A stretch of 64,000 nt of DNA from an uncultured Lentisphaeraceae bacterium (GTDB taxonomy: Bacteria; Verrucomicrobiota; Kiritimatiellia; RFP12; UBA1067). Position numbers and translations under genes: made by a program. The notes under the pieces are model-generated. The model had not been told where the DNA came from. It ran no database searches and saw only the letters and a program-made list of their open reading frames with translations. The stretch is taken from assembly GCA_964386385.1 (NCBI GenBank), contig CAYLRN010000001.1, positions 172,706 to 236,705 on the forward strand, read 5' to 3'. Shown here piece after piece: positions 1-64,000 of this stretch (position 1 is its first letter; each line of letters starts with the position of its first letter).

Positions 1-1000
1 TCTGGAGGGCCTGCCCCGCCTGCCCCTTCATCAGGTTGTCGATGATGGAGACGATGCGGAGCTTGCGGACGCGCGCGTCCACGGAAACGACGACGATGCA
101 GCGGTTCGTCCCGCGCACGCTCATCGTCCCCACGGCCGCCGTCGACGGGACCACACGGACGAACGGGCTGCCGGCGTAGTACTCGCGGTAGATCTCAAGC
201 GCCTCCTCCTCCGTGACGTCCCGCGTCAGGTCTCCGTAGAGCGTGGAGAGGATGCCGCGCGAAATCGGAAGCACCTGGGCGGTGAAAATCAGTTTCACGT
301 CCTCGCCGCCCTGAAGCGACAGTTCGCGCTCCACCTCGCACACGTGCTGATGCCCGGAAAGGCGGTACGCGTTCACCTGCTCCATGCGCTCCGGATAGTG
401 GAACTGCGCCTTGGGCTTCTTGCCGGCGCCGGAGACGCCGCTCTTGCAGTCGCAGACGATCGAGTGCGGCATGACGAGATGGCTCTTCATCGCGGGCGCC
501 AGGCCGAGGATGCAGCTTGTGGCGAAGCAGCCGGGATTGCCGACGAGACGCGCGTTCGCGATTTCGGCGCGATGCAGCTCCGGCATTCCGTAGACGTTCG
601 TGCCGAGAAGTTCGGGGGAGAGGTGCGACGGGTCGCGGCCGAGGCGCGTGGCGTAGTCCTCGTAGGCGGCGAGCGTCGTGAAGCGGAAGTCGCCGGAATA
701 GTCGATCACGCGCGCGCCCTTGTCGAGCTCGGCCCTAGCGTCGGCCATGCCGACGCGGTCCGGCGTCGAGAAGAACACCACGTCGAAAGCGCCCTGCGCC
801 GCAGGGTCGTCCGCCGCAAGAATCGGAAGGTCGCAGTATCCCGCAAGGTGCGGATACACGTCGGAAATCCTCTTGCCGGCGTCGTCCCGCGCCACCAGCG
901 CCCCGATTTCGGCGTTCGGATGGCGCAGCAGAAGGTCGATGATGCCGAGGCCGCCGTATCCGGTGGCGCCGACTACTTTAACTCTGATTTTCCTGTCCAT
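1..1000 (-). CDS. argC: N-acetyl-gamma-glutamyl-phosphate reductase (C-terminal end runs off the window start)
   Basis: Own translation of the minus strand from the ATG at 1000-998 gives MDRKIRVKVVGATGYGGLGIIDLLLRHPNAEIG... It has a GATGYxG NAD-binding N-terminus and the active-site stretch GNPGCFATS. The frame stays open to position 1. The ORF is absent from the track because it is truncated by the window edge. Confidence 0.9.
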   Translation of the reverse strand, partial: MDRKIRVKVVGATGYGGLGIIDLLLRHPNAEIGALVARDDAGKRISDVYPHLAGYCDLPILAADDPAAQGAFDVVFFSTPDRVGMADARAELDKGARVIDYSGDFRFTTLAAYEDYATRLGRDPSHLSPELLGTNVYGMPELHRAEIANARLVGNPGCFATSCILGLAPAMKSHLVMPHSIVCDCKSGVSGAGKKPKAQFHYPERMEQVNAYRLSGHQHVCEVERELSLQGGEDVKLIFTAQVLPISRGILSTLYGDLTRDVTEEEALEIYREYYAGSPFVRVVPSTAAVGTMSVRGTNRCIVVVSVDARVRKLRIVSIIDNLMKGQAGQALQ

Positions 1001-1085
1001 AGATTGGAGTATTCTAGCACACTTTGCGGCTTTAGTCTTTCCCATTGTGCGCCGGGATTCTGATGACGCCGTATGCGATTCTCCA

Positions 1086-1195
1086 TGGGAGGGACGCGCT
1101 CCTGCGCGTCCGCCAACGCGGCGGGGCGGGACGCCCCGCCCTACCATCGTGCCATTTCACCGGCAGAGGGCGGACGAGGATGTCCCCCCTCCCAT
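1086..1195. repeat. Intergenic GC-hairpin repeat cluster A (GGGAGGG/GGTAGGG-flanked stem-loops)
   Basis: TGGGAGG-GACGCGC-TCCT-GCGCGTC at 1086-1110. GGCGGGGC-GGGAC-GCCCCGCC-CTACC at 1120-1145. A degenerate third copy ends in CCCTCCCA near 1167-1195. Related units occur at about 3626-3773, 25894-26054 and 27447-27645. Confidence 0.8.
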
Positions 1196-1227
1196 GTGGG
1201 GCGTTCTTGTCCGCCATTCGCGAAATG

Positions 1228-1828
1228 TCAGTAGACCTCCCACAGCAGGGCAGACGCCAATTCCGCCTCCTCATGCGCGGAGACGCCGCTCTCGCCATTG
1301 CCCGGCGCACCTTTCGGACGGGATAGTCTCTTCATCGAGCCGTAGTAGCTGTATGGCGCACCGAAATACCGCTCCTTCTCCGCACCGCCGCACGGCCGCG
1401 TCTCGTTCGCGTCTTTTGCGGCAGAACGCCCATGTCGCCTCCATCTGCGCGTTCGCATTCGCGCCGTCCAGTTTGAACGCCAAAAGGCATTCCCTCGGCT
1501 CCTTGCGGTACTGCTTCAACTTGTCTTCCGCCGCAAGGCACTCCGTCATGTAGTGGCGGATCTGGTTGGACAGGATCACGTCGTATTCGGACGTTCCGTC
1601 TATCTTGAGCGAAGACAGTTCCGTGACTATAGAGACAATCAGGTCGTTGTACGACTTTTTCTTCTCGTGACCCTCGTCGCGCAGGGCCTTCACCGCGGCA
1701 AGCGCACACCATCCGAACGCATTGAGCGCCTTTTCGGAGTCAATGTTGAACAGCGCTTTCGCGAGGTAGTACGACGCGGTGAACTGCAATCGAAATGGCT
1801 CACCTCGCCGAAGATTTCTGCGATGCAC
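1228..1828 (-). pseudogene. Hypothetical protein, apparently frameshifted (or an assembly indel)
   Basis: ORF 1271..1828 reads plausibly (FTASYYLAKALFNIDSEKALNAFGWCALAAVKALRDEGHEKKKSYNDLIV...AQMEATWAFCRK) and then turns into Arg-rich junk. The overlapping ORF 1228..1458 becomes plausible exactly there (...DANETRPCGGAEKERYFGAPYSYYGSMKRL...LLWEVY*). I recognise no family. GC is locally lower. Confidence 0.35.
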
Positions 1829-2063
1829 CTAGGCAGCGTTCTGAACTGTCTCATTCTCTCTCCTTTTCCCCATGTACGTTCTGCGCTCCGCCCCGCGCGT
1901 CCCCGCCGTCGGCGGCCGCCCTCTCCGCCGCCGCCCTGGCGGCAGCGCCGAACTCGGCGGCCTGTGTTCGTGACAATTCCCCCCTCTTCCCTGGTCGCGC
2001 CGTTGTGTCCGACGGCGCGACCGTCGACTATCTTCTCGCCGACCGGCGGCAAGTTGCCGGCAA

Positions 2064-2087
2064 CTCAACCGCTTGACCGCTTAACCC
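2064..2087. repeat. Three tandem 8-bp units CTCAAccg/CTTGAccg/CTTAAccc (same word family as the array at 42077-42178)
   Basis: Direct reading of 2064-2087. The 11-mer GCTTGACCGCT is shared with 42159-42169. Confidence 0.6.
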
Positions 2088-2224
2088 AAAGGCCCACGGC
2101 CCATCCGTTCGCCCGGCCGGTCCAGCGCCTTGAGGACGAGGGCGCGGACGGCGGGCGCAAGCGCGTCCACCTTCGTGGCGGCGCACACGGCGGCGACCTC
2201 CGACTCCTTCAGCCGGACGTTCAC
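2081..2224 (-). CDS. Possible small ribbon-helix-helix (CopG/MobC-like) protein, GTG start
   Basis: Own translation gives (V/M)NVRLKESEVAAVCAATKVDALAPAVRALVLKALDRPGERMGRGPLG*. The strand-helix-helix pattern is typical of RHH proteins. It is below the size cutoff of the ORF track. The start is uncertain, and it could be a frameshifted continuation of the 2316..2609 ORF. Confidence 0.3.
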   Translation of the reverse strand: MNVRLKESEVAAVCAATKVDALAPAVRALVLKALDRPGERMGRGPLG

Positions 2225-2315
2225 CTGCCGCCATTCTTCTCCGCATGTGTCATTCGTGTCGTTGCTTTCCCTTTCGCTTCCCCTTATTCGCCTTGTTCGC
2301 TTTTCGGCGCATGCT

Positions 2316-2609
2316 TCAAATCGTCTCCGCCTTTACTGCGCCCCCTGCAACTGAACCGCGGACGGCGCGGGCGAAACCACCTCGTGTCCGAAAAAGATGG
2401 TTTCGTGCTTTTTCAATGTCCTCGGCAATTTTTCGATATTCGTCAGGCGTAAGCTGAACGTCCCGCGTTGCATGCCGAAGCGCAAGAATGTAAGCATCTT
2501 TGACGGTCATACTTTCATCTTGTCGAAAGCGCTTTGCCACTTTTGCATCGAGGTCGCGCTGAACACGAAGCGCCCTCTGAATGTTCCTAACGTCTGGCAT
2601 GTTGCTCAT
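2316..2609 (-). CDS. Small hypothetical protein, RHH/antitoxin-like
   Basis: 97-aa ORF with normal composition (MSNMPDVRNIQRALRVQRDLDAKVAKRFRQDESMTVKDAYILALRHATRDVQLTPDEYRKIAEDIEKA...). The N-terminal pattern resembles an RHH fold. The region is visibly lower in GC. The C-terminal tail looks less protein-like. Confidence 0.5.
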   Translation of the reverse strand: MSNMPDVRNIQRALRVQRDLDAKVAKRFRQDESMTVKDAYILALRHATRDVQLTPDEYRKIAEDIEKARNHLFRTRGGFARAVRGSVAGGAVKAETI

Positions 2610-2723
2610 CGCTCAATCTCCTTGCGGCGCGCGTTCCGCCGAGGCGCGGAAGGGCGCACTCGGTGGAAGAAGAAATGCCGCGCTTGTCTTTTCCGTTGGT
2701 TAGGCATCTACGTTCCTCACCGC

Positions 2724-3185
2724 TCACGCCATCGCCAATTCACGGCGAGTCCTGCGCCTTGTTGGAGCGGCGGCTTTCGGCACAGAGGCGGTCGCCTTGA
2801 GCCCAAGGGCAATGCCGTCCCAGATCGCGCTTCCGATCTGGTCGCCCCGCGCCCGTGCGACGACCGCGAGCGACTGTGCGACAAAGGCGGGGTTGCCGTC
2901 CTCAATGGCCGCGAGGATGAATTCCCCCTGCGCTTTCGGCGTTGTGAGGCTTTCCTCTGGCTTCCAGTCGTGGAGCTTCGGCCGCGCCGTGTCCTGCACG
3001 GCGAGTTCGGGATGCCGCGCAAGGTCACGCGCCGAGATGACATCAAGCGCATGGCGACCCGTCTTGCGGAAGTGGGCGCGGTCCGCCTCGACCTCCAGCC
3101 GTGCGCGGATGGAGCGCGCCGCGTCGATGTCGCATGCGTTCTCGGCCATGATGGCCTTCAGTGTTGGCAGTCTTGTCATGCTCAT
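2724..3185 (-). CDS. Putative addiction-module antidote protein (HigA/TIGR02684-like), partner of the upstream toxin
   Basis: The stretch ...LHDWKPEESLTTPKAQGEFILAAIEDGNPAFVAQSLAVVARARG... matches the conserved core of 'probable addiction module antidote' proteins. The gene starts 4 nt after the toxin ORF ends. The expected C-terminal HTH looks shortened or divergent. Confidence 0.6.
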   Translation of the reverse strand: MSMTRLPTLKAIMAENACDIDAARSIRARLEVEADRAHFRKTGRHALDVISARDLARHPELAVQDTARPKLHDWKPEESLTTPKAQGEFILAAIEDGNPAFVAQSLAVVARARGDQIGSAIWDGIALGLKATASVPKAAAPTRRRTRRELAMA

Positions 3186-3188
3186 GTG

Positions 3189-3482
3189 TCAACCTCCGAT
3201 GTGCAACTTTGAGTGAGACCCCGTGCGAACGAGGACGAGTTCGAGCCTCCCCTCGTCCTTCGAGTAGACGAGCAGCCAGTCCGGCCCGACATGGCATTCG
3301 CGATAGCCGCGCCAGCTGCCCGTGAGCGCGTGGTCGCGGTTGCGGGGCGGGAGGGCGATGTCTCCGGCAAGCAGCCGCACCACGAGTTCGAGCTTCTCAA
3401 GGTCGAGGCCGCTTTTCGCCGCCGCCTTGCAGTCGCGCTTGTACTGCGTCGTCTTGATGATGTCGTATTTGAGCGTTTCCAT
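3189..3482 (-). CDS. Type II toxin, RelE/YafQ family mRNA interferase
   Basis: 97 aa: METLKYDIIKTTQYKRDCKAAAKSGLDLEKLELVVRLLAGDIALPPRNRDHALTGSWRGYRECHVGPDWLLVYSKDEGRLELVLVRTGSHSKL. This is the characteristic YafQ/RelE layout (F/YKRD..K, DH.L.G.W.g.RECHi.pDwLLiY, L.RtGsHS.L). Confidence 0.85.
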   Translation of the reverse strand: METLKYDIIKTTQYKRDCKAAAKSGLDLEKLELVVRLLAGDIALPPRNRDHALTGSWRGYRECHVGPDWLLVYSKDEGRLELVLVRTGSHSKLHIGG

Positions 3483-3625
3483 CTGTCGTTCCCTTTCGCC
3501 GCCCCTTGGGGGCTTTGATGGTGCGTATTATAGCACAAGGTGGTTTCACCGCAACGGCCCAAACGTATTTTTACCGCGTTTTATTTTTCCCTCTACGCCC
3601 TCATCGGCGGCGGTGGTATAATCGG

Positions 3626-3773
3626 CAGGGCGAAGCGTCCCGCCCCGCCGTGTCCGCCATCGGGAGGGCGCGTGTCCTCACGCGCCGTGGGCGGAGCGGG
3701 AGGGACGCGCTTCTGCGCGTCCGCCGTCACGCACGATTCCATGTTTCGGTCGCGCAGAAGCGCGCCCCTCCCA
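3626..3773. repeat. Intergenic GC-hairpin repeat cluster B
   Basis: GGGAGG-GGCGCGTG-TCCT-CACGCGCC at 3662-3686. GGGAGG-GACGCGC-TTCT-GCGCGTC at 3698-3721. An inverted copy TCGCGC-AGAA-GCGCGC-CCCTCCCA at 3750-3773. A degenerate GGGCGaaGCGTCCCGCCCCGCC at about 3626-3649. Confidence 0.8.
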
Positions 3774-3796
3774 GGCATACGAGAATCTGCGAAGCG

Positions 3797-6700
3797 TCAG
3801 CGGAGGATCAGCAGCGTTCCGACGGCGGTGACGACGGAGATGCGGCCGTTCTCGAAGACGAGCGCGGAGTTCGGCGCAGCGCCAGAGACGGAACACGCAA
3901 GGTCCGCCGCGTCTGGCTCGTCGCCGGAGTACGCGAAGAGCGGGAATTTGGGCGGCAGCTTCACCGGACGGTCTGCCATCTGCACGACCGCGCCCTTCTC
4001 GGACTTGAACTTCGCAAGCGGGACGGGAGCGGACTGGCTGAAGCTCGCGCGCAGGACGCCGCCGCTCTGCAGCCACAGTTCGTCCAGCGCCTCCGGCGTC
4101 GCAGCCACCATGTCGAAGACGCCGCCGGCCGCGACGCCGAGCGTTCCGCGCACGGAACCGGCCACCGCCAGGCGCTGCCCGGCGGCCAGCGCGAAGGGCC
4201 GGTTCGTCGTCGTCGGCAGCACGAGGCTCGCGCCCGCCGCCACAGTGACGTTCGTCGCGGCGAGGCCGCACGCGCCCGAATCGCTCGCATGGGGGAACTG
4301 CGAGGGCGTCAGGATGCCGTACTTCGCAACCCAGGCGTCGGTCAGAGCCTTTACGGCCGCGTCGTCGATGAAGGAATCGTAGAGGCGCACCGCGGCGATC
4401 TCCCCCTTGTAGTTGAAGTCGCAGTTGCCGCTGCCGACAAGAACGCGCATTGCCTCGCGCGGCGTTCCGCCGGATCCGGCCGCCAAGAGGCGCATATGCG
4501 TGAAAACGCCGTCCACGACGATGCGCATGAGGCCGGTGTCAGTGTCGAAGGAGCAGACGGCGCAGTGAGGCTGGCCGTCGGCGAGGTCCCAGACGCGGCT
4601 GACAGTGGACTGGTCGCCGCGCGTAGACACGTTCTTTCCGCCGTAGCCGGCCATGACGCGGTTGCCCTCGCCCCAGAGACCCAGTCCCCAGTCCGCCCGG
4701 TTGCTGGTGGGAAGTTCCGCGCCGACCATAACTGACGACGCGAAGAAGTTGCGGTTCATGGTCACGGAATCAGGCATGTTTCCGTTCGTCGACGTGCGGA
4801 ATACGACCGCAGCCGTCCAGGCGACCTTGCCGGAGGCTGGCGAATCGCCGGCGGGGATGCCGAGGGAGGTGTTGTTTCCGTTGAAATAGACGGAGTTGTG
4901 TCCGTTGATCGCGCCCTTGCGCAGAACGGGTCCCTTCCAGGTGGAGGCGTAGGACGTGGCCGACAGGTCGCTTGTTCCCGTGATGCGCGTGACGTTCGCC
5001 TTGTTCGCCGTGCGCGTTCCATCCGTCGAAAGCCATTCCGTCACCTCCGCACCGTCGGCGACGTCGACGATCGAATCGGCGTCCCACGCGGCGGCGCCGT
5101 CGTCCGGAATTGCCGCGGGGACTTTCTCCCCCATCGGCGGAACGTCGCCCTGCGCCGAATCGTCATCCAGCTCTCCAACCGCGTAGACGCTCGCAGGCGC
5201 GCCGTACTTCCCGGCGAGTTCCACGCCGACGGCGGCCTTTTCGCTCCATGTCAGAGTCCTGCCGGGATAGAAGCGGATCTCGGCCAGCGCGCCCGTGAAC
5301 GCGAACTTGTACGGGGCGTCGGCGTCGGCAATGTTCTGGACGCCGAAGTAGATGTCCGCCGCGTTGCGCGGGCTGCGCGTCGTCTCGTCGAGGTCGACGG
5401 CCCTCTCGACGGTCTCGCCGTCGACGGAGAGCGTGAGCGTCCCGTCGCCGGCCATGGCGTAGATGGCAACGTGCGGCCGGCCGTCGGCGTAGCTGCGAGC
5501 CTTCGTGTAGACGCTGTAGTCCTTGTTGAGCTTGGCGACGCCGAAGCCGGCGCCGACATGTCCGTTCGCGCCGAAGACAAGCCCCCAGTCGTTCACGCAG
5601 CCCGGCTGTTCGCGTCCGAGAATGCCGGTCTCCATATACCACGAGTTGTCCCAGCCCAGGCCGGGCGTCGCAGTCTTGAAGACGACTGCCAGCGTCCAGT
5701 TGGTCTGCCCTGCGAGCGGATTTTCCTCCGCCACGACCTTGAGCGCGGAGTGGTCGAACACGACGCCCGGCCGGCCGTTGAACTCGTCGAGAGAGGCCTT
5801 GGGAACTGTCGTCGGATTCGACGAAAACGTCGGAACCACGGCAGTGCGCGAGGCAGTGGAGTCCGGCCATGCGACGACGTCGTCCCCGTCGGCAAGAGCC
5901 GCGACGGCGTCCTCCGCGCGCCAGGCTACGCATCCGGCGGCAGTCGCGGAAGAGGAGGAGGACATTGGCGCGCCCAGTATCTTGACCGTCCCCTCGTCGA
6001 CGGCGAGTTCGCCCGTGAACGCCGAGGCGTCCCCGAGGACGAGCGTGCCGGCCCCCTTCTTCGTGAGGACGCCGCATCCCTTGAGCGGGGCGCGCATGGC
6101 GAATCGGCGGTCCCGCGTGTCGACTGTCGCAGAGGCTCCGGAAGGGACGATCGTGTCGAGTTCGCTGAACGAGTCGGCCGTAGCCGCGAGCGTTCCGCCG
6201 CGCAGTTCGACGCGATACCAGGAGTCGGTCGTCGCGCCCGAGTTCCACCGCCCTTCAGTGGCCGAGAATCCGCGCGAACCGATTTCGAAGAGGCCGCCGG
6301 AGAGCGTGAACGTGCAGTAGCTGTTCGTGACGGGAATCTGGCGGTCGGCCCCGAACGTCGTCGCTCCGCCCAGCGCGACGCGCGGGACGCGCACGGCGCC
6401 GCCCGACTGGCGGTATGCGGCGGAGGGGGAGTTCACGACCGTTCCGTTGTCGCGCCTTGAGAACGCGAGGATCAGTCCGTCGTCGCCCGGCTGGCTGGAA
6501 GAGGTTTCGTCGACGGCAAGCGTTCCGCCCTTCACCGTGAAGTCGTGGGAGACGAGCTGGTGGCCGCCGCGGTCGCCCATCCAGAGCGTCCCCAGATTCG
6601 CCGTGCCGCCGTCCAGGACGAACTTCGGGTTGGCGTACCAGGTAGAAGAGCCGTTGCCCATGTAGAACGTCGTAGCGTCGAAGCGTCCGCCCGTCAGTTC

Positions 6701-7552
6701 GTAGAGCGAGTCGTACTTGCTGAAGCCGACCTGCGCCAGGACCGCCTTGACGTGTCCGCCGGACTGGCGGAACTCGCCGGAGTCGACGACGAAGACGCCG
6801 TTTGTGAAGACCGCGCCGTCGCCAAAGACCACCTTCGGCGCGCCCGGCTGCGTGAGAAGCAGATAGCTGCCTCCGCCACCCATGTTGACGACGACGCCGG
6901 GGAAGACGTCCTTCCAGTCCGCCTTGTCGGTGAACGTCAGTTCGAGCCGGGCGCTTCCGCTCCAGCGAAAGTCCTGCGCCCAGACGCCAGGTTTCGCCAG
7001 GCGCGCGACATTGTGTCCGCCGGACGCGAAGCGGTAGCCGAGCGTCCCCGCATAGGCCGGCGGCGCATTGTGGCAGGCCAGCACGGCGTTGGAGACTACG
7101 AGTTCGGAATTGCCGCCGATGGCGGCGTTGAAAAAGACCTTTGCCAGTCCGAAATCCCATGTCTGGTCCGCGGCCGTCGCCAGGCGGACGCTGAACGTGA
7201 GGTTGGAATCCGCCCCTGCGGCATGGCGGGCCGTCAGGCCGTCCGCGCCCAGGGCCAGCGTCGTCGTCGCGCCGGCCGCCGCGTTCGTGCCGACGACGAC
7301 GGCGCCGTTGGGGACGTTCGTGAGGACGAGGCCGCCTAACGCGAGGCTGGCGGAATTCGTCAGGGCAGCCATTCCCGGCCGCGCCGCGAAGTCGACCCAC
7401 GCGACGTCGTCCTCCCCCGGCAGGACACCGCCCGCCCAGTTCGCCGCGACGGCCATGTCCGCCGATTCCGCGCCGGAGAACCTTACGACCTCGCCCCGCG
7501 CCATCGCGAGAGCAAGCCCCATTGCGACTGCACAATACGCCGCCTTGACCAT
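3797..7552 (-). CDS. Giant secreted/surface protein with autotransporter-associated beta-strand repeats and two LamG (concanavalin-A-like) domains
   Basis: I place the start at ATG 7552, preceded by AAGGAGG, which gives the signal peptide MVKAAYCAVAMGLALAMA. The 131 Arg-rich codons upstream in the track ORF are rejected. PATR-like segment: KKGAGTLVLGDASAFTGELAVDEGTVKILG. LamG-type endings: LAEIRFYPGRTLTWSEKAAV..AGKYG and IAAVRLYDSFIDDAAVKALTDAWVAKYG. Confidence 0.8.
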   Translation of the reverse strand: MVKAAYCAVAMGLALAMARGEVVRFSGAESADMAVAANWAGGVLPGEDDVAWVDFAARPGMAALTNSASLALGGLVLTNVPNGAVVVGTNAAAGATTTLALGADGLTARHAAGADSNLTFSVRLATAADQTWDFGLAKVFFNAAIGGNSELVVSNAVLACHNAPPAYAGTLGYRFASGGHNVARLAKPGVWAQDFRWSGSARLELTFTDKADWKDVFPGVVVNMGGGGSYLLLTQPGAPKVVFGDGAVFTNGVFVVDSGEFRQSGGHVKAVLAQVGFSKYDSLYELTGGRFDATTFYMGNGSSTWYANPKFVLDGGTANLGTLWMGDRGGHQLVSHDFTVKGGTLAVDETSSSQPGDDGLILAFSRRDNGTVVNSPSAAYRQSGGAVRVPRVALGGATTFGADRQIPVTNSYCTFTLSGGLFEIGSRGFSATEGRWNSGATTDSWYRVELRGGTLAATADSFSELDTIVPSGASATVDTRDRRFAMRAPLKGCGVLTKKGAGTLVLGDASAFTGELAVDEGTVKILGAPMSSSSSATAAGCVAWRAEDAVAALADGDDVVAWPDSTASRTAVVPTFSSNPTTVPKASLDEFNGRPGVVFDHSALKVVAEENPLAGQTNWTLAVVFKTATPGLGWDNSWYMETGILGREQPGCVNDWGLVFGANGHVGAGFGVAKLNKDYSVYTKARSYADGRPHVAIYAMAGDGTLTLSVDGETVERAVDLDETTRSPRNAADIYFGVQNIADADAPYKFAFTGALAEIRFYPGRTLTWSEKAAVGVELAGKYGAPASVYAVGELDDDSAQGDVPPMGEKVPAAIPDDGAAAWDADSIVDVADGAEVTEWLSTDGTRTANKANVTRITGTSDLSATSYASTWKGPVLRKGAINGHNSVYFNGNNTSLGIPAGDSPASGKVAWTAAVVFRTSTNGNMPDSVTMNRNFFASSVMVGAELPTSNRADWGLGLWGEGNRVMAGYGGKNVSTRGDQSTVSRVWDLADGQPHCAVCSFDTDTGLMRIVVDGVFTHMRLLAAGSGGTPREAMRVLVGSGNCDFNYKGEIAAVRLYDSFIDDAAVKALTDAWVAKYGILTPSQFPHASDSGACGLAATNVTVAAGASLVLPTTTNRPFALAAGQRLAVAGSVRGTLGVAAGGVFDMVAATPEALDELWLQSGGVLRASFSQSAPVPLAKFKSEKGAVVQMADRPVKLPPKFPLFAYSGDEPDAADLACSVSGAAPNSALVFENGRISVVTAVGTLLILR

Positions 7553-7625
7553 TTCAAGCCTCCTTGCCAGAGAATGCCACCCGCCGCGCTTGGCGGAAAC
7601 TGCAGAGTCCGAATGCATATGAAGC

Positions 7626-7653
7626 ATTATATCCGTTTTTTTTTTCTCGTCAA
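7626..7653 (-). promoter_or_regulatory. Sigma70-type promoter TTGACG-N16-TATAAT whose spacer contains an A10 homopolymer
   Basis: The minus strand reads caaTTGACGag(A)10cggaTATAATgcttc. The -35 is at 7653-7648, the -10 at 7631-7626 and the T10 run on the plus strand at 7636-7645. It lies about 70 nt upstream of ATG 7552. Confidence 0.65.
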
Positions 7654-7677
7654 TTGCGTTCGCCATAAATGGGCGAT

Positions 7678-8526
7678 TTATGGGAGTCGGACGGCGACTT
7701 TCTTCGGCGGCATGACGTCGGGGAGACCGAGGGCCAGGTACTTCGCCCGCGCGTAGTCGTTGTACTCCAGCTCCACGCGAGCGTCCTTTGCGATGCCCAT
7801 CCCGTCGAGGTCGCGATGGCGCGCGGCAAGGTCTGCGCCGTCCGTCAGATTGGGAACGACGAGCAGGCGGACTTCCATTTTCGCCTTCGCCGCGACGAGC
7901 CGGGCGAGATTGCGCAGAATGAGCTCGTTTGATACGCCTGTGCATCGGCGATGGAGATCAGCGCCGTGCGCCTTGTAGTCGGGAAGCCACATGTCCGTCA
8001 CTGGAAGCATCGCCTCGATTGCGGCTGGCGGCGCGTGAAGCGACGTGTCCAGGCAGGTCCGCAATCCCGCCGCGCGGAAGCGCGCGAAGAGCTCCGCCGC
8101 CCATTCCCAGAAGAAGAGCGGTTCGCCGCCGGAGAGAGTGACGCCGCCGCCCGTCCGCTCGTAGAACGGCCTGTCTTCAAGCGCCAGCTCGACGATGCGC
8201 TCCATTGTCATCGGCTTCCCGTAGAACTTCAGCGCACCGGTCGGACACGTCGCCTCGTCGTTCGTGCAGACCTTGTGTCGAACGCACTTGTGCCGGAAGC
8301 GCGCCAACTGCGGCTTCGGGTCGATCGACTCCGGGTTGTGGCACCACAGGCATTTCAGCGGACACCCCTTGACGAAGAACGTCGTCCTCATCCCCGGGCC
8401 GTCCCATATTGCCATCCGCTTCACGTCGAGAAGCAGCGGCGTACGCAGCGGACGGCCGGCAGCGAACGCCGGCGCCAGAGCACATGACGCAACGCCTGCC
8501 AGGAATCCCTTGCGAGTCGTCTTCAT
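7678..8526 (-). CDS. Glycyl-radical enzyme activating protein (radical SAM) with a Tat-like N-terminal leader
   Basis: The core LLLDVKRMAIWDGPGMRTTFFVKGCPLKCLWCHNPE (CX3CX2C) is typical of PflA-family activases. ATG 8526-8524 overlaps the GRE stop (ATGA). The N-terminus is MKTTRKGFLAGVASCALAPAFAAG. The accessory ferredoxin-like Cys motifs look reduced (CVRHKVCTNDEATCP). Confidence 0.85.
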   Translation of the reverse strand: MKTTRKGFLAGVASCALAPAFAAGRPLRTPLLLDVKRMAIWDGPGMRTTFFVKGCPLKCLWCHNPESIDPKPQLARFRHKCVRHKVCTNDEATCPTGALKFYGKPMTMERIVELALEDRPFYERTGGGVTLSGGEPLFFWEWAAELFARFRAAGLRTCLDTSLHAPPAAIEAMLPVTDMWLPDYKAHGADLHRRCTGVSNELILRNLARLVAAKAKMEVRLLVVPNLTDGADLAARHRDLDGMGIAKDARVELEYNDYARAKYLALGLPDVMPPKKVAVRLP

Positions 8527-11393
8527 TGCGCGATTCCCTCCGCGCGCCGGATGTAGGCCTCCTGCTCCTTTCGCGGCATGTCGTTCCAGCGGACGTTCCA
8601 GCCGCACACGCGCACCTGCAGGTTCTCGTATTTTTCGGGCCGCCGCTGGGCGTCGCGCAGCGTCTCCACGTCCACGACGTTGAAATGGATCGCGCATCCG
8701 CCGTTCGCGAAATACGTCTGCACCAGCGCCTTCATCGCGTCAAGCCCCTTATCGCCTCCCACGGCGTACGGGAGAAGCATGACGTCGAGCGGGAAGTCGC
8801 CCGGCAGGTCGCGGGCGTCGAGGTGGGCGACGGATAGCAGAAGCGCCGTAACGCCCTCCGTGTCGGCGCCCATCGTGGGGGAGACGTTCTTGCTCATCTC
8901 CTCGCCGGCGCGGCGTCCGTCCGGCGTCGCGCCCGTGGCGCGGCCAAGGTCGATGAACTGCTTCGCGCAGTGTCCGCTCGCCTCGAACGCGCCGTTGCGC
9001 GAATTCGGGACGCCGTTCAGGCATTTAGCGTAGGCCTTGACGATTTCGTCGGCGAGATGGTTCGCCTCCGCGTCGTTGTTTCCCCACTTGCGCTTCGAGC
9101 GCTGCATCCTGAGGCGGAGGTCTTCACGCCCTTCCCAGTTCTTCGCCATCAGCGCGCCGAGTTCGGCAAGCGACATCTCACGGCGCTCGTAGACGATTTC
9201 CTCCACGGCGAGCAGCGCGTCGACCGCGGTGCCGAGGCCGGTCTGGAGGACGGAGGAGAAGTTGCCGCGCCGAGTGCCGTCGACGAATGCGTCCTTCCCG
9301 GTCATGACGCTGTATTCCGTGGCAAGCGAGAAGAGAAGGGACGGGTTGACTTCGGCAAGAGTCCTCTCCCACTCGAACGCGAGATTGCGGCTCTCGACGG
9401 TCGTCTCCGCAAGCCGCGCCAGGTAGGCCCGCCTGAACGCCGCGAAATCGGCGGCGGCGAAAGTCCCGTCCTTCGCGCGATCGAGCAGTTCCTCGACGAC
9501 CTTCAGCAGATTGACGTGGGAGATGCCGGTGCCGTTGTAGCCGTCCCTGAGGCCGAACTCGTAGCAGCCGGCGACGACCATCGCGCGGCAGTCCTCGTCA
9601 GTGCAGTCGCGTATCTTGCCCTTCAGCACGCGCGCCATCGGCTCTTCGCCGCAGAAGACGAGCGAACGGTGTCGGCGCGCCATGTCGAGGGCCTTACGCC
9701 AGACCCAGTCGGGGGTGGAGGCCGCCATCTTGAGCTGGACTTTCGGCGTCGGCAGGGCGAGTTCGTCGTGCACTTCAAGGAGAATGCGCGAGACCTCGTT
9801 GTACGCGCTCGTGCCGTCGGCGTTCGTGCCGCCGAAATAGACGGGCTGCCCCCAGTAGTTGTCGATCGACCCCCACTGCCACCAGAAGTGGCGGAGCTGT
9901 TCGCGGAACTCCGCCTCGGTCGTCCGCCCCGCCGCGATGTCTGCGCGGTAGTAGGGCGTAAGGAGGCGGTCGAGGTTGCCGAGGGAGCGGACCTGGAAGC
10001 TGTCGAAGTTCTCGCTCATCACCCAGTCGAGATAGATGAAGAGCAGGACGTCATAGGCCGTCCGCGGCGCGCCCGCGCGCAGGCGGCGCAGGGAATCGCG
10101 CTCCTTCTCGAGGCGGGAGACGCGCCGCGCATGAACCGCGCCGGGCGGGTCCGCCGCCTCGCTCCGCAGGGCAGCCAGACGACGCTCCGACTGGACGACG
10201 AGGCGGTCCAGATGGCGAAGGACGGCGTCTGCGGCCATGAGACGGCTTTCGTAGTAGGCGTTTCCGTCCTTCCAGTTCGCCAGCAGACGTTCCCGGAGGC
10301 CGGGGAAGCCGAGCGGCAGAATAGCGTCCCAGTCGGGGACGGAATGGTCGTAGTCCTTCCACATGTTCCAGCGTCCGGCCTTGCGCCCGGCATGGATCTT
10401 CGCCGGCACGTCCGGACACGTCCGGGCGTCCACCTCCCCGCTGCGCTGTCCCATGATGGAATTGAGAGGATGCCCGAACCTGTGCTTCGTCCAAAGCGCG
10501 TAGGCGGGAAACCAGTCAAGGGGCGAGACGTCTATCGCCGCGCGGTCGCAGCAGAACGCGAAGAGCTTAGCCTTTACGACGCTCCACGGCATTCTGCCCT
10601 TGCTCTCCTCCGCAAGCCTTGAGAGCGCCCCGCGCATCTCCTCGCGCTCAAGGCCGGTGGCGGGGTCTGCGACAGGGGTCCGCCACTTGAAGCGAAGGTA
10701 GTCCGCCTCGTTCGCGAACGGCGCGATCGTCCGTTCCTCGTACGGGGTCAGGACGACGTTGCGCAGACGTATCGCCACCCGTCCCTGCGGATAGGGCTGC
10801 GTCTGGAAGCCGATGCGTCCCGCGCGCGGAACTGTCACGAAGCAGCGGCTCACCTCCACTCCGTCCCACGAACACGCGACATCTCCCTCGACGCTGCGGA
10901 CGGCGAGGCGATGCCAGGCGCCGGGCGTCCGTCGCGCCGCTACGGCGCGGGGGATGCGATGGTAGCCGACTCCCGACATCGGACCCGACTGCGGCGTGGC
11001 GCCGACCATCAGCCCCGGCCATCCCCACAGGTCGCCGATGTCCGTCGTCTTCAACTGGAATTCAAGACCCGACGCCTGGTCGCCGTCGCCGACAAGAACG
11101 GCCAGCCCTCCGTCGCCGAACGAATCGTCGGCGTACTGTATTTCGGCCGTGAGCTTGAAATCGCGCCAGCGTTCCCTCGTCGTCAGGACGAGCGGCCTGG
11201 CGCCGTTCATGGTCAGGACGCCGTCCGCCAGGCTGAACGTCTCCGCGACGTCGGCGGCGGACTTCGCCATCGGGCAGTCGAAGTCCGCCAGCGTCCGCCC
11301 GGCGAACAGATCCACCGGCGGAAGCGCGGTCGGCGCGGCAAGTCCCGTCCATGCGGCAAGGACCCCGGCGGCGATGGCCATTTCAAGTTTCAT
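8523..11393 (-). CDS. Glycyl radical enzyme (PFL2/dehydratase-like) fused to an N-terminal signal-like leader and a DUF1080/3-keto-disaccharide-hydrolase-like domain
   Basis: AAGGAGG lies 6 nt upstream of ATG 11393. The C-terminal glycine loop is NLQVRVCGWNVRW and the Cys loop is VVAGCYEFG. The N-terminus is MKLEMAIAAGVLAAWTGLAAP, followed by DGVLTMNG...WRDFKLTAEIQY...GLEFQL...WHRLAVRSVEGDVACSWDGVEV...GRIGFQTQ...VAIRLRNVVL, the DUF1080 pattern. Confidence 0.85.
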   Translation of the reverse strand: MKLEMAIAAGVLAAWTGLAAPTALPPVDLFAGRTLADFDCPMAKSAADVAETFSLADGVLTMNGARPLVLTTRERWRDFKLTAEIQYADDSFGDGGLAVLVGDGDQASGLEFQLKTTDIGDLWGWPGLMVGATPQSGPMSGVGYHRIPRAVAARRTPGAWHRLAVRSVEGDVACSWDGVEVSRCFVTVPRAGRIGFQTQPYPQGRVAIRLRNVVLTPYEERTIAPFANEADYLRFKWRTPVADPATGLEREEMRGALSRLAEESKGRMPWSVVKAKLFAFCCDRAAIDVSPLDWFPAYALWTKHRFGHPLNSIMGQRSGEVDARTCPDVPAKIHAGRKAGRWNMWKDYDHSVPDWDAILPLGFPGLRERLLANWKDGNAYYESRLMAADAVLRHLDRLVVQSERRLAALRSEAADPPGAVHARRVSRLEKERDSLRRLRAGAPRTAYDVLLFIYLDWVMSENFDSFQVRSLGNLDRLLTPYYRADIAAGRTTEAEFREQLRHFWWQWGSIDNYWGQPVYFGGTNADGTSAYNEVSRILLEVHDELALPTPKVQLKMAASTPDWVWRKALDMARRHRSLVFCGEEPMARVLKGKIRDCTDEDCRAMVVAGCYEFGLRDGYNGTGISHVNLLKVVEELLDRAKDGTFAAADFAAFRRAYLARLAETTVESRNLAFEWERTLAEVNPSLLFSLATEYSVMTGKDAFVDGTRRGNFSSVLQTGLGTAVDALLAVEEIVYERREMSLAELGALMAKNWEGREDLRLRMQRSKRKWGNNDAEANHLADEIVKAYAKCLNGVPNSRNGAFEASGHCAKQFIDLGRATGATPDGRRAGEEMSKNVSPTMGADTEGVTALLLSVAHLDARDLPGDFPLDVMLLPYAVGGDKGLDAMKALVQTYFANGGCAIHFNVVDVETLRDAQRRPEKYENLQVRVCGWNVRWNDMPRKEQEAYIRRAEGIAQ

Positions 11394-11435
11394 GATACCT
11401 CCTTGAGTTCAATTGCCCCTGTGAATGGCGTTTCG

Positions 11436-14400
11436 TCAGAAAAGGCGGTTGGAGAGGAAGCAGGAGGCGACGACGTGGCCCTTGACGATGAATGTCGAGA
11501 CGGGGATGCGCATTCCGGTGAACTGCTTGAACCCCTGCAGCCACTGCCCCTTCAGCTCCAGTTCGAGGTCGCCCGTCTCGGCGCGGAACGAGACGACGCA
11601 CAGTTCGCGCGGCGAATAGCGGATTCCGGTGCCCAGGGCCTTCGAGACGGCCTCCTTCGCGCACCAGAAGCGGATGATGGCGCTTGGGGTGTCGACGGCG
11701 TTCATCGCCAGATCCTGCTCCTCCGGAAGGAAGACGCCGCGCGCGAATTCGTCGGAAAGATACCGGTCGAAGGCCTCCACGTCCACGCCGACATGGGCGT
11801 TGACCGCGACGGCGGCCATGATGAAGCGGGCGGTGTGGGCGATGGAGAGGTCGAAGTCGACGTCGCTGCGCATGTGGTGCAGCCACGGGCCCGTGACACG
11901 GGGCTTTCCGCTGGGGTCGGAATAGACCTGCACGTCGGCGTCGCTCCAGCGCGCCTGGTAGTATCTGTCCAGAAAGCGGCGGACCGCCTCCTTGGCGGCG
12001 ACGCGGCCGAAGAGCCATTCCGTCCGGCGCGCCACGCTGCCCTTCTCCTCCATCTCCGCGAACTCGTGGCGTTCGGTGCGTCCGAGGACGATGTGCGAGA
12101 GGGTCTTGAGCCAGAGTTCCTCGTTGCGTTCGAACATGGGGTAGTCGACGTCGGTCAGGACGGCGGTGGCCATCGCAAGGCCGGTCGCGCCCATGCGCTC
12201 CTCCGGGAGGGTGTGCGTCAGGTAGGTGCGCGCCGGTTCGAGGAGCATCTTTCGGTATTCGTCCGGCACGCGCTCGGTGTATTCCTCGTAGCCGCGCAGT
12301 TCCATGACAAGGTTTCCGTTGCCGTCGGAGACGAATATGTCGGAGATGAGGGACGTGGGGGTGACGCCGGTGTTGCGCAGATAGCAGTGCAGGCGGCGTC
12401 CGACGGGATGGGCGAGCGAGTGGAGGGAGAGGCCGCGGATGCGGAACGCATATGAAATCGCCCCGTGGAAGCGCTCGTGGCTGCGCCAGAGCTGGAAGCC
12501 GTCCGTGATCGCGGCCATGAGCTGCGGGTTGAGCACCCAGACCGGGACGGTCGTGTGGGACACCGCCCTGTCCGATTCTGGCACCTCAACTTCGTAGTCG
12601 AGCCCCGCCTCGCTCCATCGGTCCGCGCGGCGGATGCACTGCAGAAGCGAACCGGAGAAGAGCATGTCGGGATAGATGTCGCTCGTCTCCCAGTGGACGT
12701 CCCTCGGCGTAGTGCCGTGCTCCGGCGGCGTGAACGCCTCCGGCGGAAGGGGACCTTCGGAAAGGAGGAACGTCCCCTCCATCGCAGGCCACGTCCAGGC
12801 GGAACCGGGCGTGTCCTCGCGCACCTGGACGCGCACGGCGACGCGCGCGGAGGCGGAAGCCGCGACGCGCTCGGCCCGGACGAAGAGGCGGAGGCGGCCG
12901 TTCCTGAATGCGGCCATGCGCCGGCGCTGCAGGTCGTTCACCGCGACGACGTGGAGGCCCGGCGCCAGCTGCTGGGCGAGCTCTGCCATGATCTCCGCCG
13001 CGCCGACGAGCGTCAGCGCCGTAAACCCGCGAAGCGGCTCAAGCCCGGAGTCGGCGTGGTCGGGATGCGAGAGCTGCGACGTCCCGAGGGCGAAGTCGGC
13101 GAGGATCGGCTCCGCCTTGAGGTCGAACGTCTTCACCATCTCGATCGATATGCCCTGCTGGTGGGAGACGACGTCCATGTCTGAAATTAGCGGACACACG
13201 GCGCCGAAGCCGAACTGCTGTTCGCGGCGCCGCGCCTGGGCGGCGATGACGGCCGCGCGCACCGCGGCCCGGCTGCGGCGGTCCGACGCGCCGCCCATGG
13301 AGGGCGCAAGCGCGGAGACGGCCTGCGGCGGCGGGACGTCCACCGTCAGGGCGAGGCAGGGGAACTCGCGCGAAAGCGGCATCTCCGCCTCCATCCTGAC
13401 GTTGAGCGAGAGGGGCGACGAGAAGTCCAGAAGCCGGCATCTGCGCTGGCGGAAGAGAAGCGAGGGGTCGACGGCGGCGCCAAGGGCGGCGAGCTGGCCT
13501 ACGACGTGCATCAGCTGGACGAGGCCCACGCGGTGGATGGAGTCCGCCGCCATCACGACGCGCTCCTCTCCGCGCAGGACCTCGTCGGCAAGGCCGCAGC
13601 ACGTCCCGCGCGGGCCGACCTCCAGGAAGACGCGATAGCCGTCGGCGTACATTCTGCGAATCGTGTCCGCGAACATGACGGGCCGCACCCATTCCTCCGC
13701 CGCCTCGTCGCGCGCCTTGCGGACGCGGGGGTGGAGCGGTTCGGCGCGGCCGCACGAATAGACGGGGAACTGCGGCTTTTCGTCTATCCAGTTGGACGCG
13801 AACTTGCGCAGGAGCGGAAGCACCCCACGGCAGCCCGGCGTGTTGAACGGCCTGTCCACGGAAAGGCGGCGGACGCGCGCCCCGGCGGCGGAAAGGCGCT
13901 TCACGACGTCGGCGGCGCATTCCGGCGCGGCGGCGATTGTCATGTGGCGCGGGGAGAGGCGATACGCCACGCCGACCTTGTCAGGCGGGAACTCGCCCAA
14001 CGCGCGTTCCGTTTCGCCGGGGCTTGCAGAGACGACGGAGGCGAGGACGCACTTCGGAAGCCCCGAATGCCCCACCGCCGTGTTCACCACCTTGTACGTC
14101 TCCTGCAGGAATTTGAGCCGGTGCTTGCGCTCGAACTTCCCGAACATCCCGCTTGCGGCGAGGGCGCTCAAATCGCCTCCGGAAAAGCCCGTCGCCCCTT
14201 CCGGCACGATTCCGAGCGCGCGGAAGAGGCGCGTCAGCGCCATGTTGGCGGAATACGTGGAGACGACGGCCTCGGCGTAGCCGCCGGCCGCGAAGACGTC
14301 CGCGTCCCCGCGGTAGTACGGCGCCGGCGGGAATACGAACGACGACGGCTGGAAGGGGCCTGCGCCCTTCAGCGCGGCCTCGAGCTCGTCGAAGGGAAGA

Positions 14401-14819
14401 CGGCACTCGCGGAAGCGCACGGTGACGTCGCGAAGCATGTCGGGATAGAACGACATTGCGCCGGGATAGATGAACGCCAGCTTCCCGTCCGCGCCCTCGC
14501 CGAGGACGTGCCTGGAGAAGAAGTACGTCCCCGACTTGTCGCGCAGACGCTCCGTCTTCGCGTCGGCGATCCGCGCCGCGGCGGAGACGAGGCGGCCGCG
14601 CAGTTCCGGGACGTCGGAGACGACGAGCGCCAGAACCGCGGCCTTCTCGCCGTCAGCGAACCGGCGGGCGCACGTGTACGCGACGTCGCGCAGCTCCACG
14701 CCCGTGATCTGGTCGATGAACGACACAAGGCCGTTCACCTCGGACACAAGCCCATCCCTGTCCGCCGCGCCGAGCAGGACAAGTTCGCTTCCAAACCATT
14801 CGCTCAGGTCCGCGCTCAT
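11436..14819 (-). CDS. PKS-like multidomain protein: acyltransferase-like, PKS dehydratase-like, and C-terminal 4'-phosphopantetheinyl transferase domains
   Basis: AT-like region: IYPGAMSFYPDM, GFSGGDLSA (GxSxG), VDRPFNTP, FLEVGPRG. Hot-dog/DH-like region around ILADFALGTS...PLRGFTALTLVGAAEIMAE. PPTase motifs: GKPRV, FDLSIAHT, VGVDVEAF, FWCAKEAVSKALG. I see no ACP (DSL) motif. The ATGA-type overlap at 14816-14819 couples it to the upstream KS-like gene. Confidence 0.75.
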   Translation of the reverse strand: MSADLSEWFGSELVLLGAADRDGLVSEVNGLVSFIDQITGVELRDVAYTCARRFADGEKAAVLALVVSDVPELRGRLVSAAARIADAKTERLRDKSGTYFFSRHVLGEGADGKLAFIYPGAMSFYPDMLRDVTVRFRECRLPFDELEAALKGAGPFQPSSFVFPPAPYYRGDADVFAAGGYAEAVVSTYSANMALTRLFRALGIVPEGATGFSGGDLSALAASGMFGKFERKHRLKFLQETYKVVNTAVGHSGLPKCVLASVVSASPGETERALGEFPPDKVGVAYRLSPRHMTIAAAPECAADVVKRLSAAGARVRRLSVDRPFNTPGCRGVLPLLRKFASNWIDEKPQFPVYSCGRAEPLHPRVRKARDEAAEEWVRPVMFADTIRRMYADGYRVFLEVGPRGTCCGLADEVLRGEERVVMAADSIHRVGLVQLMHVVGQLAALGAAVDPSLLFRQRRCRLLDFSSPLSLNVRMEAEMPLSREFPCLALTVDVPPPQAVSALAPSMGGASDRRSRAAVRAAVIAAQARRREQQFGFGAVCPLISDMDVVSHQQGISIEMVKTFDLKAEPILADFALGTSQLSHPDHADSGLEPLRGFTALTLVGAAEIMAELAQQLAPGLHVVAVNDLQRRRMAAFRNGRLRLFVRAERVAASASARVAVRVQVREDTPGSAWTWPAMEGTFLLSEGPLPPEAFTPPEHGTTPRDVHWETSDIYPDMLFSGSLLQCIRRADRWSEAGLDYEVEVPESDRAVSHTTVPVWVLNPQLMAAITDGFQLWRSHERFHGAISYAFRIRGLSLHSLAHPVGRRLHCYLRNTGVTPTSLISDIFVSDGNGNLVMELRGYEEYTERVPDEYRKMLLEPARTYLTHTLPEERMGATGLAMATAVLTDVDYPMFERNEELWLKTLSHIVLGRTERHEFAEMEEKGSVARRTEWLFGRVAAKEAVRRFLDRYYQARWSDADVQVYSDPSGKPRVTGPWLHHMRSDVDFDLSIAHTARFIMAAVAVNAHVGVDVEAFDRYLSDEFARGVFLPEEQDLAMNAVDTPSAIIRFWCAKEAVSKALGTGIRYSPRELCVVSFRAETGDLELELKGQWLQGFKQFTGMRIPVSTFIVKGHVVASCFLSNRLF

Positions 14820-16186
14820 CGCCGTTCCTCGCCTTCTGGTTCCTCCTCAAGCACCACCGCCGCCTTTCGTCCGCCCAGGTCGGAGACAAGCACGACCGCG
14901 CGGCGCGGCGACGACGGGTCGCCCGTGATCCACGGCCGCGGCTCGTTCAGCAGGTACACCGACGAGTTCGCGCTGGAGAGCTGCGCAAGCGGCGTCGCCA
15001 CCGGCATCTGCGGCGGAAGGATACGCCGGCGCAGGGCGATCGCCGCCTTGAGCAGTCCCGCCGCCGCCTCGGCGCGGAAGCAGTGCCCCACGTTCCCTTT
15101 CACGGAGCCGATGCCGACGAGCGGCCCGCCGGGGCGGTGCTCGCCCCAGACGGACTGCACCGCCTCCACTTCCGCGGCGTCCATTTCGGGGATACCGCAC
15201 CCTTCCGCCTCGACGAGCCCGATCGAGTGGAGCGGCGCCGCCGCGCGCTCCGCCGCATCCGCCAGCACGTCGGCGGCGGAGAGCTCCCCGCAGGAGACAG
15301 ACCTGACGAGCGCGTATATGCGGTCGTTCGCGGCAAGCGCGTCCGACTCGCGCTTCAGGACGAAGAACGCGCCGCCCTCGCCGGGAATCGTGCCGTGGGC
15401 GGACCGGTCGAAGGGAGTCAGTTCGGAGTCCTTGGAGAAAAGAACTTCGCCGGAGACGCCCTGAAGGAAGGCTCTGCTGAGCGGCGGCGTCAGGGCCCCG
15501 GCCAGCGCGACGTCCGCCCGGCCGCTGCGAAGGTCGTCCATCGCGCCGCGCAGCGACGCGACGCCGCTGAGAAAGCCGCCGTCTATCGTCGTCGCCCCGC
15601 CGGAAAAGGAGCATTCGTGCGCTATCCACGAGGCTATCCTGTGCCCTGAACCGGAAAGGAAGCTGGCGGCGTTCGCCTCCGGGAGGGAGGAAAGCAGCTT
15701 CTGCCTTATGTTCTCGAACGATTCCTGCGGGGCGTTGCGGAAGAACCTGCCGATGATCTCCATCGTCTGGTCGATGAAGAACGTGTGGTCGAGCCAGTTG
15801 ACCGTGGAGGCGTTGAAAGGCGGCGCGTAGCCGAAGCGCACCGTGCCGCGGTGCAGTTCGCGCCCATGCGGACGCATCCCCGCATCGACAAGCGCGTCGA
15901 ACGCCAGCTGGACGGCGAAGTAGAGATCCTGGTTTTCGCCCTTGTTTATCTGGCGCGGGAAGTTCTGGTCGCCGGGGACGCAGGCGTAGAGCCGCCCGAG
16001 CGTCCCGCCGTGCGTCGGATACGGGCGGTTGAAGAGGTTCTTCGCGCCCGGCAGCAGCGCGGTGTCGAACCCAAGCGGCGCGATGCCGCTCTTCTGGTGC
16101 ATTATCTGCCGCCAGAAGACGCCCGGGTCCGCCGCCTGCGCGAAACGGCATGACACGCCCACGATTGCTATTGGAATGCTTTGCAC
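14816..16186 (-). CDS. Beta-ketoacyl synthase-like protein lacking the canonical active-site Cys
   Basis: KS fold: IPIAIVGVSCRF..., ...GSVKGNVGHCFRAEAAAGLLKA. At the DTACSSS position it reads DGGFLSG. At EAHGTG it reads EAEGCG. I prefer the GTG start at 16186 (MQSIPIAIVG), which has TATACT 6 nt upstream. The track's ATG at 16270 would overlap the purN promoter. Either start is possible. Confidence 0.75.
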   Translation of the reverse strand: MQSIPIAIVGVSCRFAQAADPGVFWRQIMHQKSGIAPLGFDTALLPGAKNLFNRPYPTHGGTLGRLYACVPGDQNFPRQINKGENQDLYFAVQLAFDALVDAGMRPHGRELHRGTVRFGYAPPFNASTVNWLDHTFFIDQTMEIIGRFFRNAPQESFENIRQKLLSSLPEANAASFLSGSGHRIASWIAHECSFSGGATTIDGGFLSGVASLRGAMDDLRSGRADVALAGALTPPLSRAFLQGVSGEVLFSKDSELTPFDRSAHGTIPGEGGAFFVLKRESDALAANDRIYALVRSVSCGELSAADVLADAAERAAAPLHSIGLVEAEGCGIPEMDAAEVEAVQSVWGEHRPGGPLVGIGSVKGNVGHCFRAEAAAGLLKAAIALRRRILPPQMPVATPLAQLSSANSSVYLLNEPRPWITGDPSSPRRAVVLVSDLGGRKAAVVLEEEPEGEERR

Positions 16187-16232
16187 GCCACCAGTATAGC
16201 AAAAACGACCGCCGTGTTGTAGACACCGGCAA

Positions 16233-16262
16233 TGGACAACAGGCGGCACGTTGTTGTACAAT
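16233..16262 (+). promoter_or_regulatory. Candidate purN promoter TGGACA-N18-TACAAT
   Basis: TGGACA at 16233-16238 and TACAAT at 16257-16262, followed by the RBS AAGGAG and ATG 16283. Confidence 0.45.
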
Positions 16263-16282
16263 AGCCGCATTCAAGGAGAACC

Positions 16283-16897
16283 ATGGCAACTCTAAAACTC
16301 GGAATACTCGGTTCGGGCTCGGGCTCGAACATGCAGTCGATCGTAGACGCGATCGAGGCGAAGAGCCTCGACGCCGAAATCAGGCTCGTCCTCGCCGACG
16401 TCCCGGACGCGAAGATACTCGAACGCGGACGGAGGCACGGCATGCCGTCCATGTACCTCGACTGCGCCCCGTGGAAGACGAAACTCGAAGGCCAGGCGGA
16501 AGATCGCTGTATCGACCTCCTGAGGGGGCACGGCTGCGACACCGTCGTCCTCGCCGGATTCATGCGCATCGTCAAGCCGAAACTCCTGGCGGCGTTCCCC
16601 ATGCGCGTCCTTAACGTCCACCCCGCCCTTCTCCCCGCGTTCCCGGGCGTCCACAGCTGGACGCAGGCGCTCGACTACGGATGCAAGGTGGCGGGCGTAA
16701 CCGTCCATTTCGTCGACGCCGGCACCGACTCGGGCCCGATAATCGTGCAGAAGGCCGTGCCCGTCCTTGAAGACGACACGCCGGAGACGCTCCACGCGCG
16801 AATCCAGGAGCAGGAGCATCTCGCGTTCCCGGAGGCCCTGCGCCTTCTGGCGGCCGGCCGCCTTTCCGTGGAGGGGCGCCGCGTCCGGATCAAATAG
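16283..16897 (+). CDS. purN: Phosphoribosylglycinamide formyltransferase
   Basis: MATLKLGILGSGSGSNMQSIVDAI..., VVLAGFMRIV, LNVHPALLPAFPG and VHFVDAGTDSGPIIVQ are classic PurN motifs. Confidence 0.9.
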   Translation: MATLKLGILGSGSGSNMQSIVDAIEAKSLDAEIRLVLADVPDAKILERGRRHGMPSMYLDCAPWKTKLEGQAEDRCIDLLRGHGCDTVVLAGFMRIVKPKLLAAFPMRVLNVHPALLPAFPGVHSWTQALDYGCKVAGVTVHFVDAGTDSGPIIVQKAVPVLEDDTPETLHARIQEQEHLAFPEALRLLAAGRLSVEGRRVRIK

Positions 16898-16951
16898 CCG
16901 TCCGCGCATCCGTGTTCCACAAGACAGGAAACTGAAGAAGAAGGAAGAACC

Positions 16952-18733
16952 ATGAACGGTGCAACGCTGCTGCTCATCGCCACTGCGTGTTTTCTCGTCG
17001 GCTACTTCATCTACTCGAAATTCGTCGGGCGGCTGCTCGGCGTAGACCCGTCGCGGCCTACGCCCGCCGTCTCGATGAACGACGGGGTGGACTACGTGCC
17101 GGCGCATCCCACGGTGCTGTTCGGACACCACTTCGCGGCAATCGCCGGCGCTGGGCCGATCGTCGGCCCCGTCCTCGCCGCCGAGTTCGGCTGGGCGAGC
17201 GTCGCGCTGTGGGTCGTCCTGGGATGCATATTCATAGGCGCCGCGCACGACATGATCTCGCTCTTCCTCTCCGTCCGCCACAAGGGCGAGTCGATCGGCA
17301 GCGTGATCGGCGACATCCTCGGCCGCCCCGGCCGCATCCTGTTCCTCCTCTTCAGCTGGTCCGCGCTCGTCCTCGTCGTCGCCGAGTTCACGCGGCAGAT
17401 CTCCGTGACGTTCGTACAGGACCCGTCCATCGCCTCCGCCTCCCTTCTCTTCATCGGAGAGGCAGTCCTCTTCGGCGTATGCGTGTACCGCCTGAAGATG
17501 AACGTCCTCGTCGCCTCGCTGATATTCGTCCCGGTCATGTTCGGCTTCGTCTGGCTTGGCGGCGTGATCCCGATCGACCTCATGAAGTGCCATGGCTTCA
17601 CTGCGGCGGAGTACTGCAGAGCCCTCGCCTCCGGCACACCGGTCCCGGCCGCGATGGCCGCGGCCGCGCAGAGCGCGCAGACGATATGGACGCTCGTACT
17701 CCTCGCCTACTGCTTCCTCGCCTCCACCCTGCCGGTGTGGCTTCTCCTCCAGCCCCGCGACTACCTCAACGCGTATCTCCTCTACGCGATGATGATCCTC
17801 GGCTTCCTCGGCGTCTTCGTAGCCCACCCGACGCTGCAGACGGACGCCTTCACCGGCCTTTCAGCAATCGGACGCTCCGGCAACCTGGAATACCTCTTCC
17901 CGTTCCTGTTCGTGACAGTCGCCTGCGGCGCCTGCTCCGGCTTCCATGCGCTCGTCGCGAGCGGAACGAGCGCGAAGCAGCTGGACAGCGAAAGGAGCAT
18001 CCGCCCAGTCGCCTACGGCGGAATGCTGCTTGAGGGCGTCCTCGCCGTGATCGCGCTCGTGGGCGTGGCGGGGTCGTTCGCAAGCCAGGCGGAATACGTG
18101 AAAACCCTCCAGGTCACGGAGCCGGTGAACGTGTTCGCATCGACAATCGCCGGCTTCGTCCAGAAGATGGGCTTCCCGGCGGAGACGGCGCGGTCGTTCA
18201 TGCTGCTCTCCGTGTCCGCGTTCCTCATGACGAGCGTCGACGCCGGAACGCGCCTTGCGCGGTTCTCGTGGCAGGAGTTCATCGCCGCCGCGGCGCCGGC
18301 GGAGGAGCGCAAGGAAAAGCCGAGCATCCTCTACCGCGTCTGCCACAACATGTACTTCGGCACGGGCGTCGTCATCGCGCTCGTCTGCGCCCTGCTCCTC
18401 GGCAGCCCGAAGGCGGCGAAGTCGCTCTGGACGATCTTCGCCAGCGCAAACCAGCTGCTCGCGGCCCTGACGCTTCTCACGGCCACGCTCTGGTTCGTCC
18501 GCAGCAAGAAGCCGTGCTGGATCACGCTCGTTCCGACGTGCTTCATGATGACCGTCAGCACGTACGCGCTCATATCCCTCTTCCGCGCGTCCATTGCCGG
18601 CGGGAACTGGACTGTCGTGGGCGCGACGGGATTCCTGATTCTCGTGGCGATCGCGCTGATCCTCTTCTCGCTCTCGTACGTCTACACGCACTTCGCGCCC
18701 GCCGCGAAGAAAGACGCAAACGGCGTCCGGTGA
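16952..18733 (+). CDS. cstA: Carbon starvation protein A (CstA family peptide/pyruvate transporter)
   Basis: 593-aa polytopic membrane protein. YVPAHPTVLFGHHFAAIAGAGPIVGPVLAAEFGW is the CstA signature region. Confidence 0.9.
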   Translation: MNGATLLLIATACFLVGYFIYSKFVGRLLGVDPSRPTPAVSMNDGVDYVPAHPTVLFGHHFAAIAGAGPIVGPVLAAEFGWASVALWVVLGCIFIGAAHDMISLFLSVRHKGESIGSVIGDILGRPGRILFLLFSWSALVLVVAEFTRQISVTFVQDPSIASASLLFIGEAVLFGVCVYRLKMNVLVASLIFVPVMFGFVWLGGVIPIDLMKCHGFTAAEYCRALASGTPVPAAMAAAAQSAQTIWTLVLLAYCFLASTLPVWLLLQPRDYLNAYLLYAMMILGFLGVFVAHPTLQTDAFTGLSAIGRSGNLEYLFPFLFVTVACGACSGFHALVASGTSAKQLDSERSIRPVAYGGMLLEGVLAVIALVGVAGSFASQAEYVKTLQVTEPVNVFASTIAGFVQKMGFPAETARSFMLLSVSAFLMTSVDAGTRLARFSWQEFIAAAAPAEERKEKPSILYRVCHNMYFGTGVVIALVCALLLGSPKAAKSLWTIFASANQLLAALTLLTATLWFVRSKKPCWITLVPTCFMMTVSTYALISLFRASIAGGNWTVVGATGFLILVAIALILFSLSYVYTHFAPAAKKDANGVR

Positions 18734-18755
18734 AAGACGGAAAGGAGACGACGGC

Positions 18756-21700
18756 ATGAAGACGAAACTCCACAGCATCGGCGCGATCGCCGCGCTTGCG
18801 GCGTGTGCCGCCGCGACGGCGGCTGGCGAAAGGCCGCCGATAACGGGCGACGACGCGAAGCGTCCATACGAAATGGTGTGGGCGAACCGCGTGAAGGACC
18901 TGCACGAGCCGTTCGCGCCGCTCACTGACGCGGCGGGCTGGACGGTCGAGGCGAAGAACGCGGTCGCGACGTTCGAGCGTTCGCGCGACCTCCTTCTCTT
19001 CGGCGACGGCACGTGTCGCCTCACGTACCGCGCCACCGGAGAGCGCCCGGTCGTCACGCTCCGCCCGCCGCAGCCGATTCCGGTGAAGGGCCCGTTCGAC
19101 GTCGTGACGTGCTGGGGCTACGGCAACAACCACAACGGCTACGCGCCCGACCCGTCCACGCCGTCCGTGACCGTCACGGCCAATTTCAAGGACGCGGACG
19201 GCAGACCGTTCGCCGTCAAACTGCTCCACGTCAACTACAAGGAGTGGTTCCAGGGATGGACGCGCCTGTCGCCGGAACTCGCCGAACGGGCGAAGCGCGG
19301 CGCAGCGCTCGTCTCGCTCTCCGTGACCGGAGGCGCCAACAGGGAAGACCGCGCAATCCACCTCAACAGCCTCTGCGCGTTCGTCGAAGAGCTAAAGCCC
19401 CTCTCCTTCGCGCCGCGCGCGAAGCGTCCGAACCGCGTCTTCCCCGACGCCCCCGCCGGAAACAACGTCGGAACGGGACTTCTCCCCTTCCCGAACACGC
19501 CGCTCGGCGCGACGCCGAAGACGCGCCCCGCGCCAGAACTTGAAATCCGGCTTCCATCGCAGGCGTCCGACTGGTCGGGTCTCGCGTTCCGCTGGAAAGG
19601 CGGCGACTGGCGGCGAGTGGCGGACGGCGGCGGCCTATGGTTCGCCGATCTGCCCGCCGGACGCGAAAGGGCGAGGGGCAGGAGCCGTCGCCGCGTGGAG
19701 ACGGAGACGAGCGTCGTCACGAACCGCGCCGCGCCGCTGGACGTCACGCTGACCGGACGCCTGGCGCCCGGCGGCGACTTCGTGCGCGCCCGCTTCCACG
19801 TGGAAGGACGCTCGCTCGTCGTGGACGTCGCGACGGACGCGAAGGACGTCCGCGAAGTCCGCTTCGGCGCCTGGGCCGATCCGCCCGCCGACGCGCAGTA
19901 CGTCCGCCTCCCATACTACTCCTACGGCAACTGGGGCGCCGCCGAGCGCCCTGGCGTAATCGCCACGGAACGGAACGGCTGTCCCCTCTTCCACGCGGCG
20001 ACGATGGACTGGACGCAGTCGAACGCAAGCACTCCCGTCGGCGGCTCGCTACGCTGGGACGGCGCGCTGGCCGCCAACGGCGGAACGCTCTACGCCGAAA
20101 AGACAGACGGAACGCGGAACGTCTGCCGCGAACGATTCATCTACAGCTTCTCGGACACGTTCGCCGACGTCCTCCCCAACGTCCCCAACCCGCCCAGCCC
20201 CTGGCGCCATGTCACCGGCACTGGCGTCTGGCGCGCGCACGGCGCCGGCAACCGCGAACGCGACAAGGCGTACTGGCGCGGAGTCCGCGCGCGCGGCCTC
20301 AAGCACGTCATTGTCACCGACCACGAGACCTGCTGGCGCGACGGCGACGAGAGCTTCACGTTCAGGACCGACCCCGCGCCCAAAAAGGGCGGCGACAGGG
20401 GAATGCACGACTACGCCCGCGTGATGATCGACGAACTCGGATTCGTCTACGGCCCCTACAACAACTTCACCGACTTCGCGCCGGTCAACGCGAACTGGCA
20501 TCCCGACCGCGTGTCGCGGCGCGCCGACGGCTCATTCCAGACCGCCTGGGTGCGCTGCTACGCGCCAAAGCCCGCATACGCCGTCGAGGCGTGCGCCGAG
20601 TTCACGCCGATAAACCAGAGGAAGTTCGGCTTCAACACCGCGTACTGCGACGTCCACACCGCAGTGACGCCGTGGAGCCGGACGGACTTCGACGCGCGCG
20701 TCCCCGGCGCCGGCGCGTTCGCCTCCACGTTCTACGCGTTCGGCGAGATAATGCTGATCCAGCGGACGAACTGGCGCGGACCCGTCTACTCCGAGGGCGG
20801 CTTCCACTGGATGTACTGCGGCCTCACGGACGGCAACTACGCGCAGGACCAGAGCTACAACATATCCGCCAACCCCTGGCTCGTCGACTTCGACCTCCTT
20901 CGCCTCCACCCGCTCGCCTGCAACTTCGGCATGGGCGACGTCGGAATGTTCTATCCCGGCAAGTCCGCGCCGAAGGACGCCGACGAGAAGGTCGACCGCT
21001 TCCTCGCCGCGACTGTGGCGTTCGGCCACCCGGGCTTTCTCGTCCATTCCCAGAAAATGGAGGACCGCAGCTACTTCATGGTGCAGGCCCTCGCCGCCCG
21101 CTACACGCAGGCCGAGGCCGCCGAGATCCGCTACTTCGACGCGCACGGCGTCGCCCACGACACGTCGCGCGCCGTCCTGAACGGCGCGTTCAGGCGCTCG
21201 CAGGTGGCGGTGACGTACACGGACGGCACGTTCGTCGCGGCGAACGGGTCGCGGACAGAGCCGATGAAACTGCCATGCGGCGTCTGGCTGCCGCCGAACG
21301 GCTACTGCGGATGGACGGCGGACGGCGCCGTATTCGTCTTCAGCGGCCTCGTCGACGGCCACCGCGTCGACTGCTCCGTCTCGCCCGAATACGTCTACAT
21401 GGACGGCCGCGGCGTCGAGACGAAGCTGCCGTGCGGCACGTGCAAGGGCGCGATCGCGCGCCTGCGCGAAAAGGACGCCGGTCTCTGGCCCTCGCCCTCA
21501 ATCGCAGACTTCGCCGCGCGCAGCGCTCCGCCCGCCGGCGCATTCAAGCCGCCCGCCGCGGCGGCGGACGGCGCAATGGAGCTTCCGCCGCTCTTCTGCG
21601 TGGCGATGGAACGTCGCGGACAGGAGATGGAGGAGGTGCAGCCCGAATCCGGCGCATACGCCGGCAAGGGCGGCATGGCAAGCGGCGGCGCATGGAAGAC

Positions 21701-22055
21701 CGGCCTCACCATGCACCCGCCATACCGCGGCGGCGCCGGGCGCGTCTTCGCGCAGTACAGCCTGTCCATGCCGCAGCGCCCAATGGCGTTCACGGCGCTA
21801 GTGGGCAAGGGCGACGGCAGCGACCTCGGCGATGGAATATTCTACTCCGTCGAGGTACTGGACGCGGACGGAAAGACCACGACCGTCGCGTCCGTCCACA
21901 TCGCCAGGCACCAGTGGCTGCCGATCGCGGCAGACCTTTCGCCGTGGGCAGGCAGACGGGTGAGACTGCGCCTTGTCGCCGACTGCGGCCCCGCCGGCAA
22001 CACGGCGGGCGACTGGGCGGCGTGGGCGGACCTCGCCCTCGCGCCCGCGAAATGA
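18756..22055 (+). CDS. Large secreted protein of unknown family, likely glycan-active, with a C-terminal NPCBM-like domain
   Basis: Signal peptide MKTKLHSIGAIAALAACAAATAAG. A central region rich in W/Y/D/H resembles a glycosidase. The C-terminal ~170 aa (...GLTMHPPYRGGAGRVFAQYSL...FTALVGKGDGSDLGDGIFYSVEVLDADGK...LSPWAGRRVRLRLVADCG...GDWAAWADLAL) fits the NPCBM/NEW2 pattern. It sits next to GH2, ROK and CE7 genes. Confidence 0.55.
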   Translation: MKTKLHSIGAIAALAACAAATAAGERPPITGDDAKRPYEMVWANRVKDLHEPFAPLTDAAGWTVEAKNAVATFERSRDLLLFGDGTCRLTYRATGERPVVTLRPPQPIPVKGPFDVVTCWGYGNNHNGYAPDPSTPSVTVTANFKDADGRPFAVKLLHVNYKEWFQGWTRLSPELAERAKRGAALVSLSVTGGANREDRAIHLNSLCAFVEELKPLSFAPRAKRPNRVFPDAPAGNNVGTGLLPFPNTPLGATPKTRPAPELEIRLPSQASDWSGLAFRWKGGDWRRVADGGGLWFADLPAGRERARGRSRRRVETETSVVTNRAAPLDVTLTGRLAPGGDFVRARFHVEGRSLVVDVATDAKDVREVRFGAWADPPADAQYVRLPYYSYGNWGAAERPGVIATERNGCPLFHAATMDWTQSNASTPVGGSLRWDGALAANGGTLYAEKTDGTRNVCRERFIYSFSDTFADVLPNVPNPPSPWRHVTGTGVWRAHGAGNRERDKAYWRGVRARGLKHVIVTDHETCWRDGDESFTFRTDPAPKKGGDRGMHDYARVMIDELGFVYGPYNNFTDFAPVNANWHPDRVSRRADGSFQTAWVRCYAPKPAYAVEACAEFTPINQRKFGFNTAYCDVHTAVTPWSRTDFDARVPGAGAFASTFYAFGEIMLIQRTNWRGPVYSEGGFHWMYCGLTDGNYAQDQSYNISANPWLVDFDLLRLHPLACNFGMGDVGMFYPGKSAPKDADEKVDRFLAATVAFGHPGFLVHSQKMEDRSYFMVQALAARYTQAEAAEIRYFDAHGVAHDTSRAVLNGAFRRSQVAVTYTDGTFVAANGSRTEPMKLPCGVWLPPNGYCGWTADGAVFVFSGLVDGHRVDCSVSPEYVYMDGRGVETKLPCGTCKGAIARLREKDAGLWPSPSIADFAARSAPPAGAFKPPAAAADGAMELPPLFCVAMERRGQEMEEVQPESGAYAGKGGMASGGAWKTGLTMHPPYRGGAGRVFAQYSLSMPQRPMAFTALVGKGDGSDLGDGIFYSVEVLDADGKTTTVASVHIARHQWLPIAADLSPWAGRRVRLRLVADCGPAGNTAGDWAAWADLALAPAK

Positions 22056-22109
22056 CGACGGCATTCAGAACGAACCGGTTTCACAGACAAACACACAGCG
22101 AGACTACTG

Positions 22110-24875
22110 ATGAAAAAGACAATGCTGGCATTCATGGCCATCTGCGCCACCGCCTTCGCGGGCGCCGCGACTGCGGACATCCCGCTGCCGGAGCACCCGC
22201 GTCCCGACTGGGAGCGCCCGCAGTGGATGAACCTCAACGGCACGTGGAAGTTCGCCTTCGACAAAAAGGACTGCGGCGTGAAGGACAAATGGTTCAACGC
22301 CGACGACAAGACGTTCGGCCAGACGATCTGCGTCCCCTTCCCCTGGGGCAGCAAGCTCTCCGGCGTCAAGGACGAGGCCGACATCGGCTGGTACCGCCGC
22401 GACGTCGTCGTCCCCGAATCGTGGAAGGGAAAACGCGTCTTCCTCGTCGTCGGCGCGTCCGACCACGACACCACCTGCTGGTTCGACGGCAGCCGCCTCG
22501 GCGAGCATTCCGGCGGCTACCTTCCCTTTGAATTCGAGCTGACCGACCACGTGAAGTGGGGAGAGGCGCAGAAGGTCACCCTCCGCGCATGGGACGCGCC
22601 CGGCGCGATGGCGCACCACGACTGGCGCCTCTTCGGAAAGCAGGGCTACGGCAACGCGCGCGGAGTGTGGCAGACCGTCTACCTGGAGGCGCGCGGCGCG
22701 GAGTTCATCGACTCGATCCGCTTCACGCCCGACGTCGCGAACGGCGCGGTGACGGCCGAGGTGAAACTCGCCGCCCCGGCGAAAAAACCGCTCCAGTTCG
22801 AGCTGCAGTTCAAGAAGGAGGACAGGCCAGAGCCGGCGAAGGCGTCGTTCGCGCCCGGCAAGATGGCGGCCACAATCAAGATTCCCCTTCCGGGCGCGAA
22901 GCTCTGGAACCTTGACAGCCCGTACCTCTACGAGGTGCACGCGGTGCTTTCAGGAGAGGGGACGCGAGACGAAGTCTCGGCGTACTTCGGAATGCGCGAA
23001 GTGTCCGTCGGCAAAACGCCCGGCCCCAACGGCCATCCGTACGTCACGCTCAACGGAAAGCCCATCTACCTCCAGCTTACCCTCGACCAGAGCTACCACC
23101 CGGACGGGTTCTACACGTTCCCGACCGACGAGTTCATGAAGAACGAGATCCTCATATCGAAGAACCTCGCCCTCTCCGGAAACCGCGTCCACATCAAGGT
23201 GGAAATCCCCCGCAAACTCTACTGGGCCGACAAGCTCGGACTCCTGATCATGGCCGACGTCCCGTGCGCGTGGGGTCCCGCCTCCGAGGCAATGTTCCGC
23301 GAACACTGGTTCTGCTTCGAGGACATGGTCAAGCGCGACTACAACCATCCCTCCATCTTCTCGTGGGTGCTCTTCAACGAGACGTGGGGGCTTTTCGCCG
23401 ACGGCGAGAACTGGGGCGGAAACCGCGCCAACCGCTACGCACCGTGGGTGCGCAGGAAAGTCGCGGAGGCCTACGCGAAGGCGAAGGCGCTTGACGCGAC
23501 ACGCCTTGTGGAGGACAACTCGCCCTGCAACCGCGACCACGTGGTGACCGACATCAACACCTGGCACAACTACCGCCCCGGATTCGACTGGGAGCGCACC
23601 GTCTCCTCCGTCTGCAACGAGACGTTCGCCGGCTCGAAGGCTAACTACATCGGCGGATTCGTCCAGGGCGCCGAGCCCATGTTCAACTCCGAATGCGGAA
23701 ACGTGTGGGGCTACCAGGGCTCTACGGGCGACGTCGACTGGAGCTGGGACTACCACATGATGATCAATGCCTTCCGCCGCCACCTGAAATGCGGTGGATG
23801 GCTCTACACGGAACACCACGACGTCATCAACGAATGGAACGGCTACGTCCGGTTCGACCGCACGGAGAAGTACACCGGCATCGAGGAGCTCTTCCCGGGA
23901 ATGTCGCTCAAGGACCTGCACGCGGACGCCTATCTTCCGCTTGACGTGGAACTCTGCCGCGAATTCAAGGCGGGCGAGACGTGGACGATGCCAGTGGACG
24001 TCTCGCTCACGACGGAGAAGTACGCCGGCCGCGCGCTTGACGTCCTCTGCCAGGTCCGCCACTGGAACGCCGCCGGAAAACTCGTCGAAGGGCCGGTCGC
24101 GAAGGTCAAGTCCTTCGTCGCCACGACATGGCAGAACGGCCGCGTCGCCGACGTGCCGGTGAAGCTCCCCGGTGAAACCGCCTGCGGAACGATCTGCTTC
24201 ACGCTCATGGACGGCGGCAAGCCAGTGGCGCGCAACTTCGCCTGCTTCGTGACGCGCGGCGAAAACGCCGGCGCGGTCTCCGTTCCGGCATCCGCATTCG
24301 CCAAGGCCGAATGGTCGCAGAAGCAGTGGAGCGCGATGGGCGGCGCGAAGGCGAACGGCGCCGGAAAGGGATTCTTCGAATACGAGTTCTCCGGCGTCCC
24401 GGCGGACAAGGCCGCCACTTTCCGCGCCGAAGTCGGCGCGAAGCGTCTGAACGGCAAGGACTCGAAGGACGTGGACAAGGGAGTCCGCGACCTCGACTGC
24501 ATGCTCGGCGGCGGCTTCGCCGACAGGTCGAAGAACCCGAACAGCTACCCAATGACGTGCACTGAAAAGTGGTCCTCCACCGTCAAGGTCTACGCAAACG
24601 GCGAACTCGTCAAGACGGTCGCCCTTCCGGACGACCCCGCCGACCACCGCGGCATTCTCTCCTGGTTCGCGCAGAAGCGTCCGTCCAAGGGCGCCGCCAC
24701 GCTCGACGAGGCGGGTTCGTACGGCTATCTCGTCGAGGCGGAAATCCCCGCCGCCATTGTCGCGAAGGGCGGCGGCAAGGTGACGATCCGGCTCGAGACG
24801 GAGAAGAACGGCATCGCCGTCTACGGCGCGAAGGCCGGACGCCTTCCGCTCGACCCGACAATCGCCGTCAAGTGA
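22110..24875 (+). CDS. Glycoside hydrolase family 2 (beta-galactosidase/beta-glucuronidase-like), secreted
   Basis: Signal peptide MKKTMLAFMAICATAFAGA. GH2 sugar-binding region: WYRRDVVVPESWKGKRVFLVVGASDHDTTCWFDGSRLGEHSGGYLPFEFELT. Acid/base region WVLFNETWG and nucleophile region FNSECGNVWG. Confidence 0.85.
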   Translation: MKKTMLAFMAICATAFAGAATADIPLPEHPRPDWERPQWMNLNGTWKFAFDKKDCGVKDKWFNADDKTFGQTICVPFPWGSKLSGVKDEADIGWYRRDVVVPESWKGKRVFLVVGASDHDTTCWFDGSRLGEHSGGYLPFEFELTDHVKWGEAQKVTLRAWDAPGAMAHHDWRLFGKQGYGNARGVWQTVYLEARGAEFIDSIRFTPDVANGAVTAEVKLAAPAKKPLQFELQFKKEDRPEPAKASFAPGKMAATIKIPLPGAKLWNLDSPYLYEVHAVLSGEGTRDEVSAYFGMREVSVGKTPGPNGHPYVTLNGKPIYLQLTLDQSYHPDGFYTFPTDEFMKNEILISKNLALSGNRVHIKVEIPRKLYWADKLGLLIMADVPCAWGPASEAMFREHWFCFEDMVKRDYNHPSIFSWVLFNETWGLFADGENWGGNRANRYAPWVRRKVAEAYAKAKALDATRLVEDNSPCNRDHVVTDINTWHNYRPGFDWERTVSSVCNETFAGSKANYIGGFVQGAEPMFNSECGNVWGYQGSTGDVDWSWDYHMMINAFRRHLKCGGWLYTEHHDVINEWNGYVRFDRTEKYTGIEELFPGMSLKDLHADAYLPLDVELCREFKAGETWTMPVDVSLTTEKYAGRALDVLCQVRHWNAAGKLVEGPVAKVKSFVATTWQNGRVADVPVKLPGETACGTICFTLMDGGKPVARNFACFVTRGENAGAVSVPASAFAKAEWSQKQWSAMGGAKANGAGKGFFEYEFSGVPADKAATFRAEVGAKRLNGKDSKDVDKGVRDLDCMLGGGFADRSKNPNSYPMTCTEKWSSTVKVYANGELVKTVALPDDPADHRGILSWFAQKRPSKGAATLDEAGSYGYLVEAEIPAAIVAKGGGKVTIRLETEKNGIAVYGAKAGRLPLDPTIAVK

Positions 24876-24887
24876 GAAGGAGGCAAT

Positions 24888-25835
24888 ATGCAGTATTCCG
24901 TTGGCCTTGACATCGGCGGCACGAAATGCGCCGTCTGCCTTGGCTCGGTGGGCGAGTCCGGCGTGGACGTTAAGTTCCGCGTCGAATTCCCCACCGCCGG
25001 CAAGACGTGGCAGGAAGTGCTTGCGATCTACACGGACAAGATCCAGGAACTTTCCAACCAGTACGAAATCGCCAACATCGGCATCTCCTGCGGCGGGCCG
25101 CTGGATTCAAGACGCGGACTCATACAAAGCCCGCCGAACCTCCCCGGATGGGACGACGTGCCGATCGTCCAGTACTTCAAGGACCAGTTCGACGTCCCCG
25201 TCCACGTGCAGAACGACGCGAACGCCTGCGCCCTCGCCGAGGCGAAGTTCGGCGCCGGGCGCGGCGCGCGCAACGTCGTCTTCATGACGTTCGGCACGGG
25301 CCTGGGCGCCGGGCTTGTCCTTGACGGCAAACTGTACTCCGGCACGAACGACAACGCGGGCGAGATCGGACACGTCCGCCTCGCCCCGCGCGGGCCGAAG
25401 GGCTACAACAAGGACGGCAGCGCCGAGGGCTTCTGCTCCGGCGCCGGCATCGCCCGCCTCGCCGGCATCCGCGCGCGTGAACTGGAAATGGAGTTCGCCA
25501 ATTCCGAAAGCGCAAAGAAAGCCCGCGCCGACGAACTGACGACGAAGGACATCTTCGGCTACGTTCGCTCCGGCGACCCCTTCTGCACCCGCGTCTTCAA
25601 GGAGAGCGCGGAAAAGCTGGGGCAGATCCTCGCCTTCACGATCGACGTCCTGAATCCGGAGGTCATCGTCCTCGGCGGAGTGTTCATGCGCAACGCAGAC
25701 CTCTTCATGCGCGAGCTCGAGCCGATTCTCGAACGCGAGGCCCTGCCCGGAGCGCTGAAGGTCTGCCGCATCGTCCCCGCCGGCATCGGCGAGAACATCG
25801 GCGACTACGCCGCCCTCGCCGTCGCGAACATGTAG
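24888..25835 (+). CDS. ROK family sugar kinase
   Basis: MQYSVGLDIGGTKCAV..., NDANACALAE and GTGLGAGLVLDGKLYSG..NAGEIGH are ROK motifs. The usual CxCGxxGC zinc motif is not evident. Confidence 0.8.
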   Translation: MQYSVGLDIGGTKCAVCLGSVGESGVDVKFRVEFPTAGKTWQEVLAIYTDKIQELSNQYEIANIGISCGGPLDSRRGLIQSPPNLPGWDDVPIVQYFKDQFDVPVHVQNDANACALAEAKFGAGRGARNVVFMTFGTGLGAGLVLDGKLYSGTNDNAGEIGHVRLAPRGPKGYNKDGSAEGFCSGAGIARLAGIRARELEMEFANSESAKKARADELTTKDIFGYVRSGDPFCTRVFKESAEKLGQILAFTIDVLNPEVIVLGGVFMRNADLFMRELEPILEREALPGALKVCRIVPAGIGENIGDYAALAVANM

Positions 25836-25893
25836 TCGCGTAAAATCGCGCGTGACATTCAAGGGAATATGCCGGCATTCGCCCCATCCTATT

Positions 25894-26054
25894 TGGGAGG
25901 GTCGCGCTCCTGCGCGACCGAGACACGAGCCTCCATGCGGCGGCGGACGCGCAGGAGCGCGTCCCTCCCGCTTTCGTCGCTGCCGCGACGCTCCCATCGT
26001 CCCGAACACCGTCCCGTCGGCGGGTTCTGCATTGCGCGACGGCCTCGTCGCGCC
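25894..26054. repeat. Intergenic GC-hairpin repeat cluster C
   Basis: TGGGAGG-GTCGCGC-TCCT-GCGCGAC at 25894-25918. An inverted copy GGACGCGC-AGGA-GCGCGTCC-CTCCC at 25945-25969. GCGCGACG-GCCT-CGTCGCGC at 26034-26053. Confidence 0.8.
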
Positions 26055-26116
26055 AATCTCCGAATCGGACCTTTGGTAAAACTTAAAGTCAACGCGCAAA
26101 GGAAAGGACATCTGAC

Positions 26117-27445
26117 ATGACACGCATTAAAGAAATGGCGCGCGGTCTCTTCGCCGCCGCCGCAATCGCGGTTGCGGCGGCGGTCTGCGGAGCGCCGCCG
26201 ACGTTCAAGATCGCCGCAAACCGGCCCGACTGCCTCTACGCCTGCGGCGAAAAGACGACCTTCACCGTGACCGCCGTCGACTCGAACGGCGTCCCCGTCA
26301 CGGCAGGAACGGTGGACGCGGTGGTTGACAACTTCGGCCCCAGACGCATCGGCGGACGCACCGTCGACCTGGCGAAGGAGAACCCCTTCCAGATTGGCGG
26401 CACGCTGAAGGAGCCCGGCTTTCTCCGCCTCCGCCTTTCCGCAAAAGGCGGAAAGCCCACCGTCTTCGGAGTCGGCTACGAACCGGTGCGTATCGTGAAG
26501 GGATCTCCGTCGCCTGCGGACTTCGATGCGTTCTGGTCGAACGCCGTCGCGCGCCTCGATGCGGAAGTCCCCGCAGATCCGCGCCTCGTCCTCCTCCCAG
26601 AACGGTCGAAGGGCGCGTTCGACTTCTGGCGCATCAGCTTCGCCACCTGGGGCGGAACGCGCGTCTACGGCTATCTGTCCATCCCAAAGGACGCCTCCGC
26701 GACAAGAAAGTATCCCGTCCGCTTCCAAGTGCCGGCGGCCGGCGAGGGCGGCTGGACGAACAACATGAACGGCGCCCCCGACGCCATCTGCATGCTAATC
26801 ACCGTCCACTGGTTCGAGCCGCCGTTCGACCTTGGCGAGCTCAAGGCGAAGCACGAGGAGCTCAGGCGCGAACTCAAGGCGAAGTACGGCAACCCGTCGT
26901 ATTCCAGGGCCGGCATCGACAAAAGCCGCGAAGAGTACTACTTCTACCGCGCCATTGTCGGCATAAACCGGGCGGTGGAATGGCTGGCGGCGCGTCCGGA
27001 GGTCGACCTGACCGACTTCACCTACTCCGGCACGTCGCAGGGCGGCGGATTCGGTTTCTATCTGCTGGGGTTGAGCAGCCGTTTCACGAAGGGAGTGATG
27101 TACGTGCCGGCGATCACCGACACGATGGGCTACCTGAAGGGCCGCCAGAGCGGATGGCCGCAGATCGTCGAAGGACAGACCTCGCCGGAGGCCCGCGCCG
27201 CCGCGGAGGCCAACGCCCCGTACTTCGACGGCGCGAACTTCGCCTCGCGCATCACCTGCCCCGTCAGAATGGTGGTGGGCTTTGCGGACACCACATGCGC
27301 CCCTTGCGCGGTCTACGCCGCCTTCAACGCCCTCGCCTCCAGGGACAAGGACATCCGCCACGGAATTGGCATGGGACACAACTGCGACTGGAAGTTCTAC
27401 CAGGAGTTCAGCGCCTGGCAGAAGGAACGCAATCCCGAACCCTGA
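26117..27445 (+). CDS. Acetyl xylan esterase / cephalosporin-C deacetylase family (CE7-like) serine esterase, secreted
   Basis: Signal-like N-terminus. FDAFW...YGYLSIPK... and the nucleophile elbow YSGTSQGGG fit the AXE1 family layout. Confidence 0.7.
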   Translation: MTRIKEMARGLFAAAAIAVAAAVCGAPPTFKIAANRPDCLYACGEKTTFTVTAVDSNGVPVTAGTVDAVVDNFGPRRIGGRTVDLAKENPFQIGGTLKEPGFLRLRLSAKGGKPTVFGVGYEPVRIVKGSPSPADFDAFWSNAVARLDAEVPADPRLVLLPERSKGAFDFWRISFATWGGTRVYGYLSIPKDASATRKYPVRFQVPAAGEGGWTNNMNGAPDAICMLITVHWFEPPFDLGELKAKHEELRRELKAKYGNPSYSRAGIDKSREEYYFYRAIVGINRAVEWLAARPEVDLTDFTYSGTSQGGGFGFYLLGLSSRFTKGVMYVPAITDTMGYLKGRQSGWPQIVEGQTSPEARAAAEANAPYFDGANFASRITCPVRMVVGFADTTCAPCAVYAAFNALASRDKDIRHGIGMGHNCDWKFYQEFSAWQKERNPEP

Positions 27446-27446
27446 C

Positions 27447-27727
27447 GGCGCGACGAGACGTCGCGCCCTACCTAGCCGCTGGAACGGACGCCATCCGGCG
27501 CGACGAGACGTCGCGCCCTACCAGACCGGCCAAAGGATCGCATTCGGTAGGGCGGGGCGTCCCGCCCCGCCGCATTGCCCACCATGTCCTCGGCGGGCAA
27601 ATGGAAATCATGCCATTGCGGTCGCGCAGGAGCGCGACCCTCCCATGCCGTCTCAAGCGGCGCAGCCAGATTGGGTCAAGTGGCGCGTACCTAGATCGTC
27701 TCAAGCGGCGCAGGCAGATCGGTTCAG
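27447..27727. repeat. Intergenic GC-hairpin repeat cluster D plus two ~31-bp direct repeats
   Basis: GGCGCGACG-AGA-CGTCGCGCC-CTACC occurs twice (27447-27472 and 27497-27522). GGTAGG-GGCGGGGC-GTCCC-GCCCCGCC at 27546-27571. GTCGCGC-AGGA-GCGCGAC-CCTCCCA at 27621-27645. CGTCTCAAGCGGCGCAG(C/G)CAGAT... is repeated at 27649 and 27697. The cluster lies between convergent genes. Confidence 0.85.
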
Positions 27728-28335
27728 ACGGCGCAACGGTGGATTATCGCGCGGCGGAGGGTAAGCGGGTCGGAGTAGGCTACGCCGGAATCTGCCGGGA
27801 GTCCGAACGCGAGTCGCGTAAGGCGGACCGGAGAAGCGGCGGACGGCCATTCGCGCAGGATTTCCGAAAGGAGGCCCGCGGTGGCGTCCCCTTCCATGTC
27901 GGTCGAAAGCGCAAGAAGGACTTCGCCAAACCCCTCCCTGGCGATGCGGTCCTTCAGTTCGGCGATGCGAAGCTTCTCGATGCCGGACCTGCGGGCGGGC
28001 GAGAGCTTGCCGCCGAGGACGTGGTAGCGGCCGTGGAAGACGCCGGCGGATTCGATCGTCACGATGTCCGCCGGGTCTTCCACTACGCAGACTGAATCGC
28101 CGTCCCGCGTCGCGTCCATGCAGAACGCGCACGGGTCGCGTCCGCGCACCGTGAACGCCCCGCAGCGGGAGCAGCAGACGACGTTCTCGCGGGCATCTGC
28201 AAGCGCGACAGCGAGCGGGTCCAGCAGACGCTCCGGCTCGCGCAGAAGCGCCAGTGCGGCGCGCCCTGCGCTCCTGCGACCGAGTCCCGGCAGACGCGCC
28301 AGGTTCTTCACGAGAATGTCGATTGGTTCGAGCAT
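27724..28335 (-). CDS. recR: Recombination protein RecR
   Basis: Start at ATG 28335 gives MLEPIDILVKNLARLPGLGRRSAGRAALALL. It has a C4 zinc finger (CSRCGAFT...CAFC) and a Toprim region (VCVVEDPADIVTIE). The 43-codon upstream extension in the track is rejected. Confidence 0.9.
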   Translation of the reverse strand: MLEPIDILVKNLARLPGLGRRSAGRAALALLREPERLLDPLAVALADARENVVCCSRCGAFTVRGRDPCAFCMDATRDGDSVCVVEDPADIVTIESAGVFHGRYHVLGGKLSPARRSGIEKLRIAELKDRIAREGFGEVLLALSTDMEGDATAGLLSEILREWPSAASPVRLTRLAFGLPADSGVAYSDPLTLRRAIIHRCAV

Positions 28336-28342
28336 CCTGCCG

Positions 28343-28702
28343 TCACTTGCCGCCGAGCAGATTGCCAAGCCCCGCAAGACCGGCCATGCCGCCGGACTGC
28401 ATCGCCTTCGCCATGTAGTCGGCCGCGTTCTTGCGGACGGTCTTGAGCGCGCCGTTGACGACATTGAAAAGCATCGTCTCGAAGCGGTCGGTCTTGCCGT
28501 TGACGACTTCCTTCCACGTCTCTTCGGAAATCTTGATGGAAACGATGGAAGAATCGCCGCGGGCGACGACTGTGATTCCGCCGTTCTCGTACGTCGCCTG
28601 CATCTGCTCGACTTCCGTCTGGAGGCGCTTGGCCTCGTTGCGCATCTGCATGACCTGTTTCATCTGGTCCTTGGCCTGTTTCATCTGGTCGAAAATGCCC
28701 AT
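28343..28702 (-). CDS. ybaB: Nucleoid-associated protein YbaB/EbfC
   Basis: 119 aa: MGIFDQMKQAKDQMKQVMQMRNEAKRLQTEVEQMQATYENGGITVVARGDSSIVSIKISEE... It forms the conserved ybaB-recR pair. Confidence 0.9.
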   Translation of the reverse strand: MGIFDQMKQAKDQMKQVMQMRNEAKRLQTEVEQMQATYENGGITVVARGDSSIVSIKISEETWKEVVNGKTDRFETMLFNVVNGALKTVRKNAADYMAKAMQSGGMAGLAGLGNLLGGK

Positions 28703-28750
28703 GTCAACTACCTCTTTCTTTTTTGTCTTTCAAATCTCAAATCAGTCGTT

Positions 28751-29101
28751 TCAAATCAGCCCGTTCTTCCGCGCCTTGTACGCCACGATCCGGGGGGTGG
28801 TCTTGAGCGCCCTGGCCGTTGCGGCGACGTTTCCATTGCACGACGCCAGCGCCTGCGAGAGAACCGCCCGCTCGAATGCGGCGACGGATTCCGCCCAGCT
28901 CTCTCCGCGCCATGTCCATGGAGAATGCGCCGTTCGACGCCGGCTCCACCTCCTGACCGCAAGCGGAAGGTCGTCGCGCTCGACGCAAAGCCCGAACGCG
29001 ACGAGTTCCGTTTCAATTCGCGCCCGCGTCTTCTCATCCTCGGACGGCCATGGGTACGAATCGAAAAGCGCGGCGGCGTCTTCAGACCAGTTTTTTGCCA
29101 C
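28751..29101 (-). CDS. Small DNA-binding protein with a Fis-type C-terminal HTH
   Basis: The C-terminus ERAVLSQALASCNGNVAATARALKTTPRIVAYKARKNGL matches the Fis/NtrC-type HTH. I do not recognise the N-terminal half. Confidence 0.5.
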   Translation of the reverse strand: MAKNWSEDAAALFDSYPWPSEDEKTRARIETELVAFGLCVERDDLPLAVRRWSRRRTAHSPWTWRGESWAESVAAFERAVLSQALASCNGNVAATARALKTTPRIVAYKARKNGLI

Positions 29102-29984
29102 TCAAAGCCTCGTAGGCCTTAACGTAGATGTCGTGCGTCCTGGAGACGACGTCGTCGGGGAGTTCCGGTCCCGGCGGCTGGTGGTTGAATGAAATGGAGT
29201 CAAGCCAGTCGCGGACGAACTGCTTGTCTAGCGAAGGCGGATTCGCGCCGGGGGCGTAGGATTCCTGCGGCCAGAAGCGAGAACTGTCGGGCGTGAGAAC
29301 CTCGTCGGCGAGGATGAGCGAGCCGTCGGCATCGCGTCCGAACTCGAACTTCGTGTCAGCGATGATGATTCCGTGTTCGCGCGCGTAGTCGGCGGCCTTG
29401 GTGTAAAGTCCGATCGTGGCGTCCTTCAGGGCTTTCGCCATGTCGACGCCGACAAGCTCCTCCGTCTGGCGGTAGTCGATCGCCTCGTCGTGGTCGCCGA
29501 TGGCGGCCTTCGTGGTGGGGGTGAAGAGAACTTCGTCGAGCTTGGAGGCGTTCTGGTAGCCGGTGCGGAGGGGCTGTCCGTTGACCGTGCCGCTCTTCTG
29601 GTATTCCTTCCAGCCGCTGCCGGTGAGATATCCGCGGGCGATGCATTCGACCGGCAGCATGTCGACCTTCCTGACGAGCATGGAGCGGCCGCGAAGGTCT
29701 TCCTTGACACGCTGGAGGAAGACGGGGTATTCGTCGACGTCGGCGGTGACGAGATGGTTCTTCATGCCGAGGAAGTCCATCCAGAAAAGTGAAAGCTGGT
29801 TGAGGACCTTGCCCTTGCCGGGGACGCCGGAGGGAAGGATGACGTCGAAGGCGCTTATGCGGTCCGTCACGACCATGAGCAGTTTGTCGCCGAGGTCGAA
29901 GACGTCGCGCACCTTTCCGCTGGCCGGCGGGGGGATGCCGGGAATCAGCGTTTCGAGCAATGCATGGTTTTTGTCGTATTTCAT
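29082..29984 (-). CDS. purC: Phosphoribosylaminoimidazole-succinocarboxamide synthase
   Basis: Start at ATG 29984 gives MKYDKNHALLETLIPG...GKVRDVFDLGDKLLMVVTDRISAFD...ADTKFEFG...LADEVLTPDSSRFW. The upstream 232 Arg-rich codons of the track ORF are rejected. Confidence 0.9.
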   Translation of the reverse strand: MKYDKNHALLETLIPGIPPPASGKVRDVFDLGDKLLMVVTDRISAFDVILPSGVPGKGKVLNQLSLFWMDFLGMKNHLVTADVDEYPVFLQRVKEDLRGRSMLVRKVDMLPVECIARGYLTGSGWKEYQKSGTVNGQPLRTGYQNASKLDEVLFTPTTKAAIGDHDEAIDYRQTEELVGVDMAKALKDATIGLYTKAADYAREHGIIIADTKFEFGRDADGSLILADEVLTPDSSRFWPQESYAPGANPPSLDKQFVRDWLDSISFNHQPPGPELPDDVVSRTHDIYVKAYEALSGKKLV

Positions 29985-30766
29985 CTGTCTGCTCCTAATG
30001 GAAAACTTTCCGGTGCCCTGCGTCCCTGCGCCGCGGGTGAGACGCTTCCTTCGAGAAGGCGAATGTCCGGCTCCGCCAGGTCGCGCCACTCGCCGGGGCG
30101 CATTTCGCGCGGGAGGCGCAGCGCGCCGATGGCGACGCGCTTGAGGGCGAGGACTTTCAGCCCGGCGGCGCGACACATGTTCCTGATCTGCCGCTTGCGC
30201 CCTTCGCGAAGGCGGAACTCCAGCAGCTGGACGCCGTTGCTCCACTCGTCCAGCAGATCCACCCGCGCGGGGCGGATGCGATAGCCGTCGGGCATTTCGA
30301 CGGCGGAGCGCAGGACGCGAAGACGGTCGTCGCCCCACCGTCCGGCGGTGCGGACGAGATACGTCTTCTCGTGCTCGAACCTGGGATGCGTCAGGCGGAA
30401 CGCCAGGTCGCCGTCGTTCGACATGAGAAGAAGCCCCTCGGAGTCCTGGTCGAGGCGTCCGACGGGGACGAGGCGCTCCGGGATTCGCCCCCTCACGACG
30501 TCCGCGACGGTGCGTCCGCCGAACGGGTCGTGCATCGTGGAGAGGACGCCGACGGGCTTGTAGAGCATGATCGTGCGCTTTCGCTCCGCGGCGGCGATGG
30601 GGCGTCCGTCGACCGAGATTTGCACCTTTTCGGGGTCGAAGCGGAGGTACGGCTCTCGGACGACCACGCCGTCCACGCACACCCGCCCGGCGGCGACGAG
30701 TTCCGCCGCATGGCGGCGTGACGCGACTCCGGCGTGGCTTAGGATGTTCTGGATCCGCTCTTCCAT
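29981..30766 (-). CDS. Pseudouridine synthase, RsuA/RluB family
   Basis: Start at ATG 30766 gives MEERIQNILSHAGVASRRHAAELVAAGRVCVDG (S4 domain). The catalytic region is VGRLDQDSEGLLLMSNDG, followed by REGRKRQIRNM. The stop overlaps the purC ATG (ATGA). Confidence 0.85.
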   Translation of the reverse strand: MEERIQNILSHAGVASRRHAAELVAAGRVCVDGVVVREPYLRFDPEKVQISVDGRPIAAAERKRTIMLYKPVGVLSTMHDPFGGRTVADVVRGRIPERLVPVGRLDQDSEGLLLMSNDGDLAFRLTHPRFEHEKTYLVRTAGRWGDDRLRVLRSAVEMPDGYRIRPARVDLLDEWSNGVQLLEFRLREGRKRQIRNMCRAAGLKVLALKRVAIGALRLPREMRPGEWRDLAEPDIRLLEGSVSPAAQGRRAPESFPLGADR

Positions 30767-31347
30767 CACTCGACGGTCCGGTACTTCTTCACGGCCTCGG
30801 CAAAGGCGGGGGTGTCCACGAAGCCGCAGGACTTGAATTCCGGGCAGAATCCGCGGTACACGCATTCGGGGACGCAGCACGCGGCGAGTTCAGGCTCCTG
30901 GCGGGCAAGTTCGTCGACGACGAGCCGCCATGCGGCGCGCGTCTCCGGCGAGGCCTGTGCGCAGAGGCGGCGGCGGCTGATGAACATGACCTCTGCGGCG
31001 TTCGCGAAGCACTCGTGCTCCACCGGGGCGTCCTGACGGGCGCCGGCGCGGTCTGCGCCGGTGCGGTCCGTCCGCTGCGTCGAGACAAAATGCTCTACGC
31101 CGAACTTGTGGCGGACGAAATGGACACTGACCCAGTACGGAAGGTTCGACCACTTCCAGTTCACAAGCAGTTTGCGAATTGGCGAGTGTTCGGCGAGAAG
31201 GATGCGCTTCTTCCAGCGGGAAGAAGGCTCCTTCTGCCCTTCCGGCATGCGGATTGTCGTCCGGGCGGCGTCGGCGACTCCGCGCCAGTCGCCGACGACC
31301 CGAAGGAATTTCAGCGTCGTCGGCGCCATTGCGCGGGAATCGGTCAT
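30766..31347 (-). CDS. ThyX-fold (FAD-dependent thymidylate synthase-like) protein with a Cys-rich C-terminus
   Basis: EHSPIRKLLVNWKWSNLPYWVSVHFVRHKFGVEHFVSTQRTD aligns by eye to the ThyX stretch HETPFEH..F.F.V.AP..V..Q..RHR..S.NE.SGRY. NAAEVMFISRRRLCAQASPETR aligns to NARSLMNFLNLR.D..AQ.EIR. The C-terminus is CCVPECVYRGFCPEFKSCG. Confidence 0.5.
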   Translation of the reverse strand: MTDSRAMAPTTLKFLRVVGDWRGVADAARTTIRMPEGQKEPSSRWKKRILLAEHSPIRKLLVNWKWSNLPYWVSVHFVRHKFGVEHFVSTQRTDRTGADRAGARQDAPVEHECFANAAEVMFISRRRLCAQASPETRAAWRLVVDELARQEPELAACCVPECVYRGFCPEFKSCGFVDTPAFAEAVKKYRTVE

Positions 31348-32156
31348 TTGCTGAAGTCGCCCATTGCGCGGAACTTGGCGTAGCGCCTGTCGACGAGCTC
31401 GTCGACGGGAATCTTCACGAGTTCGGCGATTGCGGCGAGGACGGCCTCCTTTACCGAAGCGGCGGCGGCGGCGTGGTCGGTCTGCGCACCGCCATCCGGC
31501 TCCTTCACGATTCCGTCGATTACGCCGAGCCTCTTCAGGTCGGGGGCGGTGATCTTCAGGGCCTCGGCGGCCTCCGGGGCCTTCGCGCCGTCGCGCCAGA
31601 GGATGCCGGCGCAGCCTTCGGGGGAGATGACGGAATAGACCGCGTTCTCCATCATGAGGATCCTGTCGCCGACGGCGATCGCGAGCGCGCCGCCGGAGCC
31701 GCCTTCGCCCGTGACGACGACGACGATCGGCGTCTTGAGGGCGGCGAAGAACTCAAGCGACTTGGCGATGGCCTCGGCCTGGCCGCGGGCCTCGGCGGTG
31801 TCGCCGGGGTATGCGCCAGGGGTGTCGACGAACGTCACGATCGGAAGGTGGAACTTCTCGGCGAGCTTCGCCAGGCGCATCGCCTTGCGGTAGCCGTCGG
31901 GGTTCGCCATTCCGAAGTTCGCCTCCAGGTTCTCCTCGACTGTGGCGCCCTTGTGGTGTCCCATGACGAGGCACTTGACGCCGTCGATCGTCGCGAGGCC
32001 GCATATGAGGCCGCGGTCGTCGTTCACGAGGCGGTCGCCATGCAGTTCCTCGAAGTCGGAGGCCATGTGGCTGATGAAGTCAAGCAGGTGCGGACGCTTC
32101 GGATCGCGGGCGAGCTTGACGTGGTCCATTGCGGTTTTCACAGCTTCAGCGGACAT
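31344..32156 (-). CDS. accA: Acetyl-CoA carboxylase carboxyltransferase subunit alpha (short N-terminus)
   Basis: LARDPKRPHLLDF...GMANPDGYRKAMRLAKLAEKFHLPIVTFVDTPGAYPG...GEGGSGGALAI...SVISPEGCAGILW. Confidence 0.9.
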   Translation of the reverse strand: MSAEAVKTAMDHVKLARDPKRPHLLDFISHMASDFEELHGDRLVNDDRGLICGLATIDGVKCLVMGHHKGATVEENLEANFGMANPDGYRKAMRLAKLAEKFHLPIVTFVDTPGAYPGDTAEARGQAEAIAKSLEFFAALKTPIVVVVTGEGGSGGALAIAVGDRILMMENAVYSVISPEGCAGILWRDGAKAPEAAEALKITAPDLKRLGVIDGIVKEPDGGAQTDHAAAAASVKEAVLAAIAELVKIPVDELVDRRYAKFRAMGDFSK

Positions 32157-32170
32157 TGCGGCAATCCTCC

Positions 32171-33001
32171 TTAGAATCCAAAGTAGTGCAGGACCTTCAC
32201 GATGAAGGGCTTGAGGTCCTTGCGCTCGACGATCTTGTCCACGAACCCGTGCGACAGCAGATACTCCGCCGTCTGGAAGTCGGGCGGAAGCTTCTGGTGG
32301 ATCGTGTTCTCGATCACGCGGCGGCCGGCGAAGCCGATCAGCGTCTTGGGTTCGGTTATGTTCACGTCGCCGAGCATCGCGAAGGACGCGGAGACGCCGC
32401 CGGTCGTCGGGTCGGTCATCACGCTGACGTAGGGAAGACCGGCGTCCTTGAGGCGGCCGATCGCGGCGGAGGTCTTCGCCATCTGCATGAGCGAAAGAAT
32501 GCCCTCGTGCATCCGGGCGCCGCCGGAGGCGGAGCAGATGACGAGCGGACGGCGTTCGGCGATCGCCTTCTCGCAGGCGCGAGCGATGCGCTCGCCGGTG
32601 CCGGTGCCGAGTGAGCCGCCCATGAACGCGAAGTCCATCACGCCGAGCATCACCGGGACGCCGCCCATTTCGGCCGTGCCCATGACGATCGACTCGGTCT
32701 CGCCGCTCTTGGCGATGACGCTCTCGACCTTCGCCTTGTAGGCGCCGGTGGCGTCGTGGAAGTCAAGATGGTCGGAATAGCTGACCTCGCGGAAGGTCTC
32801 CGCAAAGGACCCCTCATCGGCGAGCTGGGCGATTCGCGCCCGGGCGCCAAGACGTCCGTGGTAGTTGCACACGGGGCAGATGCAGTTGGCGCTCTTCCAC
32901 TCCGCCGTCGCGATGTAGCTTTTGCAGCGCGGACAGACCTGCCACAGCGCCTTTGTGGGCGGTATCTTCGCCGGTGTTTCGGCTTTTTCGAACCAGGCCA
33001 T
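32171..33001 (-). CDS. accD: Acetyl-CoA carboxylase carboxyltransferase subunit beta
   Basis: Start at ATG 33001 gives MAWFEKAETP..WQVCPRCKSYIATAEWKSANCICPVCNYH (zinc ribbon). Followed by MDFAFMGGSLGTGTGE and SASGGARMHEGILSLMQMAKT. Confidence 0.9.
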   Translation of the reverse strand: MAWFEKAETPAKIPPTKALWQVCPRCKSYIATAEWKSANCICPVCNYHGRLGARARIAQLADEGSFAETFREVSYSDHLDFHDATGAYKAKVESVIAKSGETESIVMGTAEMGGVPVMLGVMDFAFMGGSLGTGTGERIARACEKAIAERRPLVICSASGGARMHEGILSLMQMAKTSAAIGRLKDAGLPYVSVMTDPTTGGVSASFAMLGDVNITEPKTLIGFAGRRVIENTIHQKLPPDFQTAEYLLSHGFVDKIVERKDLKPFIVKVLHYFGF

Positions 33002-33017
33002 TCTACGTTCTCCTTTT

Positions 33018-33500
33018 CTAGGATTCAGATTTCTTGCGTTTCGCGTCGGCGAGGAAGCCGAACGCAATCAGAATCGCCGCCGCCAGGGTGATGAAGGAGT
33101 CGGCGACGTTGAAGACGGGGAAATGGTGGACGCCCCAGTGGAAGTCGAACATGTCCACCACGTGGCCGCGGAAGACTCGGTCCAGCAGATTGCCGACGAC
33201 CCCGGCGTAGAGCATCGTCTCCGCCGCCAGCCCCCAGCGTCCCGCCGGAAAGACGGCCCTGCGCTTCCATACGAGAACCGCCAGCACGGCGAACGCGAAA
33301 AGCGCAAGCGGCCAGACGTGTCCCTGAAGCATCCCCCACGCGCAGCCGCGGTTCTCGACGTAGGCGAGATTGAACAGTTCGGGAATCACGACGACTGGCT
33401 CCGCGCCCTTCAGGCAGACGACGGCGGCGGCCTTCGAGAGCTGGTCTGCGCAGACCAGCCCCAGCACGGCCGCGCCCATCGCCATGACGCCCCTGAGCAT
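33018..33500 (-). CDS. lspA: Lipoprotein signal peptidase (signal peptidase II)
   Basis: Start at ATG 33500. LVCADQLSKAAAV...FNLAYVENRGCAWGML...GNLLDRVFRGHVVDMFDFH...FPVFNVADSFI are LspA motifs. Confidence 0.85.
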   Translation of the reverse strand: MLRGVMAMGAAVLGLVCADQLSKAAAVVCLKGAEPVVVIPELFNLAYVENRGCAWGMLQGHVWPLALFAFAVLAVLVWKRRAVFPAGRWGLAAETMLYAGVVGNLLDRVFRGHVVDMFDFHWGVHHFPVFNVADSFITLAAAILIAFGFLADAKRKKSES

Positions 33501-33505
33501 CGCGC

Positions 33506-34183
33506 CTACCGCCGCCCTTCCATCTGGTTCTGGCATTCCATGCACGTGTGGGCGAAGGGAAGGTTGAGAAGGCGCGGCTTGCGTATTAGCTGACCGCACA
33601 CCTCGCAGATCCCGTACGTGCCGTCGTCGATGCGGTGGAGGGCCTCGTCGATCTTCTGGACGATCTTGTTCTGGGAATCGACCTGGCTGAGGTTCTGGAG
33701 GCGCATGAACGAATCGCTTCCGTCCTCGTCCTCGCTGCCGCGCTCGTCCGACTGCTCCAGCGCGTTCGCGCGCAGCGCGGTGGACTGCCCGATCGCGTCC
33801 TGTCGCAGGACTATGAGGCGCTTGCGGAATTCCGCCAGGTCGTCGTCCGAGAACTGCATAGTGGCCTTGCCGCGGGCGCGCGTCGTGGGGCGGCGCGTCA
33901 GCGTGACGGTGGACGTGGACGCCTTGCGCTCCTCCTCCTGCTCCTTCTGGCGGCGTTTCATCTGCTCCGCGAAGGAAAAGGCCATGTCCTTGTGCTGGTT
34001 CTCGAACGCAATCGACTCCTCCGGCTTCTTGGAGGACGTCTTCTTCACGTTGCTCACGATCGTTATCGGCTTCGGCGCGCCTTCGGGTCGGACGACGCGG
34101 ACTCCCGCCGCGGTCATCGCCTCAACGGGGGCGCTCTTCTCGCCCTTCGCCGCCTTCACGCTCTTCTTGGACACTTCGCCCAT
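33506..34183 (-). CDS. DksA/TraR family C4 zinc-finger protein with a long N-terminal extension
   Basis: The C-terminus KIDEALHRIDDGTYGICEVCGQLIRKPRLLNLPFAHTCMECQ carries the DksA-type CxxC-N17-CxxC motif. Confidence 0.8.
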   Translation of the reverse strand: MGEVSKKSVKAAKGEKSAPVEAMTAAGVRVVRPEGAPKPITIVSNVKKTSSKKPEESIAFENQHKDMAFSFAEQMKRRQKEQEEERKASTSTVTLTRRPTTRARGKATMQFSDDDLAEFRKRLIVLRQDAIGQSTALRANALEQSDERGSEDEDGSDSFMRLQNLSQVDSQNKIVQKIDEALHRIDDGTYGICEVCGQLIRKPRLLNLPFAHTCMECQNQMEGRR

Positions 34184-34229
34184 ATAGTCTGCATTCCTTT
34201 CGTGCCAATGTACAGCCAGGGGCCGCGGC

Positions 34230-36407
34230 TCAAACCGCCGGAGCCTTGATCCATTCCTTCATCTCGGCCGACAGCGGGGAGACCGACTTGACGACCGCCT
34301 TGGAAACCTTGCCTTCGGCGTCGGGAAGCTCGATCTCGTCGCCGGCCTTTCTGCCGACCATGTTCTGCGCAAGCCGCGTATTGCAGGAGATGACGCCGAG
34401 GTCGAGATAGTTGTCCCATTCGCCGAGGACGGTGTACGTCCTCTCCTCGCCGGAAGCGGTCACGATGACAACCGTCGTGCCGGGGCAGACGGTCTCGGAG
34501 ACGACGTCCGCGAAGTCGACGGCCTTGACCTCGTTGAGCTGCTTCTGGAGTTCGTCCTGCTTCTGGTGGAGGACGCGCTCCTCGTCCTTCGCGTACTGGT
34601 ATTCCGCGTTTTCGCTCAAGTCGCCGTAGCTCTTCGCGAACTGGATGCGCTTCGTGTTCTCCGGGATGTCCTTCGTGACGAGCTTTTCGTATTCCGCCTG
34701 GCGTTCGGCGTAGGAGCGGAGCGACGTGATGCGTTCGACCGTCTTCGCCGCGGTCTTCTTGATCTGGCGGGCCGCGAGTTCGGGGACGATCTTCGTCATG
34801 CGCACGACGATCATGTGGTGCGTGGACGGGTCCCACGCGATCGACGCCTGGAAGCGCTCGAAGAAGAGGGCCTGGTCGGCCGGCTTCAGGCGCTTGAACA
34901 TGTCCTCAAGCCACTTCTGGTCCGCGAAAAGGCGGCGGATCGTGTTCTGCATCCGCAGCGTCTCGCCCGTCTGCCTGCCCTCGCCAAGCGCGATGGCGTG
35001 GGTCAGGATGACGACGAGCGGCGGCAGGGACTCCCATTCCACGAAGTCGTTGTACCTGCCGATTACGTACGTCACGAGGGGGGCGGGGGCGTGCGGGGAC
35101 TTCAGGAGGTCGGCGGCGGCGTGCTCGCAGACGGAATCCTTCTTGAACGTGTCCAGGGTGGCGCAGAGCAGGGAATACGTCATCACCGCCAGATTGTCGA
35201 AGAGCTTCTGCTTGCGCCCGGCGCGCTCCTCCTCCGTGGAACCCATGGAGAGGAACGTCACGAAGCGCACCATGTCGCGGGCGGGCAGAACGCGCGCCGC
35301 GTCGAGATAGCGGTCTTCCGTCCACATGTAGTTGCGCGCCTTGGCGATGGTCTCCGGGTCGAAGCCAAGCCCGTCAAGGCAGAACGCGATGCGCAGATAG
35401 AGCGAATCGTCCACGCCGCGGACGCCCTTGAGCGCATAGCGGAGACGCTCGGCGATGCAGGCCTTCTGCTCGTCGCCGAGCTTAGCGAAATGCGCCTTGG
35501 CGGACTGGAGCTCGGCGACGGACGCGAAGATGGACTTGGGGTCGCACTCCTTCGCGAACGCCGAGAACCAGGTGTCGCCGTACGTCTCCTCCGAGGCCTT
35601 GAGCACGATCGGCTCGGCCCGGCGCGTGGGAATCGCGACGCACTTGTTCGTGCGCAGCTCGGCGCGCGCCTTCTCCCAGAAGGATTTCCACTTCGCCGCC
35701 TTGTCGCCCCGGTTCCTGCCGTTGTCCGGAAGGAGGCGGGCGAAGCCGTACTGGTTCACCAGCTCCTCGAGGCGCGAGACGGGCATGTTGCCGAAGCTCT
35801 CCAGCATGGCGACGACGAATTCGCCCGGCTTCTCCTTCATCTGCGCCTTGATGCGGTCGGGGTCGCCCTTCAGCATCAGGAGTATGTGGCCGTCGGGCGC
35901 GATGGAAAGCGTCTCGCAGGCGGCGTCGTACGTGAACTGGTGTCCGGGGCGGGTGGGGAAGTCCACGCTCACGCGACGGTAGAAGTCGTCGATCCTCCTG
36001 ACCTGGCCAAGCCCCCAGGCGCGGCTGAGGACGTAGGCCCCCGGGCGGAAGGAGACAAGACGCTCCAGGCGCTTGACAGGCTCGTTGAGGTCGGGCCGGA
36101 CGTCGAAGCCCACCGCGTCAATGAACGAAAGAAGCGTCCTGTCCTTCGTCGTGCGCTTCAGGGCGTCCCTGACCCCGGCGCCGCTCAGGCAGGAGTTAAG
36201 CAGCCTGCCGCAGCCGGACACGGCCTTGAACGCGCCGTCGAAGTCGCCGGCCTCCCCCATCGCCGCAAGCAGCGCGGCGGCGTTCGCCTCCCCCTTGCTG
36301 GGAGGCAGACTGGAAATCAACTTGACGACCTCATCCACCGGACACGGCGTGACCGAAAGCTTCGTGCCAATCTCGGCTTCAATCTCCTCAACGGACTTCT
36401 TATCCAT
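34230..36407 (-). CDS. greA: Long-form GreA/GreB-family transcript cleavage factor (~725 aa, large N-terminal extension)
   Basis: The C-terminal ~150 aa is ...KRIQFAKSYGDLSENAEYQYAKDEERVLHQKQDELQKQL...PGTTVVIVTASGEERTYTVLGEWD...ISCNTRLAQNMVGRKAGDEIEL, which is canonical GreA. The start at ATG 36407 is supported by the promoter at 36442-36470, whose -10 element covers the alternative ATG at 36443. Confidence 0.8.
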   Translation of the reverse strand: MDKKSVEEIEAEIGTKLSVTPCPVDEVVKLISSLPPSKGEANAAALLAAMGEAGDFDGAFKAVSGCGRLLNSCLSGAGVRDALKRTTKDRTLLSFIDAVGFDVRPDLNEPVKRLERLVSFRPGAYVLSRAWGLGQVRRIDDFYRRVSVDFPTRPGHQFTYDAACETLSIAPDGHILLMLKGDPDRIKAQMKEKPGEFVVAMLESFGNMPVSRLEELVNQYGFARLLPDNGRNRGDKAAKWKSFWEKARAELRTNKCVAIPTRRAEPIVLKASEETYGDTWFSAFAKECDPKSIFASVAELQSAKAHFAKLGDEQKACIAERLRYALKGVRGVDDSLYLRIAFCLDGLGFDPETIAKARNYMWTEDRYLDAARVLPARDMVRFVTFLSMGSTEEERAGRKQKLFDNLAVMTYSLLCATLDTFKKDSVCEHAAADLLKSPHAPAPLVTYVIGRYNDFVEWESLPPLVVILTHAIALGEGRQTGETLRMQNTIRRLFADQKWLEDMFKRLKPADQALFFERFQASIAWDPSTHHMIVVRMTKIVPELAARQIKKTAAKTVERITSLRSYAERQAEYEKLVTKDIPENTKRIQFAKSYGDLSENAEYQYAKDEERVLHQKQDELQKQLNEVKAVDFADVVSETVCPGTTVVIVTASGEERTYTVLGEWDNYLDLGVISCNTRLAQNMVGRKAGDEIELPDAEGKVSKAVVKSVSPLSAEMKEWIKAPAV

Positions 36408-36441
36408 AACTGCCTTTTTCTGGTTGAAAAACGTAAGGGGC

Positions 36442-36470
36442 ATTTTATCAAATCCACTCCGCTTGTGCAA
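36442..36470 (-). promoter_or_regulatory. Promoter TTGCAC-N17-TAAAAT upstream of the long greA
   Basis: The minus strand reads TTGCACaagcggagtggatttgaTAAAAT. This leaves a leader of about 27 nt with the RBS AAAAAGG before ATG 36407. Confidence 0.55.
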
Positions 36471-36616
36471 CCTTGCAACGTCTTGGAGGCTTCCCGTTTT
36501 TTCACGGCCGGCAAGTCCATCTCGCGGCAACTCCCCGTTTCCGGCTTTCAGGGAGAGACAACCGCCCGCGGATTCAATGAAGCCCGTGGGTGATGGCGGC
36601 GCGGAAAATGAAGAGG

Positions 36617-36656
36617 GGCAGAACCACCGCATTTATATGAATGCGGTGGTTCTGCC
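36617..36656. terminator. Perfect 17-bp inverted repeat with a 6-nt loop (terminator or protein-binding palindrome)
   Basis: GGCAGAACCACCGCATT-TATATG-AATGCGGTGGTTCTGCC. It lies 117 nt downstream of the LamG gene stop (36773) and upstream of the greA promoter. No clean U-tract follows it on the minus strand (CCCCTCTTCATTTTCC). Confidence 0.5.
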
Positions 36657-36772
36657 GTTCGCTATGAATGCGGAGATTCGCCACTCAAGCCGTGCGGGAC
36701 GGCGAAAGGAAGTTCGCGTACTGAAGCCGCATGGTACGGCAAAAGCGCAGGAATGGCGACTGCGGATTCGCG

Positions 36773-39700
36773 TCACCTGAACTGGATGAGCGTTCCGAGA
36801 TGGAGCCAGCGCACCTCGTCGAGCACCGAGAAGCCGACGTCGCCGACGACCGAGAGGTCGTGCACGGCGTTCCCGTTCGCGACGCCATCGCGAAGGCCGT
36901 CCGAACCGGCGTCGAGCGGCCACCAGCCGAGCAGCCCAGACTCCGTGCCTTCCGGAGGACGTCCGCAGTGGCGGGCGACCTCGCCGGGCGTCAGCGCCCG
37001 GTCCCAGAGCGTGACCTGCGAGAGCGTTCCCTTGACCGAGAAGCCGCCTACGCAGTGTCCGCCGATGCGTAGGCTGTACCAGTCCGTGGCGGGATTGACG
37101 AAATTCTCCGCGCCGTCGGCGGAATCCACCAGCCGCCCGTCAAGGTAGAGCCGCGCCTCTGACCGGCCCAGGTCGTGCGTGAAGGCCAGCTGGTGCCAGC
37201 GGCCGGAATTGCGGACGGCGGAGGCGTCGAAGCCCAGCTCAAGCATGTTGTTGTCGAAGTCGCGCGTCTGGACACTGATCTTGAAGAACGAACTGTCCGT
37301 CCTGCTTGCGTTCGCGAAGCAGCAGAACCCCGGCGTCCTGTTGCCCAAGGCGCCCTTCGAGACGATTGCGCCGTAAAGTTCGTCGTCCAGCCCGCGCCCG
37401 CCGACGTCCAGGTCGCGAAACCACACGGTGAACGAGAAGTTCGTGAGCGACGGCCCCCACCCGGCGTTCAGGCAGGACGGCCCGTACGATCCCGTGAGAT
37501 GCGGAACGCCGGCCGAGCCGCCGGGGCCTGCAAGGAACGCCGCGCCCTCGGCGGAGGGATAAAACGCGCCGACGACGAGGTCGTACATCCCCGCCACGCC
37601 GTCGGCCTTGCGTTCGCATGGGATGAACTTGCGCGCGAGCGTCCCGTCCTGCCAGATCGCCGCGGCGTGGAGGCGTCCCCATCCAGACGCTTTCGGCCCA
37701 GCCTTCAGCAGGCTTATCTGCGCCGTGGACGTCCCCGTCATGGGATAGTCCAGCGCGGCAGACTTCGTTCCGTCCACGTAGAACGCGCCGCCCCTCGCGT
37801 CGAGCGTCAGGCGGGCCCGCGTGCCTGAAACGGCCACCACGGGCGACGACGGGGCGTTCCACCCCAGTGCGTCCTCAAGGCCGGCGTCCATGCAGCGGCT
37901 CACCCAGCGCATGTTGTTCAGCGACGTGAAGGCCTCGAAGAAAAACGCCCCGGCGGGAACGTCCGCCTCCGCGCAGTCGCGCGCGCCGACGACATGGCGG
38001 TTCAGGGTGGCGCTGACGTTGTACGGCGTGAAGTCGACCGTCGCCGTCGTCCCGGGCGTCGCGTACACGCACGTCGCTATGGACTGCGCGCCCGTGGCGA
38101 CGACGTAGTCGAGGGCCGCGTATCCGTCGGGAAGTTCCGAAACGTCGAGGTACGCGCCGCGCTCGAACGCATCCGAACCGGCGGCGTTCACGTGGAACGC
38201 GCCCGTGACGCGGTCGTACAGGCCCGCGGCGCCGTCCGTGATGCGCTCGAACGGCGCGAGGTCGCGCACAAGGACGTCTCCCTCGTAGATCTTCCAGCCG
38301 TAGACGCGAAGCCCGTAGTACGTGAACGGCGTGAGCAGTCCGTTCGCCGCGCACGACCCGCAGAGGGCAAGGGAGTTCACGGAGTGCGTAGTCGTCTTCA
38401 CGGCGGCATGCGTCGACTGGACGCCGAACGAGACCGCTCCGGAGGCGGCGTCCACCTCGAACGCGCCGCGGGACGTGCGGTTCTGGACGTCCCAGCTGTA
38501 GATGTCCGCCCCCGACGCATACGATCTGTCCATCCAGAGGAACAGCTGGTTGTCCTGAAAGTCGTAGCCGCCGAAGTTAACAGTCATGCAAACGACGCCG
38601 TCCGGCTCCGCGCAGCCGAAGAATGACGCGCCTTTGACGCCGTTGACAGGCTTGCGGTTTGCGGGGCTGCCGACGAACTGGATGTCGCCCGCAATGCGCG
38701 TGGAGGGATTGGGGCAGTAGCCCAGGTCGAAGCACTGCGTGCCGGTGGACGCGACGTACTCGACCGGGCGCAGCGCGCCGGCGGGCGTGACGGTGAACTC
38801 CTTCGTGACGGCCCATCCCGCGCGCTCGCCAAGGCCGGTCACGGTCACGGTGCCGGCACCAGGCGCGGCGTTGTCCGCATACGACAGTTCGTAGTCCGTC
38901 CCCTCCTCCAGCGGCAGTTCCGTGACGGGGTCGACTACGCGGGGCTTCGGACGGCACGGGTTCGCGCCGTCATACACCTGGTCCGGCACGGGGCGGACGA
39001 CGAACGAAGCGTTCTCTCCTAGGAAGCGGGCGCGGTCAAGCGTCGCGTTGCGGTCTCTCTCGTATGGCGTGAGGGCGCGGTCGTAGACCCGGATGGCGTG
39101 GACGCGGACGTCGGCGCGCGGGTTAGAGAAGAACGCGAACTTCGCCCCCCAGTCCTCGGAGTACGAATCCATCGCGAAGTCTGAGAGGGCGATGGCCTCG
39201 CCGTCGCAGAAGAAGGCGCTTGTAGCGGTGTTCGTGCCGTAGGTGAGGGAAAAGACGTGGACCTCCGCCGTCGTCATGTCCTCCGGCTGCCAGTGCCATA
39301 TCCGCCTCTTGGACGCGCTTTCGGGGAAGAAGGCGTAGAAGCCGTTGTCCTTGTCCCTGCGATAGCCGAAGCTTCCGCGCGGAGTGTCGGCAACCGTCTG
39401 CAGGTTGTAGTAGTTGTCGGAGAACTTCCAGGCGACGTTCTGCATGACGACCTCGACCGTGAACGCCCCGGCGTCGGGTCCTGTCGACAGACCCGCCAGG
39501 GCCGCCATCTCCGTCGTGTCCACGCCGGCCGTCTTGTCCGGCTTCGCGAGCGAGAGAAAGGCGTTCGCCTCGGCGGCGACAAGACTCGTGGCGGGAATGG
39601 CGAGGTCGTTGCCGTTCCCTGAAAGGTCTTTCCAGACCGTCGGCGAATCGGAGTGCGAGCGGACGCCGTCCACAATCGCGTTGTCTATGCCGTCCCAGTG

Positions 39701-39847
39701 CGCGACGAGGCCGTTCGTGACGTAGGCGTCCGACCCGAACTCGCCGGCGGAAGCCGCCGTCCCCAACGCAAGCGCCGCCATGAACGCCGCCACCGGACGC
39801 GCCATGCGCCCACTTCCCATCGACCTCGACCGATCTATCGATTTCAT
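36773..39847 (-). CDS. Giant secreted LamG-domain (concanavalin-A-like lectin) protein
   Basis: AAAGGAG RBS before ATG 39847. Signal-like N-terminus MKSIDRSRSMGSGRMARPVAAFMAALALGTAASA. N-terminal LamG-like start: LVAHWDGIDN...VWKDLSGNGNDL. C-terminal LamG: WHQLAFTHDLGRSEARLYLDGRLV...LSQVTLWDRALTPGEVARH. Confidence 0.8.
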   Translation of the reverse strand: MKSIDRSRSMGSGRMARPVAAFMAALALGTAASAGEFGSDAYVTNGLVAHWDGIDNAIVDGVRSHSDSPTVWKDLSGNGNDLAIPATSLVAAEANAFLSLAKPDKTAGVDTTEMAALAGLSTGPDAGAFTVEVVMQNVAWKFSDNYYNLQTVADTPRGSFGYRRDKDNGFYAFFPESASKRRIWHWQPEDMTTAEVHVFSLTYGTNTATSAFFCDGEAIALSDFAMDSYSEDWGAKFAFFSNPRADVRVHAIRVYDRALTPYERDRNATLDRARFLGENASFVVRPVPDQVYDGANPCRPKPRVVDPVTELPLEEGTDYELSYADNAAPGAGTVTVTGLGERAGWAVTKEFTVTPAGALRPVEYVASTGTQCFDLGYCPNPSTRIAGDIQFVGSPANRKPVNGVKGASFFGCAEPDGVVCMTVNFGGYDFQDNQLFLWMDRSYASGADIYSWDVQNRTSRGAFEVDAASGAVSFGVQSTHAAVKTTTHSVNSLALCGSCAANGLLTPFTYYGLRVYGWKIYEGDVLVRDLAPFERITDGAAGLYDRVTGAFHVNAAGSDAFERGAYLDVSELPDGYAALDYVVATGAQSIATCVYATPGTTATVDFTPYNVSATLNRHVVGARDCAEADVPAGAFFFEAFTSLNNMRWVSRCMDAGLEDALGWNAPSSPVVAVSGTRARLTLDARGGAFYVDGTKSAALDYPMTGTSTAQISLLKAGPKASGWGRLHAAAIWQDGTLARKFIPCERKADGVAGMYDLVVGAFYPSAEGAAFLAGPGGSAGVPHLTGSYGPSCLNAGWGPSLTNFSFTVWFRDLDVGGRGLDDELYGAIVSKGALGNRTPGFCCFANASRTDSSFFKISVQTRDFDNNMLELGFDASAVRNSGRWHQLAFTHDLGRSEARLYLDGRLVDSADGAENFVNPATDWYSLRIGGHCVGGFSVKGTLSQVTLWDRALTPGEVARHCGRPPEGTESGLLGWWPLDAGSDGLRDGVANGNAVHDLSVVGDVGFSVLDEVRWLHLGTLIQFR

Positions 39848-39932
39848 CCGCGTCTCCTTTCAGCGTGGAGGTGAAAGCGCCCGCCGCGCGCGGCGCAGCG
39901 CAACCAAAGACAACATTCGATTATTGCGGTGA

Positions 39933-39958
39933 ATTATATGCTTTTTTTTTCCTGTCAA
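39933..39958 (-). promoter_or_regulatory. Promoter-like TTGACA-N14-TATAAT with an A9 homopolymer in the spacer
   Basis: The minus strand reads cccaTTGACAgg(A)9gcaTATAATtc. The T9 run on the plus strand is at 39942-39950. It has the same architecture as 7626-7653 but the spacer is 2 nt shorter. Confidence 0.55.
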
Positions 39959-40019
39959 TGGCGCTGGCCGCTTTTATTTCGTCCGCCGGCGAAATAGGCA
40001 GCGGATTTCCGCGCCCATG

Positions 40020-40048
40020 TTGACGCGGGGAAAACGGCGTGGTAGAAT
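40020..40048 (+). promoter_or_regulatory. Promoter TTGACG-N17-(TGg)TAGAAT placed 7 nt before ATG 40056 (leaderless transcript predicted)
   Basis: TTGACG at 40020-40025, a 17-nt spacer, then TAGAAT at 40043-40048 preceded by TG. There is no room for an RBS before the ATG at 40056. Confidence 0.6.
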
Positions 40049-40055
40049 GGTCTGC

Positions 40056-42080
40056 ATGAATCGGCGACTGAAAATACCGTACGGCATAAAGGACTTCAAG
40101 CGGATACGCGAAGAAGGCTACTACTACGTCGACAAGACGGCGTACGTCCGGCGGATGGAGGAGCGCGACAGCTTCGTCTTCTTCGCGCGCCCCAGGCGCA
40201 TGGGCAAGTCCCTCTTCGTCGAGACGCTCCGCCGCTACTACGACGTCAACGAAAAGGGCAACTTCAGGAAGCTGTTCGGGGGGCTTGACATCGGCGAGAA
40301 CCCCACCGAGAACGCGAACAGGTACCAGGTGCTCGCGCTCGACTTTTCGCTGGTCGCCGCCAGTTCCGAGCGGACCCTCGAGCAGGCGTTCGACGCATAC
40401 ATGGACGTCTGCCTCGACCGATTCTTCGTCCGCTATCCGAACTGCTATCCGCCGGAGGACAGGCCGGCGTTCGCCGCGCTCACCCCGGAGGCGAAGTTCG
40501 CCTACCTCTCGCAGACCGCGAATGAGCGCGGAGCGCAGATCTATCTTGTCATCGACGAATACGACAACTTCACGAACACGATGCTGCGCAGCGAGGCGAA
40601 CAGGGACTACCGCGCCGTCACGCACGGCGCCGGGTTCTACCGCGGCTGGTTCAAGAAGTTCAAGGAGGCCTGCTCGCGCATATTCATGACAGGCGTCTCG
40701 CCCGTGACGATGGACGACCTCACGAGCGGCTTCAACATCGCCGCCAACCTCACCCAGCTCCCCGCGTTCAACGCGATGGCGGGCTTCTCCGAGGCCGAGG
40801 TCGTGAAGATGTACTCCGACTTCAAGGGCGTCGGCGAGTTCACGGACGGCGACCCCGCCGAAATCGTGAAGTCCATCAAGCCGTGGTACGACGGCTACTG
40901 CTTCTCGACGGCGAAGATAGGGAAGGAATGCGTGTTCAACAGCGACATGGCCCTCTACTACCTGAAGTCGCTCGTGGACGACGGACGGCCGCCGGAGAAC
41001 ATGGTGGACGCCAACGTCAGGACCGACTACGAGAAGCTGAAGATCATCGCCGAGATTCAAAGGCAGCACAGGTACTGCGCAGGGACAGGCTCCTGTGCGG
41101 TGCAGGACTCTGATGTCCAAGACGGCGCAATGGCTTCCGCGCCCGCTTCCGCAGCCGCAGGGCAGGCCACTGCGCCGGCAGCCGCACAGGCGCTTGCATC
41201 AGGGTTCCGCACCGCATCTGGCGCTGCGGTGGCGGATGCTTTCCATGTGCCTCCGCTGGCGCCTGCGGCGGCAGATGAGCCGGCCATTGCACCGTCTTTG
41301 CCATCAGAGTTCCGTACCACATCAGATGCCGCAGAAAACGCCGCGCTCGACAGCGTGGACGTGCTGCCGGTCACGGAGCGGCTGGCGGCGACCGGCGAAA
41401 TCTCCTTCGACCTCGTGGAGAGCTTCCCCGCGGACAGGATATCCGACCTCGCGAACTTCCACTCGCTCTTCCACTACTACGGCATCGTGTCGATGCAGGG
41501 AAGGCGCAGGGGGAGCACCGTGTTCCGCATCCCCAACGTCTGCGTCCGCCGCCAGCTCTTCGACTACCTCCGCGACACCTACCACAGGACGCGGGCTCCG
41601 GACTGGATCGAGTGGTCGCATCTCGCATCGGCTTTCGCCTACGACGGCGACTGGAAGCCGTTCCTCAGGCGCCTTGCGCGGGACTACGCGGAGACCACGC
41701 CCGTTCGCGGCGGCCTCCAGGGCGAGATCCGCGTACAGGGCTACATGCAGGCGGAGTTCGGACACCTCAAGTTCTATCTCCTCGCGCCGGAGATGGAGCT
41801 TTCCCGCGGCTTCTGCGACTTCTGCCTCTTCCCGGAGAGGGTCCACTACGGCGACGCCTCGCACAGCTATCTCATCGAACTGAAGTACGCGAAGGCTGAG
41901 GCCTCGGACGAGGACATGGCCGGTCTGGTCGCGGAGGCGAAGGCGCAGCTTGCGAAGTACCGCGCCGACCGCTCCGTCCCGTCCCTCGCGCGCGGCACGA
42001 CCCTGCACCAGATCGTCTACGTCTTCCGCGGGACGGTTCTGCATACTCTGGAGCAATTCAGTTGCGAACAAATGGCTTAA
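40056..42080 (+). CDS. AAA-ATPase-like / PD-(D/E)XK nuclease family protein (PDDEXK_9, DUF1703-type), paralog 1
   Basis: MNRRLKIPYGIKDFKRIREEGYYYVDKTAYVRRMEE..FVFFARPRRMGKSLFVETL...YLVIDEYDNF...IFMTGVSPVTMDDLTSGFNIA. The C-terminal nuclease-like part is FCDFCLFPER...SYLIELKYAK. It contains an in-frame Ala-rich insert of about 92 aa at 41070-41346 that is absent from paralog 2. Confidence 0.8.
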   Translation: MNRRLKIPYGIKDFKRIREEGYYYVDKTAYVRRMEERDSFVFFARPRRMGKSLFVETLRRYYDVNEKGNFRKLFGGLDIGENPTENANRYQVLALDFSLVAASSERTLEQAFDAYMDVCLDRFFVRYPNCYPPEDRPAFAALTPEAKFAYLSQTANERGAQIYLVIDEYDNFTNTMLRSEANRDYRAVTHGAGFYRGWFKKFKEACSRIFMTGVSPVTMDDLTSGFNIAANLTQLPAFNAMAGFSEAEVVKMYSDFKGVGEFTDGDPAEIVKSIKPWYDGYCFSTAKIGKECVFNSDMALYYLKSLVDDGRPPENMVDANVRTDYEKLKIIAEIQRQHRYCAGTGSCAVQDSDVQDGAMASAPASAAAGQATAPAAAQALASGFRTASGAAVADAFHVPPLAPAAADEPAIAPSLPSEFRTTSDAAENAALDSVDVLPVTERLAATGEISFDLVESFPADRISDLANFHSLFHYYGIVSMQGRRRGSTVFRIPNVCVRRQLFDYLRDTYHRTRAPDWIEWSHLASAFAYDGDWKPFLRRLARDYAETTPVRGGLQGEIRVQGYMQAEFGHLKFYLLAPEMELSRGFCDFCLFPERVHYGDASHSYLIELKYAKAEASDEDMAGLVAEAKAQLAKYRADRSVPSLARGTTLHQIVYVFRGTVLHTLEQFSCEQMA

Positions 42081-42178
42081 GTGTTTAAGCGTTCAAGTGG
42101 TTAAGTTTTTCCTGCGCTCCATGGCAGAACCTGGCACTCGCAAACTTGACCACTTGACGCTTGACCGCTAAATCTTGA
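42077..42178. repeat. 8-bp-periodic TTAAG/TCAAG array forming an imperfect inverted repeat
   Basis: The left arm is TTAAGtgt TTAAGcgt TCAAGtgg TTAAG at 42077-42105 and overlaps the TAA stop. After a 39-nt spacer, the right arm is CTTGAcca CTTGAcgc TTGAccgc...CTTGA at 42145-42178. The arms pair over about 19 bp with one bulge and one mismatch. Confidence 0.7.
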
Positions 42179-42207
42179 TCGACGCGCCCCATGTCAAAGA
42201 TAGGGGG

Positions 42208-42236
42208 TTGTCTTTTGCCGTTCTTTTTGCTAAAAT
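42208..42236 (+). promoter_or_regulatory. Promoter TTGTCT-N17-TAAAAT upstream of purM
   Basis: TTGTCT at 42208-42213 and TAAAAT at 42231-42236. The RBS AAGGAG at 42274-42279 precedes the GTG start at 42287. Confidence 0.5.
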
Positions 42237-42286
42237 GTCCGCAATTCCCCCATATTGGGGATTGAATGAACCAAGGAGAATGAACC

Positions 42287-43351
42287 GTGAACAGTTCCGC
42301 ATCCGCTTCGAAGTCCGCCTACGCGGCCGCCGGCGTGAACATCGACAGCAAAATGGAGGCTCTCAAGGCGATTAAGACCATGGTTGGGACGACGAAGACG
42401 CCCAACGTCGTCGGGGGGATAGGGTCGTTTGGGGGGCTTTGCAAGCTGCCGTCCGGAAGCGGCAAGGACACGCTTCTGGTGGCCTCGTCCGACGGAGTTG
42501 GAACGAAGCTGAAGGTGGCCGTGATGATGAAGAAGCACGACACCGTGGGACAGGACATCGTGAACCACTGCGTGAACGACATTCTCGTGCAGGGCGCAAG
42601 GCCTCTCTTCTTCATGGACTACGTCGGCACGTCGAAGTTCGACGGGCCTGTCTTCAAGCAGATCGTCGCCGGCCTCTGCAAGGCCTGCAGAGAGAACAAC
42701 ATGGCGCTTCTCGGCGGCGAGACCGCCGAACTTCCGGGTCTCTACCCCGCGGGCGAATACGACCTCACGGGCACAATCGTCGGCACGGTCTCGAAGAAGG
42801 AAGTCATAACGGGCAAGTCCATCCGCGCCGGGGACGTCGTGATCGGACTTCCCTCCGGCGGCCTTCAGACGAACGGCTACTCCCTCGCCCGCCGCGTGTT
42901 CTTCGACATCTGCCAGATGTCGCCGCAGGACAAGCTTCCCGGCACGAACCAGACGGTCGGCAGCGCCCTTCTCGCCGTCCACAAGAGCTTCCTCAAGCCC
43001 GTCGCCAAGCTGCTCGACTCCAAGGTCAAGGTCAACGGCATGGCGCACATCACGGGCGGCGGCTTCCAGGACAACATTCCGCGCGTCCTCCCCGAATCGG
43101 TCGTCTGCGAGATCGACCGCACTTCCTGGACTGTCCCGACCGTCTTCAACTTCATCGAACGCCAGGGCAAGGTCGACCACGACGAGATGTACCGCGTCTT
43201 CAACATGGGCGTCGGCTTCGTAATCGTCCTGCCGGAAGACCAGCTGCCACGCGTCAAGACGCTCTTCCGCAACATGCGCCAGACGTGGAAGCTGATCGGC
43301 GCCATCCGCAAGCGCAAGGGCGACGAGCCGCAGGTCGCGTTCTCGAAGTAA
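42287..43351 (+). CDS. purM: Phosphoribosylformylglycinamidine cyclo-ligase (AIR synthetase)
   Basis: GIGSFGGLCKL...LVASSDGVGTKLKVA...GQDIVNHCVNDILVQGARPLFFMDY...GGETAELPG...HITGGGF. The start codon is GTG. Confidence 0.9.
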   Translation: MNSSASASKSAYAAAGVNIDSKMEALKAIKTMVGTTKTPNVVGGIGSFGGLCKLPSGSGKDTLLVASSDGVGTKLKVAVMMKKHDTVGQDIVNHCVNDILVQGARPLFFMDYVGTSKFDGPVFKQIVAGLCKACRENNMALLGGETAELPGLYPAGEYDLTGTIVGTVSKKEVITGKSIRAGDVVIGLPSGGLQTNGYSLARRVFFDICQMSPQDKLPGTNQTVGSALLAVHKSFLKPVAKLLDSKVKVNGMAHITGGGFQDNIPRVLPESVVCEIDRTSWTVPTVFNFIERQGKVDHDEMYRVFNMGVGFVIVLPEDQLPRVKTLFRNMRQTWKLIGAIRKRKGDEPQVAFSK

Positions 43352-43406
43352 AGGCCAGCCGCCTTGCGAACCCGCCTTGGCGCGGGCAGGTTGAAAATCC
43401 CTCTCT

Positions 43407-44525
43407 TCAGTCGCCCGGCTGGAGGGAGGGATTCACGTCTATGGCAAGCGCGGCGTCTCCGCAGACGTTCTGCCGGTAGAACGCAAGGCCGGCGATCATC
43501 GCGGCGTTGTCGCCGCAGTTCTTCGGAGCGGCGAGAAGAAGCGGAACGCGGGCGCTTTTGGCGACCTCCGCGAGGCGCGCGCGGAGGCGTCCGTTCAGGG
43601 AGACGCCGCCGCCGACGACGAGCGCCTTGCAGTCCCGACGGGCGAGCGCGGCCGCCGTCCTGTCCGCCAGCGTCCCGACAATCGCCTCCTGGTACGCCGC
43701 CACAAGCGCGGCCTTTTCCGCGTCGTTCGCGGGGGGAGTCTTCTTCACGTGGTAGAGAAGCGACGTCTTGAGGCCGGAGAACGAGACGCACAGGTCCGCG
43801 TCAAGGCCGGCGAGCGCGGCCGTGCCGGGGCGCGGACGCCCCTTCGGGAAGCGCGGCATTCCGTCGCGCAGGCGGATTCTTTCGGGATAGCGCAGGGCGG
43901 AAAGGGCCGCGGCGTCCGAATAGTCCGAAACGCCGTTCCAGAACCCCTTGGCCCAGCGGTCCACGACGGGGCCGCCCGGATAGCCCATACCAAGCAGTTT
44001 CGCGGCCTTGTCGAAAGCCTCTCCCGCCGCGTCGTCGAGGGTCTGGCCGATGACCACATAGCGTCCGTATTCGGGGACGTCGATCCAGGTGGTGTGTCCG
44101 CCGCTGACGACAAGCCCGAGTGCGGGCACGGTCTCCTCCGGCGCGATCCCGGGCGTCGCGCCCGAATCGTACAGGAAAGGCGTGTGGAGATGCGCCTCAA
44201 GGTGGTTTACGCCAATCAGGGGAACGCCCATGGACATTGCAAGTCCCTTCGCGGCGTTAAGGCCGACAAGCAGGGAACTGGCAAGTCCGGGGCCGTAAGT
44301 CACTGCGACGGCGTCTATGCCCCCCTTCCAGGCGGCCATCGCCTCGGAGACGACTTCGCCGATCTTCTCTATGTGCGCACGGCTCGCCACCTCCGGCACT
44401 ACGCCGCCGTACGGGCGGTGGAGGGGAATCTGCGTGTAGACCACGCTGCTGAGGACCTCGCGTCCGTCGCGCACGATGGCGCAGGCGGTCTCGTCGCAAC
44501 TGCTCTCTATTCCAAGAATCGTCAT
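43407..44525 (-). CDS. tsaD: tRNA N6-adenosine threonylcarbamoyltransferase
   Basis: MTILGIESSCDETACAIV...GGVVPEVASRAHIE...GPGLASSLLVG...NHLEAHL...VSGGHT. Confidence 0.9.
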   Translation of the reverse strand: MTILGIESSCDETACAIVRDGREVLSSVVYTQIPLHRPYGGVVPEVASRAHIEKIGEVVSEAMAAWKGGIDAVAVTYGPGLASSLLVGLNAAKGLAMSMGVPLIGVNHLEAHLHTPFLYDSGATPGIAPEETVPALGLVVSGGHTTWIDVPEYGRYVVIGQTLDDAAGEAFDKAAKLLGMGYPGGPVVDRWAKGFWNGVSDYSDAAALSALRYPERIRLRDGMPRFPKGRPRPGTAALAGLDADLCVSFSGLKTSLLYHVKKTPPANDAEKAALVAAYQEAIVGTLADRTAAALARRDCKALVVGGGVSLNGRLRARLAEVAKSARVPLLLAAPKNCGDNAAMIAGLAFYRQNVCGDAALAIDVNPSLQPGD

Positions 44526-44544
44526 TTCCGCTTCCTACGCTCCG

Positions 44545-45381
44545 CTACCAGAACTTCCACCACGCCTTGCGCACAGGCTCCACCCCGCCGGCCTCCTGGT
44601 ACAACTCCTTCGCCCGCTCCGCGCCCGCCATGTCCGGATCCACCAGCTGCTCGTGCTCGTGGAACTCGAACGCGGCGGGAATGCTCCAGAAGACCGTGCG
44701 CACGAACGCGCGCTGCGTCAGGCGGTGCAGCACGACGACCTCTCCGGACGGAAGTATGGAAATCTTCGGCCTCGTTATCCGCAGAAACGGGCCGAGGTCG
44801 GTCGTCTGCCAGCTGCGCGACGACGAACCCGCGTCGCGCGCCTTGAGAAACAGATGCTCCACGCGGCCGCGTCCCCAGTGGCAGAGCTCGAACTCCCGCT
44901 TAAGTCCGTCATGCCCCTCGAACATCTGCAATGCCCCGCCGAGGCGAAGGCCGGGGACGACGGTGAACGACTTGAGGGAGCTCTCGTAGCGCATTCCGGC
45001 GTGGACGAGGACGGCGCGCGCAAGGTAGCGCGTCGTCTCGCCAAGCGGGAAATGGTCGGCGAAGAAGGTCTCCAGCTTCTGCCCTTCGCCGGACAGAAGC
45101 GCGAACGGCGCCACGAAGGTCCTGTCGCCGCTTTCATAGCGATGGCGGTCGTGCGCGCGCCAGAGTTCAAGCACGACCCTGTCGGGAGAATCGGGCCTGC
45201 GCGCGTCTATGACGTCGGCCGACGCGTTCGCGACGTCCACGATGGCGCGGATGCGTTCGCCGACGACGAACTCCTGCTCGTCGAACTTAAGCTGCACGGT
45301 GATTTCCGTCAGCGGCGGCGCGGCGAAGCAGCGCACGGCCATTGCGGCCAGCGTGAAAAGTGCAAGTGCATTCATCTTCAT
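44545..45381 (-). CDS. Secreted hypothetical protein
   Basis: Signal peptide MKMNALALFTLAAMAVRCFAAP. The composition is normal and I recognise no family. The start overlaps the stop of the upstream MBL gene (45378-45381). Confidence 0.6.
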   Translation of the reverse strand: MKMNALALFTLAAMAVRCFAAPPLTEITVQLKFDEQEFVVGERIRAIVDVANASADVIDARRPDSPDRVVLELWRAHDRHRYESGDRTFVAPFALLSGEGQKLETFFADHFPLGETTRYLARAVLVHAGMRYESSLKSFTVVPGLRLGGALQMFEGHDGLKREFELCHWGRGRVEHLFLKARDAGSSSRSWQTTDLGPFLRITRPKISILPSGEVVVLHRLTQRAFVRTVFWSIPAAFEFHEHEQLVDPDMAGAERAKELYQEAGGVEPVRKAWWKFW

Positions 45382-46184
45382 GACTGCGTTCCTTTCTGCG
45401 CATTTCCAAGGCGAATCTCAAGGCCGTCGTATGCCAGTCTCACGTGCCTTGGCAGTTTCTTCGAGAACTCCGCATGGACGACGTCGTGGCACATGTGCGT
45501 CAGGTACGTCCTGCGCGGCTTCAGCTGCGCGATTTCCTCCAGCGCCCGTTCAAGGTTCATGTGGGTGGGATGCTCGCGTTCGCGAAGGCAGTCCAGAACG
45601 AGAACGTCGAGGTCGCGCATCTTCGTCTTCGTGGAGGGCGGAATCTCCGCGCAGTCCGGCATGTAGACAAGACGGCTGCCGGATTCCTCTATCAGGTATC
45701 CGTTCGTCCTGGGGCCGTGGACGACGGGAAGCGGAGTGAGAACCGCAGAGCCGATCTGGAATCTGCCGGAGACCGGTGTGAAGCGTATCATAGGACGATA
45801 CAGCCCAAGCGGATTCGGCTTGTCCGTTATGTACGGGAATATGCGGCGAACGTCCATGAGCGTCTCGTCCGCCGCATAGCACGGCATGACGGCATGGCCG
45901 TTCAGGGTGTTGAAGCGGCGGACGTCGTCGAACCCGGCGAGATGGTCCATGTGGGCGTGCGTCAGGACTACGGCGTCCACCTTCCTCACGCCGCACTCGA
46001 TGCAGGCGATGCGGAACTCCGGCGGCGTGTCGATGACGAACGCCGCAGAGCCGGCGCGGACGTAGACGCCGGAACGGCGGCGTCTGTCACGCGGGTCCTG
46101 CGACGCGCACGCGGGGCAGCGGCAGCCGATCTGCGGGATTCCGACCGACGTGCCGGTGCCAAGGAATTTCAATCGAAGAGACAA
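45378..46184 (-). CDS. MBL-fold metallo-hydrolase (PhnP-like)
   Basis: LKFLGTGTSVGIPQIGCRCPAC...VVLTHAHMDHLAGFDDVR carries the HxHxDH motif. Confidence 0.8.
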   Translation of the reverse strand: MSLRLKFLGTGTSVGIPQIGCRCPACASQDPRDRRRRSGVYVRAGSAAFVIDTPPEFRIACIECGVRKVDAVVLTHAHMDHLAGFDDVRRFNTLNGHAVMPCYAADETLMDVRRIFPYITDKPNPLGLYRPMIRFTPVSGRFQIGSAVLTPLPVVHGPRTNGYLIEESGSRLVYMPDCAEIPPSTKTKMRDLDVLVLDCLREREHPTHMNLERALEEIAQLKPRRTYLTHMCHDVVHAEFSKKLPRHVRLAYDGLEIRLGNAQKGTQS

Positions 46185-46215
46185 CTCAAGTCCAATCGTC
46201 CCCTTCAGGGCGGCT

Positions 46216-47085
46216 TTACAAGTCCTTGTAGAGCGTGAATGCGTCCTTCGCCGTCATGTTCTCGTGGACGACGGCGGAAATCGCCTTCATCATCGCAAGG
46301 GGCTTCTCGCTCTGGAACACGTTGCGCCCCATGTCCACGCCAGCGGCGCCGGCCTGAATTGCACGGTAGGCGAGTTCAAGGGCCTGCTCTTCGGGGAGCT
46401 TCTTTCCGCCGGCGATCACGATCGGCACGGGGCACTGCGCGACGACGGTCTCGAAGCCCTCCTCCGTGTAGTACGTCTTGACGAAAGCCGCGCCGTTCTC
46501 GGCGCAGACGCGCGTGGCGAGGCGGAAGTAGCGCGCGTCGCGCGCCATGTCCTTGCCGACGGCAGTCACGCCGAGGACGGGGATGCCGTACTTTTCGCCG
46601 ACGTCCACGGCATGGACGAGATTCTGCGTGGTGACCTGCTCGCTTGCCTTGTCGCCGCAGGCGACCATGACGGCCATCGCGCTTGCGTTGAGGCGGACGA
46701 CGTCCTCCGGGTCGTAGACGCGGTTGAGGTTGAGCTCGGTGAGAATCGTCGTGCCGCCGTCGGCGCGGAGGCAGATCGGCTTGCTCGTCGCGGCGGGGAC
46801 GACCGAGCGGAGCATTCCGCGGGTGCACATCAGGCAGTCGGCGTACTCGATGAGGGGGTTTATCGTCAGGTCCACGCGCTCAAGCCCGCTCGTGGGGCCC
46901 ATGATGAATCCGTGGTCGCACGCCAGCATGACCGTGCGCCCCGTCTTCGGGTTGAAGATGCGGGCGAGGCGGTTCTTCACGCCCCAGCCGCGGTTCTCCG
47001 CGCCCTTCAGGAAAAACAGCTCGTTCGTCTGCGGCCTGTCGAAACCATACGCCGCCGCTTCCTTGAAACCTTCCATGTCAGCCAT
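46216..47085 (-). CDS. lsrF: LsrF-like class I aldolase/thiolase (DhnA/FbaB family)
   Basis: Collinear by eye with E. coli LsrF along the whole length: RLARIFNPKTGRTVMLACDHGF..GPTSGLERVD, LMCTRGMLRSVVP, GVTAVGKDMARDARYFRLATR, KTYYTEEGFETVVAQCPVPIVIAGGKKLPE and GVDMGRNVFQS. The actual substrate is not established. Confidence 0.8.
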   Translation of the reverse strand: MADMEGFKEAAAYGFDRPQTNELFFLKGAENRGWGVKNRLARIFNPKTGRTVMLACDHGFIMGPTSGLERVDLTINPLIEYADCLMCTRGMLRSVVPAATSKPICLRADGGTTILTELNLNRVYDPEDVVRLNASAMAVMVACGDKASEQVTTQNLVHAVDVGEKYGIPVLGVTAVGKDMARDARYFRLATRVCAENGAAFVKTYYTEEGFETVVAQCPVPIVIAGGKKLPEEQALELAYRAIQAGAAGVDMGRNVFQSEKPLAMMKAISAVVHENMTAKDAFTLYKDL

Positions 47086-47127
47086 TTCAACGCTCCTTGC
47101 TTCTTGTCAAATCTCCTGCCGGACCGC

Positions 47128-47736
47128 TCACCAGCACTTGGCAAAGCACTCCCACATGTCGGCGTGGGACGCGGCGCCGGCGTCGATCGTGCCGATGGAA
47201 CGCTCGCCTAGGTTCTTCGCGCGTCCGAACTTGGCCCGCATCTGCGCCGTCGCCTCGCATCCCGCCCTGGCGGCCTTGGCGGCCGCGTTGACCATGGACG
47301 AGATTCCGAGCCTGGCATTGGCCTTCAGCGCCTCGACCGCGGGGATGAGCGCGTCCATGAAGGTCTTGTCGCCGACTCTCGCGTCCGTCGCAAGGTAGAG
47401 CTCCTCAAGTCCGGCGGCAAAGACGTCCGCAAGCCCCTGGGAGTTCAGGTCCGTGACGCCAGAGGCGGTAAAATCGCGCATGCCCTCGAAGAACGCGGCG
47501 TAGAGCGAACTCGTCGACCCGCTCACGTTCTTCTCAAGGAGGACCGCAATGTCGAGGAAGAGATACTTGAACTCCGGGTTGGAGGCGGATGCAATCGTCT
47601 TCAGGGCGGCGACGATGGCCTCGCCATGGTCGCCGTCGCCGCCGGCCGCCGCGTCAAGCGCGGAATACTCCTTTTCGCGGGCGGCAAGCGTTTCCGCCGC
47701 CAGCTTCCAGGCCTGCATGAATCTCTCGGTTGTCAT
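47128..47736 (-). CDS. dhaL: DAK2-domain protein (dihydroxyacetone kinase subunit L-like)
   Basis: LDAAAGGDGDHGEAIV...GSTSSLYAAFF...GDKTFMDALIPAVEAL fits the DhaL/DAK2 pattern. No DhaK or DhaM is present in the window. Confidence 0.75.
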   Translation of the reverse strand: MTTERFMQAWKLAAETLAAREKEYSALDAAAGGDGDHGEAIVAALKTIASASNPEFKYLFLDIAVLLEKNVSGSTSSLYAAFFEGMRDFTASGVTDLNSQGLADVFAAGLEELYLATDARVGDKTFMDALIPAVEALKANARLGISSMVNAAAKAARAGCEATAQMRAKFGRAKNLGERSIGTIDAGAASHADMWECFAKCW

Positions 47737-47833
47737 TTTGCGCTCCTTGCGTCAAACTCGTTGAAGATGGACGTGATTGTAGCACAGACGGCGGCCGACG
47801 TCCAGCGGCCGCGCCCGCAGCAGCCCGGCTCGA

Positions 47834-48787
47834 TCAGGTGAAGAAGACCTCTTCGCCGTGGAACATGAAGTTCCCGCCGACGACGTACTCCATCGCCGTC
47901 GGGGAGAACCGGTCCTGAACGGTGATGTGGAGGTGTCCGGCGAGGATTGCCTTGAGCAGCGGCTGCTTCCTGAGCGCGGCGATGAAGTCGCGCGTGACGG
48001 GGTCGTCGTGCTGCTTCTTGCAGTCGCCGCGGAAATCCGGGAGCGGGCCGCCGGCGAACTTCCTGTCGGACTTCCAGAACTTGTCGTTCGCGCGCCAGAT
48101 GGAGTCCGTGTAGAACGGCACATGCTGGCAGAGGACGATTGGCAGCCCCTTCTTCACCTCGCCGTTGAACAGTTCGACCTGGGTCGGCGTGACGTAGCCG
48201 TAGACGGAATCCATGGAGACGAAGTTGACGCCGTTGACGACCTGGGACGCGAAGTGGATGCCGAACGGATACGCCTTCTGGATGCGCTCGGCGGTTGCGG
48301 CCTTGTTGGCCTCCGTGGGCGTCTCCTTGTCAAGCCACATCGACTGCGAGTACTCGTGGTTGCCCATCGAGCCGAACATCGCCCCGCCGAAGTACTTCTT
48401 CACGAGGTCGAAGTTCTTCTCGCTCTGCCAGTCGATCATGTCGCCGGTATGGATGACGTAGTCGACGTTCTTCTTCGCCCATTCGAGCGAATCGCGAAGA
48501 GCCTCCTCCTGGCGGCCGCCGAACGTCTTCGTGCGGATTTCCTTCAGCTTCTGCTTCTTCCCGCCCTCGTTTGGATAGGCGTCGGTGAGATGCGTGTCGG
48601 AGATGTGGAGGACGGAAAAGGGCTTCTTCAGTCCGACGTGGACGTGGTTGTAGGCGAGGACGAGGCGCTCGAAGCGTCCGCGGGCCGGGAAGACAGCAGG
48701 GTTGTCGGCGAACGACGGAAGGGCCGCCGCAGCGGCAAGTCCGCCGAGGGAGGCGAGGAAAGTTCTTCTGTCTACGTTTGCGCTCAT
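47834..48787 (-). CDS. Tat-exported metallophosphoesterase
   Basis: Tat leader MSANVDRRTFLASLGGLAAAAALPSFA. Calcineurin-like motifs: HISDTHL, HTGDMID, GNHE. Confidence 0.8.
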   Translation of the reverse strand: MSANVDRRTFLASLGGLAAAAALPSFADNPAVFPARGRFERLVLAYNHVHVGLKKPFSVLHISDTHLTDAYPNEGGKKQKLKEIRTKTFGGRQEEALRDSLEWAKKNVDYVIHTGDMIDWQSEKNFDLVKKYFGGAMFGSMGNHEYSQSMWLDKETPTEANKAATAERIQKAYPFGIHFASQVVNGVNFVSMDSVYGYVTPTQVELFNGEVKKGLPIVLCQHVPFYTDSIWRANDKFWKSDRKFAGGPLPDFRGDCKKQHDDPVTRDFIAALRKQPLLKAILAGHLHITVQDRFSPTAMEYVVGGNFMFHGEEVFFT

Positions 48788-48871
48788 GATGGTTTCTCCT
48801 TCTTCTGTTGAATCATCTGACGGCGTTTCCGCCGAGATTGCCTCCGTTGGCGGCGTCCGCCTCCGAGCGGG

Positions 48872-49738
48872 CTATGCGCCGCCGCATTCGCCTGAAAGCG
48901 TCGCGATCGTCCACGTGCGCCCGCACATGTGGCACGTGACGTCGAGCGTCTGCGGAAGCCGGTCCCGCTCTTCCGGCGGGAGGGCCGCGATGACGTCCTT
49001 GGCGCGTTCCGGGCTGCAGCGGCAGGCGAACGAAAGCGGCGTCGTTTCGCGAACCTCCGCGCGCGGGAGGCCGATCTTCTTCAGGATTGTCCTGACGGAC
49101 GCCGATGCGCCCGCGATCGCCTTCTGCGCCTCGCCTGACGCGAAGAGCTCCGCCACGCGGGCGAACGCCGCAGCGTCTCCGTCTGGAGGGCACTCCGCCT
49201 GGACGCCGCGCGCGAAGACGGGCGCGCCGTCGTCGCCCGCCACGCCGGCCACGGCGTTGACGACGCGCCGCTGCATGGAATTGGCGTAGTACTCGTCCAG
49301 TCCATGCGCCACGGCGCCGGTCTTTCCGATGGCGGTGGCAACGGTGCCGGAGGAAAGGAGTTCGCCCGGCACGGAACGGATGACCTGGAACGTCGCGGAC
49401 TCGCCGAAGATGGCGGAATCGGCGAAACGGCCCAGTCCGTCGAAGTCGTCAAGGACCTTCCTGTTGGTGTACCCGCGCAGCGTGCCGGAATTCGTGGCCT
49501 CAACGAGAAAGCCGCCGATGGGGCCTGGGCATGACATCTTCAGCGTGACCGTCTCGTCCGCGCGCGAGCATTCCGCGCCGAGGAGCGAGACGGCGGCAAG
49601 CGCCCGGGCCAGGCACGTGGAGGCCGCAGGGCCGGAAAGGTGTCCGCGCGCAAGCGCGACGGCGGCCGAAGTGCAGTCGACCGCGACGACCGCGATTCGC
49701 GACGCGGGGTCGTAGATTCTGATTGTCTCGTCCATCAT
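48872..49738 (-). CDS. hslO: Redox-regulated chaperone Hsp33
   Basis: The C-terminal zinc centre is FACRCSPER...VTCHMCGR (CxC...CxxC). The N-terminal Hsp33 fold is collinear. The ATG overlaps the upstream stop (ATGA at 49735-49738). Confidence 0.85.
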   Translation of the reverse strand: MMDETIRIYDPASRIAVVAVDCTSAAVALARGHLSGPAASTCLARALAAVSLLGAECSRADETVTLKMSCPGPIGGFLVEATNSGTLRGYTNRKVLDDFDGLGRFADSAIFGESATFQVIRSVPGELLSSGTVATAIGKTGAVAHGLDEYYANSMQRRVVNAVAGVAGDDGAPVFARGVQAECPPDGDAAAFARVAELFASGEAQKAIAGASASVRTILKKIGLPRAEVRETTPLSFACRCSPERAKDVIAALPPEERDRLPQTLDVTCHMCGRTWTIATLSGECGGA

Positions 49739-51945
49739 TCTCCTTCACCCTCCTCTTCGATGAAGCGCACGGTGGCGTCCTCAAGCGCGCTCATCACGTT
49801 CGCCGCGTTCTCGTCCTCCAGTTCGCGGATGTCGTCGAAGCGGAACCCGCCGTCCGGATGCAGGACGAAGCCCATGAACGCCTGCCGGAACGAATCGAGG
49901 CGCCTGGCCTGGCGTTCAAGCGCCCAGAGGGCGAAGCGCCACTTCGGCAGGAATCCGAAGCGCGTGGGAAGGCCGGGGTCGAACGACTCGAAGCTGTCGC
50001 GCCGCACGGTGAACTGCCATTCCATCGCGCGCGTCCGGAAGGCGAAGCCGGCGAAGAAGCGCTCGGCGAGTTCCACGACCGGGACGCACGGATGGGCCGC
50101 CGCGTATTCCGCGAGATGGCGCGCGTACGTGCCGACGTAGAAGTCGCGTATCGCGGAGAGGTTGCGCTCGGTCAGCGAGACGTCAGGCCATCCGAGCGTT
50201 CCGCGTATGGAGCAGCAGGCGACGCCCTGCGGCATGGGGCGGCCCGCGTTCACGTCGTAGTCGAAGCGGTATATCTCCTTGCCGACGCCGTAGATGGGGG
50301 TCTTCGTGGCGGCGTCGAACTTCTTCATCGCCATGTTCTGCGCGGCCGCGTCGCCCATCACGAACGCCAGGGCGAGGACGACCTGCGGGTCCTCGCCCGC
50401 GTCGGCGCCGCCGAACTCGCCGGCCACCTGGAAGTACGTCGCAGGGAGGTCGACGAGCGGCTCTCCCTCGCAGCGCGTCCGGACGATGTAGTCGTACATT
50501 CGTCTGGCGCCGTTTTCGCGGCGGCGCAGGAGACGGTATTCAGGCAGCGAGACGCCGAGCGCCTTGAACGCCTGGGCGCGGGAGACGACGTAGCTTCCGT
50601 AGCCGGTGCCGGTGTGGGAGAGGCGCTTCTCGACCATTGACGCGACGAGCGGTCGCTGGTTCGTCTTGTAGACAATCTCCCGCGTCTTGCCCATGCCGAT
50701 CCGGCGCGTCTCGTCCTCTGCGTCCGCGTCGTCCGTGCGCAGCTCGTAGACGTTGGCGTACTCCACCTGCTCGTCCTCGCTCATTAGGCCGCGTATGTTG
50801 GCGAGAAGCGTCTCCGTCCGCGCGTCCGCGCCGGGGTGGAACGCCGGACGCCCGTCAGAAAAGGTCGCGCCCGGCAGGGCCGTCCGGCGGTCGTCGAACG
50901 CGGGAGTTGCGCCTTCGCCCATGCCGGAGTAGATCTCGCCGGTGAGGTGCATGTAGAGGATTTCGACGAAGTCCTTCGATGCGTCATCGGCCAGTTCCGC
51001 CCGCGTGAGGAGAGACTTGCAAAGGGCGTCAAGCTCGTCTATCTTGGCGGCGGCCTCGTCCTGCGATATCCGCCCAAGCGCGATTCGCGCCATGAGCGTC
51101 TCCAGTTCCGGGATCAGACGCTCGTGGGCCGCGCCGCGCAGCATTCCGAAGAACTCGACCTCGTGGTGTCCGAAGCACTTCGGCTGGCGCAGGAAGGAAG
51201 TGGAATGACCCTCGAAGACGGCGGTGAGCTCATGGAGCGCGGCGCAGAACGCGGAGTAGTCCGAACGCGCCCATCCGGCGAAGTCGTGGAAGTCGGGATA
51301 GGAGAGGAAATGGACGCCACGCGCGGCATGGTAGTACAGGAGGCGGGTTGAAATGCGCTTCCGGCTTGCGGCGATGGCGACGGACATTTCGCGCGCGGTC
51401 CAGACGAGCGGCTTGACGCGCCACTCCTGGCCCAGGGCGCGGTAATGCTCGAGCGTCTGCACGTTGCGGTCCGCCATCAGCACGTTCTCCATCGAGAAGC
51501 GGAGAGTCTGGACGAGCCAGGCGTCGAGCCGCACAAGGCGGCGGCAGGGGACCTCCCGCTGGGAGATCTCCAGCTTCCCGTCGACGACGTTGGCGCAGAG
51601 GACGTCGTACGTCATCACGTCGCCGCGCTTTTGCGGCGAAAGGCGGCAGAGGTCCCAGAAGTGTCCCTGCAGAAGCGGCAGCGCGGCGACGGAGTGGTTG
51701 CCGGTGGTGACGGTCATTACGTGTCCGCGAGCGCCGTGGACGAGCTTCGCCTTCTCGACGAGCAGGACGGACGCATGGGCGTCGAGGTCCGTCCAAACGC
51801 CGTTTTCGAAGACGAACGTGTCGTCGCCGAGGTCGTATCCGGTGAAACGCCTCGTCCGCCCCATCGCGCGCGTGACGACGCATGTGGCGCGTCGTTCGGC
51901 ATCGCGGCGGATGCGGGAGAGGAGGTGTTTCACGGACGACTTCAC
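49735..51945 (-). CDS. Conserved-looking hypothetical protein (736 aa) with possible AceK-like/atypical kinase motifs in the C-terminal half
   Basis: The composition is normal throughout. By-eye similarities to AceK: GMGKTREIVYKT (compare GIRGMVMLVF..VFKVIKD), YIVRTRCEGEPLVDL (compare YIERRMVPLNIWL) and MGDAAAQNMAMKKFD...GKEIYRFDYD (compare PGDMLFKNFGV..GRVVFYDYDE). The functional call is tentative. Confidence 0.55.
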   Translation of the reverse strand: MKSSVKHLLSRIRRDAERRATCVVTRAMGRTRRFTGYDLGDDTFVFENGVWTDLDAHASVLLVEKAKLVHGARGHVMTVTTGNHSVAALPLLQGHFWDLCRLSPQKRGDVMTYDVLCANVVDGKLEISQREVPCRRLVRLDAWLVQTLRFSMENVLMADRNVQTLEHYRALGQEWRVKPLVWTAREMSVAIAASRKRISTRLLYYHAARGVHFLSYPDFHDFAGWARSDYSAFCAALHELTAVFEGHSTSFLRQPKCFGHHEVEFFGMLRGAAHERLIPELETLMARIALGRISQDEAAAKIDELDALCKSLLTRAELADDASKDFVEILYMHLTGEIYSGMGEGATPAFDDRRTALPGATFSDGRPAFHPGADARTETLLANIRGLMSEDEQVEYANVYELRTDDADAEDETRRIGMGKTREIVYKTNQRPLVASMVEKRLSHTGTGYGSYVVSRAQAFKALGVSLPEYRLLRRRENGARRMYDYIVRTRCEGEPLVDLPATYFQVAGEFGGADAGEDPQVVLALAFVMGDAAAQNMAMKKFDAATKTPIYGVGKEIYRFDYDVNAGRPMPQGVACCSIRGTLGWPDVSLTERNLSAIRDFYVGTYARHLAEYAAAHPCVPVVELAERFFAGFAFRTRAMEWQFTVRRDSFESFDPGLPTRFGFLPKWRFALWALERQARRLDSFRQAFMGFVLHPDGGFRFDDIRELEDENAANVMSALEDATVRFIEEEGEGE

Positions 51946-51949
51946 GGAA

Positions 51950-53788
51950 TCACTCCTCGTGGCCGCGGCAATGCCCGCCGTGGACGGTGAAATGCCCGTG
52001 GCGGATCTCCTCGCGGGCGATCAGGTCTTCGGCGAAAGCGCCGACGGCGTCAAGGTCAGCCTCGTCCGCCGCCTCAAGGAGGTTCGAGAGCGCGCGCGGG
52101 ACATGGCGTTCGAACTGCGTCTGCCCGACGGAGGCGAGGCGGCCGAACGCGCCGAGCGCCTGGACGAGGCGCTGCACGGCGGCGAGATGAAGATGCTCGA
52201 CCGGCAGCAGGCGCGCCAGCGCCTTTCGCTCCTTCTCGCCGAGCGGGACGTACGGGTCGTAGAGAAGCGAGGCGAGGTCGTACGCGGCGGGCCCTAGCCT
52301 CATTCCCTGGAAGTCGATGAACGCCATCGTGCCGTCCGCGCGGAAGAGGACGTTGGAACTCTGGAAGTCGCGGTGGACGAGAACCGGGCGCGCGCGGGAA
52401 AGGGTTTCCGCAACCTGCTCCAGCTCGGCGCGGACGGCGTCCGGCATCGCGTCGTAGGCGAAGCGCTCCTTCACGCAGTGCGCCTCGAAGAGGTCGCGCT
52501 CCCACTTGTACAAGTCCGGCCCGAACGGCGGCTCAAGCGCGGCCTCCGCCGCAAGCACGGCCTCCGTGCCGCGCTCCTGCATTGCAGCAAGAGCCTTCAC
52601 GACGGGGCGGTAGAGCTCCACAAGCTTCGCTCCCTTCTTCGTGGCGCGCTCCTCAAGCGACCCGCCGGAGACGTCCTCAAGCGCAAGCGCCTTCGCGTCC
52701 GGCAGGTCGGCCAGCACGTTCGGCACGGGGACGCCGGCGGACGCCAGAAGCCGCGCGTGCGAGGCGTAGCGCGCGTTCTCCTGACGCTTCGCGTCGTCGT
52801 ACTCGACGGCGACCGCGCGCTCGTCGCCGTGGACGAACCGCCAGAACGTCCGGTCGCTGCCGCGCTCGCCGATGAACTCCGCGGCGACGTCCCCCGGCTT
52901 CCATCCAAGCGCCTGCGCCAGGGCGGACAGCCTGGAGTCCCCCGTCTGGTCCACGCCGACAAGCGCGGCGCGCTCGAACGCGCCGCCTATCATCCCGCCA
53001 GTGACGACGCATCCGGCGAGGTCGGCGGAATCAAGCAGCTTGACGCCGTCGAAAAGCACGTTGGGATTCTCCTCGAACCTGTCGGGGTCGAACGCGGCGT
53101 GGATTTCAAGGTAGCGCTCAAGCGTGCCGGCGTCGCCCCAGTACGAATCGTCCTGAACGCTTCCGACGACGAAGCGTCCCTTCATCGCGGCCTTCTCGTA
53201 GGCGGAGACGATCGTCGAAAAGCCGCTCGGCGGAAGCTCGTCCATCACCGACGGCGAGAGAAGCGCACAGCCGCAGTACGTGTACGTGCCGTGGTCGCCG
53301 GGGACGTCGCTCCTCCAGTTGCAGACACGCCCTTCCGGGTCGGCCTCGACCGTGCGCGGGCCCAGGACGTCTGAAAGCCAGCAGCCGGCGAAGCGTCCGC
53401 TGCGCTCGAAAGCGTCCGCAATCGGCTGGGGATCAAGCCCGTGCGCCACTATGTCGCCGTTCACGAGCCAGAAGTCGTCGCCGCCGATCCATTCGCGGAG
53501 CGGGTTCAGGACGCCGCCAGTCCCGAGGATCTCCTCTTCGGACGACACGCGGACCTTCGCCGCGCCCTTGCGGCTTCCGGCGAACTCGCGTATCTTCTCC
53601 GCCTGCCAGTGCGCGTTGACGGCGACCTCCTCCACGCCCCACGATTCGAGCATCGCGATGATGCGCTCGAGCATCGGAACGCCCCAGACCGGCAGGAGCG
53701 GCTTCGGGGCGACGAGCGTGAGCGGACGCAGGCGCGTCCCCAGTCCCGCCGCCAGGACGACGGCCTTTTTCACTTCGGACGCCTTCAT
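51950..53788 (-). CDS. Fusion of a MurU-like sugar-1-phosphate nucleotidyltransferase (N-terminal) and an AmgK-like anomeric sugar kinase (C-terminal)
   Basis: Start at ATG 53788, overlapping the folB stop (ATGA). N-terminal half: KKAVVLAAGLGTRLRPLTLVAPKPLLPV...LVNGDIV...WGDAGTLERY. C-terminal half: SDRTFWRF..., KRQENARYASHARLLASAGVPVPNV, VLVHRDFQSSNVLF...FIDFQGMRLGPAAYDLASLLYDPY. The C-terminal half is collinear by eye with Pseudomonas AmgK. Confidence 0.7.
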   Translation of the reverse strand: MKASEVKKAVVLAAGLGTRLRPLTLVAPKPLLPVWGVPMLERIIAMLESWGVEEVAVNAHWQAEKIREFAGSRKGAAKVRVSSEEEILGTGGVLNPLREWIGGDDFWLVNGDIVAHGLDPQPIADAFERSGRFAGCWLSDVLGPRTVEADPEGRVCNWRSDVPGDHGTYTYCGCALLSPSVMDELPPSGFSTIVSAYEKAAMKGRFVVGSVQDDSYWGDAGTLERYLEIHAAFDPDRFEENPNVLFDGVKLLDSADLAGCVVTGGMIGGAFERAALVGVDQTGDSRLSALAQALGWKPGDVAAEFIGERGSDRTFWRFVHGDERAVAVEYDDAKRQENARYASHARLLASAGVPVPNVLADLPDAKALALEDVSGGSLEERATKKGAKLVELYRPVVKALAAMQERGTEAVLAAEAALEPPFGPDLYKWERDLFEAHCVKERFAYDAMPDAVRAELEQVAETLSRARPVLVHRDFQSSNVLFRADGTMAFIDFQGMRLGPAAYDLASLLYDPYVPLGEKERKALARLLPVEHLHLAAVQRLVQALGAFGRLASVGQTQFERHVPRALSNLLEAADEADLDAVGAFAEDLIAREEIRHGHFTVHGGHCRGHEE

Positions 53789-54135
53789 GCGGTCCTCGCA
53801 ATCCTGACTTCGGCGCTCTGGACGCCGGGGACTCCGCCGAACTTCTTCACGGAGACGGTGACGCCCTCCACGCGCGGATAGGCCAGGCACATGTCCGCCA
53901 CGACGTCCGCCGCGCGCTCCAGAAGCCTGCACTTCGCGCGCTCCAGGGCCTCGCGGATGTCGTTGGACAGCGCCGCGTAGTCGACGGTGTCCTCAAGCGA
54001 ATCGGACATCGCCGCGTCGCTGAGGTCCGCCGAGAGCGCGACGTCCACCAGCACGCGCTGCGGACGGACCCGCTCGTCCGAACGCTCGCCCAGGATGCAG
54101 ACCACTTCGATTCCGTTGATGCGTATCGCGTCCAT
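53785..54135 (-). CDS. folB: Dihydroneopterin aldolase
   Basis: Start at ATG 54135 gives MDAIRINGIEVVCILGERSDERVRPQRVLVDVALSADL...SDSLEDTVDYAAL, a typical FolB. Confidence 0.8.
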   Translation of the reverse strand: MDAIRINGIEVVCILGERSDERVRPQRVLVDVALSADLSDAAMSDSLEDTVDYAALSNDIREALERAKCRLLERAADVVADMCLAYPRVEGVTVSVKKFGGVPGVQSAEVRIARTA

Positions 54136-54143
54136 GCGCCGCC

Positions 54144-54953
54144 TCACTTCCACTGCATCCGCTGGCGCGGCATGTGCCGCTTCGGCTCCTCCAGCTGGAG
54201 CGCGTACCACTGCTCGCCGATTCCGGAGTTGTTGAAATGCGCCACGCGGTTGTTCGCAAGCACGTCGCGGTTCGCCTTGAGATACTGGTTGTCGCTCTTC
54301 TCAAGCGCGCGGACGAGCGCCCGGTGCGCCTCGTCTATCTCGTTGCGCTTGACGAGGACCCACGAATACGCCGCGGCGAGAAGGACGTTCTGGTTGTAGC
54401 GGAGACGCGCCGCCGCCCTGTCATAGACCTTCTTTATCGCGGCTGACGGCTCGTTGCGCATATACATCCGCGCGATCTTCATCGCCGCCATCGTCGGATC
54501 CATGAAAATCGCCTTTGGCATGAGTTCGTCGACCTTCTCGAAGTCCGGGATCATCCAGTAGAGCTGGAACTGCATCGTGGCGATCTGCCGGCCCATCATC
54601 GGAATCCAGCGGCGGAATGGATCGAGGGCCGCGGTCTTCTCAAGCGCGGCCTTCACCGCCGCCTTGCGGTCGCGCGCAAGCTCGGCCTCGGCTGTCTGGA
54701 CAGAACTCGGCGGACGTATCCGCCACATGGCGAGCTTCGCCTGCATCTGCTTCTGCCCCTCCGCCATCGCGTTCTGCACGTCCGCCATCACGGCGCCCAT
54801 GCGCTTCTTCATCCTGAGACCAATCGCGACGTTCACCGCGATGAACGCGAGAACTCCGAAGAAGACGCTCCATCCCGGCCCGAAGACGCCTGGAAGACCC
54901 AGCCCAAGACCGACGACAAGACCGGCAAAGACGGCAATGAAAACAGAGTACAT
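54144..54953 (-). CDS. Membrane-anchored hypothetical protein (two N-terminal TM helices plus a helical repeat region)
   Basis: Start at ATG 54953 with the RBS AGGAAAAGGAAAAT. The sequence is MYSVFIAVFAGLVVGLGLGLPGVFGPGWSVFFGVLAFIAVNVAIGL... I reject the upstream 153 Arg-rich codons of the track ORF. Confidence 0.6.
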   Translation of the reverse strand: MYSVFIAVFAGLVVGLGLGLPGVFGPGWSVFFGVLAFIAVNVAIGLRMKKRMGAVMADVQNAMAEGQKQMQAKLAMWRIRPPSSVQTAEAELARDRKAAVKAALEKTAALDPFRRWIPMMGRQIATMQFQLYWMIPDFEKVDELMPKAIFMDPTMAAMKIARMYMRNEPSAAIKKVYDRAAARLRYNQNVLLAAAYSWVLVKRNEIDEAHRALVRALEKSDNQYLKANRDVLANNRVAHFNNSGIGEQWYALQLEEPKRHMPRQRMQWK

Positions 54954-55012
54954 ATTTTCCTTTTCCTGATTGAAATCCCTGAATGAAAACACGGCGCGGG
55001 ACGAGACGGCGG

Positions 55013-55696
55013 CTAGCCCCTGCCGCCGAACGAGGCGGGCCCGGCGGCCATTGCGGCCGGGTCGAGCTCCGACAGACTGGAGACGACCATCTCGCATCCG
55101 GCGAAGTCCGTCTCCACAAGATCGTTGCCGCGGACGCCCACGACGCGCATCCCGGCGGCGACGCCCGCCTTCACGCCGTCCGTGGAGTCCTCCACGACGA
55201 CGCACTCCCCCGGCGCGACGCCAAGGCGTGAGGCGGCCAGCAGATAGCCCTCCGGATCGGGCTTGCCGCGCGAACAGTCCTCGCATCCGACGACGAAGCG
55301 AACGTCGCCCGCCCCGCCGCATATGCGCACCATCTTCTCGATCTCGGATACGGGCGAACCCGACACGATGGCGCATGGGGCGATGCCGGCGGCCGCGTGG
55401 AGGAACTTCCAAGCGGCCGGGATGGCCATCGCCGACGGGTCGGGGACAAGCCGCGCGAAATGGCGGCGCACGGCCGCGACGTCCTCTTCCAGCGTGGTGG
55501 GCGGCAGTGACGGGAACGCATTGCGCAGCGAGACGCGAATGTCGAGCCAGCTGTGGCCGGAGACGATCGGGGCCAGGAACTCGAACGACGTCTTCTGCCC
55601 GCGGTCCGCCAGCCAGTCCACCATCGCCAACGCCCAGAAGCGCTCCGAATCGATCAGAGTGCCGTCAAGGTCGAAGAGGAATGCCGCCGGCCTCAT
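55013..55696 (-). CDS. HAD-superfamily hydrolase (beta-phosphoglucomutase-like subfamily IA)
   Basis: Start at ATG 55696 gives [18 protein letters not shown] (DxDGT). Also VSGS, RGKPDPEGY and VVEDSTDGVKAGVAAGM. Confidence 0.8.
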   Translation of the reverse strand: MRPAAFLFDLDGTLIDSERFWALAMVDWLADRGQKTSFEFLAPIVSGHSWLDIRVSLRNAFPSLPPTTLEEDVAAVRRHFARLVPDPSAMAIPAAWKFLHAAAGIAPCAIVSGSPVSEIEKMVRICGGAGDVRFVVGCEDCSRGKPDPEGYLLAASRLGVAPGECVVVEDSTDGVKAGVAAGMRVVGVRGNDLVETDFAGCEMVVSSLSELDPAAMAAGPASFGGRG

Positions 55697-56232
55697 CACT
55701 TCTTTCCGTGGTACTTGGCGCAGTCGCACTTCTTGAACTTCCTGCCGCTTCCGCACGGGCAGGGGTCGTTGCGGCCGATCTTCGGCTCCTCGCGGCGGAC
55801 GGACGCGACGGGGGCCGGTTGCTCGATCTCGCCGTCGATGAAACGCCATTCGCCGTCGATTTTCTTGAAGACGGCCGTCTCGTGATGGTCGCACGCCTTG
55901 CCGTTCGTGGTGTAGTGGGCGACGAACTCCACGACGCCTTCCGCGTCGGCGGCGCCGCCCTTCTCCGTGCGGACGACGTCGATGCCGCCCCACTCCGCCT
56001 GCCGCGACCACTCGCGCGCGCTGTTCGCGTCGAACTCGGCGCGAACCTCCGGGCCGGAGGACTTGTAGAGATACTGCACGTCGCCAACCGCATACGCGGT
56101 ATAGCGCGCCCGCATCAGTTCCTCGGCCGTGGCGGCCTGACGCCCTCCGGAGAGGACGACGCCGCAGCATTCACCGTAAATCTTGCCCGACCTGCAGGGG
56201 CAAAGGTCTCCATTGTTTTTCATGGGCTGCAT
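55696..56232 (-). CDS. ychJ: YchJ-family protein with two SEC-C zinc motifs (UPF0225)
   Basis: N-terminal [14 protein letters not shown] and C-terminal [14 protein letters not shown] flank an NTF2-like core ([20 protein letters not shown]). The start is at 56232 or 56223. Confidence 0.8.
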
Positions 56233-56276
56233 TCTACCAAAAAGAGGGCGAGTAGTGAACTGGTGAATTGCCGGCC

Positions 56277-57074
56277 TCAGCGGCCGGACAGGGCGGACGA
56301 CGCGGGCAGAATCCGCGTCGTGTAGCGCGTCTTTTCCCAAGGCGTCCCCTTAGGCGTGATACATTTGATGGCGGCCTTCCACATGCGGCCGTCAAGCTGG
56401 AGGACGCCGACGGCGGTGTCCTCCTTCACGTTCTCGACGGACGACAGGTCGGCGGGAGCGACGAGCGTGAGCGACGGCACGGACTTCCCGTTCGTGGAGT
56501 TCCTGCCGGCGTAGCAGCCGAAGTAGAAGCGCCCGTTCGCGTAGTCCGCGGTCTGAATCCCCAGATTCGTCCAGCCGCTGCGCAGCACGTGGCGGTCGAC
56601 GAAGCGGAAATCGGGCGTGTACTCGTAGACGTAGTTCACGTCGTGCGTAGGCGGAAGGCCGCCGACCACGAAGAAATGCCCGTCCTTGTACGTCATGCCG
56701 CCCGCGCCGTGGCGCAGTTCCGGGACCTTCCAGCGCCTGACGAAGGAGAGGTCGTCCGCATTGTAGGCGTAGACCCAGCTGTCCGCCTTGTCCTCCGTGT
56801 TGAACTGCCCATGGTTGACGGCGACGTACACCTTGCCGTCGACGACGCAGAGGTCGCCGTGGTGGGTCTTGAGCCCTTTGGCGACGGCGAGCAGCTTTCC
56901 GTTCAGGTCGGTCCGCGCAAGTTCGACCGTATGCGACCACCAGACGTTCGTGCCGTCGGTGCAGACGCCCTGGAGATGGGGCGGCCATTCGCCTTCGCTC
57001 AGGATTTCGTTCTGCGGCGCCGCGCCGAACGCCAGTCCGCGGATGAGGGCGATTGCCAGCAGCGATTTCTTCAT
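56277..57074 (-). CDS. Secreted hypothetical protein, beta-propeller-like
   Basis: Signal peptide [20 protein letters not shown]. It has repeated strand-rich segments and I recognise no family. Confidence 0.6.
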
Positions 57075-57167
57075 GTCGGTCCTTTCATGTGCGATGTCGA
57101 TTCATATGCGATGCAGATGTGCCGCACATTCTACCACGTTTCGGCGCGGCATAGAATCCGCCGAATG

Positions 57168-57176
57168 TGCTATAAT
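57168..57176 (+). promoter_or_regulatory. Extended -10 element TGcTATAAT placed 6 nt before ATG 57183 (leaderless transcript predicted)
   Basis: tgTGcTATAATggcgccATG. A second TAGAAT box lies at 57152-57157. The -35 element is weak. Confidence 0.5.
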
Positions 57177-57182
57177 GGCGCC

Positions 57183-58943
57183 ATGAGACAGGAGCAGATA
57201 CCATACGGCGTCAAGGACTTCAGGCGGATTCGCATGGAGGGTCGCTACTACGTGGACAAGACTGCGTACATTCGGGAACTGGAGAGGCGCGCGGACTTCC
57301 TCTTCTTCGTACGCCCGCGCCGCTTCGGCAAATCCCTCCTCTGCGAGACGCTGCGCTGCTACTACGACGTCGCGGAGAAGGAGAATTTCGAAAGGCTCTT
57401 CGGCGGACTGGACATAGGCCGGAATCCGACCGACCAGCGGAATCGCTACTTCGTCCTGTCGCTCGACTTCTCCCGCGTCAACGCCTGCATAGGCGCGACG
57501 TGGGCGGACAAGTTCGAGTCGTACATGGACACGGCGGTCTGGAACGCCATAGAAAACCACAGGTCGCAGCTCTCCGCCATCACCGACGTCGACGGACTCC
57601 TGCGGACGCCGGGAGCGGAGACGAAGTACAGCCGCCTCGTGGAATTCGTCCATCGCCTCGGCCTCGGCGTCTACGTGATTGTGGACGAGTACGACAACTT
57701 CACGAACGAGATCGTCTCCACCGTGGGGAAGGACCCCTACAAGGAGATGACGCACGGGTCCGGTTTCTACCGCGGGTGGTTCAAGCAGTTCAAGGCGACG
57801 TGCGACCGCATCTTCATGACCGGCGTCTCGCCCGTGACGATGGACGACCTCACGAGCGGGTTCAACATCGCGACGAACATCTCGCAGGAGCCCGAGTTCA
57901 ACGCGATGGTCGGGTTCACGGCGGACGAGACGCGCCGCCTCTTCGAGGACTTCCAGGGGACGAGACTTTTCACCGACGCGGCGGGGACGCACCTCGCGAC
58001 GGTCAAGGCCTGGTACGACAGCTACTGCTTCTCGAAGCCACTGGCGGGACGCGAGACGCTGTACAACTGCGACATGGCGCTCTACTACCTGTCCAAGCTC
58101 GTCGCCACCGGCGCCGCGCCGGAGAACCTCGTCGACGCGAACATCCGGAGCGACTGGAAGAAGCTCTCGGCGATCCTCGCCGCGCAGCGCCACGCGGAGA
58201 CGTTCGACGGCGTCCTGCCGCTCACGGAGGAGCTGGCCGACAGGGGCGAGGTCTCCTTCGCGCTCGTGGACAGCTTCCCGATAGAGGGGATTCTCAAGGA
58301 GGAGAACTTCAAGTCGCTCTACTACTACTACGGAATCGTCACCATGTCGCGCTTCGTGCGCGGCGACCTCCAGTTCCGCGTCCCGAACGAGTGCGTCCGG
58401 CGGCAGATCTTCGACTACATGCGCGACGAGTACGCGAAGCGCCCCAACGCCGTCGACACATCCGAGTTCACGGAGCGCTTCGACGCCTTCGCGTGGGACG
58501 GCAAATGGCGGGAGTTCCTGACGTACCTCGCGGAGAAGTACCGCGACAACGGCTCGCCCCGCGACGGCATATGCGGCGAGGCGCGGATCAACGGCTACCT
58601 CCGCGCGTACCTCACGATGAAGAGCGTCTACGTGGTGAAGCCCGAGCTGTCGCATCCGTGCGGCTACTCCGACTACGCGCTCTTTCCTAACAGGTCGCTG
58701 CCGGATGGAAGCGTTCCGGAGCAGAGCTACCTCATCGAGATGAAGCACTCGAAGGCGGACGCACCCGACTCGGAGATTGCGACGAAGCACGAGGAGGCAC
58801 TGGCGCAGCTGCGCGCGTATGCGGCAGACCCGGCGGTGGCCGCCCTCGCCGGCGGCACCCCCGTCCACTTCATCTGCTACGAGTTCCGCGGACGCGAGCT
58901 TGTGCGCCTCGAGGAAATCCCCGTCTCCGAACTGATGGCGTAG
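57183..58943 (+). CDS. AAA-ATPase-like / PD-(D/E)XK nuclease family protein (PDDEXK_9), paralog 2
   Basis: MRQEQIPYGVKDFRRIRMEGRYYVDKTAYIRELERRADFLFFVRPRRFGKSLLCETL...VIVDEYDNF...IFMTGVSPVTMDDLTSGFNIA...YSDYALFPNR...SYLIEMKHSK. It is collinear with 40056..42080. The 305-codon upstream extension in the track is rejected because it is antisense to a real gene. Confidence 0.8.
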   Translation: MRQEQIPYGVKDFRRIRMEGRYYVDKTAYIRELERRADFLFFVRPRRFGKSLLCETLRCYYDVAEKENFERLFGGLDIGRNPTDQRNRYFVLSLDFSRVNACIGATWADKFESYMDTAVWNAIENHRSQLSAITDVDGLLRTPGAETKYSRLVEFVHRLGLGVYVIVDEYDNFTNEIVSTVGKDPYKEMTHGSGFYRGWFKQFKATCDRIFMTGVSPVTMDDLTSGFNIATNISQEPEFNAMVGFTADETRRLFEDFQGTRLFTDAAGTHLATVKAWYDSYCFSKPLAGRETLYNCDMALYYLSKLVATGAAPENLVDANIRSDWKKLSAILAAQRHAETFDGVLPLTEELADRGEVSFALVDSFPIEGILKEENFKSLYYYYGIVTMSRFVRGDLQFRVPNECVRRQIFDYMRDEYAKRPNAVDTSEFTERFDAFAWDGKWREFLTYLAEKYRDNGSPRDGICGEARINGYLRAYLTMKSVYVVKPELSHPCGYSDYALFPNRSLPDGSVPEQSYLIEMKHSKADAPDSEIATKHEEALAQLRAYAADPAVAALAGGTPVHFICYEFRGRELVRLEEIPVSELMA

Positions 58944-58958
58944 CCGCGCGGGAAAACG

Positions 58959-61900
58959 TCAGGAGCGCGTCGTCGTCTTGACGATCCTGTCCGCGCAGCC
59001 GACTTCCTTCATGACGGACTTGAATAGTTCGCTGTCGTCATGGCTTCTGGAGGACGGCATCTGCGGAACGTGCCGCGCGAACGCAAGCCGGAGAAGTTCC
59101 TCAAGCCTGCGGCGGGCGTCGTCCGCCTCCAGCGGCAGATACAGCTGCAGCGGAGACTTCTTGCCGCACATCATCACGGAGACAAAGCGCTTTCCTGATG
59201 CGTGGCCGACGACATGGCGGACCCATGTCTCCATTTTCACGCTGTCGTATATCTCGTCGCCCGGCGAAAAGGCGAATGCGTAGGAACGCATGCCGTTCCT
59301 GGTCTCCGCATCGACGAAACGCATCCTGCCGTCGATTCTGACGGCGTGTCCGTCGAGCGGAATTTCCACGACCACGCCCTCGTCCGGCGCCGCCTCGCAC
59401 TGCGCACAAAGCGAGAGCACGGTATCGCCGGGAACGCCGTATTCGTCCTGGAGCGACTGCTCTTTCTTTGGGAAGGCGATTTTCAGACTGCGGTATTTCT
59501 CGGCGTCCACGTCCGACGCGCATTCGAGAATCGCGTTTGCGACTTCGCCGGCGTTCGGGCCGCGCCCCTTTTCCACGATGCGCATCGACATTTCACCGAG
59601 TTCGACGGACGACGGTTCGCCCGCGAACAGAAGCCGCCTCTTTTCCGCGTTGGAGATCTTCACGTTGAAAGGCTCGTCGTCTTCAAGAACGTCGTACGCC
59701 GGATTGTCCATGCGCGCATGAAGGCGTCTTGTCCAGAGAAAGTATGACGGATTGGCGAAAAAGGCCGCCAGGTCGTCAAGCCCGACCGCCGTCGGCGCGG
59801 ATTCGGCGCATTCAAACGCCGCGACGCCGTCTTTCGCCTCGCCGTTCTCTCCGCCGGCGAACAGCGCCGCCGCAATCTCGTAGTCGGCGGGAGAATACGA
59901 CGGCGGCAGCGCGGCGGCCTTGCCATCGTCCGCCGTGAAACGGCAAATGCTGTACGACTGGAGAGGATGCACGAACTCGACCATGCCGCCCTTCCCGCAT
60001 TCACGCCGCTCGTATGCAAACCAGTCCCGCAAATCCGAAAACGGGACGGCCGGCGGAATCTCGGCATTGGAGCGGACGTCGCGTCCGACGTAGCTGAACG
60101 CCAGACGCCCCCTTGCGCCGAGCGCGGCCTTCAGAAGCGCAAAGGCGTCGCGCTCGCGCGGCGACACGTCGAAAAGCGTGGGGCGGCGACCGATGACGTC
60201 GAATGACGGACGATACTCCTTCCGCGGGAACGAGCCGTCGTTCAGCCCGCAGATCCAGACGAAGCGGGCCGGAACGGCGGAGGCGTTCTTGAGCGGCGCG
60301 AACTTGACGGAATCGCAGCGCGTCCAGCCGCGCCTCTGCGGCACGACGATGGCGTCGAGGACGGCCTTGCAGACCACGTCGCCCGGCAGCCTCCACTTGC
60401 CGCCCTCTCCGCATATCGCCTCCGCGCGTTCCGCAGACGACAGTGAGGAATCTATCGCCTTGCGCAGCGCGGCCGTTTCGCGCATCGTCTCCTCGCCGTC
60501 GGCGTAGATTTCGTCGACGACGCGAAGCAGGCGTTCGCGCCACTCGGAAATGGAACGCCCTTCGCGCAGAAGACGGCGAACGCCCTTCAGCGTCCGGATG
60601 AAACGCCAAAGGCGGTACGCAAGCGCGGCGCGGTCGTCCTCGACGTGTCCGCAGGGAAGCAGCCTTCCGATTCCCGGCACTGAGACCGTCGCGTCCTCGT
60701 CCTCGCGCGGGCCGATAAGCGCGTCCAGCGCAAGCCTGTCCAGACCGCGCCGCCACGTGAAAGGCAGCGCCTCGACGGACTTCTCGCCGCCGATTGCGTC
60801 ATGCACGTCATCGTCGTCAAGCCCCCAGTGCACGTTGGCGCGGGCGGCCATGTCGCGCAGGACGTCCACCCCTTCCGCGTCGACGTCGAACCTGGCCCTG
60901 ACGGACGGGACGCCGAGGAGGGAGAAGACGGCGTTGACGGTCAGGCGCCCGTCCCGCAGCGCAAGCAGTTCGGAAAAGGAATGGACGATCGGGGAATCGG
61001 ATTCAAGCCCGCCGTCGAGGGAGACCGGAATCGCGGAATCGCCGCCCTCGCCGAAAACCGATTCGACGAGAGGAGCATACGAATTCCAGTCGGCGCAGAG
61101 GATCCGGACGTCATGCGGGCGCGCATCGGGGTTCTCGCGCATGAACCGGTGAATGCCGTCGCGAATCGCCTCCAGTTCCCGCCTTGGAGAATGGCAGACG
61201 TGCGTTTCGGCGGGAGCGGAGAGTTCGCGAAGCGCGGAAAAGTCCGCCTCCGGCCCGCCATCGTCGCCGATCCATTCGGGCTCGTTTATCGGAAAGTCCA
61301 GCTCTGCCGAAAGAACGCCGCGCGCCCCGGTGGCGAGCGCGCCGAGCAGCCGGTCGTCCGCCGTGTCGAACATCGCATCGGGAGAGGAGTCCGGCAGCTC
61401 TGCGCCGCTAGCGAGACAGGACTTCATCCTTTGCGCCAGTTCCCTGACGGCAGTGCGTTTAGTGTGATTGTCAAGCCAGTATTCACGCGACGGATTGAAC
61501 GACCAGAACCTGACGGGGACGACGCGCGAAATCTGCACGAGCATCTGGAGATACGGCAGCGGGGCCGCCGCAATGTCGAACACGTGCACGGACTCGTACC
61601 TGCGGAATCCGTTTTCGAACGCCAGTGAAAGGTCTGCATCGTCCGACAGCGCGTCCGCGTAGTCGGCCGCATACGTGTCGCCCGACTGCTCCACGAGCAT
61701 CCGATAGAGAAGAGACTGCCAGCCCGGCGCCTCGTTCCCGCAAATGCCGCGCTCCCATCTGCAGAGCATCTGATGGCGGCTTGCGAGATAGTCGTCGAAG
61801 AGCGCGGCAATGCGGCAGGAGAGGGCGAAGCGACGGCGGGCGACGCCTCCCCTGTCGGCCTCGACGTACGACGTCAGTTCGGAGAACGCCGGATCGCCGG

Positions 61901-62240
61901 CGTTCCTCTCCAGAAGCGCGAAGATGCGCCACGCCATGACGTCGCGGGCGTACGGATGGTCCGCCGCCCTGCGCAGTCCGCGCGCCCGGCCGCACTGCGC
62001 GGCAAGCCAGTCGTTCACGAATTCGGCGATTGGAATGAAATCGACGTTGGCAAGGACGCCGCATCCGCCCGCCCCCGTGACGAAAAACGACTGCAGATAG
62101 TCACGCGAGGCCGGGTCGCCGACGACGACGCACGTCCTGGCGAACGGGTCGCCCGACCTGCCGCGCGATGCGAACAGCCTCTCCGCAAGCGCCTCGATTC
62201 TGTCGCTCCAGTAGACCCGCAGGTCGAATTCCGCTTCCAT
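58959..62240 (-). CDS. recC: Exodeoxyribonuclease V gamma subunit-like protein (RecC family)
   Basis: Start at ATG 62240 gives MEAEFDLRVYWSDRIEALAERLF...DPFARTCVVVGDPASRDYLQSFF...GVLANVDFIPIAEFVNDWL. This parallels the E. coli RecC N-terminus (LRVYHSNRLDVL...DPF...ILVQS.GMAQWLQ...GIAANIDFPLP..FIW). The size (~1090 aa) fits. No recB or recD is adjacent. Confidence 0.75.
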   Translation of the reverse strand: MEAEFDLRVYWSDRIEALAERLFASRGRSGDPFARTCVVVGDPASRDYLQSFFVTGAGGCGVLANVDFIPIAEFVNDWLAAQCGRARGLRRAADHPYARDVMAWRIFALLERNAGDPAFSELTSYVEADRGGVARRRFALSCRIAALFDDYLASRHQMLCRWERGICGNEAPGWQSLLYRMLVEQSGDTYAADYADALSDDADLSLAFENGFRRYESVHVFDIAAAPLPYLQMLVQISRVVPVRFWSFNPSREYWLDNHTKRTAVRELAQRMKSCLASGAELPDSSPDAMFDTADDRLLGALATGARGVLSAELDFPINEPEWIGDDGGPEADFSALRELSAPAETHVCHSPRRELEAIRDGIHRFMRENPDARPHDVRILCADWNSYAPLVESVFGEGGDSAIPVSLDGGLESDSPIVHSFSELLALRDGRLTVNAVFSLLGVPSVRARFDVDAEGVDVLRDMAARANVHWGLDDDDVHDAIGGEKSVEALPFTWRRGLDRLALDALIGPREDEDATVSVPGIGRLLPCGHVEDDRAALAYRLWRFIRTLKGVRRLLREGRSISEWRERLLRVVDEIYADGEETMRETAALRKAIDSSLSSAERAEAICGEGGKWRLPGDVVCKAVLDAIVVPQRRGWTRCDSVKFAPLKNASAVPARFVWICGLNDGSFPRKEYRPSFDVIGRRPTLFDVSPRERDAFALLKAALGARGRLAFSYVGRDVRSNAEIPPAVPFSDLRDWFAYERRECGKGGMVEFVHPLQSYSICRFTADDGKAAALPPSYSPADYEIAAALFAGGENGEAKDGVAAFECAESAPTAVGLDDLAAFFANPSYFLWTRRLHARMDNPAYDVLEDDEPFNVKISNAEKRRLLFAGEPSSVELGEMSMRIVEKGRGPNAGEVANAILECASDVDAEKYRSLKIAFPKKEQSLQDEYGVPGDTVLSLCAQCEAAPDEGVVVEIPLDGHAVRIDGRMRFVDAETRNGMRSYAFAFSPGDEIYDSVKMETWVRHVVGHASGKRFVSVMMCGKKSPLQLYLPLEADDARRRLEELLRLAFARHVPQMPSSRSHDDSELFKSVMKEVGCADRIVKTTTRS

Positions 62241-62254
62241 CCGCTTCCCCTTCC

Positions 62255-62749
62255 CTATGCCGCGTCCCCGAAGAGCGCCGTCGCGCCGCGAACGAACCAG
62301 CATGCGTCAAGGGCGAGGACTGCCATCTTGGCCAGCGTCCCGAAAAGGAATCCGAGAAATCCACCAACTCCCCCGCGAAAGGCCTGCGACACTCCGCGCC
62401 CTGCGACCAGTTCCCCAAGCATCGCGCCAAGGAACGGCCCCAGCAATATTCCGAGCGGAAAGAAGAACGCGCCGACAAGCGTTCCGACGAAACACCCTAC
62501 AGTTCCCCAGCGCGAGCAGTTGAACTTCTTCGCGGCCATGGACGGAAGCGCGTAGTCGAGCGCGAACGCGACGGCGGCGGCCGCGCCGGCAATAGTCAGC
62601 TGCGAAGTTGAAAGCGCGGCCGATGTCGGACAAAGGCAGAGCAGCGCGGCGAAGCCCGCGACGACGCCCGGCAGAACGGGAACGACGCATCCGACGAACC
62701 CCACCAGAAGCAGGACCGCTCCAAGAACTGTCAGCGCGACGTCGGTCAT
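62255..62749 (-). CDS. DUF456-family small membrane protein
   Basis: Start at ATG 62749, overlapping the upstream stop (ATGA). It has four hydrophobic helices: MTDVALTVLGAVLLLVGFVGCVVPVLPGVVAGFAALL...GPFLGAMLGELVAG. Confidence 0.7.
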   Translation of the reverse strand: MTDVALTVLGAVLLLVGFVGCVVPVLPGVVAGFAALLCLCPTSAALSTSQLTIAGAAAAVAFALDYALPSMAAKKFNCSRWGTVGCFVGTLVGAFFFPLGILLGPFLGAMLGELVAGRGVSQAFRGGVGGFLGFLFGTLAKMAVLALDACWFVRGATALFGDAA

Positions 62750-63957
62750 GGATTCGCGCCGTAGAGCATCAGCCCGCCATACGTCCAGTTCGGATTCGGC
62801 ATTCCCGGAAAGTTCGCCCGGTCCATCGTCAGCATCACGTACTTGAACGGAAATCCGTCCGGCAGCTCCGCGATGCAGGGCCAGACCCGGCCGTTGCGGC
62901 AGACGTCGTCCCACGGCGGGAAGTCCATCTCAAGCGTCCCCCTCAACTTCAGGTGCGGATATTCGTAGACGTGTATCGCGCGGTCGGCGCTGCCGCTGAA
63001 GCAGTGGCGGACGCCGTCGATCCACGCGATCGTCGTCCCGGTGGAGTCGCGCTCGACGGGGCCGGCGACGTTCACGAACACGCCGTCCCACTCGCGCGAT
63101 TCAAGCATCGAGGCGCGAATGCCCTTTGGGGTGAACTCCGAGACGAAAAGACGCCAGCGCTTAGCCGCCTCGTCCCAGGTGGCGCACGGGTCTTCGTTCA
63201 TGCCCTTCAGGCCGAGCGATTTCGCCCGCATCACGGAAAGCCCGTGAAGAGGGGACTTCTCGCTCCACGCGACGTTGAGGCCGCCCTCGGCGCGACGGTT
63301 GAGTCCGTCCGTCCCCGTCGAGAAGTTGCTTGCGTAGCATTTCCAGAAGCCGTCCTTCTCGTCGAAGAAGATATGGCTCGCCAGGTCGTTGCGCAGTTTC
63401 CCATCATCGTAGTCGAAGAGAATCGCCCCTTCAAGGCGAACGTCGAAGAGCGACGGGTCGAAACTGGCTACGGCCTGGAACGCGCCATATGCGCGAGCGC
63501 TGAACGTGAAGAATACGCGGTCGTTCTCCATGTAGACGTGGTTCTGGCGGTCGCGGCAGACGAAGCGGACGTCCGCCTGCCCGATTCCGGCCGTGAGCGA
63601 AGCGGATGCGTCGACGACGTTCGTCGAGACGCAGAACTTCAGCCTCCCCATGTTCGAGCGCAGGGACGGGTCGAAGCCCTTGTCCAGCTCGGCAATGCGC
63701 AGAAGAGACGTCTTGCCGTCCTTCGTCGCGAACACCGCCGAACGCATCCGGCACGTCATGAGCACGGAAAGGTCGAACGGCGGAGGCGGAAGCCCCTTCG
63801 TCTTCCCGTCCACTCCGAAGCGCATGGCGACGTCGCCGTCCTTCGCCGCGAACGCGATCTCGGCCGGAAGCGAATCGACGCGGGCGCGGTAGTGCGCGGC
63901 AGGCCAGTATCCGCCGACGACGCGCAGGCCGGCGTTCGTAAGTACCGGATGCATCAC
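62746..63957 (-). CDS. Hypothetical protein, possibly a beta-propeller glycosidase-like fold
   Basis: 403 aa with normal composition and no signal peptide. I recognise no family with confidence. Confidence 0.55.
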   Translation of the reverse strand: MMHPVLTNAGLRVVGGYWPAAHYRARVDSLPAEIAFAAKDGDVAMRFGVDGKTKGLPPPPFDLSVLMTCRMRSAVFATKDGKTSLLRIAELDKGFDPSLRSNMGRLKFCVSTNVVDASASLTAGIGQADVRFVCRDRQNHVYMENDRVFFTFSARAYGAFQAVASFDPSLFDVRLEGAILFDYDDGKLRNDLASHIFFDEKDGFWKCYASNFSTGTDGLNRRAEGGLNVAWSEKSPLHGLSVMRAKSLGLKGMNEDPCATWDEAAKRWRLFVSEFTPKGIRASMLESREWDGVFVNVAGPVERDSTGTTIAWIDGVRHCFSGSADRAIHVYEYPHLKLRGTLEMDFPPWDDVCRNGRVWPCIAELPDGFPFKYVMLTMDRANFPGMPNPNWTYGGLMLYGANP

Positions 63958-64000
63958 CGACGCGGCTACGGCGGTGTCCGGCCTGTACTCGCACAGCGTC

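Follow-up and report, generated by a model that had tools for sequence, protein, structure and literature searches.

The locus analyzed here raises the question of whether a promoter with two perfect hexamers standing unusually close together has its activity set by the length of the adenine run between them. The promoter lies upstream of a gene for a LamG-domain protein in the window, i.e., the whole stretch of 64,000 nt that was analyzed, and reads TTGACA-GG-A9-GCA-TATAAT on the minus strand (39958-39933). Both hexamers match the consensus (12/12 positions), and the spacer of 14 nt is outside the 17 ± 1 nt range of sigma70-type promoters. The first-pass annotation had described the perfect hexamers, the A9 tract, and the 14-nt spacer at 39933-39958, and we verified coordinates and letters on the minus strand. 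Because the A9 repeat sits between the −35 and the −10, its length alters the geometry of the promoter.

This arrangement is far beyond chance expectation. The window is 65% GC, and in it the pattern TTGAC-N10-22-TATAAT occurs at two sites (39958-39933 and 7653-7626) and in none of 100 shuffles. Moreover, matches to A8 are found only within the tracts of these two promoters (shuffle mean, 0.36), and the same two tracts are the only A/T homopolymers longer than 6 in the 64 kb. The second site, referred to here as the sister promoter, precedes a gene for a protein with PATR repeats. The features of both loci are collected in Table 1.

Table 1. Coordinates of the features of the LamG promoter, the sister promoter, and the divergent promoter in the window
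Feature	Coordinates	Strand	Details
−35 hexamer TTGACA (LamG promoter)	39953..39958	-	TTGACR also in orthologues L002 and L003-L012
14-nt spacer GG-A9-GCA (LamG promoter)	39939..39952	-	orthologues GG(AG)2-A10-12-GTA, 19-21 nt
A9 homopolymer (T9 on the plus strand), slippage-prone element	39942..39950	-	homologous tract A10/A11/A12 in related samples
−10 hexamer TATAAT (LamG promoter)	39933..39938	-	TATAAT in L002; TACAAT in L003-L012
Predicted 5' leader of the LamG gene, ~78 nt	39848..39926	-	predicted transcription start ~7 nt past the −10
Conserved GC hairpin motif GCGCCGCGCGCGGCGGG in LamG leader	39896-39880	-	common to the sister leader
SD AGGAG in LamG leader	39858-39854	-	
LamG gene, 1024 aa, signal peptide, C-terminal tail GTLIQFR	36773..39847	-	Pfam Laminin_G_3, E = 3.4e-16
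Sister promoter TTGACG-AG-A10-CGGA-TATAAT, 16-nt spacer	7626..7653	-	A10 at 7636-7645
Motif CCGCCAAGCGCGGCGGG in sister leader	7596-7580	-	
Sister gene, exported PATR-repeat protein, 1251 aa, signal peptide, C-terminal tail GTLLILR	3797..7552	-	PATR/autotransporter beta-strand repeat
Divergent promoter TTGACG-17-TGgTAGAAT of AAA-ATPase_like/PDDEXK_9 gene	40020..40048	+	ATG at 40056, leaderless-type

Several other readings of the sequence around the LamG promoter were considered. No other −35 was found at 16 to 18 nt from the TATAAT, the candidate hexamers CATTGA, CCATTG, and GCCATT scoring 0 to 1 of 6. A second −10 (AATAAT/GATAAT) located 7 nt downstream from the LamG −10 was rejected, as only poly-A is present at its −35 position. 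Also rejected was a terminator on the plus strand, where ATTATATGC-T9 has no stem; no terminator-like site was detected at 39930-39960 on either strand. A MerR-type long-spacer promoter was rejected because the spacer is 14 nt, of the form GG-A9-GCA, and without a dyad. Scans of the whole window with Rfam at gathering thresholds and for tRNAs gave no match.

The LamG promoter is located in a divergent intergenic region of ~200 nt; its −10 ends 86 nt ahead of the ATG (39847), which is preceded by an SD. An AlphaFold2 model of the product (pLDDT 76) is all-beta, and its fold matches sialidase lectin wings, laminin LG domains, the receptor-binding domains of BoNT, and a Bacteroides carbohydrate-binding protein. 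The product, which has a signal peptide, is predicted to be an exported protein with all-beta lectin/LamG jelly-roll domains. The LamG homologues carry the name Kiritimatiellae, PurM encoded in the window shares 86% identity with a protein from a "Kiritimatiellia bacterium" MAG, and in the LamG group the motif AYVxxGL[VI]A[HQ]WDGIDN directly follows the signal peptide. The C termini of the LamG and PATR proteins (36773-36800 and 3797-3825) consist of a G, five hydrophobic residues, and R/K, and a tail of the form [PA]-G-[TLF]-(4 hydrophobic)-[RK]-COOH is found on nearly all large Kiritimatiellia homologues (P0002-P0050), as in HLGTLIQFR, AVGTLLILR, PGLMILVR, and APTLLIFR. Neither Pfam nor NCBIfam has a model for this tail, which resembles a signal for sorting or anchoring that is specific to the lineage. 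Because the LamG and PATR proteins and almost all homologues end in one tail, we assign them to one class of exported proteins. Both products look like exported or surface proteins, which are the usual cargo of expression switches of this type.

The first-pass annotation had argued that the LamG promoter is kin to the promoter at 7626-7653, that their flanks are alike (aTTGAC, a G ahead of the A-run, and aTATAAT), and that both 5' leaders share a sequence. The flanks were verified in both sequences, and GCGCGGCGGG is present in both leaders; of its three copies in 128 kb (both strands), two are those in the leaders, on the right strand. Kinship was borne out in both directions by profile searches: using nhmmer, a profile restricted to the 7626 site and its orthologues detected the 39933 site (E = 8.6e-8; second-best match, 0.027), and the reverse search from LamG matched the sister site at E = 9.4e-6. 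Judged by these scores, the two promoter-leader regions are significantly related. Both contain TTGACR, a G directly ahead of the A-run, aTAYAAT, the leader element CCGCC...GCGCGGYGGG, and the SD. The GC hairpin in both leaders is conserved in sequence without covariation, and the leaders do not fold more stably than shuffled sequences (MFE z-scores ~0); given that the hairpin lacks both thermodynamic and covariation support, we make no structural claim for it.

The architecture with an A-run within the promoter is found at two loci, and the nhmmer profile search detected no third promoter-leader copy in the window or the fetched loci. A wider scan with the pattern AAAAAAAA-N1-5-TAYAAT-N25-55-GCGCGGYGGG returned four unrelated matches (Clostridia and Alphaproteobacteria) among 185k GTDB representatives, which do not include the genome of the window, and five unrelated matches with 42-59% GC in JGI metagenomes, consistent with chance. 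The TTGAC-polyA-TATAAT architecture is absent from the deeper LamG orthologues with ~45% identity (L013, L014, L019, and L020), which confines the promoter-leader cassette to a clade of at least ~65% identity.

Between the −35 and the ATG, the LamG promoter region is 0.79-0.85 identical to its orthologues, versus 0.69-0.71 at four-fold sites. Upstream of the −35, identity is 0.33-0.43 because the upstream neighborhood differs from that of the orthologues; TTGACR is kept exactly at the boundary of the homology although the sequence further upstream is unrelated. From this comparison, we take the LamG site to be a real promoter that is conserved beyond the neutral level upstream of the gene. The conservation of TTGACR also bears on whether this hexamer acts as a −35 at all. 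If transcription relied on the −10 alone, on another sigma factor, or on an activator that tolerates flexible spacing, then 14 nt would be irrelevant, and spacers in the LamG group that span 14-21 nt without a 16-18 class would be accounted for. However, TTGACR is kept in all lineages, even beside unrelated upstream sequence, the distance from TTGACR to TATAAT in the sister promoter is fixed at 16 nt in five lineages, no TGn extended −10 is present at 39941-39939, and the spacer lacks a MerR-type dyad operator. We therefore regard an unused TTGACA as highly improbable.

The tract itself differs among relatives, as became clear when close relatives were compared in the way that the first-pass annotation had proposed. 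The 82% LamG orthologue L002 has the spacer GGGGAG-A10-GTA of 19 nt. The 80% orthologue P0003 is present as an identical protein in many samples, from which ten contigs were retrieved (L003-L012); seven of the ten have GGAGAG-A10-GTA (19 nt), and the remaining three have A11 (20 nt), A12 (21 nt), and GGAGAGAG-A10, i.e., an extra GA unit (21 nt), respectively. Hence, all differences in LamG spacer length are changes in the A-run or in AG/GA repeat units. The values found in the lineages examined are 14, 19, 20, and 21 nt, and none of these lineages has an allele with 16-18 nt. As a caveat, an alternative register for the −10 of the orthologues (TATATA/TATACA, with a 17-nt spacer) lacks the conserved final T and was not adopted. 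The window locus has only one other assembly, L001 (SRR10277277); over 6,312 nt the two are 100% identical, and L001 most likely derives from the same data. In the sister promoter, a comparison of L024 and L025, which encode an identical protein, gave a sole difference in 4,547 nt, namely A10 in L024 (16-nt spacer) versus A9 in L025 (15 nt).

Is this variation biological? Over 3,544 aligned columns, the ten P0003 contigs have only three SNP sites, yet all three long homopolymers differ. Two of these belong to a terminator upstream of the P0003 promoter (L003-L012, ~77-136), which consists of a hairpin (z = −4.1), T9, CGA, and a second T9, and which serves a co-directional gene in place of which the window has the divergent AAA-ATPase gene. 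Both T-runs are T9 or T10 among samples and vary as often as the promoter tract. This suggests that the variation is general to long homopolymers rather than specific to the promoter, and sequencing or assembly may have contributed noise to it. In the extreme, Illumina or PCR slippage at homopolymers of at least 9, together with bubble-popping in the Logan assemblies, would have generated the polymorphism at a normal, constitutive promoter, an explanation that cuts across the other readings. It fits with all three long homopolymers varying by about one unit and with the contigs being automated assemblies for which coverage is not given. Conversely, the +2 allele (A12) and the insertion of a GA unit would be atypical as consensus errors and argue against noise alone; a fixed difference of 14 versus 19 nt between lineages is no artifact; and the contigs are otherwise nearly identical. 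Altogether, we judge a purely technical origin of the polymorphism to be unlikely. We also noticed that all 17 assemblies with the P0003 orthologue, among them the contigs L003-L012 of 3541-3579 nt, break ~230-260 nt upstream of the gene and soon after the stop codon, which suggests either repeats in the flanks or differences there among co-existing strains.

The different upstream neighborhood of the window could also point to a promoter in decay. According to this explanation, the region upstream was rearranged, the spacer lost (AG)2 and one A, the promoter is crippled, and the gene is silent or being lost. The divergent AAA-ATPase gene indeed replaces the co-directional gene and terminator of the relatives, sequence identity drops to 33-43% upstream, and both orthologous lineages have a spacer that is 5 nt longer. 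A decaying promoter, however, is expected to accumulate substitutions as well, whereas the hexamers in the window are perfect and better than TTGACG and TACAAT in orthologues, and the 1024-codon ORF, the SD, and the leader motif are all intact. For these reasons, decay strikes us as quite improbable.

The sister promoter gives an indication of the spacing preferred in this lineage. In four lineages with 78-81% protein identity (L021, L022, L023, and L024), it reads TTGACG-AG-A10-YGGA-TATAAT with a spacer of 16 nt. In L031 (65% protein identity), it reads TTGACA-GCGAG-A7-TGGC-TATAAT; here, the tract is only A7 because substitutions, rather than indels, break the run, and the spacer stays at exactly 16 nt. 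Identity from the −35 to the ATG of the sister promoter is 0.87-0.88, versus 0.70-0.72 at four-fold degenerate sites. A spacer kept at 16 nt in five lineages argues for selection on the hexamers and on the distance between them. Further promoters have spacings of 17 nt (40020) and 18 nt (16233); the putative promoter at 40020 is an example of sigma70-type promoters with 17 nt being in use in this genome, and the whole set shows a lineage that probably uses TTGACA/TATAAT boxes 16-18 nt apart. That the tract is A10 in each of four diverged lineages is more suggestive of stability than of switching. In the L031 leader, the CCGCC...GGCGG motif is absent, and a terminator-like hairpin (GCGCATTCC-CTCGT-GGAATGCG followed by TTTTTTGTTTT) is located at 456-490 between the promoter and the start codon; this hairpin is a possible attenuator.

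Stability of this kind is what would be expected if the architecture were fixed, with the A-run having a structural role (e.g., as a rigid AT-rich spacer), the indels between lineages being ordinary fixed ones whose effects are weak or particular to a lineage, and LamG expression being set by other regulators. The sister promoter with exactly A10 and 16 nt in four lineages agrees with this, and so do the spacers of 14 and 19 nt in the LamG group as lineage-fixed majority states and the missing 16-18 nt allele; in addition, a spacer of 19 bp between consensus hexamers is still active in E. coli (PMC8695583). Against it, contigs from different samples that encode identical proteins differ in the tract (A10/A11/A12/extra GA for LamG and A10/A9 for the sister). 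Moreover, AT-richness alone does not require an uninterrupted unstable run in both promoters and in all close lineages at 65% GC, and 14 nt is outside every other promoter spacing met in the lineage. On balance, we consider a fixed architecture rather unlikely, albeit the strongest of the competing explanations.

What does a spacer of 14 nt imply for transcription? The first-pass annotation had suggested a putative OFF state. When random spacers were placed between consensus hexamers in an E. coli library, those of 15-19 bp gave high expression and longer ones gave less (PMC8695583). In the same library, spacers of less than 15 bp formed the weakest class and were still above background (PMC8695583). 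The part of the suggestion that stands is that 14 nt falls in the weakest class; because 14 nt is low yet above background and 19 nt is active, "OFF" is better read as "weak". By the E. coli yardstick, the 19-nt majority allele of the orthologues may be active, and the alleles of 20-21 nt may be weaker. The window allele is one A below the functional range in E. coli and two below the 16 nt conserved in the lineage. Since the spacer is 2 nt shorter than the constant 16 nt of the sister, we predict that transcription of the LamG gene was weak in the population that was sampled. This weak state is extrapolated from E. coli, and we regard it as a reasonable inference.

We propose the following mechanism. 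The spacer of the LamG promoter is built almost wholly of slippage-prone repeats, i.e., the A-run and, in relatives, the neighboring AG units. Slipped-strand mispairing at replication would cause repeat units to be gained or lost, the changed distance between −35 and −10 would alter how one RNA polymerase holoenzyme contacts both boxes, and LamG expression would rise with one extra A (15 nt) and likewise with two to three (16-17 nt). For this organism, we infer the effect of spacer length on transcription and, likewise, the reversibility, the rate, and the adaptive value of switching. A poly-A/T tract is counted as potentially phase variable by PhasomeIt from a length of at least 10 (PMC6321876). 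The A9 tract of the window is one below this cut-off, compared with A10-A12 in the orthologues and A10 in the sister. To reach the preferred spacing, the window allele would need at least one slippage step, and probably two to three, which argues against a clean one-step switch.

Taking these lines of evidence together, we find it about evenly balanced whether slippage-prone repeats set the spacer length, and through it the strength, of the sigma70-type LamG promoter, which would be in a low-activity state here; as such, it is a credible candidate for a mutational expression switch of the kind already known from pathogens. The first-pass annotation had gone further and envisaged a phase-variable family. 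Tract lengths do differ in related populations as this idea implies; at the same time, no LamG allele with 16-18 nt was found, and the T-runs of the terminator vary equally. A broader interpretation, which we put forward only tentatively, is that a small family of homologous promoter-leader cassettes (TTGACR, A-run spacer, TATAAT, and a CCGCC...GGCGG leader hairpin) drives a class of C-terminally tagged surface lectin/PATR proteins peculiar to this lineage of gut or rumen-type Kiritimatiellia, that slippage in the A-runs tunes or switches their expression, that the A-runs are for this reason held against strong GC pressure, and that the alleles lie at functional edges, i.e., between 14 and 15 nt and between 19 and 20 nt.

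Nearly all documented cases of phase variation by simple repeats come, to our knowledge, from host-adapted pathogens such as Neisseria, Haemophilus, Campylobacter, Helicobacter, and Mycoplasma, and a literature search combining Kiritimatiell* with phase variation found no paper connecting the two. In Neisseria meningitidis, porA and opc have poly-G/poly-C between −35 and −10, and the spacer length results in graded expression. In Haemophilus influenzae, TA repeats are located in the promoter spacer of hifA/hifB. The LamG promoter resembles those of porA and opc in that a homopolymer is present in the sigma70-type spacer of a gene for a surface protein, which is here predicted. However, porA and opc have G/C tracts with far higher slippage rates and belong to a pathogen with a documented phasome, whereas the tract of LamG consists of A/T and does not exceed the usual cut-off for mutability (for general context, see PMC5084427).

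Even closer parallels come from mycoplasmas. As related in a passage of PMC10502178 that refers to Citti & Wise 1995, the promoters of the paralogous vlp surface-protein genes of Mycoplasma hyorhinis contain a poly(A) tract in which indels set transcription; in a second such passage, which refers to Persson 2002, the Vmm gene of Mycoplasma mycoides has a TA repeat in the promoter spacer. The LamG and PATR genes resemble the vlp genes in having an A tract within the promoters, conserved 5' regions, and genes for surface proteins, which are here predicted. They differ in that vlp encodes lipoproteins in low-GC Mollicutes with ON/OFF switching proven by experiment, while the LamG/PATR pair comprises two candidate loci with shorter tracts (A9-A12) in a 65% GC Kiritimatiellia MAG; also, unlike in vlp, no optimal-length allele is present among the LamG promoters examined. 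As in Vmm and hifA/hifB, changes in repeat units shift the distance between −35 and −10, as exemplified by (GA)2 to (GA)3 in the LamG orthologues, but dinucleotide repeats are the main switch in Vmm and hifA/hifB, whereas the GA unit of LamG, with 0-3 copies, is short and plays a lesser part than the A-run. By analogy, we suggest that the M. hyorhinis vlp and M. mycoides Vmm systems are the closest known ones, with porA/opc and hif also close. MerR-type promoters, which have spacers of 19-20 bp (PMC11049809), have in common with the LamG promoter a nonoptimal spacing, with the LamG orthologues at 19 nt. They differ in that a dyad operator in the spacer is remodeled by the bound regulator, whereas the LamG spacer is poly-purine/poly-A without a dyad and the window allele is 14 nt.

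If the LamG promoter is indeed a mutational switch, the known range of the mechanism would come to include the PVC group and polysaccharide degraders that are commensal or environmental; if the cassette interpretation also holds, the PVC superphylum would gain its first described contingency-locus system, one that belongs to a high-GC commensal and not to a pathogen. A switch would, moreover, pinpoint surface lectin-like proteins as being under fluctuating selection, e.g., by phage, host immunity, or changes in substrate. It would also call for caution in annotating metagenomes, because the expression state can hinge on the length of one homopolymer, which is unreliable in assemblies. In case there is no switch, the two sites are simply consensus promoters of unusual clarity from a phylum that has received little study.

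Additional observations concern the neighboring genes. The window has a second AAA-ATPase_like/PDDEXK_9 gene, which is preceded by an extended −10 (TGcTATAAT, 57168-57176, plus strand) with the ATG at 57183. In both AAA-ATPase_like/PDDEXK_9 genes, the extended −10 ends 7 nt ahead of the ATG in a leaderless-type arrangement. Because the −10 of the second gene is placed 7 nt from the ATG at 57183, the first 311 codons of the ORF at 56268-58943 are probably untranslated. The first AAA-ATPase promoter has the 11-mer CGTGGTAGAAT as its extended −10 (40038-40048, plus strand), and ATTCTACCACG (57129-57139, plus strand), located ~30 nt upstream of the second AAA-ATPase promoter, is CGTGGTAGAAT inverted. 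The inverted copy suggests a divergent promoter or a shared cassette beside both genes.

Next to the sister promoter, two genes (7678-11393, minus strand) separate a 1127-aa acyltransferase/ACPS gene from the PATR promoter; one encodes a glycyl-radical enzyme whose N-terminal domain is 3-keto-disaccharide-hydrolase-like, and the other encodes its radical-SAM activase. In the three orthologous lineages L021-L023, the acyltransferase gene directly adjoins the PATR promoter. The lack of the glycyl-radical pair at this junction points to an insertion in the lineage of the window or a loss in the others.
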